From Ophelia neglecta (lineage: Eukaryota): a stretch of DNA of 64,000 nucleotides. The stretch covers positions 45,694,001-45,758,000 of the forward strand of contig OZ260666.1 of the NCBI GenBank assembly GCA_965285935.1, written 5' to 3'. Made by a program: the position numbers and the translations under genes. Below are positions 1-64,000 of this stretch, piece by piece (the stretch's first letter is position 1; each line of letters begins with the position of its first letter). A model generated the notes under the pieces. It was given only the letters and a program-made list of their open reading frames with translations. It did not search any database and had not been told where the DNA came from.

Positions 1-2889
1 AGATTGGTACCTAGAAATAATAATCAGAAAATAACACAGAAACAATATGAATACTGGGAAATCTATGCAGTGACGACATTTAAAATAAAGTGTGAATTTA
101 TACTGCGATATAACCCACAGTTTAGAAAATAAACAAAATGAATGTGCAGAAAATAGCTAAGTGCAGAAAGTGTAGAAAACACCGAGACACCGAATGAGTC
201 GAAATTGTTTATTCATTTTAGATTTTTTAATCAAGTGATATGTTTATCATAAGAGCTGTTGTTCAAGAATGCTTGTTATGAAAAGAAAAGCTAACCTCAA
301 GCTAGAACATCTAATTTGCCCCACTAATTGTGCTACTTTCTGCACATTAGACTTCTCCCCGTACATTGTACATTTAGGCTACTTTCAACACAATCAGCAC
401 TACGCTTTCCTTTTTTTAAATCGGCGCTTTGGCTACTGTTGTTGGCACCTTCGACGACTCCTCAGCTGGCAACTGAGAGTTCCGGATTTAGACGCATTGA
501 CTACATCTGGCACTTTCGCTTCATTTTTCACATGATCGGCTTCCATTTTTTACCTATTACCTACTTTGATGTTTCTGATTACAATTCTCGTTTATTCTTT
601 ATCATAAATTTTTAATATGAAATACTTCAAGAAATATCGAAGTTTCCGAGACATTATTCAATTTAACCCATACGGTATTATAAAATTCGCCAAGATACAT
701 AATAGGTCAATTCTGCATTTGGGCAAATTTGACTTCTTAAGGATTTCGGTATATTCGCACAGTATTTTTTTTTACATCCAATAAACATATATTTTGAATT
801 ATTAAATTATAACAATAGGACATAGAGTAAACATTGCACATACAACGTAAGACAACTTAAATGAGATATTTATAAGGGAAAAGTGTAAAGAAAGTCGGAT
901 GCTTTAATTGTTTAAGTATTAACACCAGCCCAAATCGGTAAAGCTTTTATCTAAAAATTAACTATCATACTAAAATATTAATCTAATTACCAAAATCACA
1001 AAAAAAAATTGTTCAATTGTTATCCATTGCAAAATCTTCAAAATATTGTCGCTCAACTAGTCAAGGAATAAGTGCAGGTAGACACCTTTTACTTTGTTTC
1101 ATTTTAAATACTGGAATGTTGTTAATCTAGGGCATGTGAACCTAGACCTTTAACAAGGCTTGAGATGTATGATGTCGTCCATAGTTCATTCTTCATTTTT
1201 ATTAAACAAATTTTGGTAAAAAACGTTTTTAGGTAAGACAAATAAAAAGTAAAGAACATTTTTCACAATTCATAGCGTGAGTAGTTAGTTATTAGGCAGT
1301 ACACACACATAACCCTCTGATCGCTTCAGTCACCAAAGACCCAGTAGTTGAGGGACACTTCTTCGAGGGTAGTAGAGTGGCTCTAATGAACTGACTGAAA
1401 CACTACTCGAGTAAATTCGCTAAGCTTTGTTCCTCTGAACGATCCACGCAGACATCTGCCTACATGTTAAGATTTCGCCGCTAAAAAGCTGCTCGTTTGG
1501 TTTCATTTATTTCAAACATCTCTGTAAAAAATGTTACAATTCTGACATAAATAAACTAAATATAATGTTTCCACATGATGTAACTGCACGGGACAAGCTT
1601 ACTGTCAAGACTCATTATATTCTAAATATACTCTCGCTGGATAATCGCACCAGTTTATCAGATCTGTTAGAACAAATGCTCTAGCTCCATTATAATGACA
1701 ACCATTGCACACGCTGTTGCCAAGACCACTTCGTTTGCTTCATGAGGGCTGAGTGACTGTTGCTCTCTTGGGGGATTAGCTTGAAGGATGGTCTCCTACA
1801 GATGCTCAGATACCGGTAAAGGCAATCATTGACAGATTGGTCCCCCATTCGACCACCGTAAATCCAGTTAGGCAAATAGGCATCTCTGTTTACGCTGATG
1901 GACGAAATCAGCCGATATAAAGTAAAGCACACATGTTGAGGAATAACAAATACTTGAATTTAAAAAAAACAGATCAGTCGCTTTATTATTTCCATTGACT
2001 CGGAGACGACAGTTGCTGCAAATAATTAATTCATGATGCAAGGGTGCGTCTTTTATTTAGAGTGAGGGTGGGGGAGGGGGTCAGAAATTTGTCTGTTCCA
2101 AAATGGATACTCCCCCCCCCAGACGTTTGGGGAACATTCGGTACTCCCCTCCCTTCACTCTACAAATCGTACACCCCCTTTACCCTGTGAAAGAATTAAT
2201 TTTAAAGGTATCAATCTTACGCATACATTGTTATGGTAAAGATCATCGCTCGGTCAAAATTATAGCCCCCCCCCCCTCCATACTACACAGTAAAGGCGAA
2301 AAACTCGAGAACGCAATACCGATGATGGCATAACCAAATAATTAAGGCCCCTTTCAGCCTGACTCCCTGTAACATGTAAATGTAACATGACTGCCTACGT
2401 TTTACTTTTTATATGATGCGACAAATGTAAATCTGTTGGGTACATAACGAGAAGGCATACGTATACCAACGAAAATACCAACGTTACTCTGATCGAAGAT
2501 GTCTCCAGTTGCAGGGGTCTGGCACGACCTAAAACTACCCTTAAAACCACAGACAAATCAATCAAATTCAGGCAATCAGAAAATGCACCGTCGAAGGCAG
2601 ACAGTCAACCCTCTCTAGATCTTTTGGTGCGGGAAGCAAGCAGATATATATATATAGACAAGCGCGCGCAGACCCGCTCAAGTGGAATGTAGAAAAACCA
2701 TCGCAAGAGGCTTTTAAGACGAGATCCGATTGCTAAAATTTGAAAATCCATCTTTTTCTAAGAAATATTTATGAGCATTGTAAAAGAACACCATTGCGTG
2801 AAATGAATAATTTTTGTAACAGAATACAGACGTTTCACCAAGTTAAGAGCATCTGTAATATAGAATATGAAAACAGCCATTGGGCAACA

Positions 2890-3620
2890 TAATTGTGCTT
2901 GGCCACGCCATAGGATGTCACAGTGTGGCCAGAAGATATTCAGCATAGGAACATGGGCCATCCCGTTGGGACGCCAAAGAGACTTAATCAATGGCAATTC
3001 ACACAATCAATCATTCACTGGCAGATCTGGATGAAATATCGTGTTATATGATGTCCAGCATTAAAGACTGAATATGCCCTTCCATATATTAAGGAAACCT
3101 ACATAATATTATAGGTAACAATTCCTGAAGAATTTTCGTTTTGTCATTAATTATGCCATGGTAGCAAACTGTACTCGTCTACACAACACCTTATTCTTGT
3201 GTCACAACAACGCTTTCCTCTTGGTAAATGATGCAGTCGTACGATGCGATATATTTTATAAATATTGTCTGCTGTCAGTTATATAAGGCCCACTTTTTTA
3301 GCTGTGACGCTTCATTTAATTGTAATAGAAGAATGAAATCTAGAAATATTTTCATTCCTCGCGTTAACACTTGAATGGTAAGTCACTTTTCCCTGAGATA
3401 TCCTAGTATTTGTTGAACATTTGCCAAAAAGATTCCTTTTAAAAACACCGCTGTTACAGTGTATCACTTTTCCAAAAATGGAGATTGCATACAGGAAGCA
3501 GACATACGGGTTTGTTGATGATGGTGAAGAATTATTTTCAGAGACACCGCATACTTTCCTATTAAAATGCCTGCATTTGGAGGTTGCTAGACGTAAAAAT
3601 GCTATTAGATAGGGTGTCAA
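2890..3620 (+). mobile_element. Probable fossil DNA-transposon transposase C-terminal region with intron remnants
   Basis: Frameshifted motifs HAIGCH..*EHGP, YKA..LAVTLH(F)NCNR and CITFPK....KQTYGFV resemble the LAALHFNEN...FPK...TY.YV block of invertebrate Kolobok/Mutator-like transposases. Intron-like G|gtaagt...ttacag at 3378-3459. Confidence 0.4.
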
Positions 3621-3959
3621 GAGGAAGCAATTAGAGGCCAGGTATTTAACTAAGCTTCGGAGAAACGCTCAAGATAGGAAAAAAATGATTGTGAGGAAAG
3701 GGTGCGAGGAATGGTCGGTTGTCCATGCACTAGATTCAATAGTAATAAGTGATGGAAGATAAGAGTGAAATGATGGAGCCCAGCCAGAGATGGAGACTGA
3801 GAAGAATGAAAACAAAGAAGACTGTCGCCTCCCGGTTGATCTAAACATGGATCAAAAACAGCGAATTCATTGAGTTTACAACACAGCAAAATGTAAACGA
3901 GAAGGCTGGCTACTTCTCTATAGATCCATTCAGTCTGCACACTTATTACAATAGGCTGA

Positions 3960-4482
3960 CACTGGGTGGTGCTCACAGCAGGTACAAAAACAGATACAGC
4001 CTTATACTATTATGATACATTGTGCCATTCAGACAGCATCCCATTCGGCGTCGCCAGCTCCATCGAATCACTCATTTATCAACCCGGGGAGGTAAACGTC
4101 AAATTGATGCAATGCCAGCCTGCCCAGAAATATTCGTGCGACTCTGGGAAGCAAGCTATTGCATGGCAGAAGCACAGACACGCTTCAAAGAGCCAGAAAA
4201 CTATATTGAGCCGAGTGATAAAATGAGAGGGCATCTCTTTTATTGTAGTGTAAACCAATTAATATTCCATTACAAACATCCGGAACCCAATTAAGGGGCT
4301 CGAAAGTCCTTAGACGTAAAAATAATATCGTTCGTTGCTGATGTTCCACGCCCGATGACAGGTTCTAGTATAGTCTGCTATGGTTGTGACATCAGGCTCC
4401 ACCCAAATGTGAAGGCACTGGTCCGATAACGTGTGCTGCTACTGAGGTTGAAGATGCCTGAGACATGATTTGTCTCAAGTGC
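3960..4482 (+). pseudogene. Decayed Ulp1-like (C48) cysteine protease followed by a PHD finger, probably transposon cargo
   Basis: HWVVLT...YYYDTL...Q...CDSGKQAIAW (DCG changed to DSG), then after a frameshift EPENY...KMRGHLFYC, then C*C..PDD / IVCYGCDIRLHP / KC...ICLKC (C4HC3 pattern), broken by stops and frameshifts. Confidence 0.7.
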
Positions 4483-7400
4483 CGAATTAGTCAAAGGCCC
4501 GGACATAATACTAAATCTATTTTCAGAGACAACAACAGTATTATTGTAATCATATAATGTCGATTTCTTTTTCGAATTTCATTACAAAGCAATAGGACGG
4601 TATAATAATACGAGACAGAAAGCACCATCATGCATGTACGTATCGATTAGAGAATTAAAATATGAATGTGGTGAGATTATAAAATCACCGTTGTCAAATT
4701 TTTTCATTTATGAGCAGATTTCTTTGATGAAATAAAATTTTGTCGAAATTTATAATGGTATCTATGGTATTCTTTGTAATCAGATTATTGATATACACCA
4801 ACATATGCAATTATTGATTTGCTAACCACCTATTTTACCCCATATTCTATTCTTACATTTTCTTGTAAATTTCGAACCTGCCTTTTCGAGGAAAAATATG
4901 TCTAGGATAGTGGTATATGACAGAACTTCCTGTCCCACGGCATGAACTTGTTCATTACACTTCTGAGACTTATAAATTCGAGTGCCATACACGTACAGTG
5001 GCATTTTAACGTGAAACTTTCTTCTGGTTAGGTTCCTGCCAAGGGACTATGCTGTGCTACTGTCAGGAAACGTTCGTCGAACCTTTTTAACTAGAGAGCA
5101 GGTTTCCTAACTGCCCAAGTTACAAGGATGATTACAAGGTATAAACAAAATTATCCAACATGTCTCCTGGTCTTTCCTTTAATCAATCATATAAAGCAAA
5201 CATAAGACTCAATTTCCTGATGCAGTTATTTTCACTTAAGCGACAAACATTTACTTAAGACCATTGTCATAAATAACATGTTATATTCCTTTATTTATCA
5301 TGTTGAATCAAACAAGACCGCTTTAGTTTACTGTTATTTCATTTAAAAAACTACGTTAGGATCTGACAGTTTTTAGCGTATTATATTAATCCTACCTACT
5401 GAGACGCATTACTGTAAACAAAGTTACCCCGAAAACGGCTGTGGCATAAGCTATAAGCGTTGATACGCTTCGTCTTTGTTCGGAAGATTTTACCTTTTTG
5501 AACAACTATCGGTCACGTGACACGGTTATTTTTAGTTGTTGCGTTTTGAGAAGGTTCCGGCGATATTCATCCTTTTATTTGGGTTTACTATTTATGCCCT
5601 GTTTAAAAAGTAAAATATGTTTAGGTTAATTGCCTAAATAAGTTTTGTAAATGATCCAAATTACAACATAATATGTAATAGGAAAAACCAAGAGTTCCAT
5701 TTCCTGTTGGTACAAAGCAGCATGATTTCTTCCACCAACAATATTAACCAGATTGAACAGCAGAAAAAGACAATTGACTTCATGATATATATAATATGTA
5801 TTGCTTGCACATCGAGCAGACAATCAGAATACTGTCTATTCGGGCAGAAATATTATCGGAGCTCCTCGGAAATGAGATTTTCAAGAGTGTCACACTTTGT
5901 TTTGGCAAAAATCTGCTGTAGGCAATAATATCTACCGAGGCTTAATTTCGGACGACACAGAAAGCCTCGAACTAAGTGAATACATATTTTAAACCTGTTG
6001 ATAACAAATCTAATCTAACAATGTTAGTTTTGAACACAAAGAATAGCAATTATAATAATGGCAAAGTTGCTACAACGAACCTTGAACTTAGTTGACAAAA
6101 GTTTATCGATTGCTTTTCAGCAATTTTAGTTGCTTCGACCGGAGCCGAAGCTTTCTGAAAAAATTTGCTAAAGAATGTTGAAAACAAGATCTAAGAAGGA
6201 TAACATTTATAGAAAATATAATATAATGACAGACGGTTTTAGCAACGAAGTAGTGTAAAAACCACGTAAATCAATTACATTGCTTACTTTATCTACGAAG
6301 GCACATGGGTGGTGCTGGTGTTGCGATTTATATTTGATCGCATAAAATGCACAGCTACTCGAAGAGTTTTCACGGAAACTAATCAATTTACTTATCCTCT
6401 GCACTCTACCAGTTTTCATTACATATTTTACAAACAAAAAACAACGCCATCCTAAGTTAAGTTAAATAAGACGTTTAACCTATTCGAGAATAAACAAGTA
6501 GAGTTTTGAGTCCTAAATGTTAGGATATTGTGTACCAATGTACCCCCTTGACGATCTACCCACGTATCTAAATCATCCCGCTGATTCTTACGTTCGTTTA
6601 CAGGAATACATGGTGTTCCCTTCATGTCAAGAGCTCGAGTCGTGTCTGCCCTAGTAACTCAGGATATGATTCTCTAGGGCCTTGTTCGTTTCTCTGAAGG
6701 GCCCACTGACTATCTTCTAATCAAATCTATTAGTAATCGTGGTAGAAATGGTAGAAATCAAACGGAGTTTATAGCCAATTAGCCTTTATTTCCTACGCTG
6801 CAAAAAAACTTGTGACTAAAACTGATACAAGGAGAGGAATGATAGTCAGTTGACCCCACAGATATCAATTTAAATGATAACAGAAATGTCTCGTCGTAAT
6901 ATGCAGTTCACAGAATTTCCTTCCTTGAAATACTAAACCTCTTGTAAGATAACGAGGGTGTCATTGATTATCGCATGGTGTGAGGGTGGGAGTGGGGCGG
7001 AGGGGTTGGATGGGATGGTTCCCCATTCCACCAATGAGATTGTGCAGTGTTTCCATGACCCCCCCCCCCCCCACTCCACTGTGTCTGGATGTGTGCCAAA
7101 GGCATTTGCACACCGTCATACTAAGGGTGTCTGGGGAATGGTCCCAAAGGATTGGCGTAATTTTCATGACTAATACATGATTTAGGGCCTTTTAAACAGG
7201 TAAAAATAAAGCACAATCCAGAAGTAAAATGAATCTGTGAAAAGTGTCCCTTTTCTAACAGTCAAATTACTAATTTTGAATAAAGAAAAATTCCACGCAA
7301 AATCGGCCAGAAATTTGCCACGCATGTGAAGTAAAAAAAGAGAAAACATCCACATTTCGTCTTGTACACATTTAGGCCATTTTCCTCTTTTAGCTGAGAG

Positions 7401-7527
7401 GCATTTTCCTATTGCGAAAAAAAGGAGAAATATTCCTTCCCGCCAAAATATTTAAAAGACACTATAGAAATTGTGTATTGACTATGTGCCAACCTTCATG
7501 CAAACCATCACAAGTTTACCAGTGGCA

Positions 7528-8328
7528 CTTATCATCGAGTCTCGAGTTTGGAGTGTGAAAGGTCGAGTATCGTGTAGGAAAATTCCGAGTTACGACTATG
7601 AAAATTCGAGTATTAAGTATAAAATCTCCAGTTACGAGTATACCGTTCGGGTTTTGAGATTGAAAGTTCGAGCATCAACTATGCAATGTCGAGGTTGGCG
7701 TATGAATACATAGAGCTTCACTAGTTTCAATTCTAGTAGATTCTGGTATCCTGCCAGGTCAACAGTAGAGGGAATGCCATTTTCGCCTGTCCAATATTTT
7801 AAATTCGTAGGGTAAGCGTAGTTTAAAGCAAATACATATCGGGACAATCTATTGTTTTTTATGCTGAGCATCGCTATTTCGATCGTTGCCGATTGACCAG
7901 GCACGAAAGTCGCATATATTTGGGTTTTTCAACCATATGAAAAGGATTTTTACCCCCATTTTCAGGCGTTAAAATGTAAACGCACACGGATCGGGCGGTT
8001 TTGTACTGAATTTAAGCCAGAATATGTGAAATGGTACTACATACATGTTCATGCAATGTTAGACATTGTAAGTTTTGGCTAGCACTCATTTCTCGGCGGC
8101 TTTAACGAGCCCTGTTGGATGCCTTTGCATCGCATTTTGGTCTGCGTCGGAAAGATCAGCGCAATGGCACTCTAGACATCTACCTTCATGAGGTACCTAT
8201 CTATATAGACCGCTGCAGAGATTTGAAGTTGTCAAAGCACAATCAGCTTTAGGACCCATATGTACTCGAATTTCTATACGCGACACTCGATACTCGAACT
8301 TTCATACTCGAATCTCGAATGAAAGATA
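7528..8328. mobile_element. Foldback/MITE-like element whose inverted arms are built from ~21-bp CGAGTATGAAAGTTCGAGTAT subrepeats
   Basis: The reverse complement of 8262-8328 (ttcgagtatgaaagttcgagtatcgag...) matches the degenerate subrepeats at 7530-7710. Confidence 0.55.
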
Positions 8329-8334
8329 ACAACC

Positions 8335-8795
8335 AGGGACTCGTTGACTTTAGAAACACTCCCGAATTTATACCAGCCACATAAAGCCTGAAGACTTTCC
8401 GAAAACAAAGGTTTAAAATCATATGATGCTAAAAAAAAAATTTGCACAAGCTACTGCTGACGCACATATTGTCTAAGTGTAATTTGTGCGTAAAAAAATG
8501 CTGCCTCTAATTGGTTTGCTATGTATGACGTTTGGCCTATTTAAACCCGAAGGCAAGTAATGCGTTTTGCCAGAGCACTGTGTTCCTGGGTGCCGCTGCC
8601 TTATGTTGGTGACGTCATCGCCGAAAGCAGGCCAAGCGTCATTTGCTTTCTGAGCCAATCAGCGTTCACCATTTGAGCGCGTCACACGTGCATAGTATAC
8701 ATATTTGATGCTTCCGAGTAGTTTTTTTTTTCGCACAACTAATCTCCAGACTTTATGCTGCTGGTATAAATCCCGGAGTCATTGTAAATAGCCCT
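8335..8795. mobile_element. MITE with ~55-bp terminal inverted repeats
   Basis: Left aggg...actcccgaatttataccagccacataaagcctgaag versus reverse complement of right aggg...actccgggatttataccagcagcataaagtctggag. Confidence 0.7.
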
Positions 8796-11700
8796 TCAAT
8801 TGCCTGTGGTATAGACAGAAATCTTATACTTCATGCACGTGTTGACTAAACCTAAAATAGATGTTGTAGACAAATGGTTGGCTACTATTACATTTATTAC
8901 TATATATAATCTAAACTTGAATAATATGAACAAGTAGACTTTAAGAACATCCACAGTGCAGTATGAAACAGGGAGATCAATATTGTTGCAATATGCAAGT
9001 CTCACATTTCTACTTTTTACGGCTTGAATTTATAATTTGCTATTTAAGGGGTAATTGGAGAAATAGTTATTTTTCAGCCTTGTTTGTGGGTTTACCAAAT
9101 TAGGCGCTATCAATACATGCACGTATTCACGGTAGTCACCATAACAATAAAAATCCCTGGCTATCACAGTATAATTTGGTTTAGATGTTGGCCTATATGC
9201 TACAGGCACGTACTCTCCTGTTTTCCTAGGAGGGGTTCGATGTTCGGAGAGACAGCTTAAGAGTGAGCCTGCATGCCACGCGGAAAATTGAAAAGCTTTT
9301 CTCTAAAAGAGACCATTTTAAGCAACATTGATGGGTGTCCCATTCTGGAGATTTCATGACCCCTCTCATCACATGGCATTCATGAGGCCCCCTTTTACAA
9401 TGCAAAATGAAACCCGCTTAAAACGACGGATAAATTCCCGCTTTTATAATAATACGTTTTAAAGTCACTATATTAACAACCACTTTTAAGCCCCTTTGCT
9501 ATGTTTGAATTGACATTTATATGTTATCCTAATATATCTACACCAAAATAGAACATTATTATCTATGATTAAATACCACTATTCTGACACACTCGTTGGA
9601 AGCGGAAGCTTTCATCGTGAAGTTCATGCAAAATTTGTTCCTGCTAGCGAGCATTTAGACTATATATAGCGAACGGACAATAAAACATATTCAAATTATC
9701 TTAAGACACTTATAAGATATCGTGGTATTCCAATTACTTTCTTCCAGGAGCCTTCAGTTTTGTACGGATTGAGTTAGACAATGCTGTAGGAGAAATTGAT
9801 AGGTAAATTGTAAAAAGGTTGAAAAGTCTCGCAGGTTGAGATCACCAAAATTTGTTGGCAGAAAACTACCGCATTGCATGATCCATACAATAGGATAAAA
9901 CGTCAAAACGCCCTGGAAAACAAAACATTTACTGATGCCTTACATTGCTGCATCAAAATAAATGACAAGGGTGCCTTCATTGATCAAAGCTGGTATGCAA
10001 TAATAATGGTCACTCAAGATATGGATCCAGTAGAATTGTGATAATATCAAACAACTTGATAATAAGCCAGTTTGCATATACGAAGAAAAGTGCCACAACA
10101 AGCCTATATTGGCATATATATTTCTCCGTGCTCTGAAGGCGAATGGATACCTAGGCAGAAACATCAAATCGATAGTTGAGAATAGTCAAGTACAACGGCT
10201 CACTTTCACCATTAGCCAATGAGATCAGCCTCACATAACACCAGTCCCCAGTTCCATACATATAAATTAGTTTGGAGCCAAATAATCAGAAGAAGAAAGA
10301 GGATATCTATGAGAAGAAGACACCAGGTTAACATGATGTGAGTCAAACCATATGAAAAAGAATGCCTCATTTAACTATGGGAAACTTTCCAAATGTGCAG
10401 TTGACTAATCCTAACATATTATATGATAGTTAAAGAAAGGATGAAAGCTTGTTCTAATTGGAAATGACTTGTTATATTCTGACTGGTACAACTTGTTGTG
10501 AAATTATACGGATTGTTATTGATATTGTAAATTTTGAATGGAAGTAAATTTTCTATTTAATATCATAGACAAATTGGCATACATACAGATATAGATATAT
10601 AGACTGAGGAGAACACAGAAGGTGATTTTTATAATGTGTTCTAAAAGCAACGCATTATTGTAATAAAATTGTTTAATATCTATAGTCATTTTTATTAGTA
10701 TCAAAAGGTATTTCTACAGTGCCTTCACATTTTGCCCTAGACGCCTTGCAGGCAATCATAAATATTACTTTATAAACAAATACCAACTAAAATGGAAGTC
10801 AAGGGTAAATCAATTCGTATTTTCAATTCAAAATGGTATAACAATGAATTTGCATGCACAGCTTTAATAATACAATTGGCTTCTTTCATAGTAGTAGGGA
10901 AGGGAAGCGTTTGAAATTCGGAATATGGATTACAACAATGTCCTGATAATAGCAGCAATTGCAAGCAAACCTAAACAATTGTGTTTTAAGTTTATAGTTT
11001 AAAAATCCTGGATTGCTTGTGTCTCATTCCTAAAGTCTGGAAGTTACTACCACATGGTGGATGCCTCGTTTTAAAATAGGGCCCAAATTCGGTCCTCACG
11101 CATAAGATTAAAAATACAAACCAGGAAGTGGACACCATAGCCTGTGTTGGAATTTTGCAGGCTTCTTAAATAAGTAACGACGTATACGAAGGACGTACCG
11201 CCAAAGAACTTGGTTGTTTTTTAATACGTAGCACACAAGTCTCCTTGCTCAAAGCAGAAGAAAAACTGAGATTCTCAGTGAAATAACTGAACACTTGATT
11301 AGACATATCAACCTGATAAATACTACTCCATACGTGCAGTGCAGTACCTCTGTGATGTCCCTACGAATCATAATGAAAGTCGTTGTCATAGAAGGTGTTG
11401 CAACATAGGCAGACTCAAGAGGATGAACATGTTTTGACACAATTGGTCGTTAATTCGCCTAGCAACAGCCCTTTCTAGGATTGTCGAAACAAACGGTTTA
11501 AGTTTACACAGGCCTGTTATTCTCTAGAGAGTCAAATCAGACAAGTACAAATAAAATTGATCAATTCATAATTCCAGAAAAAAGGCTACATTATAGATTT
11601 CGAGGAGCAAGATTCAAGTAAAATCATTCTGCCTAAAAATACCAAGTTGCATTGCATCAGTGCAGTTAAAACTGCTTATGACGAATGAAAATAGAACACA

Positions 11701-14700
11701 AATGAAATGTTTCGATGGCAATTGATTAAGAGTTTGATAATTTGCTGCAGAGGACGAATGGATCGGCGACTACAGGACAATATTACCTTAACGTAATCAT
11801 ACACCAATCTCCAGCTCTCAAACAGTGAATAAAATTGTTATATTATGTAGGTATAAACTTGATTTCACTTGCAATGAGAAATAGTCACCAGTTTTCTATG
11901 TTGCGGGTCACAACACAAAACAATCGAGTCAGTGATCAACATAGTACAAAGATGAAATATAATCTTAGAGTGTTATCATGTTGGTCTAAGCTCTCTCAAT
12001 AATTAAGAGACCAATGGTGAAATTGTGTCCGTAAAGGAGTCCCTGCGATCGGCGCTACGTGCGCTGCGTGCCTGGGCTTGCCGTTCAACAAAGACAGTTT
12101 GCCGACAGCGCAGTGCCGGATACAGGGTCTCCCATTAACGTGGAAAGTGACTGTAATCAGATCGGCGTGAAAAAGTTTTAAATTAGAAACTTACTAATAA
12201 ATGGTATAATGTTTATGCAAACCGAATATATTTGTTAAGAATGAATCATAATTTGGAAAATATTGTTTCTTCACTTACGCCAATTAAGCATATTTTATTT
12301 TTATTCACCACCCGCCATTTTCCCAATTGAATAACAAGTATTAAGGTCATTAAAAATACTCTTAGAATTATTTTGATCGATACGATTTTTTACTAACGCT
12401 TTCAGACAGAAGCTACCGGACTAATATTTCTATCTTGTCCATCTATTTAAAAGGTGAATGCATTTCTAAGCTTCATTTTTTAACGTTTTAGGAGCATATT
12501 ATTAAATAATGCAAGCAGTATTCGCAACTGGACCTAGATATTTTCTTTCTGATGTCTAATTCACGACATACGTTCTCTTAATGCTTTTGGTCAGACTGGA
12601 AATGATTCCTTATTCACATTTTGTTCCAGTATCTATTTATGTATTACGGGGTAATTAAAATGTGGTCGGGTTGGAATTAAACAATCGAGCTATTTTGGAT
12701 ATTTTTAGCTTAGAGTTAAGTATGCAGCTTCGTGCCGGGACGTCATAGAGTACAAGAATGCGTGCGTCTAACAACTTAACGCATGAAGAAAATAATCTGT
12801 AAAATTCCACTTGTCCTCAATTGATAGAAACTACGTTGAACCAAACTATCTGCAAATCCTAATATTTGTCCCTCGCCCCCAAAACCACAACTCTGCCAAC
12901 AATGATCAACCATTGCGGTACTGTGACTACCTCTTTATGACACATATAGCTCCATTTCAAAGTGCAAGTAAGCGAGTCATTTGTCATCCAATGTTATTAC
13001 GGCGCTCATTAGGTCAAGAACTGGGCATTATGGGGTGGCTTATGTATATTTAGCACAATAACGAGACATGTTTTAACGAATCCACCTGGCGTGAAATGTA
13101 GTTATCCTTAAACCTAAGCCTTGCCACCTAATTATCACATGTGTGGTACTTGCTGGATGGAGATAAAGACAGGCAGTTAAGAAAGAGAGAGCACGGTATT
13201 CGGTTTTCCATCGTATCTAGGCAGTCGACCTTGGCATGTTCCATGACGGACGCTGGTAATTACTTGGACGTGCTGATGCTATACATAAGATTCGGTAGCC
13301 ACATACCACCATGCAATATAACTAAGTGTATAATTATAGCAGTGCGAACTCCCGTTTCTCACTAAATATTTTTTACGGCTTAGTGATGAAACCGTCACTG
13401 GCAGGGAGGACGTCTTAAGGCCGCATTTTTAAGCCCTGTTCGTTGCTTTGGCGACTGATGAAGAATGCATTGAGAGTTTTACTCCAGCATCCAAGCGCCA
13501 GCCAATATAAGCCTGTCTCTTTCTAGTTGCAGGCATTGATTTGCAATAGCAAGACGATTTCATGGCTTTAGTCTTGCCGGCGCTATGGTTATCCGAACAG
13601 TATTGACACATCATGTATCAAATGACATTGGGAAAAGCACACATTTGTTATGAGTAGGCCTTTTATTTTCGTATCAACAAGCTAGCTCGACACCTCGACG
13701 AAATTAGGCAGGGAACAGGTTGCAGCCAATGGGAAATTTGACAAAAACGCACAAAACAACCAAGTATCTTGTCTTTATGTGCAGGCTTCCCTTACGCCTC
13801 TATAGGCACATAATACAACCATACCCCAACTTGTCAGGTAAGATGATGTTTCATGAACAGCATAAAGAATGTCCGTCTAGTCTGTTTGGCTCAAGGATCA
13901 TCGCAGGTATCTCATGGGAATTTATATGGCCTTATTAAGCAATGAAGTGAAAGGATGACAGTGTATTGCTGTCTTCGTTACCATGGTCACTATTTGTTCG
14001 ATAAATTGGCTCATCTCTACTGTCTTCCATATTCGTCTCCTTGTTTCGTAGTTTTACTCAGTTTTTACATATTTTTTAAGACTCTAAACTATGTGATAAC
14101 ATTTTTCATTTATTACTCGCCTTCTAAATATGGTTAACATTGGCGGTTGTGGGGCTGTTGATTGGTCATTTTTGGGCCTGCTGTTGAAGGGTCCGGGTGA
14201 GCTTTGATTGATTTCATGGGTCTGTTATTGATCACCAAAATTTTAATCTGCTTTGCCGGCCACATTTCAGCTACGTTTCTCGCTGTTCCTTATTAATCTC
14301 AACTGTGTAAGAAGGATAGAATCTACATGTGAATAAAAACCGGCCTATATTACCTATCTATTTTGAATCCACGTGCACAAACTATAGTTTGATAAGGGAT
14401 TGGTGAATATTTCCTTCTTACGTATGTCACTATATTTTGATCAACCCCAATATAAAGATTCATGAACAAAGGAGCAAAACTTTTCTGACGAATCAATGCG
14501 GACATGTTGGTACTGTTATTCGGCAAGCAATCAACTGCAGGATACGGCGGTATATTGTGACGGATTAATTCTAAATAAAACAAAAACGTTCGTAACTACA
14601 CTTAACCTGTAGCGTCTAGCTATAAAACACAGTCTTTTGAATAATTCAAATATAATCATCTGATGTTTGCATCTATTTTTCCATCCACCGTTGTTTGGCA

Positions 14701-17700
14701 ATATTTTAAAACAAAATTTCAGATGAATATCCATAGAAATATCACTGGCATAGTGCTTACATTGTTGCTATGCAAAAATATACGTATTGAGTTGGAGATG
14801 CAATACTAGTACTTTTTCTGATGGATGACTTTCCTTTGAATGCTTTCCCTACCACCGGAGAACACCTGTGATGAAAACTGTTTGGCAATTCCGCCTTGCG
14901 AGTAAAACCCACATAAGAAGCAGACATTCCTGTTCAATATTCCAGACACTGGTTTGATTTTTAGCCATATGAAATATTTCCAACCAGGACCTTATCCAGA
15001 ACTTATTGGAAAACATATCACAGATATTCTTTCTAGCTAATAATTCTGTCAGAATGTGAGACAGAATTAGTATATATTAAATAAATAATGTTCATTGAAC
15101 TACACATAAGTACGTCGGGTTTAGCTTGAACATCCGTGCAACTGCAGGCAGTTCTACCGGAAATACGATCAATATGCCTTACTACTGTTTGATTGCTGGG
15201 TGTATGGAAACAAGTAACATTCTTAATAAAGTAGTAAAAACAACTTGTCCATGCATCAGATGATTATCACAGATGATAAGCCGTAAGTCCAGTGCTCGAG
15301 TTCCAAACATCTAATATTCCATCCAAATCGACGTCATCGTGTCACATCGCGATGTGTCCCATTTGATAGTAATAGGCTTGGATTATTACAGCCATATCGT
15401 AATGAATCATGAGTGGTATTTCCCATAATGAATTGGGTAAATGCCTGGCACTTACTTTATGGCCAATCTAATTATTATAAATCCGAATCAGCCGCATGTA
15501 AATAGCTCGTTAATAAGACCATTTAAGTAGTAGTTCGCAAAATTTGTGTTCGTATCTTCGTCACGTTTTATCATTACTTCTGACAATATCGATTTGCTAG
15601 ATCGAGAAGGAATATTGCCTCTTTTTCTTAACATACAAATAAATCTTTGCGGTGCTGTACGTTCAAAGCGTATACATATTCACAGAATGTCATGGAGAAC
15701 TCCAGCGTGGAAAAGCTGAATAGGACTACCGGGACCAGCTTAATATTCCTTTCTAATTATGTACCGTGTTTCGTCTTTCTTCGTACTTACCAATACATAA
15801 AGAGTGGATCTATTTGTATGCGACTGGGCGTTATGAAATACTCCTTTTGGGAAACGGGTAATGGTGAAAAGTGGGTATGCAATCAAAAGGGCGTATTACC
15901 ATTATGCATAAGAAGTCGTTATATACCGAAGCTATCCATGATAAATGCAAGTAATGAATATAAATGTGAAGCCAATGTAACGACTTTCAATAAACATAGA
16001 TAAAAAAATTATCGTATTTTATATATAAAGATGAGCAGTGAGCCGACAAGAACAGCCATGTGGCATCAGATCATCATTGTACGGATTATAAGCATATTTT
16101 AAAAGATGAAGACTTATCCATTATGATTAATATTAAAATTATATAAAATAAACACTTAGAACGGAAAATATCCCAATGAAAAACCCTACATTTAGTTTCA
16201 TAAACACTTTCCAACGCCACCAAACGATTTTAAATTGGTAATGAACTATTCGCCCCAAAAAATGGAACGATATATTTAAAGTCCATCTTCTACATGCATC
16301 TGGCTTTGAAAATAGTTTAATTCAACAGTCTCCACCGTGGGGTCAATTAAATGTGGACTGGCGCACATATTCTACGATATTTTACGTTTCCCCTTGGTTC
16401 TTAGCCTTCTTGCGAAAATAAAAATATCTTTACAGGAGAAAATAAGTGTAGCTACACCATCGCTGTTTATCGATTATTTGGCAGCTACTGTAGCAGGCTT
16501 TGGAATGTAGGTTGATAGCGAAAGCATTCCCTTGATCCCTCGTATAATTCTGTACTGGGTACATCCCAAAAACTGATGTTGGAGTTCAGATGTGGTTGAA
16601 GATACCACGACCAAGAATTGCCAACTTTCGCCAAGACATAATCGTCGCAAAAGTGGTGTATAGTATATTGCCCGTTTCTAGCAGGACATGTGTACTTGAC
16701 ATGAAGACTAGTATTAGATTTACAGGGAAGGCATACACCTTTGTGATAACGCATCTTTGATAGATCGGAGAGACACACAAAAAAAAAGAAGTAAATATAT
16801 TATCAACGTGCTTGTGGACACCAGAAATAGAACTTATAACACTTCGATTCAACAGAGATGCTAGCGATATTAGTGACCTAGACATCAATAAGCTATCAAT
16901 AGCAACTTCAGGGGTACAAATAGAGACAGAATATACGCTTAACAACTGGTTACATTACATTTCAAAATTGACAAAGCAAAAAGCTGAATGGTGCAACAAA
17001 TGCCATTTGGAGGCAAGCACTGTATCCATGTATGAGAAGTTTAACTAATTATTTGGAGGGTATGGAGAAGCTAGAGGGCGTTCTTTTGCAGCTGTTTTCA
17101 CGACAAATACATCTTATACAAATAAGACCCATAGTAGTAAGGCCAGCAGGAGTTATTGCATACTGCTAACAAACAGCCACATTTTTCACCTTAAAGTGTG
17201 ATTGTGATTAAAGCAACAACAAGCAACAAGAAGATAGTACGACCTAATTCAGCTATGCTTGGGATTGGAAATTGAGAATTTATATAACTGGCATTTCCTT
17301 CTTACCCGTTGAAGTGACCAAAACAATAATTTTAGTATGGCCAATGTGCAAAAGATCTGTCCAAATAGGTAATTTTCATTTTAGTCTGACGCCTTCAAAG
17401 ATTACGATGAGTAACCCACCGTTGTAAAGTCCCAAGTTAGTCCCACTAATGCTGAGAACTAGTCTTATGCATTGCCGTCCCCTACTAGATTAGGGGCTTA
17501 ACTGGGCTTAGTGGTGTCATCTCAGACTAGCCCTATTTTATAAGTGGCAAGCCCTATAAAAGTCCGGGGTAGTGCTGCAACGACCTGGGAATTGGAGAAG
17601 AACCAACGGCATGAAAGTATGCGCATTAATTGGTAGGGTCAATGTCTCTCGACGCAAATATATGCATATCAAATGAATTTCTGCTAATGAAAAGAATACA

Positions 17701-19074
17701 GTGGGCCACAGAGTAGAAATTCCACATATTAATTAAAATAAATAGTAAATGAATGAAATACCATTTCCTCCCCGTGATGTTGACACATGAGTATTACCCT
17801 AAGTTCTGGCTGGCTATTAAAACCCGAAAACAACTTCTGCGTAGAACTAAAAAAAACTGTCCGTGTTGATTTACACCTAAATATGCTAAACAGCATAACG
17901 TTGAATGCAGGGAGCTATTGCCCACATTAATGGCGTCCCCGCCATATTGCTAATACGAGAATTAAGACCCGAGCCAAATATTTGCGGGTTCAAATATGCA
18001 ATTATTGAATACATAAGCATTTCTTGACGGGTAATAAGTCAAACAATCGTACATATTCATAAAGTACAAGGAAATGCTTTAGAAATATCCCACATAAACT
18101 AATGGTTGCAAAAAATGTCTATAGAGAGGAGCACTTGTAACATGACTGCTCGAGAGTTGGGTTTGCCAAGCTCATTGCAGCACCCTTTTTACAGCCACTT
18201 GGCCGAGGCAGTCAATAAATTAGTCACTTTACATATTAAAATCATCAAATCAGCACAATATTCCATTTAATCGGTCAGAAATCATTAGGAACCGTCAGCT
18301 ACAGGCCCGCAAACATCAATCCTCAGTTCTTTAACTATATATAAACTTGTTATGAAATTGACAATGGCAAAAGTGGATATGATATCATTTGCTATGAGAG
18401 AATTGCCATGCTCGGTTCGCAATGATTTTGTACTGTTTAAATGTACTATTTGTGATAAATGATTCTTTTCAGCAAGGTGTCAACTCACGTTTTTATTTAA
18501 CATTTGTTACATCACACTGTTCCAATCTTGAGACATAAGTGATGATCATAGCATCTATAGCTCGCGAGACGACTGCCTCGTTAATAGACCTGCCATTCAA
18601 TAGCTATATATATTTGAATCCGTCAACGAATAATTCTGCTGTAGGTTTGCTCTGCTAGGGCATATAATGTAACTTTAATAGTGATATATCATGAAAATCT
18701 TTTTCACGAATCGGAAGTAGGAATTTCCTAAGCCACATTCCAATATAAACGTGGAGTAGCCTCTGGATACAACACAACAAGAATTCCACGAATGTGTGTG
18801 TCGCCTGTATTTTTCTTCATTAGCCAGAAATTATATTGAACTGAGCACTTAATATTTGTGTTGGTCTCGACAATCAAATTAGCAGCGCGCTGAATGGAAG
18901 TATTATAAAGTATGATCGTCACAATTATAAGTATACTGCATTGTGAGTTGTGTAATGTATCCCACTCTTTTATTTTCAACAATAATACCTTTATCTCTGC
19001 CTAGATTTCTACCCATATTGCTTCATATGTACACATGTAATGGAGCTGACATCACTTTTTGTCAATTTTGTACA

Positions 19075-19390
19075 ATTTAAAGGCAATAACTCCGGTGTTG
19101 CTAGGGCAATCTGGCTGGATATGGAACTTGGTCCTGACATCGTGCCCCTCAACACTGTCACCAAATTTTATATATATTCGACAATAAGAATCTATTAGGT
19201 AATGTATTATATTGTTTGGACAAGACTAAATTCAGCATTTCACAATAATCCAGAATCATGACTCCTGAGTAACCTAAGCGAGCTGGCTCTTTATCGGGCT
19301 TTGCCGAGATATTATTCCCGGTAATATAGTCAACATGTTCCATAAGGACTAGATAACAATTATTCAAATGATTGTCTGGAAAAAACATAG
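19075..19390 (+). repeat. Two degenerate ~170-bp tandem units of a dispersed non-autonomous repeat
   Basis: caataactcc...ctggctggatatggaacttggtcctgacatcgtgccc is repeated as catgactcc...ctggctctttatcgggctttgccgagatattattccc. Confidence 0.5.
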
Positions 19391-22300
19391 TTGGCGCCGC
19401 TGATCCGCCATGACGCCTTTCAGGCGACCCAACAACACATTAAAGAACTGTCTCCTGCAGCTCAGGAACTGTCTTTTGCATTATATGAACCATTCTTCTC
19501 ACACAGAAAATACACTATCTTGGGATGAAATTCAACAGCTTTCAGGATATATTGACCGAAACCATTGATTAACCTGGACTTGAAGATCTGGTCACGATGT
19601 TTCCAGATCACTTTATAGAAATAATTATTCTACAAAATGCTAGGTCTAAGGCAGGGGCTATAAACCAAGTTGGATGCTGGAAGAACAAAGACTCATATGT
19701 ATTCTTAACTTCTTTGGAATATTCAATGCTATCCGTTACATTATTTCAGGGTAATTTCACAGTTATGAACACAAAATATAATACAATAACGACATAGGTT
19801 CATTAACTGTATTATCACAGCTAATTAAGACACCTAGCCTTTTGCAGCAAATCAATGTTTGTCTCAGACAATACAGCCAGTCTTCTAATATTCTAGGTTC
19901 AGAGTATTGATCCTCGTATTTCTATTGGATGATGTTTAAGAAATACTGCCTCTATCGAGTCATTTACCATACAATTATCTTTTTAAAGTGTTCATATACA
20001 TCTGAAATGGATCGAATCTATCTCCAGCTTACTATATTGAACTAAAGGACAGACATTTAATAAGCCATGGTACATTTTGACAAGATATGTAGACACTAGT
20101 AAATAAGATGTAACTGTATGCTCAAGAAAAAGGAAAAAAATAACTCCTTTGCTGCAATGCATATAATTATGATTTTTTTTTATGGTTGTATATAACGTTA
20201 GTTAAGGGAGGGGGGGGGGGTAAATGGGATGTAAAGAGAACAATATGAGGTGGCTGGCGTTAACATGCATCATTGGCCAGAATTGTAACAAATTTATAAC
20301 ATGGGTGACCCTGACTCCGATCTTAATAAATAGTGAATGTGCTTGATACAGTGTTTGATAACTCATTGAGCTTATTATAACTAATGTGTGCATGCAGATA
20401 TAATTTCGTCGAGCCTTTCAGATCGACTTCCGTATTGTTATTTTATGATTCGTTCATCTTACATAAGCTAAACTGCCTTCATTTTTGTGCATAGATGATA
20501 TCATTTTGCTTGGGTAATGTCTATCACTGCTTTTTTTCAATGACGTCACAAAGTGAAAACAGCCGCTCTGGTAGAGCTTTGTGCAACTGTTGGTTTGAGG
20601 GAGTTTGCCCCAAACAAATGCTCATCAGTCAAACTCGCGATTCAATCTATCGTGGGCATAGTCTGATTACAAATGGAGAAAGCAACTCAAATCCCTCGTC
20701 AAGTTCGATTTTTACAGTTTCGTGTGCGTGTTGGTGAATCCGCAGGCACATGTTGTAGCTTTAGGAGCTAATGTAGATTGAGCAGATGTCGAGGAAAATA
20801 ATGTCCTGCACGCACACACAGAAGAAATAAAGCAACATTGCAAAAGACATTGAAAAACACAGTAAGGAAAACATTGCCTGTCCTTGAAGGAAAGACAGGA
20901 AAGTAACTTCTCGAGTGTATAGACGAATAATATTATGTTTTATCATGTTTAGATCCTGAGGCCTATGACCTCGGATGCTAACAATCTAAGCAAATGATCC
21001 AGGCTCATAATATAGTTCACCATTGTTCAAAACATTCATAGTTTTCTTTATAATAATATACCTGATATGCCCCTTTCAAGAAAATGGGTGAACAAACACG
21101 AACACAATCATTCAGTCTGCGCTGAAATGGATAAGCATACAAGAACACCTGCAATAAAAACCCCGTGATATCTCGAGATCCCTATTTCTTTTAGGGCTAG
21201 AAAAGGTATGCGCTAAACGTCATCACAAGCCTCACCTTAAGCAGAACCTAAATGACCAAACTAACACAAAGGAAATATTCCAAAATATTAAAAATTATTT
21301 CTTGGTCGAAGTCGTTAGGTGCGAAAATTCTCCGCCTAAACCTGAAAATGGTTTCTTGTTTAGCAAGATTAAATCAGTCTTGTGCTGCATATAAAAACAC
21401 CTATACATCTATCTTATGTCCAACACGTCTACTGTTGACTGTTTCAGAAAAAAATAAAATAACAAAATAACACACAATTTCAGTGCTTATGGCTTTGCCG
21501 ATCAATACGATCTCTAGTTATTTACCGTTCAGTTGGTGTAAATTTGACATAATTTTTTTCTGCTTTTTCTCCACTCGGTAAATATGGCGACCTATTATTC
21601 CATGTGTTCAAAACATAATGTATACTTTTGAGAATAACTTGTTTTAGGATATAAAATTAGCAGTTAATCAACAAACAAAAATAAGAGTAAAACAACAAAG
21701 TAATACATATTTTCATGCTTATCAAAAGCAGAGTAAAGCACTCACTTCATGTGTACAATCTTTGCGATGATAAGATCAGTCTGTTGGCGGCAGACGACAT
21801 TAATTTCGTATTTACAAACTGTGCAGTTAAGTCATTTAAAACATCACAGATTATCAAGAACAAGTACAATTATACTGAAACTATTTCAGCTACACCATAT
21901 TTATAACAACACTTATGCAGCGCATTTCACCAAAGCTGTTTAACTATTGCACCACGAGTGTACAATAATAGAGATGTTCCCAAGAACAGGAAAATGTGCA
22001 TGCAATGGCTGCGACAATGTAAGCAGGTTAATGAATTCAACTTTGGTACGTTATTTGTAATGCTAGGCATGCAACATAATTGGAGAGACCATAATGGGAG
22101 CTACTATTGGCGGTGATTCAAGGAGGTAATAATAAGCTAACATAGGTTGATTCTTACTAACCGATAAATCCGGATAAAGCACAAGATGAGACTAAAATAA
22201 ACTATACCTTTTATCGTAAATGCAAAAAAAGTATTTGGCAGGAATATTCACATGCATGGATATCTGATGGTTAGTTCTCCATGCCAATGCGGGCGTGGGT

Positions 22301-22500
22301 GGGGAATTATAAAACGAGCACTATATAAACAGTTTGCCCCTGTTGTCCTACGTGAAACAATGTGGCTGGTCTCAATATAAGTCCGATATCAGAAACTTTA
22401 TGGGACCTTGAGGTTGATTTTTGTTGTCCGGAAGCTGGAGGTCCCTGACAATTTGAACCAACTTATTGGGATTTTTCTGGATGAATGATCTCCAGCTTTT

Positions 22501-22902
22501 GTTCCTGCTGTTTCAAATGTTTCAAATCAATTCGAGGCAAATAAGTCCATAGGGCCTGATCCCATTCTAGCTACAGTAATAATAGAAAGAAGTGACCTCG
22601 CCCCCAATGCTTCCTCTCATTTTCCAGCTATCCACCACCACCAGTCAGGTAACACGTGACTGGCAAAAAATAAACATGATACCCATTTACAAGATGCCAT
22701 ATGTCTAAACCCCAAAAAATCAGGCCTTTAACACTGACAGCCATCTCCGGTATTATTCTAGTACATATCTTTCAATTTGTTAGTAAATCATGAACAACTT
22801 GAATAAACATCCTTTAATCAAAATGCACAGAATGGCCGTCATCAAAGATCCTGTGAGACAGAGTTGCCCTTTACAAGTCATGATTATGCCTTAAATCTGA
22901 AC
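22501..22902 (+). mobile_element. Decayed non-LTR retrotransposon (CR1/L2 group) reverse-transcriptase N-terminal fragment
   Basis: Frameshifted NKSIGPDPI, LIFQLS..SQVTRDWQKINMIPIYK, IRPLTLTAI, QNG..QRSCETEL..TSHD match the classic KAxGPD / PxDWK / NYRPISLT / QHGFR..RSCETQL motifs. Confidence 0.85.
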
Positions 22903-25900
22903 TTCTTGGCGGTTCCTGTTAATAAATCAATCGAGAAGAATGAATTTGCTATTCTACCGGTTATCCAATCCCATTTTTGTTGGACGACCTATGAACCCAG
23001 CAATTGTAGACTTATCATTAAACCTTTCTAACAACGTTCCCTCAACATTCTTTCATTACAACTTTGAAAATCTTTGGCATTAGATGTTCCATAAAAGCCT
23101 GGATCATATAACTGCAGTGGGAATAAAATACCAATAGATTGGCTAAATACAGAGTTGAAGGAAGTACACTGGAAAGTTAGACTGCAGTTACTTGGATTAG
23201 CAGCCAGAACCTTGACAATATTGATGTACGAGATCCTGTTTTACGTTTCCAAAGAGGCGATACGTCTGTGCATAAGCTGCATTTATAACAATAAAGAACA
23301 AATGCGGGCGGGAATTAACTATAAACACTTCCGTATCCTTTCCTGTTTCATGGGCACAAGGCCTATCTATGGACATATATATAGGATACAATTTCAATCT
23401 GCATGTTTGTACACTTATGGCTTGTTTGTATTTAGCGAGAAACGCTTCTCATTAGCCACACAAAAACTTCAGACACCGCATCGATCTAATTAATCGCCTG
23501 ACGACGAATGTCAGAAGAAACAGTCTCCCGTCAATTGCTAAATGGCTTAATGTAGATATATGTGATCATAGTTTGAAAGTAATCAACAAAAATTGATCCA
23601 ACCTCGAGTAATTTTGGATTTATTCAAATCAAGAGTATATTTGACTGTCCAATCAGACGGAATCTTCCAATATCTACATGATCATAACTTGAGTTGCGTA
23701 TTCGGGGTTGATTGATTAAGCCAATAGACTCATTTCTAACAATTATCTATATTGATACTTATCTCTTCCAAACAAACCAAGCCTATTGCAATAAAAAGTT
23801 GGATTGCGACTTTCTGCAGTTGAGCATAATAATCTAGGTTGCCATTTTATATCCATCACAAGTTGAAGAAAACCACAGTCCTTCCAGCGTAAAAGTCCTA
23901 TCGGATATTCCCTTGCAGACAGAATGTGTTTATTAAGAAGAAATAAAAACTATTGAACAATATCTTTTTAGTTTAATGGGATGAGAGGGGTGCTTTGAAT
24001 GAATGCTTGTATAAGGGATACTTTGTAAGATTGTGCCAGATCCCTTATAAGGGATGGTCCCTTTGCATTTCTTCAGGGTATGGGGTATGGTATTTTTAAA
24101 AAGAATGCATTTGGGCTATAAGTATTCCAACCCTCTTATAACAGTTAGTATTTTCAATGAAAATTGACAAATGAAGATCTTTCAGTGGAGTATTTTTAGA
24201 CATAAAATTCAATTCTGAGCAAAAGCCCCTTGGAACATTGAGGCATTAATATGACGACACAATTAATCAAAATGGATGAAAAGTAAACTGCTATGCCCTG
24301 AGGTTCTCAAAATGCTCCTCATTGAGCATCACGCTCACTTGTCTATCCTAAAAGACTTCCAATCAACATTCTAAGCGTAGTGTTTCAACCGTTAAGTGTT
24401 CGTTTGTGTGCATCCAGAGTCATATCTACTTTTCATGGTCCTACAATGTAGAAGCACTGACGCTCGGTAGGTTTTAACAGCATGTAGGTTGAAAGCAGAT
24501 GTGGAAATAATCAGTATGCAAGTATAGACCAACATTGCGGCGGACATTTCAAAACAGAATGGACACAAAATGCCGCCATTTTGTTTAGAGAGTGAAATGG
24601 TCAGACCTTAACACTATAGCTGGTCAAGTGACCATTCACCAAAATTATGCCTACCTTAAGCCTGTTTCAACGGATTGGCTAACGACTGGTAAAATGACTT
24701 AAGTTGATAACCGCGCACACTAAATACTGTTTGGACAAAGCTGTCAAAGTTTCTGTTTTCTGTTTTGCTCATAGACGATATTTCCATGTCGAAGGTTGAT
24801 ATCTCATTTTCAAAGCATGCTTGGCTAAAGAGTTTCGCCTGAAACCTTTCCAGTCGATTTCGGGCTTGTTGTTTTATAATCAGTCCCTGTTTTATTGACT
24901 TGAGTTTCTTCCTCTTAAAGAAAAGATTGTAATATTTTTTTGGACTCAACCAGTCGATCGTTTTAAAGACATCAAGTAATAAAAGGAAGCGACCTTTGAA
25001 GCGCTTAGTATAAATGATGCTTTTCGGTCAGAACTTTTTCGCAAGCAATTCCTCGTTAATTTTTTTTAAAGACTGCATATAAAGATTTATCGCGTGAAAA
25101 GCTGGCTTTAGAATGGTTCATTCCAAACTCCATTCAAATCGATGTTTACCGTTTGGCATCTGTCTGGATATCGGCCAGAACATGAAAAGGTTGTATAAAC
25201 AATTAAATAGTTGATCATCAATTTGGAAAATAATGAATCATAAGCCGACTCACTCACCCTCTCAGGAAATAGATTAAAATTGAAACCGGCAGACGACTTT
25301 GAAAATAGTTCTCCTGTTTGGTAGTTTATCTAGTCGCCTTGTCCAAATTGACTCTGTCCAGTACCTGTGGCATTTGTAAAGCTAGAAGGCATATTGGGAG
25401 CGGGTCATCAATTATTCACGTGACTTATAATAGACATTGGAAGAGTGCTATCTCTGCGGAGATTAGCAGCTTTTAGGAGCCGCTAAAAAGAGTGCTCTTG
25501 ACCAAAACTAACCATAATCTGCATGTTTAGCGCTCAATAAGCTTTTCAAGTCAGATAAAGTTTGTGTCCATGATACCTTATCTGATGCCGGATTTGACTC
25601 GAACTCATTTGAAAGGCCATTCATAGCGATGAATAGTCATCCTCGCATGGTTAACTGCCATACTGCCTCAATGGAGCAGTTGAGCAGAACGCCTGCATGC
25701 TTTATCTCTTGTGTACGTAGGCATTCTCGTTAGAAACCACATAATACTGTCATAGAATGCAACTTTCTGACAGCCGCTAACACCATGCAACTAATAAAAC
25801 GATAGGCCAAAAGTCAATTGCTATCCCGCCAGAGCCTGCACGAGAAAATAACCATTCCACATTGCCACAAAGCTCAAATGATTGTTATTTTTTCATGGCT

Positions 25901-28900
25901 AAGATAGTACACTGTTAATTGAAATACAGCCACCATGATCGTTATCCGAACTGAACCTCAATTTCACACGTTAGTCGGCGATGAAATTAAACGTTGCCCT
26001 AAACAGGGAAGCATGCTTGCATAGAATAACTTCATATAAAGGCATTTAAAAACTTCCTATAAAAAAATCCCTTGGGGAAAAACCTAAGATATAATTAGAT
26101 CATATATAATAATTAAAATTTTCTTATTTGATATAATTTTGGGGTGATGGGGGCAGATTTTTGTTGTTGAGATTTTGCTCACTTTGCTGTAAATAAGTTG
26201 GTTTCACAGTGTTAGGAAACGGAAATTGCGTCCCTCTTAAGTTACAGGCACTTGTTCTATACAAAACCATTTATATTATCGGTAGCGCTTTCAGATCACA
26301 CACAAGCACTGACCTGCAGGTCACCTCCCTGTAGCAAGACACACTGGCGTAGGGAGGCAGATATACACATATGATGTTTATGATGAGCCCAGAATAAGAA
26401 TAGTGCCTTTATCATAACCAAGAACAAGTGGTTCCTCGAGAAATATGTAAGTTGTTACGTTTCATTTAATAAATTTTCTCTTTCCAAAAGATAACGTTTA
26501 AATAAATAAGCTAGGGGACAAATATAACTTAGAAAAACTACTGCCAACATGGGTGGTGTTGTGTATGGACCTATATTGGTTAACACTAATATAATAACAA
26601 TACTAAGATGTTAATTGAAAACCATAAAAAAGTCCTCTAATATCTGTTTTTATACGATTTACAAACATGCTCGTTTCTACCGATTATTTCGTTTCATATT
26701 CAAACACCTTTCATGTTTGTTAATATTTACATGCTGGAGTTGTGGTGTTATAAAATCTATCACAGTGTCATAGTTAACACAGCACGGTTGGATGCTAAAT
26801 AGTTCCAGCTCAACAAGCTTATGTTTTTTTGTGTTTTCAATTTGAACCGAGCACCAGTCAAGCATGAAATATTAAATCTCATGACATTTTTTTGAATGTA
26901 AAAAATCTCTCATTACATGTTAAAGAGGAGTTAATGACGAGTGAAAGGAACCTACCATGTTAGTTAAACGCCCCATCAGAATTAGGGTGCAATTATCACT
27001 TTGAAGTTGCTATGGTCTACCTTTGCTAATATTGCATCGTCGGGTTACTCTACGCGTGCAAAACACGGCAAGGTGCTTTACAAGGACTCCTATAATTCCA
27101 AGGTTTAACAGTGATTTGTTAGGCGGCCATCTGAGATTTTTTTCCTGATTAAGCTTTGTTCTCCGCCACTACTTCCTAGAAGCCACCAAAGCACAGGCAT
27201 ACACTCCCACACACGCAAAAGCCTTGCCAACGAGTCCTGATTCAGGGGTAATCAATCCAACCAGCGAGAGAACTGGGCAGGCCGAGGGCTGATGACTGCT
27301 CCTTAGAAGCCATAACAGGCCTCTATTGGTGGCAGTAATTCTAATAATCCAATTTCTTTATGTCGTTTCCATGTAGAATTCCCCTTGTATGTCCTCAGTT
27401 AGAACATGTTTCTCAGCATCGGTGCTCCTCTTGTCGGTGGTGACTGATGGCTGTGGCGGACAGATGCCGACTGCCGTATCCTGCGACTCGCTGTCGGGTA
27501 CTGGCTGGTGTACACATCCACTATCGCTTACACAACGCCCGCCACTGTAGCCTGTATAGGAATTTTGTCCGCTCGCTCTCTTAAATCAAGCTCGCTCGCC
27601 ATGGGTTTTGTCCATGCAGCGACTGGAATGCTTTTAGCGATTTCAAGGAGACCGCACATTCTGCCCCTGTTTATTTAGGTTGCCTCAACCTCGCTGGGAA
27701 TATGGGGATATATTAACAACAAATTATGAAAGAAAAAACTTGCAACTGGGTTTAGTCTTAAAGACCGACATCAAAAATCATCAAGTCTTACTTCAAACTA
27801 GGAAGGCACTTGTACATTTAAAAAAGGAATACACAAGGAAGACAGGGACACAAGATGAACGCAAATAGTATGATCGTGTCATTGCTTAACCTGGTCATGT
27901 TTTTCGCCAAGGTCACCAAACCATTGGCTCCAATACGTCCTTATGATGGAAATGTTAAAACGCTCATACGCATAATCATTGTCTTAAATAGGAAGCTATT
28001 CAATTCCAGTAACAACCTCTAGATGGAGCCTGCCTTTGTCGACAATTGTGGGTGGTTATGCTTGTTGCGGTAAGGTCCACAGCAATTGATGTACCCAATA
28101 CCGCGTCCACATGGCTGCTATTACGAAGCAATAAAGTTTATTATATATGTATAAAAACAAAACAGCCATCCATGGGCTGCCATAGACATTCTATATTTAT
28201 CTATTCCAAACTCTTCCTGAAAAGCTGCTATGCCTTAAACCTTATACATTTAGAAGCACCGTGGCAAATCTCGGTGGCTCCTTCAACAATGACGCACCAA
28301 GCAACCCAGCGTGCCTTTCATCAATACGTTCTAGCTTTTGTTTATTCAAATAGCTAGTAACACCAAAACCTCTAGCGTGAGGACTGGACTAAAAAAAATG
28401 GAAATGGAACGTCTGAGAGTGGTGAGACACAATGGAAAGAGATTAATATTGAGATCACTTTTCTGGATTGACTCCGGGTTGATACGTTGAGCAAATGAAC
28501 TTTTGTCCCAACATTGGAGTTATGATCGGAATAAGTCATCACGCGACCCATGTATCAAAGAGGTCTGCACTTTTGACTCATTGGATCCGCAAGCATCACT
28601 TATAGAAAACGTATAGAAAGACACATACACTTTAATGAAATTTACTCGGATGTCCATTTGTATATAGATGGAGAACAAGTCGGATAATTTAACAGATTAT
28701 TACACAGAATTACTGCATACGGAATCTCTTAAGACCGCAATACCATCCTCCGATGTATATGATCCGATAGCATTGAAGGTGTAGAGATTAAATATAAGAT
28801 AAAATATATAAAGTTATGGTTTCTGTGGCATCAGGTTTGAGTTTGATTAATAAAGATGCGACGAGATACATTAATGGCGGGTCTCTGCCACGAAGGAATT

Positions 28901-29114
28901 CCACCCCAACACAGACTCATTGACCACCGTTGACCAGCAACGAATCTCACCCAAAAAGAAGCCCTATAATTTCAGGATGACAACTGACGCGTTATCAAGG
29001 AGAATTCATATGATTGTATAATATGAATAAATCTATATATATTAACTCTAGTCATCTGTGATTCATCAGGATGTGAAGGATCACTTATTTCCTTGACACT
29101 GTGGCTAAACAAAT

Positions 29115-29308
29115 TGAATACCCCTTTTTCTTTTTCTCGGGAGGCTGATAAAAAAGACCCCTTTTTTCAATTACTCAAGAGAAAAAAAAAGTACCCCTTA
29201 TTCGGGAATTATCGGGCCCAAGATCCAAGCCCAAAAAATAACCCTATTACCTAGAAATCGTGAACGCGCATGCGCCCTCCCCCCACCCAACTCAGAGAGA
29301 GGGGGCCA
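29115..29308. repeat. MITE-like fragment with repeated ACCCCTTTT motifs and a C/G-rich end
   Basis: Four (a/t)accc(c)t motifs followed by gaacgcgcatgcgccctccccc; a compositionally similar element lies at about 56800-57040. Confidence 0.35.
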
Positions 29309-30609
29309 TAAGAAGCTAATGTTTAATAACATAATAATCATATAGTTTTAGTCAATATTACTATATCAAATCTACAGCTTAAGGATGGCTAAACAGGCAG
29401 TTACCCGAGGCGTGTATATTTTTCTCTTTATCACTGAGAAGGTTCCTATAGGGGGCGTTGTTAACGTGTTTGAGATGTCAGGATTCTACCCCGAGGATAC
29501 CAACACAGTACATTCAGGAGTTGTCTTGAGAGGCTTTTCCAATCAACCATGATTTCTTCCCGCCTCTAGCACTCACTTTAATTTCTCCCAAAACACCATA
29601 TATCTTATTCAAAGCTCCTGCGATCATACGCTCCAACGGACAAGCATCCGATCAGCGGCATTACAAATATGCATCCGCAGTACAACAATCCATAGGCACT
29701 CAAAAAAGGAAAGCACATAGTCAGACTTCCATTAGACGTTAATCTGAGGAGATACACCCAATCGCTAAATACTGCATACGAGATGGATCTTATACACAAT
29801 GCACATTGCGCATGCAGAGAATGCTGTTAATGTTTTGTTTAAAACCTGCCAGGCCTAGGGAAAAAAACTGAACTATAACATAATACAGTGTATCAGAAGA
29901 ATAATATTTTACAACATCCATTTGGCGCATCAAAGGGCATGACGGGAAGGAATTGGTTCGTCAGTTTCTCCGCCGAAATCTAAATTTCGTCATCCGTGGC
30001 TTGAAGTCACCAGCTTATCTAGAGCCAACGTTTTAACGAAACATGTTTCAGCAGGTTTTCCAATACCTGTCTGAATTAGATCAGGACTTTGTTTAAAGAG
30101 GATAAGACGGGCGTAACTTCTGTGCTAGTCGTTTAAAAGGGGGTCGTTCAAGAGGGCGTAAAGCAAGTAGGATCAACTATGAGCGCCAAAGAGACCACAC
30201 GGGCACTGTTGCTTTCCCCATTAGCCAATTGGAATATATGATCCTCCTGCTTTCATTTTTTAACGCGTTCGATATGTGAAGTCGCTCATGAAGGAGTCAC
30301 CTTGGTGGTCTGTGGACTAATGTACGGAGTAGGGATGGCTCAACGAAGATGAGTTTCTCCTGTAGCTAATAAAGCATTTCTCCAGAGTCATTTTTGCCAA
30401 CCTGGCGGTTTTATTACTGAACAATCATCACCCTCACATTTCTTTGGAAGCCATTGACTAGTGAAGGGAGAAAATGATTCAGGTGATCAATTCCTCTTCC
30501 GCCCCATACGTCATACAAACTGCTACTAAAATAAAAATAAAATGTCAATGAGGGGCTGATGCCTTATCCAGGACGCCAGCGCGGGCGTAAGGCATGGTCA
30601 AGATCTCTA

Positions 30610-31062
30610 CCAGCGCAGGTGTCATCAGCTGGACAACCCTGGTAGACATTGCCGAAATGACTACAGCAGAGAAATCTTCGCCGACACGGTCGAGGCGAAT
30701 ACCAGCGCAGGCCGTTGAGATCAGCAGGCCGACCTATGTCGACACGGTCGAGGTGACAACCAGCACAGGGGACATCAACAGGCCGACCTATGTCGACACC
30801 GAAACGACTACCAGCACAGGTAACTTAAGCAAGCCGACATTTGTCGACACCGAAACGACAACCAGCTCAGGTGACATATGCAGGTCGACCTATGTCGACA
30901 CTGAAACGACTAATAGCACAGGTGACATCAGCAGGCGACCTATGTCGACACCGAAACGACAAACAGCTCAGGTGACATCAGCAGTCCGACCTATGTCGAC
31001 ATCAAAACGACAAACAGCTCAGGCGACGTCAGCAGGCCGACCTATGTCGACACCGAAACGAA
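30610..31062 (+). repeat. 51-bp tandem repeat (7 good copies plus degenerate 5' copies), reading RPTYVDTETTTSTGDIS
   Basis: Unit ccgacctatgtcgacaccgaaacgacaaccagcacaggtgacatcagcagg, with GTCGAC once per unit; one 54-bp unit and one 50-bp unit. Confidence 0.92.
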
Positions 31063-34000
31063 TTCACCAATTGATTCCAGCAATTCGGGGATAAAACAGG
31101 TCTGACACGTACAGCAGACCTGATCTCACAACAGATCGGGGTCATTTCTGATTTCCGGCTGAGGTTAGCTGATCTGGGGAGATGTGCACTTAGTTTCATA
31201 AATGAAATATTGAATAAAGCAGCCAAAAATTCGGTGAATGAGATGAGGCACAAAAGGCCTGGAGATTATCTATGTCTGGGGACTTTCCAGGTCGAAGCCT
31301 TGTGATTTTTTCCGCCCCACTCCTCCTGTACGATAGGTTACTCTGAGGGAGTAGCGGCATCTCATAATGAAAGTGACAGCTGGTGATATCTCTGCGAAAT
31401 AGGGGCCTGACAACTGGGACTAAAACGTAGTTGGTTACGTCTGCAAATTAGGAAACGTCGCCGCTTTATTGATCATTGGCAAAGGACAGCATCATGTGTT
31501 GATGGCTGGCACCTAGGCTGATATCGGGTTAGCTTCAACTTCTACCATAACTTCAAACTGTCCTTCTGGTGTTACAATTATGTTGGGAGTATGCTATTTT
31601 AGTAGATTATCGGCAAAGAAGCACCAAAAAGAGACAAGGCAAAAAAGGTTTATACACGAATTGACTGCGACGCATGGAGGCCGCAGTCATCTAGGACACA
31701 GATTTGTTACCACCGCATATCACATGGTAGACCCAACCGCACACGTGAGATTTATTTAAAACATTGTTGCGCCTTCACCCCGTTGTTCAAGTAATGCATT
31801 CAGAAGTACGAATACACTGGGGACAGTTAATTCGTAAACTATCCCAGTAGATTCGTGCATACAAATCAACAGTTTAAAAGAAGACGAAAAAAGTAAAATA
31901 AAATACAATAGTTTACTTTTTAGAAGTAATACCATACCTTAGAAAATTTATCCCAAGAGCCTTTCAATGATCAAAAGAAAAAGCACTTCTTTTAACAATG
32001 CTGTTACCTACAGCGTAACTTACTTAGTGCAGACTACAAGAAACGGCTTCTACTTTACCTTCTTCCTGGTTTAATTTGTTTCATCACATGGAGGCTCTGT
32101 GTATGCATCAAACTCCTCAAATCTTGTGTCGCCGAGATTTAGGAGACTTTCAGCTACTTCGGCTGCATTGGTGGCGTCGAAGGTTTTATCCAAAGGGCTT
32201 ATCTGGGTGAGCCACATAGGGCTTACAATGTTTGACTCAATATTTACCACGGAACAGAACTTCTAGAAGTGATTCATTCACCTTCAAGTTGCATATGAAA
32301 CGGCGGGCCAGTGAAACTAGATTGCAGCTCGCACATGATCAAGTACACATACACTGACATGTGTACAATTTTTCAGGCATTGTCTTGCGTACCTAGCCTA
32401 GACTGGCGAAGTTATATAACCCATAGTTGAACGCCGTGATTGACTCAAAGTCTCAAAGAGACATAATGTAAAGCGTGAAACATGACAGATTTGCTCAAAG
32501 CAAGATGGCTACATTCACTTTGTTTCACAGTTGAGGACAGGGGACGGGTTTTACCGCTAAATAACAACTAATTGACTGACACTGAGCATATAACTCCAGA
32601 CCGAGGCTTCTTTAATCTTTTATAGTTGGGTCACACGGTCGCGGCCTCCCATGGCTTAATATTTGAAAAGATTAGTGCATGGGACTCCAGTGTTATTGTG
32701 GCTCGGAGGGCAAATTGGAGGGTATTGGAAATTGCTGAAAAAAGGAAACACTAGATTCCAACAGAAGATATTATTCCGCACATTGTACCAATTTTCTCTC
32801 AATTTCCCGATCTTGCCCATAAGGACTTTCCACTTTGAAAACTGGGCATTTTTTATCCGGAAAATTGCATTAATTTCAATTTCAAAAAACTAACATTGGG
32901 GCGATGTTTGAATAGATTTTTATCTGAATTTCCTATAATGTTCATGTCAATTGCACCGCCCGTCTCGAGCCTAACTGTGCAACAAGGACGTGGCGTATTC
33001 CCCCATGACCCTTATAAACTTTTAAAGATATGCGATAGACTGTCAGGTATAATGTTCGACGCATTAAGTGGTTGCCACGGGGAAATCATTTTGCCTATGA
33101 CTTACAAGGGATCTACAATAAACATTAATGCATCCGCACACAGTGTTGGGGAAACCTACTTTGGCTAATTAATCCCAGCAATCCTATCTCCAGGGGAAGA
33201 CGTTAGATGAATTCAGACCGACTTAATTATAACGGATAGTTATACAAATTAAAATCCCAGATAATGTGCTTATCTGTCGGATTTTGCGAAATAAACGTCG
33301 CTCTGGCGTCCAAGTTACCGCCCAGCGTAAGGAGGTTACGAATTCAAAGAATTTTTAGAATTCACAGATGATTATGTCACTAATTTATCCAAGCATATCA
33401 CACGACGAAGACTTGTGCATGGTATCCTATAAACCATTCCATTGGGCTTTAAGTGCGTTAACATGCAATCGATGATCATAGATCTCCAAGGATATATACA
33501 TATCTGAGAGGTTATATCTACAATGGACTCTCTTGGGGTACATTTATTCTCTAATAGCTTACTCCCCTATAAACTCTTTCTTCTCTGTCCCACGGTGGCC
33601 ACTAGCTCGCTGTTTGTGCTTTGAATCGAGCCATTGAAACTGGTGATTAACTCTTGACTTTTGTCACACTAGTCGACCATTTATTTATTGAACACGATCC
33701 CTCACTTAAATACACAGCTGGGATATTATTAATGCATTTTTCTTACTACTATGCACATTCTTTATTAATCCATGAAATGCAAACTGAAGTTTAACAACTT
33801 ATTTGGGCCACAAAGAACCCATATTAAAACACTCGGCATTCTTAAAATAGAAGACTTGGGGATGGCAAATAATAATTTTGTTTTATGAGAAGTTTAAGTT
33901 GGTCACTGGACTGGAAAAGAAAGCGTATAATGAAAAATTAGTAATAATGACTCACTTCGGTGCCCGTCATTCCGAATACAAAACTTTCTTTGATATCGTG

Positions 34001-34189
34001 CGCTCCCGTAATGGTCCTTGCCGAGGTGGCGCTTCAATTGAACTCCTGGAACTAGCCATCTGCAATTTCGGAAGAGTAAAATTACTTTTATAATTATAAG
34101 CTGGGTTAAATATGTATATTTATGGCTCCGCCTGACTGACTGCACTAAGGTAGAAGCTTGTTTGCAATGCTTTGACAAATTAAGTGATT

Positions 34190-34345
34190 TAACTTGAAAA
34201 GGGTTCTTTACAGTTCATATTGCAATGACAATTATTATACATAACATAAATATCAGAGCTGGCTCCTAGCTGACACCATAACTTATTGACTTGAAAAGGG
34301 TCATTAACAGTTTATTTTGCAATGACTCCTTGCTGACACCATAAC
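34190..34345 (+). repeat. Short local direct duplication
   Basis: acttgaaaaggg..acagtt..ttgcaatgac...ctcct.gctgacaccataac occurs twice in tandem. Confidence 0.7.
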
Positions 34346-36449
34346 ATATATAAAGATCAATAAAGCTTATTCTACTACACATTAATCCCAAGGAGCCAGC
34401 AAACAATTAATTACATGAAAAAATAATACTGGTAAAGATAATTTAAGAACTTAAAGGCAAACATTGCAAAGGTGGGGTGAACACCATACCATAAGGCCAT
34501 AAAAACCACCACATAACAAAAAGTATACAAATTCATTCATGTACATAGCTCTTTTTTTAATCGGCCTAAGCGGCGGCAGCAATACACGTATGAAGGAGGA
34601 GATGGGTGGTAAGTTGTGGTTAGCGAGAGGAATAAACGATCCGCTCTTTGGGAGTTCTAAACGAAGAATGAAGAAGTTTGAATCACTGCACACAGAGAGA
34701 ACAAACTCATATATACCACTTTGGTGTCTTCTTAATGGCATTCAAGGCAAAAAGTCTTTAAAGTCTGTCGTGAGTCAAGATACTCTACATTGTGTAGAAT
34801 AAGATATAGAGGGGGTTGGGAGGGGGGGGGGGAAGAGACAGTTATAAACTTATTGCAGGGCGCTGTTATAATCGACGCATGTCTTTATTACTATCCTTGT
34901 GTTAAAAAACAGCTTGGAAATTTCGTGAATTCTACCTGTCGCAAAATATTCCAGAAATTTTGGAAAAGGGACCGCTTACCTAGGGACCTTTTATTGAAAA
35001 GATACTCTAACCTAGGAAATTTCCCCAAACGACACTTTCAACCAACAACTGTTCACACTATGTGAATAAAAATGTCCCCTGCCCCCTGCATATATTTGCA
35101 TGAGCTTCAATCGTCAAAATTTCAAAAGAGTTTTGTAAATAATAGCATAGGTGCCCTTGCAATTCAAATATGTATTATCTCGTTTTGTGCAACTACAGTT
35201 AAACTACAGTATAACTGTTAAAGTCCTGACAAAGACATGTTGCTTCCATACCCCTTACTGTGAACATAATAGCCCCAGGGCCGGAAAAGGCTGGAGTTGA
35301 ATCAGTTCACTTGATAAATATGTATATACAGGGTCTGATGAGCAAATGAAACTCAGCCGGGGTACCTGCCAAGGCAATGGGGGTGACTGAATCCCACGTG
35401 TTGGCAAATATGGTGCATGAACCACCAATTAGTTCTATCTTTTTAAAAGTACAGTTCGCTACCAGGGAATGATTTCTTCCAATTCCTTTTTCGTTGTAAT
35501 TTGAATAACTGTTGACAATAGGAATTCAAGTAGTTTTCAACTTTTTAGTGTTTTTCGTCCTTTCAATCCGGTTACAAACTTTGACGCAATTTGTATGATG
35601 CACTTTGATTCTTTCTGCATTGAATTAATACTGAACCCCAGAGGCAATATAAGCTTGATTTATTTGCTTCGCTTCTTGTGTCAAGATCAGCAATTTGTAT
35701 TTCATTCAAAATACTACCCATTGTGTATAAAGCCTTACTTTGTATTGAGCTACTGTCTCTACGTACATACATGTATGTAGGGGGCAATAAAGACTACATG
35801 TATATAAGTAGCAGCAGCTGTAGTAGTAGTGGTGGTGGTGGTGCTGTTGGTACATTTCCGTCGTAGGCATGCAGGCTTAATTGGTATTAATTCTCCTTTT
35901 AACATATGGACAGTTTATGCCAATCTCTATCATAATAAATGAAAGTGTGTTGTCCCTTATTGAACGGAATTATAATAAATACTTGCATTTTTTTAACTTT
36001 TCATATTAAGGATTATTTCAGTGACTGGACTGATTCATCCATCACTATATATCAGTGGCTGGATTGCACATTATTTCCAGCACTACTTCTCGGGAGACAA
36101 AGAAATAGCTAGCTATGGCGTCTTGTGTGTTTATTTGATAAGAATGATGGTGCCTGTATAACTGTTAATGTAATTATATTTTAAAAGAATACTCAGTTGG
36201 GAAACATCTGCATTTATATATTTGGGCGTATCTTACACTTCCATGCACGATGTTCATTCTTAATGTCAACGTTACTGATTGTAATGTGTATTTCTTGTAT
36301 CTCACATAAAAGATTGTTTTTTATATTTACTTCTGATGATTTATGTCTCTCATTACTATTTTATCTAGAAATTGAAACTCAGACTACATTTTATGTCACC
36401 ATAGCATTTTAAATAGTCAACGACAACACTGGTTCGATTTTTAAGATAA

Positions 36450-36455
36450 TTTAAT
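36450..36455 (-). promoter_or_regulatory. Candidate polyadenylation signal (ATTAAA) ending a ~1.65-kb 3' UTR of the Hv gene
   Basis: ATTAAA on the minus strand, preceded by a U-rich stretch and followed about 25 nt later by a GT-rich tract (agtgttgtcgttg). Motif only. Confidence 0.3.
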
Positions 36456-38091
36456 ATAATAATCACATGAAAAGCTTAATGTCAAGTATCAACAGCAAAG
36501 AGTATGCAAAACAAACAACTGAACAGAAATCAACTGTAACAAAATCAACAAATGATCCTGTTATAATGATCTGAAACCAACTTGAAACATTTTATCCCAA
36601 AACTCCTTAATGGGGAACAGAAGAAGAATTTATACGAATTATGAAAAAAATTTCACAAAGGGCAAGTGCTAATCGAGGAACCATAAGTTTGGTAACAACC
36701 AATTCCACCGATTGCCACGGACTGGTGAAACATTACAACAACGGCAATTTGGCCATTAAATATCATAACAATCTGACTCAACCTGCAACTATAATATCAC
36801 CAACCTGTATTTGTATAGTAACAAAAGAGGTAAAAACAGGACTTGGAAGTCTTATTGCTTAGAGCAATGCGTTGGGCACACTGCGAGATGAGATATCATT
36901 CCGGCGAACGCTGTCTGTCCGCACTCGGCCACAGAAAAACATTCTCCAATTTTTAGGAAGAATGTCCTCTACATGCTCACCCGCCCGGAAAAATCCTACA
37001 TATGTACATATCAATTTACGCAATTTCAATTAAAATTCCAATGAATGGCAACACTTTATACAATCCAGTGCTCAGTTCCATGGCCGAGGGGCACATGAAA
37101 TACAAACTAGGTCTAAGGAAGTGTGCGTGTTGTTCTACCAGAAGCTAGTGTTAGAAGTGGTAATCTCGATCGCTTGGAAGGAGTGTAATTCTCTGAACTA
37201 GGTTGAATATAGGGCACAGTACTAAGTAGTGTTTTAAAATCCAGATATGGCATATTTACACTAATGATATGAACAATAAAACATTATATATATATATATG
37301 TATATAATGTACATATATATATTAGTGTATCAAGTGTGCAACTGTAAGTCAGAACTGTGCAGAAACTTCGCTCTCTGAAATGGTCAGTTATTTGGCGTAT
37401 GACCTCATATCCGTTCGCTAGCACATGACTACACGCGTGTCCTGGAGCACAAATTATTGAAGCATATCCGAGAAGCAGTAATGTTTTCTACTAGTAGAAG
37501 AGTTTAAATTGATATCGGCTGTCGTTTTTCAATCTTTAATGCTTATAAAGAACTCTTTATCCTTTTGATATCCCGCGTGCTGAATTAAATAGAGTGGTTT
37601 AGCCTTAAGACCCCAGTGAGTAGCATTGATATTATTCCTAATCGCATCGTATATGCAGTATATCCAAAGGTGTCTTCGACCTATAAAGCAAACAATATAT
37701 CCTTGGCTATGGCATCTTCTCGGCAAAACGTCGCCACTACAAATTGAAGGTAGTAGTATCGGAAACATTACGTATTTCAACAAAAACCCATATCACTCGT
37801 TACAACCCAGATTGCTTTAGATCAGTAGAAGTATTTCCGAATTCCAGCAAGCTATAACCAACCTTTTTCATAATCGGGTTACCTCATTCCCCTATAAAAT
37901 AAGGTAATATAAACTAGTTTAATATTACTTCGATTGTGTATGATAACGCTTGATTAAACAACAGGCAATTAAGAAATCAAGTGTTATGGCCTGTTGAACA
38001 ACATAAATTACTTTCATGATGCACGTGTACATTTGTTAAGGAAGTTATACGGGATATATTTGGTATTTTTGTGTGGTTATATTACTTTTTT

Positions 38092-38957
38092 TTAATGATT
38101 ACTTAATAGTTGACCTACCGGCATGTCAATGGATATGCTATTGGGAATCATGCGGTCGACACTTCGGCAGCGATCGACCTTGACCTTTCCATTAGTGCTG
38201 CCGCAGATATTATTAAAGTTCACGGTTGTGTCCTCGCTACCACGACGTGGTACGATCACCTGATTCCCAGCCCCTTTGAATTTGCCCTTATCTTTCTTTG
38301 AGGCACTGAGCGGGAAGGTGGAGTGGCCCTGTTGGAGATTTTCCGGAATAGTTGGCGTTCGGCGCGGGAACGTTTCGTAGCCTCTTTCCGGGCTCATCGG
38401 CCCGTTGGATAGCTCAATATTGACGGACGACTCCTCCGAGGAACATTCTTGATCACGAAGGGCGAATGTGACCTGTTTAGCGAGTGCAACCCCTGAGTCA
38501 TTATCTGTCTCCGTGAGGTTCGGTTGGACCAGATCGGCCTGGACCAGGTCGGCCTGGACCGCAGTGCTTACTAGCTTGTCTTTAGCAGGCTCGTCCGGCG
38601 AGCTTGGGACTTTATTCTCCGTCTGCGTAGATTCCTCCTGGATCACTTCGATGGCCGCCTGAGGCAAGGCATGGCTCTGAGGCGGAGTGGACGCGCGCCC
38701 GAATCCCATCGGCCGGCGACCGCGGCCCATTGGGCTACAGGCCCCGCCGATGGGTAAACTAGGCACCAAGTCCTGGAAACTTTGACGGCGACCACCGTGG
38801 ACGGGGTTCCCGCGACCGCCCGTGACGGGGGTCCCACGAACCGCTCCGTGTGTCGCGTTGTTAGATTGCATAGCTCCCGTCATGGACATGGAAAGACCAA
38901 GTGAGAGAGAGGCGATCGAAGATAGCCCAGTAGAAGTATCCATTTTATGAAAGACAC
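38092..38957 (-). CDS. HVCN1-like: Hv terminal coding exon: ~288-aa low-complexity cytoplasmic tail ending in TAA
   Basis: Acceptor ttttccgctgcag gives a phase-1 join (A+GT = Ser) into VFHK and ORF 38092..38943; GC-richer than the flanks. Confidence 0.87.
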
Positions 38958-41900
38958 CTGCAGCGGAAAAAGTAGTATGAGCATTGAACAGTTGAATTCG
39001 AAATGAGTCCCCATAGGTGTATATTATCGTCTCACTGTCTGCACGAGGTTGGTGATGAAACCAAGGGAGTCAATACCCGGCAAACGACGCGTGTTCTTAT
39101 ATTTTACATGTGTTTTTTGTCCGCAAACCCCTTTAGGCGCCAAAAACAGCAATCTAACTGAAGGACTCATCGCACTCTCAGCGCAGCACATGACTGTGCT
39201 CGTTAATATATCGGCAATTTATTGGTACACAGAAACATTAACCTGGAATCTAACAGGCGATCAGATAAGCCTGTTCGCATATATTCCTTTATATGTTTAT
39301 ATCAATTGCATTTACTTTTTGATGAGGGATATGCGAAATTTTTATACAGCGCAACTTAATCCCGTACGTTATTTCACGCCTCTTTGAAATAAATCAAGTG
39401 TTGGCCTTGATTGACAAAAGGAAAGTTAAAATCATAGTTCCTATCAACAACTAAAATATATAAAGAGAAACTGACTTTTTATACAAGCTTGTTTCTATTA
39501 AGTAAACTTAGGTCTATGCTTGATATTTTCGGATTAGCATTACTACAAGCTTTCAGGTTGCAAGATACTGTCATGGCGTATTGGTTTAAAGCCTGTGGCG
39601 TCTCCAGTAATACACAGTACCTATAAATTCAGTGTTTGCACACATCTTTAGATCAGATACAATTAGTCTTCGACAGTTTGACCGCAAAATGATTGAAAAG
39701 TCCAATTATACAACAGAGCGTTCAACTGTTGCCACTCTGCATCATGTATTAGAACAGCGTTTGCCGAAAGTATACCCAATTGCTTTAATTAAATCTGGGA
39801 ATAAGCATATTGATTTCAGCACACTGGGTTCGTAAAACTTTCCGGCCTTTCTCCGTAGCATACCCGCCCCTTTCTCCAAAATGAAGGTAAAGAAGTCATT
39901 ACAAGGCGACTTGTAACAGGAAATGAAATTGACCATATGTGAATATCCTGACGAACACTGACAAGTGGGTGTATTCAATAAGGCAGACTTACTTCTCCTT
40001 TTTGGCCTACATATGGCGACTTCGTCCTCTAAGGCTCCTTTATCAAAACACAGTTCCTTGAGGGCCAGTATTTCTTTCTGAAACGACGGCAAAGCTTGGT
40101 TAATATATCACTGTCCTTTTTGTACTGACAATCGATAGAATATGACTTCTTTCCAAGATTCAAAGGTAAAACAAAATGGCGTGATATCAATACGTCTGAC
40201 TTACATCCTTGAAGCCCCTATCGTCCTCTAATACTTCGATCTTCTTCTCCGCTCTACGTCTTGCTCGCTTTTGAAGTTTGATACGGAATTCTTGTCGTTT
40301 TTTTGCCGTTATCATAATGCCTGCAGAATTTAATGTAAACCAGATGCCTTAAACCTTATGTTATCATGTTTCATGTAAAAATCGATGATTTTCAATCCAT
40401 TTTTGCACCATAAATGAGCTAGCGTAACTAGTATATTCTGCCAAAGCGCATTACCCTTGACCTAATCTGACATGAAGGCTAAAACAGGCAGAGGAATTTT
40501 ATTTATTTCATTGTCAATTATATTTGTCAATATCCATATCAGGCTAGTAAGATGATACTTTTTACAAAGTAAACCTCCCTAAAAAGATGCCATCCAACAA
40601 TATAAGTGTTTAATTGGGGCCCTATATGCTAGACCTACACGGTGTGCATTATGAAAAAAGGGAGTGGATAACAGACAGACGAAGTCAAGTCAATAACTTG
40701 ACGTCACAATGTAAAGCGCCTAGGTCGACCGCATATGTGCTCAATCAATGCCTTACATTTGACCATATCTACATTGTAAGCCAGTACACAAATATCAAGC
40801 AAACCATTATCATTTTCCTTCGCAATTCGCGAATTGTATTACTGAGGAGTTCAAACATTACTACATGGAGAATAAGGGGGTCACTGACCGTTGATAATGC
40901 GGAGTATCCGCCAAAGCAGGAAGACGATGAGCAGAGCAACCGCCTCTTCTCCTTGTGCGCCTCCTATGCCCTCTACGAATACCACGTCAATGGCAAACGA
41001 CGCTATGATGACTATTCCATCGAACATCTACAAAACACAGTCAGGGAAGTTGTATTAATATATACTACAGCAAGCGCAATAGCACACGGTGTGGAAGGGA
41101 TGGGGGGTTGCATTTCATAAAACATTTTAATGAAAATTGGTTTCTCTTTCATGCCTATATATATTGCCCTAAGTTGATGCATTTGGTATTCTGAGTCTTG
41201 TCAACAACAATCGTCTGATACTATAAGGGGTCATATTAAATGAAACTTACCTCCATTTTATTTTTGAAAAAGCTACCACCCATCGCGTACATTTTGACAA
41301 TCAACTGAAAGGTTTGTGGTAAAGGCGATTAGTATAATTACAATGATTAGAACTTAGCTTTATAACAAAAGTAGCGTTTCGTTAACATGCTGTTCACGGA
41401 TACTGTCCAGAAGTAAGTGTATATTTTGGTTACGAAATCATTCATTTGCGACTCCATAAACGTCAAAAGTGTTACTTAAGAAAACTAACTTACCTGTATA
41501 ACAAATAGACCCAATATTGCTATACTTATATAGTGTAATATATGTGCAATTTTCAACAGTTTTTCTGCAGTGGTATAACCCCTTTTGTAATAGGTTTTCT
41601 TAGTGTAGTCTTTTGAAGAGTTCGCACTGTTATTGGAGTGTGATGAATCAAGCGTATCATTGAGAGCATTATAAGTTGAGATAGGTGAGTCGGTAATGTC
41701 ACCATTATCTGTTATCACTTCCGTTGAGGAATATCCCACCGAACTGCCTCCAGAATCCCCCGTCCCGCGCCGAGAACGAGGCAGCTCGTGCATATGCCTC
41801 CGATGCTCGGCACCGGACATTTGCATATCTTCTAGATGAACATTCGCCGACGACAACGCATCATTCTGCGCATGTCTGTGACGCAGCCGTGGCTTAGTTC

Positions 41901-44900
41901 CTGTTCCTTGCATACTAGTACTGTGTGCGCCAGTTTGTGGCACGGCTTGCATAGGGTCAGAGAGCGTGCCGGTGGCTCCAATATCAACCGGGACGTGAAG
42001 TACCCAGTTCATCTCTGTCACACGAGGCGGCTCTTGGACGTCTACCTGGTGGGTAAACAGCGAATGTGGCTCCACCTGACGACGAGTCCGATTGTAACTG
42101 CTCGCGTCCGTGTTATTATTGCTTGAATATTTCTTCCGCAGTACATCCAATACGTATTGCATGTCCGTGCCATCGTAGTGTCCCAGGTCGTCCGAGTAGG
42201 TGTCCTTTAAGAAGTCCAGAGCGTGGCGTAGCACATTCGTGGTGTCTGTGTGTTGGCCTGTTGCATTGAAAAAGTAAAGAGTCAATTCCAAAGGACATTA
42301 TTTAATAAAGAATGCAAATCTAGTAAATTAAGCGATTATCCATACTTCAATTTCATCGCTATACTAAGCAATGGTCCATTTGGGCCAGTTGCCTGCAATC
42401 GCCTATTAAAGCTTTGACATTCTGAATCGCACCACTGGAAATTAATAGAAAAACTTTCGAGCAAAATTTACATTGGTTTCGCCATGACTTAGTCAGGGTG
42501 ACATAGCCTAAACATCAGGTCATTAAAGCCTGCTGCTATAGGATAATTGTTTGTTCTTTTGCAAACAAATTTTTTTTACAAATTGTCCCAAAGAATCTTC
42601 AGTTTTGAAATGAATCTATGTTTCCTTTCGAATATGTTCCTTAGAACAAGTTCTTTATCATACATTTTTTTTCGTATATATTGGTCAGTCCTGTGGATAT
42701 GAGAATTCGGGTTTCCATTGAGAGGCCAACGCATCCATTCATAGAGCATTGAACTACTAAACACACAAGTATGCCCTTTTCATGTACTTCTGTATAATAT
42801 AATACTCTTATTCATGCGAAATATGATGTTGCCTAAACTGGGAAATAATATCTCTGGTTCTGAGGCTGAACGTTCCTGAACATATCAGACCGAAAAGTCG
42901 TGATTAAAACTTTTGCCTTTCTACTGGGTATCAACTCCTGTTTCTCCCACTGCTCGTACATGGGCATACCTTGAATTAATTGGTGACGTATATAACATGC
43001 AAATAATGTTTAATAGGAGATCACATCTAAATAGCCCTCCCCCCCCCACCCTCACCCCCCCCCCCCCCACCCCCCGGTCGGCTCACTTTAAAGCAATGAC
43101 TGGACTGAAATGGGGCTCCTAGTAAAACATGTTGCCCGAGGAACTTGCTTTCAAGACAATTGTTTCACAATGCAAACATACCGGCCACACTACAAATGGT
43201 ATGCGCAATATTTAAGGATACCATGGAGACACATTTTCTGAACAGAAGTGTTTTATCTTAAAGAGTGATTATTTGCATTTACTATATATACGAAATGTGC
43301 ATAATTAAAATAAGTGGATATAAATATAAAAGTTTCTTATTCATTTCAAAAAATTTCATCTTCTAAAATGAGGGTTGTCATGCTTAGAATAGCTGCCAAT
43401 GTTTATATTGAAAGCTTAAGCTGTGAGTATGAGAAATGGGAAATCCCCCACTGTGGAGTGATATTTCCTTGTGAGTTCTTGGTGTGGGTAGTGCTGATAT
43501 GCACTTTGATTTCCAGTGGAACCAAGTCGACAAGCAATCAATGAGTTAAGTAAGACCGGCTGGCAGGGCGACAGGACGGCCCCTGAGTTCCTTCTCGCAG
43601 TATGTAATGTTATTAATCAAATTTGATAGAAACAGGAAAAGTTGTTTCTCCAAAGTTATACTACACACAGCATCGGTCATCTCCACGATCTGTAATTCGC
43701 ATTTCCCCCAACCTTGTCTAATCAGTTTATCTAGCCAAGGGAACATTCCTTTTGTAGATTCCTCTGAAAATGACCATTCGCGACTAAAGGGCGATGCTGT
43801 GCCTTATGTTGACAAAATATACCTTTTCGTATGTTCCGTGTGGTAAAATCTGGTCAGCCGCAGCTTTTACCAATGATAATTTCTATCTTTGTTATTTCTT
43901 TCGAGTGAGTGTTCAACAAAAATAATTAACATTCAGATTATCAGAACTTGAATGTAAGACCAATGACGTGGTTTAGATAAAATATAATTAGGCACATGAA
44001 TCCGCCATTGGACTTATTTCATCAGTCCAAGCTTACTTGCATTTACTTGATCATGTTCTGTTCTATATCTTCAAGCATTAAATCACGACTCGGAGGAGTA
44101 TATAACACTACTAAAAATCTAAATTTTACGGTTTAAAATAACGGTGTGGCATCACGAAATTCATAAGGCTTTGTCATTTAAAGCCAATATTATTCCTTGA
44201 CGTTTAATTTTGTTCTAGGAAACACAATTTCTTTTCAACCAGCTTGTGATTATCGGAAAAAAAATGCTATAATGAACAGTGCCTCTGGTAGTCGAGATCC
44301 GTAAACCTTTGACAGGAGTTGTCGTTTGCCAGTCAGTTCAATTTAATGCCTTGTCAAATTACAGTTGTGAGACTTGGCTAGGCTTGAGGAATGGGTATCG
44401 ATTGTTTAAATAAATAGAACACAGAACATTACTTAAAACACGTGGTGCAATTTTCAACTATACATAATATGATATTTCTCTCCACATTCTACCTTAGATT
44501 TCTAACCTCTGAACCAGTCATATAAGCCAACTTACGTTGGCTCTATTTTTTGTTATATTTTTTCTCATTGCTTTGGGGCATTCCCCTAGTATTAAAAGGA
44601 ACAAAAACATGTGCCGACATATGCAGTTAGTATTTTAGCTGTCCACTGATGGTAATCTCTTTTGTTGGGTGTTTCTTCTGAAGCACGCAGGAAAAGCGTT
44701 TAAAAACACAGCAAGGAATACAGAAAATTTGAAAGCACTGAAGGATGATGGTAATTAATAAACTATCATCATCCTATGAAAACAGGTACAGCTTGACCGT
44801 AAAATTTCGGTTGATGGAATGTTCATGTAGCTGTAGGCCTAATTGTGAAAAGATTTACAAGACCACTTGGGGTATGTTCATTCTGAGTTCCATACGTTCT

Positions 44901-47900
44901 ATTATGGTCAATATAGAGAGCATCCCAGGAGGCATTGAGTTAAACTTGCTACAATGGTTCACATAATATTACATATATTTTAGCGCATATTAATAACAAT
45001 AAGGGTATTGGCATTCATAAAAAGAACGAGGCATTCAAATTATAAAGCATTGATTTCTGTTAGCAGTGCACGACGTCATTCGTTTAATAGTCTAAATGAT
45101 GAGGCATGTTCGCTGGTTCTTTAACTTCACAAATAATGTGGAACAAGTGTAGTATTTTAGCTCATTGTCAAGAAATTCATTACAATAAGGAATCACGGAA
45201 AATGTCTTCATAAAATGCTTGTTTCATTTAGATTATGATGGGTAAACTATGTAATTTTAGTTCCTAGCCGGATGCTCAGTAAGCAAGCTATAGCCTTTGG
45301 GTTATCATAAGGAAGCACAGACGAAGAACAACCTTAGTGAAATGATTCGATTTCAACAATTCTAAACTTTTCGTTGCTGCATAATTCAGATACTTGTTAT
45401 TCAAGCTATTGGTAATTTCATCTACCGGTTATAGCCAGTAACACGTGGCAGACCGTCGGTGTGACTGGAGTACTGACCGCTTCAAAGGGAGACGGTCGGC
45501 CGGAAGGGTCAGCTGAACGCTAGGTATTCCCGGATTCGGTATGTCGAAACCCTGAAAAAACGCAGGCAAGCCTCTAAACTCGGTCAGCCGATTCTGGCGT
45601 TCTGCTCAGTAATAGCTCAGAGAGGTCCCAAAGTGAAGAGCAGAGATAGACAGGTAATCTGCTTCCTAGTTGAGTACAGATGAAGTATGAGGGCAGGCTA
45701 TTGACCTCACAGCAGTGGAGCGGTGCAATCGACAGGTAAACCTGCTCCCAACTCAAATGAAGGCAGATTAAGGACGAACCATTTGATTCCGGGGGGGAGG
45801 GGGGGGGGGGCAGGTTTAAGATATTTGAAAGGAAAATTTTGTCGGCCATATTCGAAGAGAAGAAACAGTTATGTTTGAAACAATACAACCTTATTGAACA
45901 CAGCCACGAGTTAGTAATTTACAAATATTCGACACGTAATGGTACAAAAAGTAATCATATTATCACTAAATGCAGAAGTTGTTTTATACAACAGCTATTA
46001 CTAGGCCTATGCGACAGCATAATAGCAGATTATTATTGTTTTAACGTTTATCCAAAACTATTTGGAAGCAGAAGGAATTTGATCTAACTTTTCTTGCATA
46101 GTAATCTCCCTAGCTGAGTTCAGATGAATATTCTTTGCTAGCATTATTTTTATCACCCTAGCAGGGGGTAAACTAAGTGATTTGTGGGGATACGAATTTT
46201 GTAGAATGGCACGGGTACTTTCCATATGAATCGTTAATATTCCACCAATCAATCTTAGTGTAACGCACGCCTTGAGGATTTTCGGAATTCAATTTTAGGC
46301 TTAAGGAGAGTCAAAATACGACTGATTACTCTCTTTGGGACTGCTCACGCGAAGACACTAATTTCCATTGTTTTAACACATACACAGTAAAGCACCGCAA
46401 TGGCTTTGAGTAATCTATTCTGCTCATCATGGTTCAAGGGGCCATGTGCATACCCTTCATATTAATATAGCATCATATGTTGCAGATGAACAAATTCATT
46501 CACAGCAAAAACGGTACTAGTTCACTCTACATAGTTACATAGTAACATTTTACTGCACTATTGAGGAGATTTAATTCCATTTTTTACTTTATTGCGTCAG
46601 GACCTTTAATATCGTTCTCTTGCCATGTGGTTATTGGGGTTCCTGTGTTCGTCGCTGCGCTCTCGGCGATTCGCTGAGCGTCACCAATAGAATACGCCTC
46701 CCCTGGCTCATGTCGCACTCAGCCTTCGGTGCATTCGACGCTTACAATAACTTGTTGTTGTAACCGACTATGTGCCTTCAGATTAAACAGAAAACTGCAA
46801 GTGTCACTTGTTAATTAGGGGCCCAAACACCTATAGTAGGCAAAAAACATGATATACACCTACTTCCGTGACACATACATAGAAACAATAAAACCGAACT
46901 CTTGGGGACACGTGACGGATTGTTACTGATGTAGTGTGCAAGGTGTTTATTACCACGGCAGAAAACTCTAGGGGGGGTAATAAGGTTGTATTCAATTCAT
47001 TAAATCCGTCTTACATATAATAGACAACAAAAAAACCATCCTCCGAGGGATATAAGATGAATCGCTCCTGAGGTTATAAACGTACTATCTATCATAATAC
47101 AAGTAAACTATGGGGGGCTAAGGTGGTATCAGGTTACATTAAAAAAGTGTTATTCAAAGCTGAACTTTATAACCAATCTGACATTGATTGACACATATTT
47201 CCCTGTAATTCCAAAAGCAATGCAATATCTGTCAAATGTAGACTACTAGCTATTTCAGGAATGTGGTTGTACGAGTGTTATTTATAGAAAACTGGTTAGT
47301 GGTATGATACATGTCGTAATGTGAAGACTAATAGAGTAAGATATCAAATTATCATTAGCCTCCGATCATTAGTATCCTAATAATGAAGTTTCCAGCTATC
47401 ATATAAAAACTTCCTTGCTACCAATAGAAACCTCTCATGGGGAGGGGGGAGGGGGTCTGTTAATATGAATACATGTTCTTCTGCTCTAATTCTAATGACA
47501 TAAATCTTCTGGCATATTTCAAACATCTTGTTTTCCTGTCCCTGACGGACAGCACTTTAAAAAAGAGTTAAGATGCATTTTCTGCCCTAGTTTGAAGTAA
47601 CTTTGGAGAAAAAAACTAGCCCCTATCACAGTATTTTTACTTGGAGTGTTTGTTTATCATTATGAACAGGAGAACTGTTATATATTTTATTTAGGGTATT
47701 TATCTCTTCACCAGGGCGGTCTACACGCAATGTATAAGTATCATGTGTACCTACAAACTGTGTTCTTTCAGGCTGCTCCAAAATCGAACTTAAAGATATC
47801 AATCTATGGCACATAATGTGGTTGGAGATCAGACGTAAGCTCACAGTTTGTTATCTAGAATCACTTTGTATTATCTATGCATCTTGGCACATTCTTAACA

Positions 47901-50900
47901 CTCCAGTTACCTGTGTTATTACACAAGCGCTCAAACAGGTACGAGTAAATTCCATTGAGGGTTGAAATAACCTACTTAAATACTTTCACAAGTATGTACC
48001 CTCTACTACCGATACCTTGACCTTACCGTTATGGAATACCCAAAACCGCGATCCCCTACTACAAGGCCAATTATAACCAATCAATTTATCAAAACTGACA
48101 GATGGCATATGTTTGAAAAGCGTCAAAAAAATCAAGGAATTCACATCAAAGCTGGTTGAAGGAGATCCTCTTTGAAAGGAATGGTAACTGAGTTGATAGG
48201 TCTGCATTCTGAGTAGTTATAAACATGTTTCGGTAAGAAGACGGATTGGCGCAGAAGGTCCAAGGAAGCTATCATAATTAAATGGGTACAATTGTACTAC
48301 TAAAGACCCACTACACTACAGCCTACTTGCCTCGGAGGCCTCGGCTTATTGTAATCAGGCCGTAGTTACCGAATAGTTTGTTTCAGCTCGGTAACAGCAA
48401 CTTAATATGGTCTCGGCTTATTGCAGTCAGGCCGTAGAATACCCTCTTGGTTGCTTCAGTGACGACAGCCTATGTTCACGGCTTATTGCATTGAGGCTGT
48501 ATAGTACGCCTACTGATTTGTTTTAGTAACGACAGCCCTTGGTCCCGGTTTATTGCAGTCAGGCTTTATAGTAAGCCCACTTTTTGTTCAAGTAACGACA
48601 GCCTATGGACTCCGCTAATTGTATTCAGGCCGTAGTACACCCACTTGGTTGTTTAGTAACGACAGCCCTTGGTCTGGGTTTATTGTAGTCAGGCCGTTGT
48701 ACACCCACTTGGTTGTTTCAGTAACCCACTTGCAATGGTTGTTTTTGTACTTTCAGCCTATGCATAATGGCAAATTCCCATATCTAATATAGTGAAACAG
48801 TCTGGCTATCATGTTACTTATCTCGTTTCACAAGCGCATTCAAGACAGGCATTCGGACATGCCTAAGGGGCCTCGACTCAAACCGATCGGCAAAAACGAA
48901 GGGGGTCTTCTGATTGTTCAACTCGCCACATAGAAAAGTGCTGGTTCCTCGATTAACCGGAAGCCCCATTATAAGTGAATGGGACTTCCAGTAGTAGTAG
49001 TAAAACTTTGCTATAAAATCATGTATTTTCTCTCAAATATTTGTTTTCTGGATATTGATAGTTGATTTTTCGGGCAGTTCATTCATCTGGCTATCGTATG
49101 ATGCCCTTCGTTACCCCAGCAAATTAGTAAGCTGGCCAGCCATTCAATTTGTGACTAAGGACCTAGGGGTATATTTTCAATGTGCTCGCCTGGATCATGA
49201 GTTTCAGACTCCTTTTGCAGGCAACATTTTATGTTGAATTTAATTTATTGTGTAATACTTCCATTATAAACCCTGATAAATGATTCAATGTGACTTAAAG
49301 TCAAACTTTACAGACCCTATCGCGATCACTCATAAGACGCTAAGCGATGGCAATACGACCGAAACATCTCAAGTGTGTTACGTACGCCGGGAGAGAGGTG
49401 GGCATTCCGCTCGGGTCAGAAAATGGATACCCCATTCCTGTGCTGAATGCCGGCGGCATGGCCGAGTGCTAACTTACACTGCAGTCCTGCTGTGCTTTGT
49501 TGGTGGCCACATCAGGTCGTTATTCTGCCCAACCGTTATTTTCACCACATGGCTTATCATCCGAAAATACAACGGCTCATGATTGAATTTATGTCTTTTT
49601 TTGACAGTTGTGCTCTAAGAGAGAAATCTGGCCCAATATTTCATAAAATTGATCCTGCAGTGCTTACATTAATCAGATAAATTATTGTAAGAACCAGGCG
49701 GAAGCCGTCCAAGAGTCTGTTCATGCCGGTTTGTTTATGATAAGCACATAGTATCTTGTTGCCGGATTCCTCCCCCGGGGGCCATCCTATGCCGTGAGCG
49801 TGTTATGAATACCACGCGACATTAGTGCCAAATCATGGGTATCCATTGGTTAACCGTGGTAAGGCAGAGGTCCTATCGAACTCCGATATTTCATAGAACT
49901 AGCGGTTCTGAAATGAAATTCGAATTTCTCGAGCACCCATTTTTACTAGGGTTAACTACATTTCGTTTGCGAACTTGGCGCTGCAAACTGTGCATTGTAG
50001 AATTGAAGAAGACCGAAACCTGCCGTCTCCATTGGGGTAAAAAGGCCTCGCCTCATTGTAAAACGCCAGGGTTTTGCTTGGAAGTATTTCACAGAGCATG
50101 TATTGATGACCGTACAGCGTCTTAGGCCTTAACATATTGCTTGTTTCCGGTTTCCCGACCGAGCCTAGAATTTACGCCCGAACCCTAATTTTTTTTCGGA
50201 GAAGTAGAACAGATTTTCTGCCAGAAATGCATCGGTAAATGCTGTCGACTGTCACACAGTTTTGCTGCTGCCTGCTCTGGTGTCAGCGGATACCAAGTAC
50301 ATCGACTACTTTCAGTGTCGATCGCCTCGTTTTGGTTACAACCAATTTAAAACCAATCGGTTACTGGATTCTAATTTTATCGCCAATTCGAGCATGCGCA
50401 CTAAGTATATGCATAAAGCCTCCTGCATAGCTCGGGATTCAATATTCTCCTGTAGAGACCGAGGCATCATGGCAGTTGTGATTTCGGGCTACCGCCGTGT
50501 GACAGGAGCGAAGCGGACCTAAACTTTCCAGTGTAGTGTAGGTTTTGTCTTATAGACAGTTAGTTTTTAATGTATACAGTTGTTGTTTTTTTATCAGTAT
50601 CTATATAGCATACACGGGGAGAGATATGCATTGGTTAGGAAATTTGTCATTCCTCTTAGCAATATGCCGAATATACGAGTAACTTTTATCGTCATGATAT
50701 ATCCTCCCGTACAAGTCAATAAAAAATCTGGCAAAAAAAATCCGACCTTCCGGCATATAGTTTTTGCAGTATATAAACGGAAACACGCCATACTTTATTT
50801 AGGGCTCACGGACATCGCGGCAGGTGAGTTTTATTGTGAATTTACGCACATATATTTGATCATTTGCTATTTAAGGTCGTAAAGCAGAATACTAGAATTG

Positions 50901-53900
50901 TAGAATTTGCGCGATGACCGTACAGTTTACCGTAAATTGCCGTACTGGTCTTTGGAGCTGAACGGTCATCGTGTCAATTTCTAAGACGCTGTGCGACGTA
51001 GAGAACTGTAATCGTTCAATTTTAACCGCCATTATCTACTGTTACGAAATATGAAAAATTTGATTTAAATGTGATAAGAACCTAATAAATGTGTGTAGGC
51101 CTAATTGTCTATTAAAATCTCCTGGCACCATTGTACGACGTCCGTAACTAGGTATAGGCTACTGTGTGGTAGATAAATAAACATACATATACAGTATTGC
51201 TTATTATATGTATGTGCCTGCACGTCCATGGAGAGGAGACCCTTTTTACTTTAGATAATTGGCTTTGGGCCAAATCACCACATATATGTGGTATATCATC
51301 CCGAGTACACTGCTGCTAGTCGTACATAACAAATCAGAGTACCAGTTTTTAAAGGATGGACGGCCGCGGCAGCTGTTAGGTGTTTCTACTAATTGCTGAA
51401 GCCAGGTGAAGGGGCCATCTGATATGGACGAACGATTAACGAATAATTGCATATCATATAGCGTCGCAATTGGAGAGTATTTTAAAGCTATGTGGGAGTA
51501 GGTTTATTTGACCTGGCAATCCTTCGAAAATTACATTCATCTTGGTGTGAGTGACCCTTATAATTGTGAATGAGCCTTAATGCCAATAATTATTATATCT
51601 GAATCACTGATGTTTCGGACTCCCATCTTGTGCTCAGAGACTTGGCTAATTCATAGGCGCAGGCGCTTTACATGGTTCCCTTCCATTTTCCAAGAAGTGT
51701 CACTGAATACTTGCACTAAAAGCTCGAACTTTTATTCATCTATACGCCTATCTGTTTTTACGGTCTGAACCTTTTTATAACTAAAGTTTGACTAGATCAA
51801 AAACTAAGCTGGTCCTAGATAGCATTTAAGTAGCCTTTACAATTCATTTACTTCATTTACCCATAAGATGAATGGGTCCATTTGTGTACAGACACAAATG
51901 ACTGTGGAGGCAGTCTTGACAGAGCCAGTCGTTTTTAACCCGTCCAATCTGGTCATGCTGGGGAAGCTTCAATGAGGTGTAAGAGCGTAAAGCTCGGGGC
52001 TCTGCTGTTTTATGAGAACGAAGACGAATGGGGGAAATGAATGAGTTGAAATACCAAAAAGCCACCAGCCTCACTGCCTTTATAGATATCCACAGTGTAA
52101 AAGATTCGATGAAATAAGATTACTTCTAAAAAAAGAAATCAAATGGGTGAAATAACCGAATTTTTCAGTGAGTAAGGAATATATAAATTAAGTTGAATGT
52201 AAATTTCCTATCCCCTGAATAGTAAGTATAGCACTGCCCTATCTGTTGAGATTAGACCCTTTTAAAATGCCCCTATCTGCGTGCTTGAAGTCGTTACATT
52301 AGTTTGGTAAATACCATGTGTGATAACTCAAACTGCTACCAGATCAATTATATGGCCCACCTGTCTGCAAAACTAATCGCCAAATAATGCGTATTGCATT
52401 AGGTAACTCTAGTCTAAGTTGATAGTTTAAGTTGATATTTGTTTCAAGCCCAGAGAGGAGCCCGGTCTCGTAATAAGCAAAAGGTCGCCATTTCGGATTG
52501 TGCTTAGTTCAATGTAGACTGATGGGAAATTTTACAATATTTCCGATATTTTCGAGTAAACTATTGAATAAAATCTATTCCGATTTTAGATAGAGCTTTA
52601 AACTGATCAGCTAGGATTTTACACCTAAGTTCCTGCCATTATTAAGAAAGCTTATTGAGCCAGACCTGTTGAAGTAGAACACAGTGACGTCACAGCCTTA
52701 AAACAGTGTAAATCACCTACATTTCTAGGGCATCGAATTTCACATAACTCCATTTGTGATTATGATATCGAAATTCCGATCTCGGTTGAATTTTGGTAAG
52801 TGTCAGTCTCAATGATGAATTGGATTTTGATCTTCATATTTGTAAAAACTGGCAGAGTTCCTGGGCAAAGTTGAAAGCGCATTAATCATCTGGGCCCGGT
52901 TCCAGCAAGCAGCCTTAACTCATAACTTGGTTAAGATAATGATTTGATAGTTCAATCGGCATTTACATGCTATATATATATAGCCGGAGTTTGGAAGCTG
53001 GATTTGGACTTAAACCTAAGCCATTTTGGTCTTCAACTAGAGACTTCTCTCTAGTTTTGGGCCACCTTGCAACTGAACTGCCTCTTATTTCACCTGCTAC
53101 ATTATAAAGTTCATGTTTTTAACCAGATGAGTTCCCGGTACAAATAAACAAAGTAAAGACTAATGTAGGGTTAGATGTTTTGTCCCTGGCCTCATACGAC
53201 GGTACAAATCCTCTGGCATATGGGCCTGCTTATTCACATCATTCCAGAGCTGTCTCAACTCCCTAGGGAGCATACGAGGTAGAGTAGTCTTAAAGCCAAA
53301 GAACTTTTATTCACTTCGTCCGTTAGGTACCCACTGGTCTTCTTGGTGGAGAGCGCCACAAAAAGTCTAGCGCTTTTGCCAAGGAAACCACGCAATAATA
53401 TCGCTTGAGAGGCGATCGCCGGAACCTTCTTCTGGGAGCCAAACCCGCTGACTACCACCAAACAGCCACCGAGCCAGTGTGGTCTATGATATTATACTAA
53501 ACTCCCATTTATCATTAAGAGAATACCAGCTTATATTCCGAGTAAAATTTGTAAAATTTGGGAGAAATCCAAGGCGTCAGGCCAATAGACGGTATCAGGG
53601 AAGTAATTCCCGAGGTTTGAGCCAGCAGCCATTAAATAAAGATGTGAAAACAATCATTATGCAATATGCATGCAAATCTTGTGGAAATGATGAAGCCACA
53701 ATAGAAAACGAAATATCCAGAACCAAAGAACTTCTCTCTCTGCATGCTTTGTCAATGATCGTTCATGCCTTCATAACATCAAAAAAGCATTATTTTTTTG
53801 TGAGGTGGACTGCCAGAAACTAGTTCTTGGACTGCAACGAGTTCAGAATGCGACATACATGATGGTTGCAGATTCAGCATAACTATAATTGTCACGTCAT

Positions 53901-56900
53901 CCATTTCCTTAAACGTTTAGATATTGGTTGTGGGTGAGATACCGGATTCAGTTCAAGTTTCTCTCTTTACCTTCAAGGCTTTGGATGGCATTGACCCGCC
54001 AATACTGGCTGACGTGATAAAACCTCGTAGTGCATTTAGGTACGTTGGGTCAAATAACAAAAACCTACCCACAGTTCCTAGGGTAAGAGCACAAATGTAC
54101 GGTGAAGCGCTTTTTCCATTTACACATCCGACCTTATGGAACAATTCACTAGACCATACCAACTCGACAGTGAGGGGCGCTGGCTACTGGTACCTGATGA
54201 TTTCGGACCAATCTAATGGACTGCTCTAGATTAATAACTAGGCTTTGACTGCCACGTATCCACCCCCTTTTTTGTCGAGTAGTAGTATTGATATTATTTA
54301 GGCTCAGGTAAATTAATTTTATTTTAAGGAGCATTCGAATGAAATACGCTTATAGGGTATGAATATGTTCCAATTTGCCACCTACGAGAACATTGTCGCT
54401 TTGAGAGCGCTCATAATCCATGAAGGTTCAACCAAGCTAGTAAACATCCTTGCTCGGATGCAAGGAAGATAGTTTTCAAAGCTAAATAGCTCAAAAAGTG
54501 GACCATCTTACACGCTTTGCACAAGCCCCCCCCCCCCCCACACACCCCCCCCCCCCACCCCCCTCCAATCCCCTGGCTAGGGGCCTTCCATAAAGACTTA
54601 CACATGTCTAACGCAAATCTAATTTACATCTAAAAGTAAATGGCATGGCATCCTAGATCTTTCTGTCAGTAAATGTATGCTTATTTCATGAAAAAAAAAA
54701 TTGTTTAGATTTTCAAATAATTAAGAATCATATCTCCTCGTTATTTTCCACAGGACGCAGTCTCACATAAACGTGCAGGTCACTGCAACATCTGTGACAT
54801 AAAGAACACCAGCATAGCGATGGTGGCATTCGCCCTGGAACTGAGCGACTTATGTAGGTGCCTTATAAAACAGAAAAACTGTTCGAGCAGAGCTCCGGCC
54901 TTGTCTTTAGGTTGATGTTATTTGAGATGAAATATAGCTTGTAATTATCGCCTATATTATATATGTACGCATGATTTGTTACTAAAAATTACCGGTAAAA
55001 TGAAAGTTGTTTATCTGGCAGGGTGAAATGAGCAAACATTATTTGATGGGCTATATGCATGTTGTGTTAGTTTATGTGGTTGCCTATCGTGTAACTCATG
55101 CTTTTATTTGAAAGTATTTCTTTCAGGTTTTGTAGTTAATATGTATGCGTGCTCTCATTGGTTACGCTCTCCGAAACAGACATGCAGAAATATCATTAAA
55201 GGTGATTGGAAACGCTGGGGGTCCTTTGGAAGAGAGGATATCCACAGGAATTTATAACATAGAGTCCAGGGATCGCACGGATGCATTTGGACAGTATTCA
55301 CGAGCACGTTACCTTTGAGGTCTTACGACATACATTAGAATTGTGTTACAGTTACAGTGGCATTTAAAAAGAAGATTTATTTAGCAACAGATGTAGGAAT
55401 TTTTTTTTTTTTTTTTTTTGACAGTTTGATCTTTCTTTATTAATCGAGATATTGTGTACAATGTGTTTAAACAATCTAATTGGCTCCTGAGGCTAACTTT
55501 AGCCTATATGGGCCTCTGCTACTATTAAAATTTTTATTGCTGCGCCATAAACGTATGCAACAGATCTATATAAGAAAAATTACAAAATAGGTGCATTGCT
55601 GTACACGGCACAGATGGATTGGAAAAATCAGTACCATAGTTATGTAGTACAATACAAGCGTGAATGATTTACAAACAGAGAAAAGATTTTACCATTTTTT
55701 TAAACGTATGAATAGAACAGTTATAATCTAAGAAATTTCTGGCATTGTTACCCTTTTCTTTCAATACGTTTGGGCTTAGTGAGCTTTTTACTTTGATTAG
55801 CGATGCGCACATTGACTTATCGTCCTCAAAAACCGATGGTTTTTCTTAAGACTTTAGTTGGGAACTTTTAGCACTTTCTCCAGGTAGCCCTTGAACACTA
55901 TTGTTATAGCCTATTGCTTGATTAATGATTCCAGTGTCTAAATAGAGTTTATTCCTAGTAAACACTGGAACACTGTCCCAGTGGTCTCTACAATGAGAGT
56001 CCCAATGTGCCCGCCTTGGTCATCTGATAGTCGGGATAAGTAGCTCCTATCTATTATGAGGTAACTAGTGCTATTTTTTATTCAGATGGAGTATAACCGA
56101 GGTTTTACAAATCTAAGCCCTAATATTAAAACACATCGAGTTACCTTTAGTAGTCCACGACGGACCGCCAGCGCCCTAAGGATAATAGTATACAATATAA
56201 AGAGTGTACTAGGTGGTATATAAAGGATGAGGTAGAGGTAACTCCTAAAGATATTACCGGTATTATTTTCAAGAGTCGCCGACACCGAGTGTATTATCTC
56301 ACTTAGTATTCGTTGACAAATGTCTTTGTTCATGATGATATTCTACCAGACACTGTCTGGTAATTCTCAGACAGTGCCTTGCATGATTGAATATCATCTG
56401 ACTAGAACCAATTTCTGTTGACAATACTGAAAACGGGCTTTATGTCACCTTTATTAAGGTCCGGCCATGGATTTAAAAAGGTCCATTGGTTGTATTCGAC
56501 ACACTCTTCATATTCCAGGGCTGGTACACAGAATAATCCTGTGGTTCCCAGTTGAAAAGTGATTCTTCAATAGTCAGTAAGAAAATGCTTCTCACTTAAA
56601 TCGAAAATGATCCATGCATCATAATTCGACTCTTGCACGCCTCTTGAGTAGGACCAATTTCCCCCCTTTTATATAACCTCTCCCCCCCTTGACTTTTCCC
56701 CTCTTTGATATAACCTCAATTTCCTCCTCTGATATAAACTCAATTGCCTCCTACTCCCCTCGTGTACCCCCCTCTTTATGGCTTACTGGCTTTGTTAGGG
56801 GCAAAAAAGGGTATCTTCTTTGCGAGTTACTCTATAAAATGGGGTATCTTTTTCATAATAATGCTATCATATGGGCCCCTGTTTCACAATTGCGTTATCA

Positions 56901-57248
56901 AAAGAGTAGCTTGCTTGTAAACATTCTAAACAATAGATACCTTTTTTGAGGACGCTCTACAATAATGACCCCGTTTTCAAATCTGGGCGGAGCACCACTA
57001 TTCTAACATATATAGAACCCCCACCCCACCCCACCCCCTCCACGGCGATCAAACCTATATATGGCGCTAATGCATAATATGACTTCTCCTGGCCACGTGA
57101 GCGTGGTTTGTAGCGAGACCTACCTCGTATGGCGTGCAGATCGAGGAGGATTTCGGCGATCACCACGCTGGCGTCCACCAACACCAGCACACACAGAGCT
57201 ATCTGGAAAGGATTGCTCTCCAGACACTTAACCGTTTTCCCGCGGCAT
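38092..57248 (-). CDS. HVCN1-like: Spliced voltage-gated proton channel (Hv family, Hv3-like paralog); 7 coding exons found, 5' end incomplete; >=715 aa
   Basis: Joined exons give S1 FQIALCVLVLVDASVVIAEILLDL, S2 HYISIAILGLFVIQLIVK, S3 EMFDGIVIIASFAIDVVF, S4 LLIVFLLWRILRIING and a downstream coiled coil, collinear with human Hv1 (D112, H140, F150, K157, E171, D174, D185, W207, R208, R211 and N214 equivalents present). All six introns are GT-AG with matching phases (1,0,0,1,0,1). No pore (S5-S6) or phosphatase domain follows. Confidence 0.93.
39993..40077 (-). CDS. HVCN1-like: Hv exon: end of coiled coil (KEILALKELCFDKGALEDEVAICRPKRR)
   Basis: 85 nt within ORF 39742..40092; acceptor gtttcag, donor A|gtaagt. 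Confidence 0.85.
40205..40320 (-). CDS. HVCN1-like: Hv exon: post-S4 basic coiled coil (GIMITAKKRQEFRIKLQKRARRRAEKKIEVLEDDRGFKD)
   Basis: 116 nt, acceptor ttctgcag, donor GAT|gtaagt; phase 1 in, phase 0 out. Confidence 0.88.
40889..41027 (-). CDS. HVCN1-like: Hv exon: S3-S4 (MFDGIVIIASFAIDVVFVEGIGGAQGEEAVALLIVFLLWRILRIIN)
   Basis: 139 nt, acceptor tgttttgtag, donor G|gtcagt; carries the WRxxRIING S4 signature. Confidence 0.93.
41251..41304 (-). CDS. HVCN1-like: Hv exon: end of S2 and S2-S3 linker (LIVKMYAMGGSFFKNKME)
   Basis: 54 nt, acceptor acctttcag, donor GAG|gtaagt; aligns to human IIFKLFVFRLEFFHHKFE. Confidence 0.9.
41494..42257 (-). CDS. HVCN1-like: Hv exon: long S1-S2 extracellular loop plus most of S2
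   Basis: Lies inside ORF 41485..42291; acceptor tttactttttcaatgcaacag, donor CAG|gtaagt; 764 nt; its phase-1 start matches the S1 exon. Confidence 0.92.
45768..45850 (+). mobile_element. One end of a poly-G MITE (ttaaggacgaaccatttgattccggggg...)
   Basis: Terminal motif followed by a G-run; the matching inverted end was not found. Confidence 0.35.
48341..48725 (+). repeat. ~65-bp minisatellite, 6 diverged copies, in the long Hv intron
   Basis: Unit cggcttattgcagtcaggccgtagtacacccacttggttgtttcagtaacgacagcctatggtc. Confidence 0.88.
50124..50806. mobile_element. MITE with imperfect terminal inverted repeats and subterminal CCGACC motifs
   Basis: Left aggccttaacatattgcttgtttccg versus reverse complement of right agccctaaataaagtatggcgtgtttccg; ccgacc near both ends. 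Confidence 0.6.
53253..53475 (-). mobile_element. tRNA-derived SINE (degenerate)
   Basis: Minus strand: GGCTCGGTGGCTG..TGGT A-box-like head, then TCCTTGGCAAAAGCGCT, CTCTCCACCAAG...TGGGTACC central block and TATGCTCCCTAGGGAGTTGAGA tail, typical of invertebrate tRNA-SINE superfamilies. Confidence 0.65.
53665..54160 (+). mobile_element. Decayed L2-clade LINE, 3' end of ORF2
   Basis: ISRTKELLS..A..IVHAFITSK, GLP, LQRVQNA, H...LKRL/YWLWVRYRIQFK, FTFKALDG..P, VPRV..YGEALF...PTLWN match the L2 C-terminal consensus (LVHAFITSRLDY, LQRVQNAA, LHWLPV..RI.FK, YG.RAF..AP.LWN). Confidence 0.85.
57124..57248 (-). CDS. HVCN1-like: Hv exon carrying S0/S1 with the selectivity Asp (CRGKTVKCLESNPFQIALCVLVLVDASVVIAEILLDLHAIR)
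   Basis: Acceptor ttttgcgcctgtttcag, donor G|gtaggt; 125 nt, phase 2 in and phase 1 out; Asp codon GAC at 57173-57175. Confidence 0.9.
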
Positions 57249-58660
57249 CTGAAACAGGCGCAAAATTAGATGGAGACTGTTTTCGGATTGACTCCGACAA
57301 ACGCAAAGAATCATATGATTATCTATAAACTGGTAAAAATCCAAATAAAAATGCTTAGCCATCGTCTTGAAAAATAAGTTCCTTTTGTCACATAATTGTA
57401 TGCATACTGGTGCTAGATGATTTGATCAAGTCTGACAACAAACGGGCGAACAGAATTGTGGTTTAATATTTATAGGGCAAGCATAATTTTCCGTATAGGG
57501 CCTAGTATATAAAAGACAATTTTCGTCAACAAAGCATACCTTGTTTAATTGCCACGGTACCATGTCAATTTTGGTAGATGCGATACACGTATTAGAATCA
57601 GATGTACAGGATTGCAACATGGCGGCAAATATGCAGACATGCCTTCATGTATAGGCCTAATTATATTTGATTCCAAACAACCAGTCCTCTTACATGTCAT
57701 TGACGGAGTCCCTCTAATCTGAAGATAGCGGGCTGGAGTGGAGAATGCCTTTTTTGAGGTCATGTTGGAATCCATCATGGCTCTCCTCTTCCCAACAGAT
57801 ATCGTTAGTCCCATCTGGACTATAATCGAATGTATTCTGCCACATGCTTCTCTTGTCAAAGCTTTATAATGAATGAAAAGTCGAGTCCCGAGTAGAAACG
57901 ACCGAGTCAAGCTTCACTTTCCCACTCCTCATGCTGAACAGGTCCCTCTGTGACGGAACTCGAGGTCCACAATGTACAACTTTTTTCTTCCGTTGCGATA
58001 TCATTCTACGCAAGTCATATATTTTCTCGATGTGGGCGAAAATGTTCCCCGGATAAAACAATCAATTGTAAATTAGCCATAATTACTTAGGTTCATTTGA
58101 TACTACACACGGAGGTGTATAATAACTCTCATATAAGGGGATGTATATAAAACCAAGCCAACAGGAAGAAAGGACTCAACCAAAAGGAGGAAAAGATCTT
58201 TTGATCTGATATTTACTCTTAAAAACCAAAGAATAACATGTGAGTTTTATTCCCCCGGTTTATTCCCACGTGACTGACGTGTCATATTTGTTACTTCGAG
58301 CCAGTGTTTGGTTAATTGAAATAGACATTAATCGTCACAATACAATTTACTACTTTTCTTCGTCTGGAATATGGCCATTGTGTTTAGTGCTCACAATGCC
58401 TTGCGGAATAGATGAGAGTAGATTTTTCTGCGGGATTGTACAAAACGAACCCCGCCGCAGACGACTTGGCGATCTTTTTCTGCTCTAGAGTGTCTTTTAT
58501 TAACGGTCCATTGTAGAGAATAATTGATTGTGTATTAACATGATTTGGTACATCTGTCAAGATAATCGGGTTTAATGGCTGAATGGAGGACGGTTAAATA
58601 TCACAACGATGTAAGAGATGGCTTGCCAGGACCCCCAGTCTTGTTGGAGAGTGTTGTCCG

Positions 58661-58927
58661 TACCGGTGTCAAAGTTTTTTTGACTCCCTTAGGTGGAAGG
58701 TCCCTGGATTACCTAACCCTAACCCAAACCCGGGAGTCCCTAGAACTTGAAACCAAGAAGTATATTAAGTCCGGTAGCCTAGAAAAATCTAGTATATTTG
58801 GGATGAGGTCTCGAAATCCTGGTTAATTTTACGACCGGCCTTCCCAAAATCCTGGTATATTTTGTACCGTAAGGTTTTTAGTCCGGGGGACTAAACTGCT
58901 GGGGGACCAAATAATCTGATATGCCTG
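58661..58927. mobile_element. MITE-like element containing a telomere-like CCTAACCCTAACCC tract
   Basis: Starts accggtgtc, internal cctaaccctaacccaaaccc (58712-58731), repeated aaatcctgg/ggggac motifs near the 3' end. Confidence 0.4.
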
Positions 58928-59164
58928 GCGTTACATGATTAACGGGTAGTGTTAATAAATGCCATTAAGGAGCACTGTAAATAGAATATGCGATTCGGGT
59001 ATGAAACAACAGATGCATCATTTATATTTGCCATCCTATTCAAGCATCAAGTAGAGCAGCGGGGAGACACTGATCCTACACAACAAGTGGATATTAAACG
59101 GAGTGTAAAATTATTAAAATTTGCAGGCCCTAAGCGACTGGACCGCCCCCAATGTATGTGTCTC

Positions 59165-59206
59165 ATTGTTGTTAATTGTTTGTAATTGTTTGTAATTGTT
59201 TGTAAT
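59165..59206 (+). repeat. 10-bp minisatellite (AATTGTTTGT), about 4 copies
   Basis: Read directly from the sequence. Confidence 0.85.
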
Positions 59207-60535
59207 GCCCTTTTCAGGTAATCTTGGAATCCATCCTGGCTCCCCCTGAAGGGAATGGCTTATTTTCTGTGAACTAATTTAGCGTAGAGATACCAATGAG
59301 GAATCTATAAAGTATATGCATGTGATGATATATTATCAGATTTTTTTCAACATGAGCGCCGACAAGCAGATGTAATGGTGTTAATACGCTAAACGGCCGT
59401 GATCGCTAGTGCGCGTTACCATAATCGCCGAGGCATGTAGATCCTAAAGGTAAAAAAAGTACTGTTTAGAGGAATAGGCACGCAAATTAATTTGACATGG
59501 TGTTCCGACAATGCTTGATTTGAATGTAATATCCTGCAATTTGGGAGTTGTTGTGATTGACGAGAACATAATGGGGTTATTAAAATTCCATCTTGGGCCT
59601 TGTCTGCTCTTATCTCTTCCAGCCTAGCAGTATAGCTTATTCGAATTCAACGATTTTGAGTACCCTACAAATCGAACAGCGTCTAACAAATCAACGTCCA
59701 ACAAATCGAACGACGTCCGCCAGTGTCGGGTTTGCTACAGCGACGTTGTTAGTACATCTGAGTAGACTCTCTTGACCTGAGATAATCTAGACAAATATTG
59801 TGATATAGAGAATGGAAATGCTGAGGCCATTTTTTTTTAGGCTCATAAACCACTATCTTTCCATCGATGGATAGCGGGCAGCTAGATGTTGTATTGGGAG
59901 GCGACCAGCACTGCAGTATATCTATAAGGCAATTTGCTTTTCCCCTGACATTTATGGAGACGGAACCGAATATAACGCCTCGAATAATTCAGACAGTTCG
60001 ATGAACATCCTCTTTTGTCAAAATAGATTCCCCGAAGTTGCTGTAGTAATATGAAGATGGAGACCAACGGCTGTGGCATGGATACGGCTTGATTTCGTAT
60101 TTACCGGAAGTATGTCTAGACCCACATCCGCACTAATTGGGTCCAATCGCACAGAAAAGTCATAGATACCGTTAAATTACTTATGACCAAGTGGAAAGAA
60201 GTTTTCCCATCCAATAAGGCCAAGTCCGATTTTGGCGATTCTGTACGTGAGCACAATAACGTGTTTGTCCTTTGGGTGGGAGATGCATACTCCAAGGGTA
60301 TTTATTTAAGGCCTATCTACTTATTAATTAGGACAAGTTTAGCCTTTTATTTAAAGGTTGGCGAATAGAGGTTTTTTTGTTTGCTGGCACGTAAATCTCA
60401 AATAAATGACCAGTCAAGGTATCTGAGGAGTTTCTTTCAACGTATAGGAAATGTACACCCCGAGATATTTGTATGCGCTGATCACCGGAAGCGTTTGAGG
60501 TTCCAGGGTTTCATGCTGAGGTAGCCATGACTTCC

Positions 60536-61383
60536 ACCAATCAGGGCGGTTCCTCGAATCGCCCGCCATGTTTAACGGTCTCAACATTGGCTTGCACGAA
60601 TCAGAGTGGTTCCTCGAATCTCCACGCCTTGTGTAACGGTCTCATGATTCCCTTACACCAGTCAGAGCGGTTCCTCAAAATTCCACGCCTTGTGTAACCG
60701 TCTCATAGTCCCCAAACATTATTCAGATTGCTTCCTCAAAATTCCGCACCTTGTGTAACGGTCTCATAATTCTCTTACACCAATCAGAGCGGTTACTCAA
60801 AACTCCAAGCTTCTGTTACGGTCTCATAATTCTCTTACACCAATCAGAGCGGTTCCTCAAAACTCCACGGCTTGTGTAACCGTCTCATAATCACCATACA
60901 CTATTCAGAGCGGTTCCCCAAAATTCCACGCCTTGTGTAACGGTCTCATAATTCTCTTACACCAGTCAGTGCGGTTACTCAAAACTCAAAGCTTTCTGTT
61001 ATGGTCTCATAATTCTCTAACACTAGTCAGAGCGGTTCCTTAAAACTCCAAGCCTTATGTGACGGTCCCATAATTCTCTTACACCAGTCAGAGCAGTTCT
61101 TCAAAATTCCTCGCCTTGTGTAACCGTCTCATTGTCCCCATACATTATTCAGATTCTTCCTCAAAATTGCGCGCCTTGTGTAACGGTCTCATAATTCTCT
61201 AACACCAGTCAGAGCGGTTCCTCAAAACTCCAAGCCTTATTTAACAGTCTCATAATTCTCTTACACCAGTCAGAGCGGTTCCTCAAAACTCCAAGCCTTA
61301 TTTAACAGTCTCATAATTCTCTTACACCAGTCAGAGCGGTTTCTCAAAACTCCAAGCCTTATGCAACGGTCTCATAATTCTCA
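60536..61383 (+). repeat. 61-bp tandem satellite, 14 units
   Basis: Unit ccagtcagagcggttcctcaaaactccaagccttgtgtaacggtctcataattctcttaca; the TCAG anchor recurs every 59-62 nt from 60541 to 61331. Confidence 0.95.
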
Positions 61384-62007
61384 TAAAAGTGCGAAAATAG
61401 AGCAAGTGTCATACGCTTACTCCCATACTCTAAACCTGGCTAGGAATCTGGTCAATAACATAATTCTCGCCTTAGGAGGAGTGAGGTGAAGATCCAAAGC
61501 CACGCACGCGCTCATTCTTAGTGTCCACCTTTTTCACGGCATCATCGCCCACCCTCCTGCCCAGGACACCTATTATTTCCATCAATGGCCATTGTAGGTG
61601 TGCTCCGCGGTCTGGGTATCTATTTCACGACTATTTTCCCCATTAAAAGTCTATCTTTTCAAACTGGTTCTATCAAATGGGTTCTGCCTTTGTCACAAAT
61701 ATACCATTTACTTGGTCATCACATTGGTGGGCCTACCAAGAAGGTCAAATCTGTTCCTTGATAGATGGACTATAATATTGGGATCGTCAAACCATAGCTG
61801 CCGGTAGCCTTTATAAAAAGGATATGGTTCCCACTGAATTACGCTGATTTCTCTGGACACACATATCCTCGCTTCATGTAGATATCTGCATTGTTTGTCA
61901 TTAACCTTTTTCACCATGGCTATACACAGGTGTCCACTTTTGCATTGTTCCTGCATTGACGAGTTCACGGCGCAGTTACTCATTGTGATGATCTTTATGA
62001 AGCCATA

Positions 62008-62620
62008 AGGCAAGCCTCGGGGAGGCAGGCCTCAGGCAGGCAGGCCTTATCCAGGCAAGCCTCAGGCAGGCAGGCCTCAGGCTGGCCTCAGGCAGGCCTC
62101 AAGCAGGCCTCAGGCAGGCCTCAGGCAGGCAGGCCTCAGGCAGGCAGGCCTCAGGCAGGCAGGCCTCAGGCAGGCCTCAAGCAGGCCTCAGGCAGGCCTC
62201 AGGCAGGCCTCAGGCAGGCCTCAGGCAGGCCTCAGGCAGGCCTCAGGGAGGCAGGCCTCAGGCAGGCAGGCCTCAGGCAGGCAGGCCGCAGGCAGGCAGA
62301 CCTCGGGCAGGCAGGGCCCAGGTAGGCAGGCCACGGGCAGGCGGGCCTCAGGCAGGCAGGCCACAGGCAGGCAGGCCGCAGGCAGGCAGGCCTCGGCCTG
62401 GCAGGCCTCGGGCAAGCAGGCCTCGGGCAGACAGGCCTCGGGCAAGCAGGCCTCGGGCAGGCAGGCCTTAGGCAGGCAGGCCTCGGGCAGGCAGGCCTCG
62501 GGCAGGAAGACCACAGGCAGGCAGGCCTAACGCAGGCAGGCCTAACGCAGACAGGCCACAGGCAGGCAGGCTTAACGCAGGCAGGCCTCAGGCAGGTCTC
62601 ATGCATTATGCCTCAGGCCT
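62008..62620 (+). repeat. GC-rich CAGG-derived minisatellite (GGCAGGCAGGCCTCA 15-mer and GGCAGGCCTCA 11-mer)
   Basis: About 600 bp of tandem units; explains the PEACL/RPACL repeat ORFs on the minus strand. Confidence 0.95.
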
Positions 62621-64000
62621 CAAAGTGATTTTTATGCGATATAATTCCGTTGTTTTATTATTTCTAATACATAGTAAATCAGTTCAGAGTCAATCATGGA
62701 AGAGTGTAAAGTTTTGGCCTGTGAATAAGCCAGTATACGCTAGCAGAGGTCATCACAAGGTCATACTTGCACACACAAGCTGTCCTGCCTCATGTTATCC
62801 ACCGCCTGACGACCATGTTGACAACATGCCCGAGGCCTGTAATCTGGTGACAAGATTCGATTCGGGAGGGAGCGGCTGGCACTCATCCACAGGAAGTGGC
62901 GACCAGACGACATTCTAACCACGTTCGACTCTGACTTGAACGGCCGTCTTTGATTGAAGACCATGATTTTAATCATCATGTCGTGTTTCGCGGCCCTCCG
63001 CCCGTTTCACTAAGTCAATCATTCTCGGTTGTTAGTATACGTTGTCACAGCGGAATCGATCCGCCTAACTTGGACATGACCAAAATACGCACCACCATAA
63101 TCATCATCAACATGTGACGCATTTTACATAATTATGTGACGCGTTTTAGCACATTATGCGTGTCTTAATTACACAAGATTTTTTTTCGGTATAGGCCCTT
63201 TGTGTTTCCGGACTCAGATATTGTAAAGAATATATACAAACCAACAACAGTCCACACTCTAGCAAATGCTTTTCCTTAGGACCGCATAAGGATCATGAGC
63301 TATATTCAATAGTTTTGGGCAATTATCTATCTAATTTCAAACTGACATTAATTATGACCGTTTCATTTTCCGCAAATATGATGAGCCAAAATCATCAAAC
63401 CAAGACCGAATTAAATTCATATAAACTTTTAGCCTGCTGGAAGAGCTACCGAGGATAGAATGTTTTATAATACACCAGAAGTGTAAGGTTAGAAATTAGT
63501 TATTTAGTAAACATTTAATCGGCCTAAGTGTCCGCTGATTTTGAAGGAGATAACAAGGTATATGGTTCTATGATATATCAACTGCGCCTGTCTTTGGCAT
63601 CTCACATTTCGGCCTTCTATGTGCCAACCTTACCTCCTAAGTGATATTTATTCGATCTTTCCGTCCTTTAACCAACTCTAATAAACCCAATGCTCGATAG
63701 GTTTCCTCATTTGTCGAGTTAAGGGGTAGATTGATTTTTGATATACACAAGAGTCGTTGTGTGGTCGTAGTAATTGGGGTGGTTGGTTTTACATTAATCT
63801 GGCCAGCCCATGGGGTGGGGTGGAGAGGGCCACAAGAGAACCGACCCAAATCTGGCCGTTAGTTATGAAAAAATTCTCCAAGAAAGACAGTCTCTTAAGC
63901 TTATAATATTATTTGTGTCAACCTAGAAAATAAGGAATTTACAGTCCTTTGTTCAGTCTGCTTAGATGAATTCGTCCAGCAATTTGATTAACAGATTAGC

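Follow-up and report, generated by a model that had tools for sequence, protein, structure and literature searches.

A family-conserved furin motif in the S1-S2 loop of an unconventional Hv-type channel of Ophelia neglecta, and its likely role in cutting the channel into two chains

The outer S1-S2 loop of an Hv-type channel of Ophelia neglecta carries a furin motif that is conserved across the channel family, and a furin-like convertase probably cuts the channel there into two chains. Because the furin-type motif recurs in worm, mollusc and bryozoan relatives, these channels are likely cleaved during maturation. The proposal builds on the sequence, on the conservation and specificity of the motif and on an enrichment of glycosylation sequons, all of which were observed directly, together with predicted disorder at the sites. 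The gene lies on the minus strand of the window, by which we mean the whole 64,000-nt stretch analysed (contig OZ260666.1, positions 45,694,001 to 45,758,000).

As listed in Table 1, the spliced gene model comprises seven exons in the window, all with AG/GT boundaries, and its reading frame is open throughout its 715 aa. In the model a 15-kb intron separates the S1 exon from the loop exon, and a further exon, for the N-terminus, lies shortly beyond the window, near contig position 45,761,850. Hydropathy peaks for S1 to S4 indicated four transmembrane segments, as in a voltage-sensor fold that has no pore domain. Similarly, the structural model of the homologue P0009 was voltage-sensor-like, its best Foldseek matches being voltage-sensor domains, none of them at E ≤ 0.001. 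The LVLVDAS segment lines up with the Asp found in S1 of the homologues, which places the selectivity-filter Asp in mid-S1. The S4 motif LLWRILR has the Trp, R2 and R3 of the conventional Hv signature RxWRxxR and is without R1, and it also departs from the strict mollusc Hv3 signature xPWRxxR, in which Pro precedes the Trp. Judged by these residues, the channel is not a conventional Hv1, Hv2 or Hv4. In the tree it falls outside the LPWR clade (support 100/100), with L019 and L031 as the nearest rows, and the Eisenia orthologue GIUK01058977 matches the Ophelia gene exon by exon when compared by eye. Long loop, C-terminus of about 355 aa and an S4 with neither R1 nor Pro all assign the gene to the proline-less "unconventional" Hv-type channels, the annelid/bryozoan type of PMC10377628.

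No Pfam family was found with five exon pieces, a word search of longer proteins with the loop exon gave no match, and ESM Atlas gave no usable match. Among the sequencing runs listed, none of RNA contained the gene, a result with no bearing on its expression. When an LPWR-type paralogue was sought in the Ophelia genome itself, only the three known Hv genes and one weak unrelated match were recovered.

Table 1. Features of the Hv-type channel gene, in positions of the window
Feature	Position	Strand	Basis or remark
S1 exon with the selectivity-filter Asp (LVLVDAS)	57124..57248	minus	splice to the loop exon agrees with the transcript of the Eisenia orthologue (by eye)
764-nt exon with nearly the entire S1-S2 loop and the first part of S2	41494..42257	minus	spliced model
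Helical beginning of the loop, conserved, with two predicted helices that extend S1 outward	42115..42252	minus	AlphaFold helices 2-24 and 32-47; shared with paralogue and orthologues
Site 1, RTRR then Q, furin/convertase motif overlapping the NRT sequon, conserved in the family	42079..42090	minus	
Spacer of 104 aa between the predicted cuts, 10 His, predicted disordered, sequence not conserved	41767..42078	minus	
Site 2, RSRR then G, second furin motif	41767..41778	minus	spliced model; PMC10377628 supplement
N-glycosylation sequons NDT, NNS and NSS, on the loop remnant left with S2 by the predicted cuts	41614..41661	minus	
Exon with the end of S2 and the S2-S3 linker	41251..41304	minus	spliced model
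Exon with S3-S4, S4 motif LLWRILR (Leu in place of R1, no Pro)	40889..41027	minus	
Two exons (40205-40320 and 39993-40077), helical start of the C-terminus, likely coiled-coil	39993..40320	minus	
Last exon, long low-complexity cytosolic tail	38092..38957	minus	spliced model

The long loop that the preliminary description had reported stands as a feature, its length being 242-243 aa by the new boundaries instead of about 235. The spliced model also places RTRR and RSRR exactly where they had been read, confirms the 104-aa segment between the cuts with its 10 His and its initial Gln, and contains all five sequons (NNT, NRT, NDT, NNS and NSS). Both motifs fit the furin consensus R-X-K/R-R as given in the available part of PMC8791634, according to which furin cuts human alpha-ENaC after RSRR, a motif identical to site 2 of Ophelia. 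Only 0.36% of 100,000 shuffles of the loop gave at least two R-X-K/R-R sites (P=0.0036), and thus two sites in one loop exceed chance. Among three contig sets of one sample, five changes fell in the loop exon, three of which alter a residue and none of which touches either site, although these numbers are too small to weigh.

N-glycosylation sequons numbered 90 in the loops of the family against 44.6 expected, while the cytosolic tails had 52 against 60.9 expected. Because this two-fold enrichment is confined to the loops, the loop is luminal; together with its position between S1 and S2, this supports the extracellular topology assumed at the outset. Both sites lie in stretches with pLDDT<50, site 1 being in predicted disorder past the helical extension of S1, and the luminal motif is predicted to be accessible. 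It should be further pointed out that P5 of site 1 is occupied by the NRT sequon in the Ophelia copy, where a glycan could mask the site. Meanwhile, eight convertase P-domain matches were found in the organism's own genome.

Of the 15 other Hv3-type loops from outside the flatworms, 12 carry R-X-K/R-R, against 0.73 predicted by shuffling. Shuffle P values ignore relatedness; when a single row per lineage was counted, which reduces the effect of kinship without removing it, 9 lineages out of 13 still had the motif, where 0.61 would be expected, and in the tree it is found in each of the two deep clades (LPWR and LLWR). Two rows were left out of the counts: P0104, which lacks both S1 and the loop, and P0174, which lacks S1 and shows no canonical site by eye in the visible part of its loop. 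The 5'-truncated P0004 and P0132 were scored on the loop part present. The conventional Hv controls P0136 and P0170 had no site, with a near-zero expectation. In the PMC10377628 supplement, as far as available, the motif could be seen by eye in 8 of 11 long-loop sequences, including Eisenia (RSKR, RRKR) and AcHv3 of Aplysia (RFRR, RRKR).

The position of the motif is conserved as well. Site 1 occupies the same aligned position in the Ophelia channel as in its orthologues L019 and L031, and in eight short-loop members (bryozoans, molluscs and one other sequence) the site stands 19-23 aa before S2. Within the pairs L019/L031 and L028/L040 the motifs are unchanged while the spacers take indels. 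On the other hand, the canonical motif is absent from the tandem paralogue, from Lingula P0006 (VHKR only), from Octopus P0169, from all nine parasitic-flatworm copies and from three of the eight metagenome loop exons that were readable among 80 loci kept of 128 found. Hence, the channels can do without it. The preliminary description had made conservation in orthologues a check on both sites; site 1 passes it, whereas site 2 is confined to some long loops, AcHv3 among them.

In the maturation that we favour, a furin-like convertase would cut the loop to leave one chain of the N-terminus and S1 and another of S2-S4, and we infer that the two chains stay together in the membrane. The first cut, which would open the covalent link from the helical S1 extension to S2, is likely the conserved, selected step. 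In the Ophelia copy the second motif would also release the disordered spacer, which would probably just be trimmed off and, as a His-rich peptide, have no function that is conserved. The cut may act as a switch during maturation that governs gating or trafficking, after the manner of ENaC activation by cleavage, and might affect the current. More tentatively, the unconventional Hv channels of lophotrochozoans might be pro-channels in which the S1/S2 cut switches gating; the leak and weak voltage dependence of AcHv3 would then belong to the cut form, the uncut form being closed or gating normally.

The same conservation would also be expected if the cut served inactivation or turnover. A leaky and weakly voltage-dependent channel would lose stability once S1, with its selectivity Asp, is severed from S2-S4, and its activity would be confined to compartments before the trans-Golgi. 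The available part of PMC10911540 reports a proton leak and suggests that AcHv3 is mainly intracellular, a leak at the surface being harmful. We nevertheless regard a cut of this kind as doubtful, although the current could come from a portion of the channels that is left uncut.

It is also unlikely that the channel stays one chain, the motif being kept for another reason, such as polyanion or partner binding, or being largely masked by glycan. Such an explanation would accommodate the repeated losses of the motif and the sequon found at site 1, overlapping it or a short way ahead of it, in the Ophelia channel, Eisenia and L019/L031, and a polybasic tract need not be cleaved, as human delta-ENaC RLQR shows according to the available part of PMC8791634. 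However, only the R-X-K/R-R order is enriched and not other patterns of equal charge. Read in reverse, the motif is present in 2 of 15 loops; Lys variants are present in 1-2 of 15, and the motif itself in none of 13 cytosolic tails. Moreover, the sites lie in predicted disordered segments, and small residues prevail after the cut (Ala 9, Gly 2, Ser 1, Asn 1, Gln 1 and Lys 1 over 15 sites), the Gln being that of the Ophelia copy only and atypical for the family.

Two separated sites are also found in L019/L031 and, by eye, in Eisenia, AcHv3 and one Notospermus sequence, whereas, among the 13 site-bearing non-flatworm proteins compared, the other 12 carry a single canonical site. The spacers do not align and range from 38 to 138 aa, differing in sequence and His content; the Eisenia spacer (99 aa by eye) is close in length to that of Ophelia, and the L019/L031 spacer contains a conserved helical-looking stretch. 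Spacer His number 2 and 3 in L019 and L031, 3 in Eisenia and 0 in AcHv3 (the last two by eye), and the His-rich part of L019/L031 sits after site 2 (12 and 14 His). Even in Ophelia, the excess of His between the sites (10 in 104 residues, against 6 in the 139 residues elsewhere in the loop) falls short of significance (Fisher p=0.12), and the mean His content across the family's loops is 6.0%. Dual cuts that serve to release a His-rich pyroglutamyl peptide, as a Zn/pH-sensing inhibitor or signal, would suit the paired sites, their rarity in shuffles and the similar Eisenia spacer, but they are highly improbable given such spacers and the prevalence of single sites. Neither the shed His-rich peptide nor the N-terminal pyroglutamate suggested earlier was borne out as a conserved feature, the former being rejected for lack of conservation in orthologue spacers and the latter because its Gln is private to Ophelia; nor does the family have a conserved site pair around a conserved peptide, as an ENaC-like shed inhibitory tract would.

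Compared with the Ophelia channel, human Hv1 has the same fold but a short S1-S2 linker. A cleaved form of sperm Hv1, which Berger is said to have described in 2017, would set an example of Hv gating tuned by proteolysis; that cut reportedly lies in the cytosolic N-terminus and is not a luminal convertase cut. Proteolytic cleavage of TRPML1 was reportedly found by Kiselyov in 2005. TRPML1 is cut in its large luminal S1-S2 linker, by a lysosomal protease and not by furin, and it differs from the Ophelia channel in its folded luminal domain and its pore-containing tetramer. In ENaC alpha and gamma, from which furin frees an inhibitory tract (PMC8791634, available part), polybasic furin motifs likewise lie in the extracellular domain and are sometimes paired. 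ENaC is, however, of unrelated fold, with a short tract and paired sites that co-evolved, whereas the Ophelia family has one conserved site and a long unconserved spacer, and the cut would split the voltage-sensor domain at S1/S2.

As far as PMC10911540 and PMC10377628 were available, AcHv3 and the proline-less annelid, bryozoan and nemertean Hv channels resemble the Ophelia channel in the S1 Asp, the S4 Trp, the missing R1, the very long His-containing S1-S2 loop and the long C-terminus; AcHv3 differs in having LPWR in S4 where Ophelia has LLWR, and Eisenia GIUK01058977 (PMC10377628 supplement) has both furin motifs, as Ophelia does. Long His-containing loops are already known for the lophotrochozoan group, the AcHv3 loop having 299 aa and 13 His. 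A proton-selective current has been demonstrated for AcHv3, and its loop is described as without obvious organisation (PMC10911540). The conserved furin motif was not found in print: furin is not mentioned in the main texts of these two papers or in the supplement of the latter. Our literature searches found no published description of a conserved R-X-K/R-R in an Hv loop, nor any report that a luminal protease matures a proton channel; the sites could be mentioned in the Hv4 paper (doi 10.1111/febs.16751) or in Fig. S12 of PMC10911540.

If cleavage happens without effect, it would amount to no more than trimming in an already known family. If the channel is cut as proposed, its voltage-sensor domain would naturally consist of two chains, S1 with the selectivity filter in one and the S2-S4 sensor in the other, and cleavage would give the large loop a purpose. 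The finding also bears on the open puzzle of the AcHv3 leak current, and should the more tentative pro-channel reading prove true, the motif-less paralogues would be unregulated counterparts.

The furin-motif stretch lies within a single 764-nt exon of the minus-strand gene encoding this unconventional Hv proton channel. The spliced model comprises 7 exons in the window, with AG/GT at all ends and 715 aa in one open frame; the N-terminal exon lies ~3.8 kb past the window end. As the Eisenia transcript in the PMC10377628 supplement agrees by eye with the N-terminal exon, with the junction between S1 and the loop, and with S2, we infer that the splice is correct. S1 contains Asp, S4 reads LLWRILR without the first Arg, and the top full-length match is an Owenia protein; this match and the Eisenia transcript together point to an annelid host. 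The S1-S2 loop is 242-243 aa long, and the features listed in the preliminary description were all recovered in it: RTRR (site 1), RSRR (site 2), the 104-aa spacer between them, which begins with Gln and contains 10 His, and five sequons. At least two R-X-K/R-R motifs arose in 0.36% of shuffles of this loop, and the His excess of the spacer was not significant (p=0.12). Intronic tandem repeats were also seen by eye in the window (62000-62600, 60560-61370 and 48350-48720), comprising short GCCT-rich units and two arrays with units of roughly 60 bp.

Positions of the loop sites in the window and of the other Hv genes in the same genome
Feature	Position	Strand	Remark
Site 1 RTRR	42090-42079	-	spliced model
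Site 2 RSRR	41778-41767	-	spliced model
Tandem paralogue	G000:C9:45,622,457-45,656,900 (L005-L009); loop exon L007:5633-6301	-	exon plan same as this gene
Conventional short-loop Hv	L003 (G000:C12:25,774,521-25,777,649)		S4 RLWRITK; one exon holds S1-S4

Homologues were collected by HMMER with an S3-S4-coiled-coil fragment (17 of at least 250 aa among the best 150 of 290 matches), and a profile search and a cluster look-up added 9 proteins and 2 usable candidates, respectively. P0104 and P0174, which have no S1, were left out of the motif counts and two conventional controls were set aside; the final set held 16 non-flatworm loops (window included) and 10 flatworm loops. The canonical convertase motif R-X-K/R-R was present in 13/16 non-flatworm loops, or 12/15 without the window against 0.73-0.74 expected, so the first of the two RxRR sites proposed earlier is conserved. 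With one row per lineage it was found in 9/13 against 0.61 expected. The reversed motif occurred in 2/15 loops and the Lys variants K-x-K/R-K, K-x-K/R-R and R-x-K/R-K in 2/15, 1/15 and 1/15, and outside the loops the canonical motif was found in 0/13 cytosolic tails and 1/8 N-termini. His occupied P5 or P6 in 8/15. The non-flatworm loops lacking the motif are those of the tandem paralogue, Lingula P0006 (VHKR) and Octopus; among flatworms only the free-living Macrostomum carries it (1/10; parasitic species 0/9). On the tree, where the window's own position had no starred support, each of the two deep clades (LPWR and LLWR) contains site-bearing rows, with 7 label changes needed. This distribution is compatible with a site that is old and was lost repeatedly, without proving a single origin.

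The flatworm homologues (P0078, P0087, P0095, P0097, P0111, P0115, P0132, P0133, P0144 and P0173) form a clade of R1-less Hv with a long S1-S2 loop, absent from the available passages of PMC10377628. LLWR-type channels (P0006, P0009, P0023, flatworm homologues and locus L013) have in common a conserved motif in the cytosolic N-terminus, W L x x x x F L x x L x x D x x D x x x x x x E. The available part of that review states that the S4 Pro of unconventional Hv is present in molluscs and absent in annelids, bryozoans and nemerteans; contrary to this, LPWR is present in nemertean and one annelid (Owenia) Hv3 (P0045, P0079, P0163), and the supplement of the review itself includes a Notospermus LPWR sequence.

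Closer orthologues came from a metagenome contig scan, in which 80 of 128 loci were kept and 8 had a readable loop exon. In loci L019 and L031, HHRKRR aligns in register with the RTRR of the window, and a second motif, RSKR, follows 126 and 138 aa further on. L028, L030 and L040 have a single Arg run, and the loop exons of L029, L089 and L093 have no Arg-run motif. Within orthologue pairs the motifs are identical and the spacers gain insertions. By eye, 8/11 long-loop sequences in the accessible part of the PMC10377628 supplement carry the canonical motif (one of the 3 misses being P0006), and two separated sites appear in the Aplysia channel AcHv3, Eisenia and one Notospermus sequence.

The loop had been placed on the extracellular side, and the sequons agree: 90 in loops against 44.6 expected, with no excess in tails (52 against 60.9), a pattern as expected of a luminal loop. 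AlphaFold modelled the window's exon (mean pLDDT 52) with helices at 2-24 and 32-47 and low confidence thereafter to ~residue 225, a stretch that includes both sites (56-59, 160-163). The model of the Bugula homologue (mean pLDDT 77) has S1 extending as a single helix to residue 114, RNKR (159-162) within low-confidence 151-168, and S2 starting at 173. In 8 short-loop members the site is 19-23 aa upstream of S2; long loops have extra sequence after the motif and, in some, a second motif. The predicted layout shared by these loops is S1, then a helical stalk and a disordered linker, followed by the convertase motif and S2.

A furin-like enzyme would cut after site 1 in the late secretory pathway, leaving N-terminus, S1 and stalk joined by membrane packing to S2-S4 and tail; a site 2 cut would trim off the spacer. 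The convertase P domain has 8 matches in this genome. Both cleavage and its effect are predictions. The likeliest purpose would be a maturation switch modelled on ENaC, a channel that, according to PMC8791634, is cleaved by furin after RSRR and opens when cut twice. Cleavage might alternatively serve inactivation or turnover. It might also not occur: the same text describes a delta-ENaC polybasic tract that stays uncut, a real caution against equating motif with cleavage, and the P5 glycan at this gene's site 1 and the repeated motif losses count against a universal need.

Shedding of a bioactive peptide is the remaining rival, first proposed as two furin cuts releasing a His-rich, possibly pyroglutamyl peptide. 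Such a conserved peptide is not supported: orthologue spacers (38 to 138 aa) hold 0 to 3 His, the residue after the cut is Gln in this gene only (Ala at 9/15 sites), and the His-rich part of L019/L031 follows site 2 and would remain on the channel. A well-conserved, amphipathic-looking stretch of ~40 aa was noted inside the spacer of these loci (L019:8374-9246, L031:96-1010), so the predicted released piece may have its own function in that lineage.

PMC10377628 describes unconventional Hv as channels whose S1-S2 loop is very large and whose intracellular domains are long, and PMC10911540 describes AcHv3 as proton-selective and leaky with weak voltage dependence. Since its 299-aa loop with 13 His is already published, the long His-containing loop is a known feature, as is the channel group. 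Furin is mentioned neither in the main texts of these two papers nor in the PMC10377628 supplement, and, among the open-access papers listed, titles and abstract starts yielded no report linking it with a voltage-gated proton channel; an earlier mention is possible. The convertase site across the family is thus apparently unreported.

By the searches run, the genome holds three Hv genes: this gene, a tandem paralogue ~98 kb off and, on a different contig, a conventional Hv with a short loop. The S4 of this last gene bears the K3 signature, which PMC10377628 gives for mollusc Hv4 and fungi. The paralogue has LVWRIARVAD as S4, with Asp after R3, where most Hv carry Asn. Its 194-aa loop, in which a His cluster adjoins S2, lacks a furin motif. 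For the proposed cleavage, the paralogue is a natural control.
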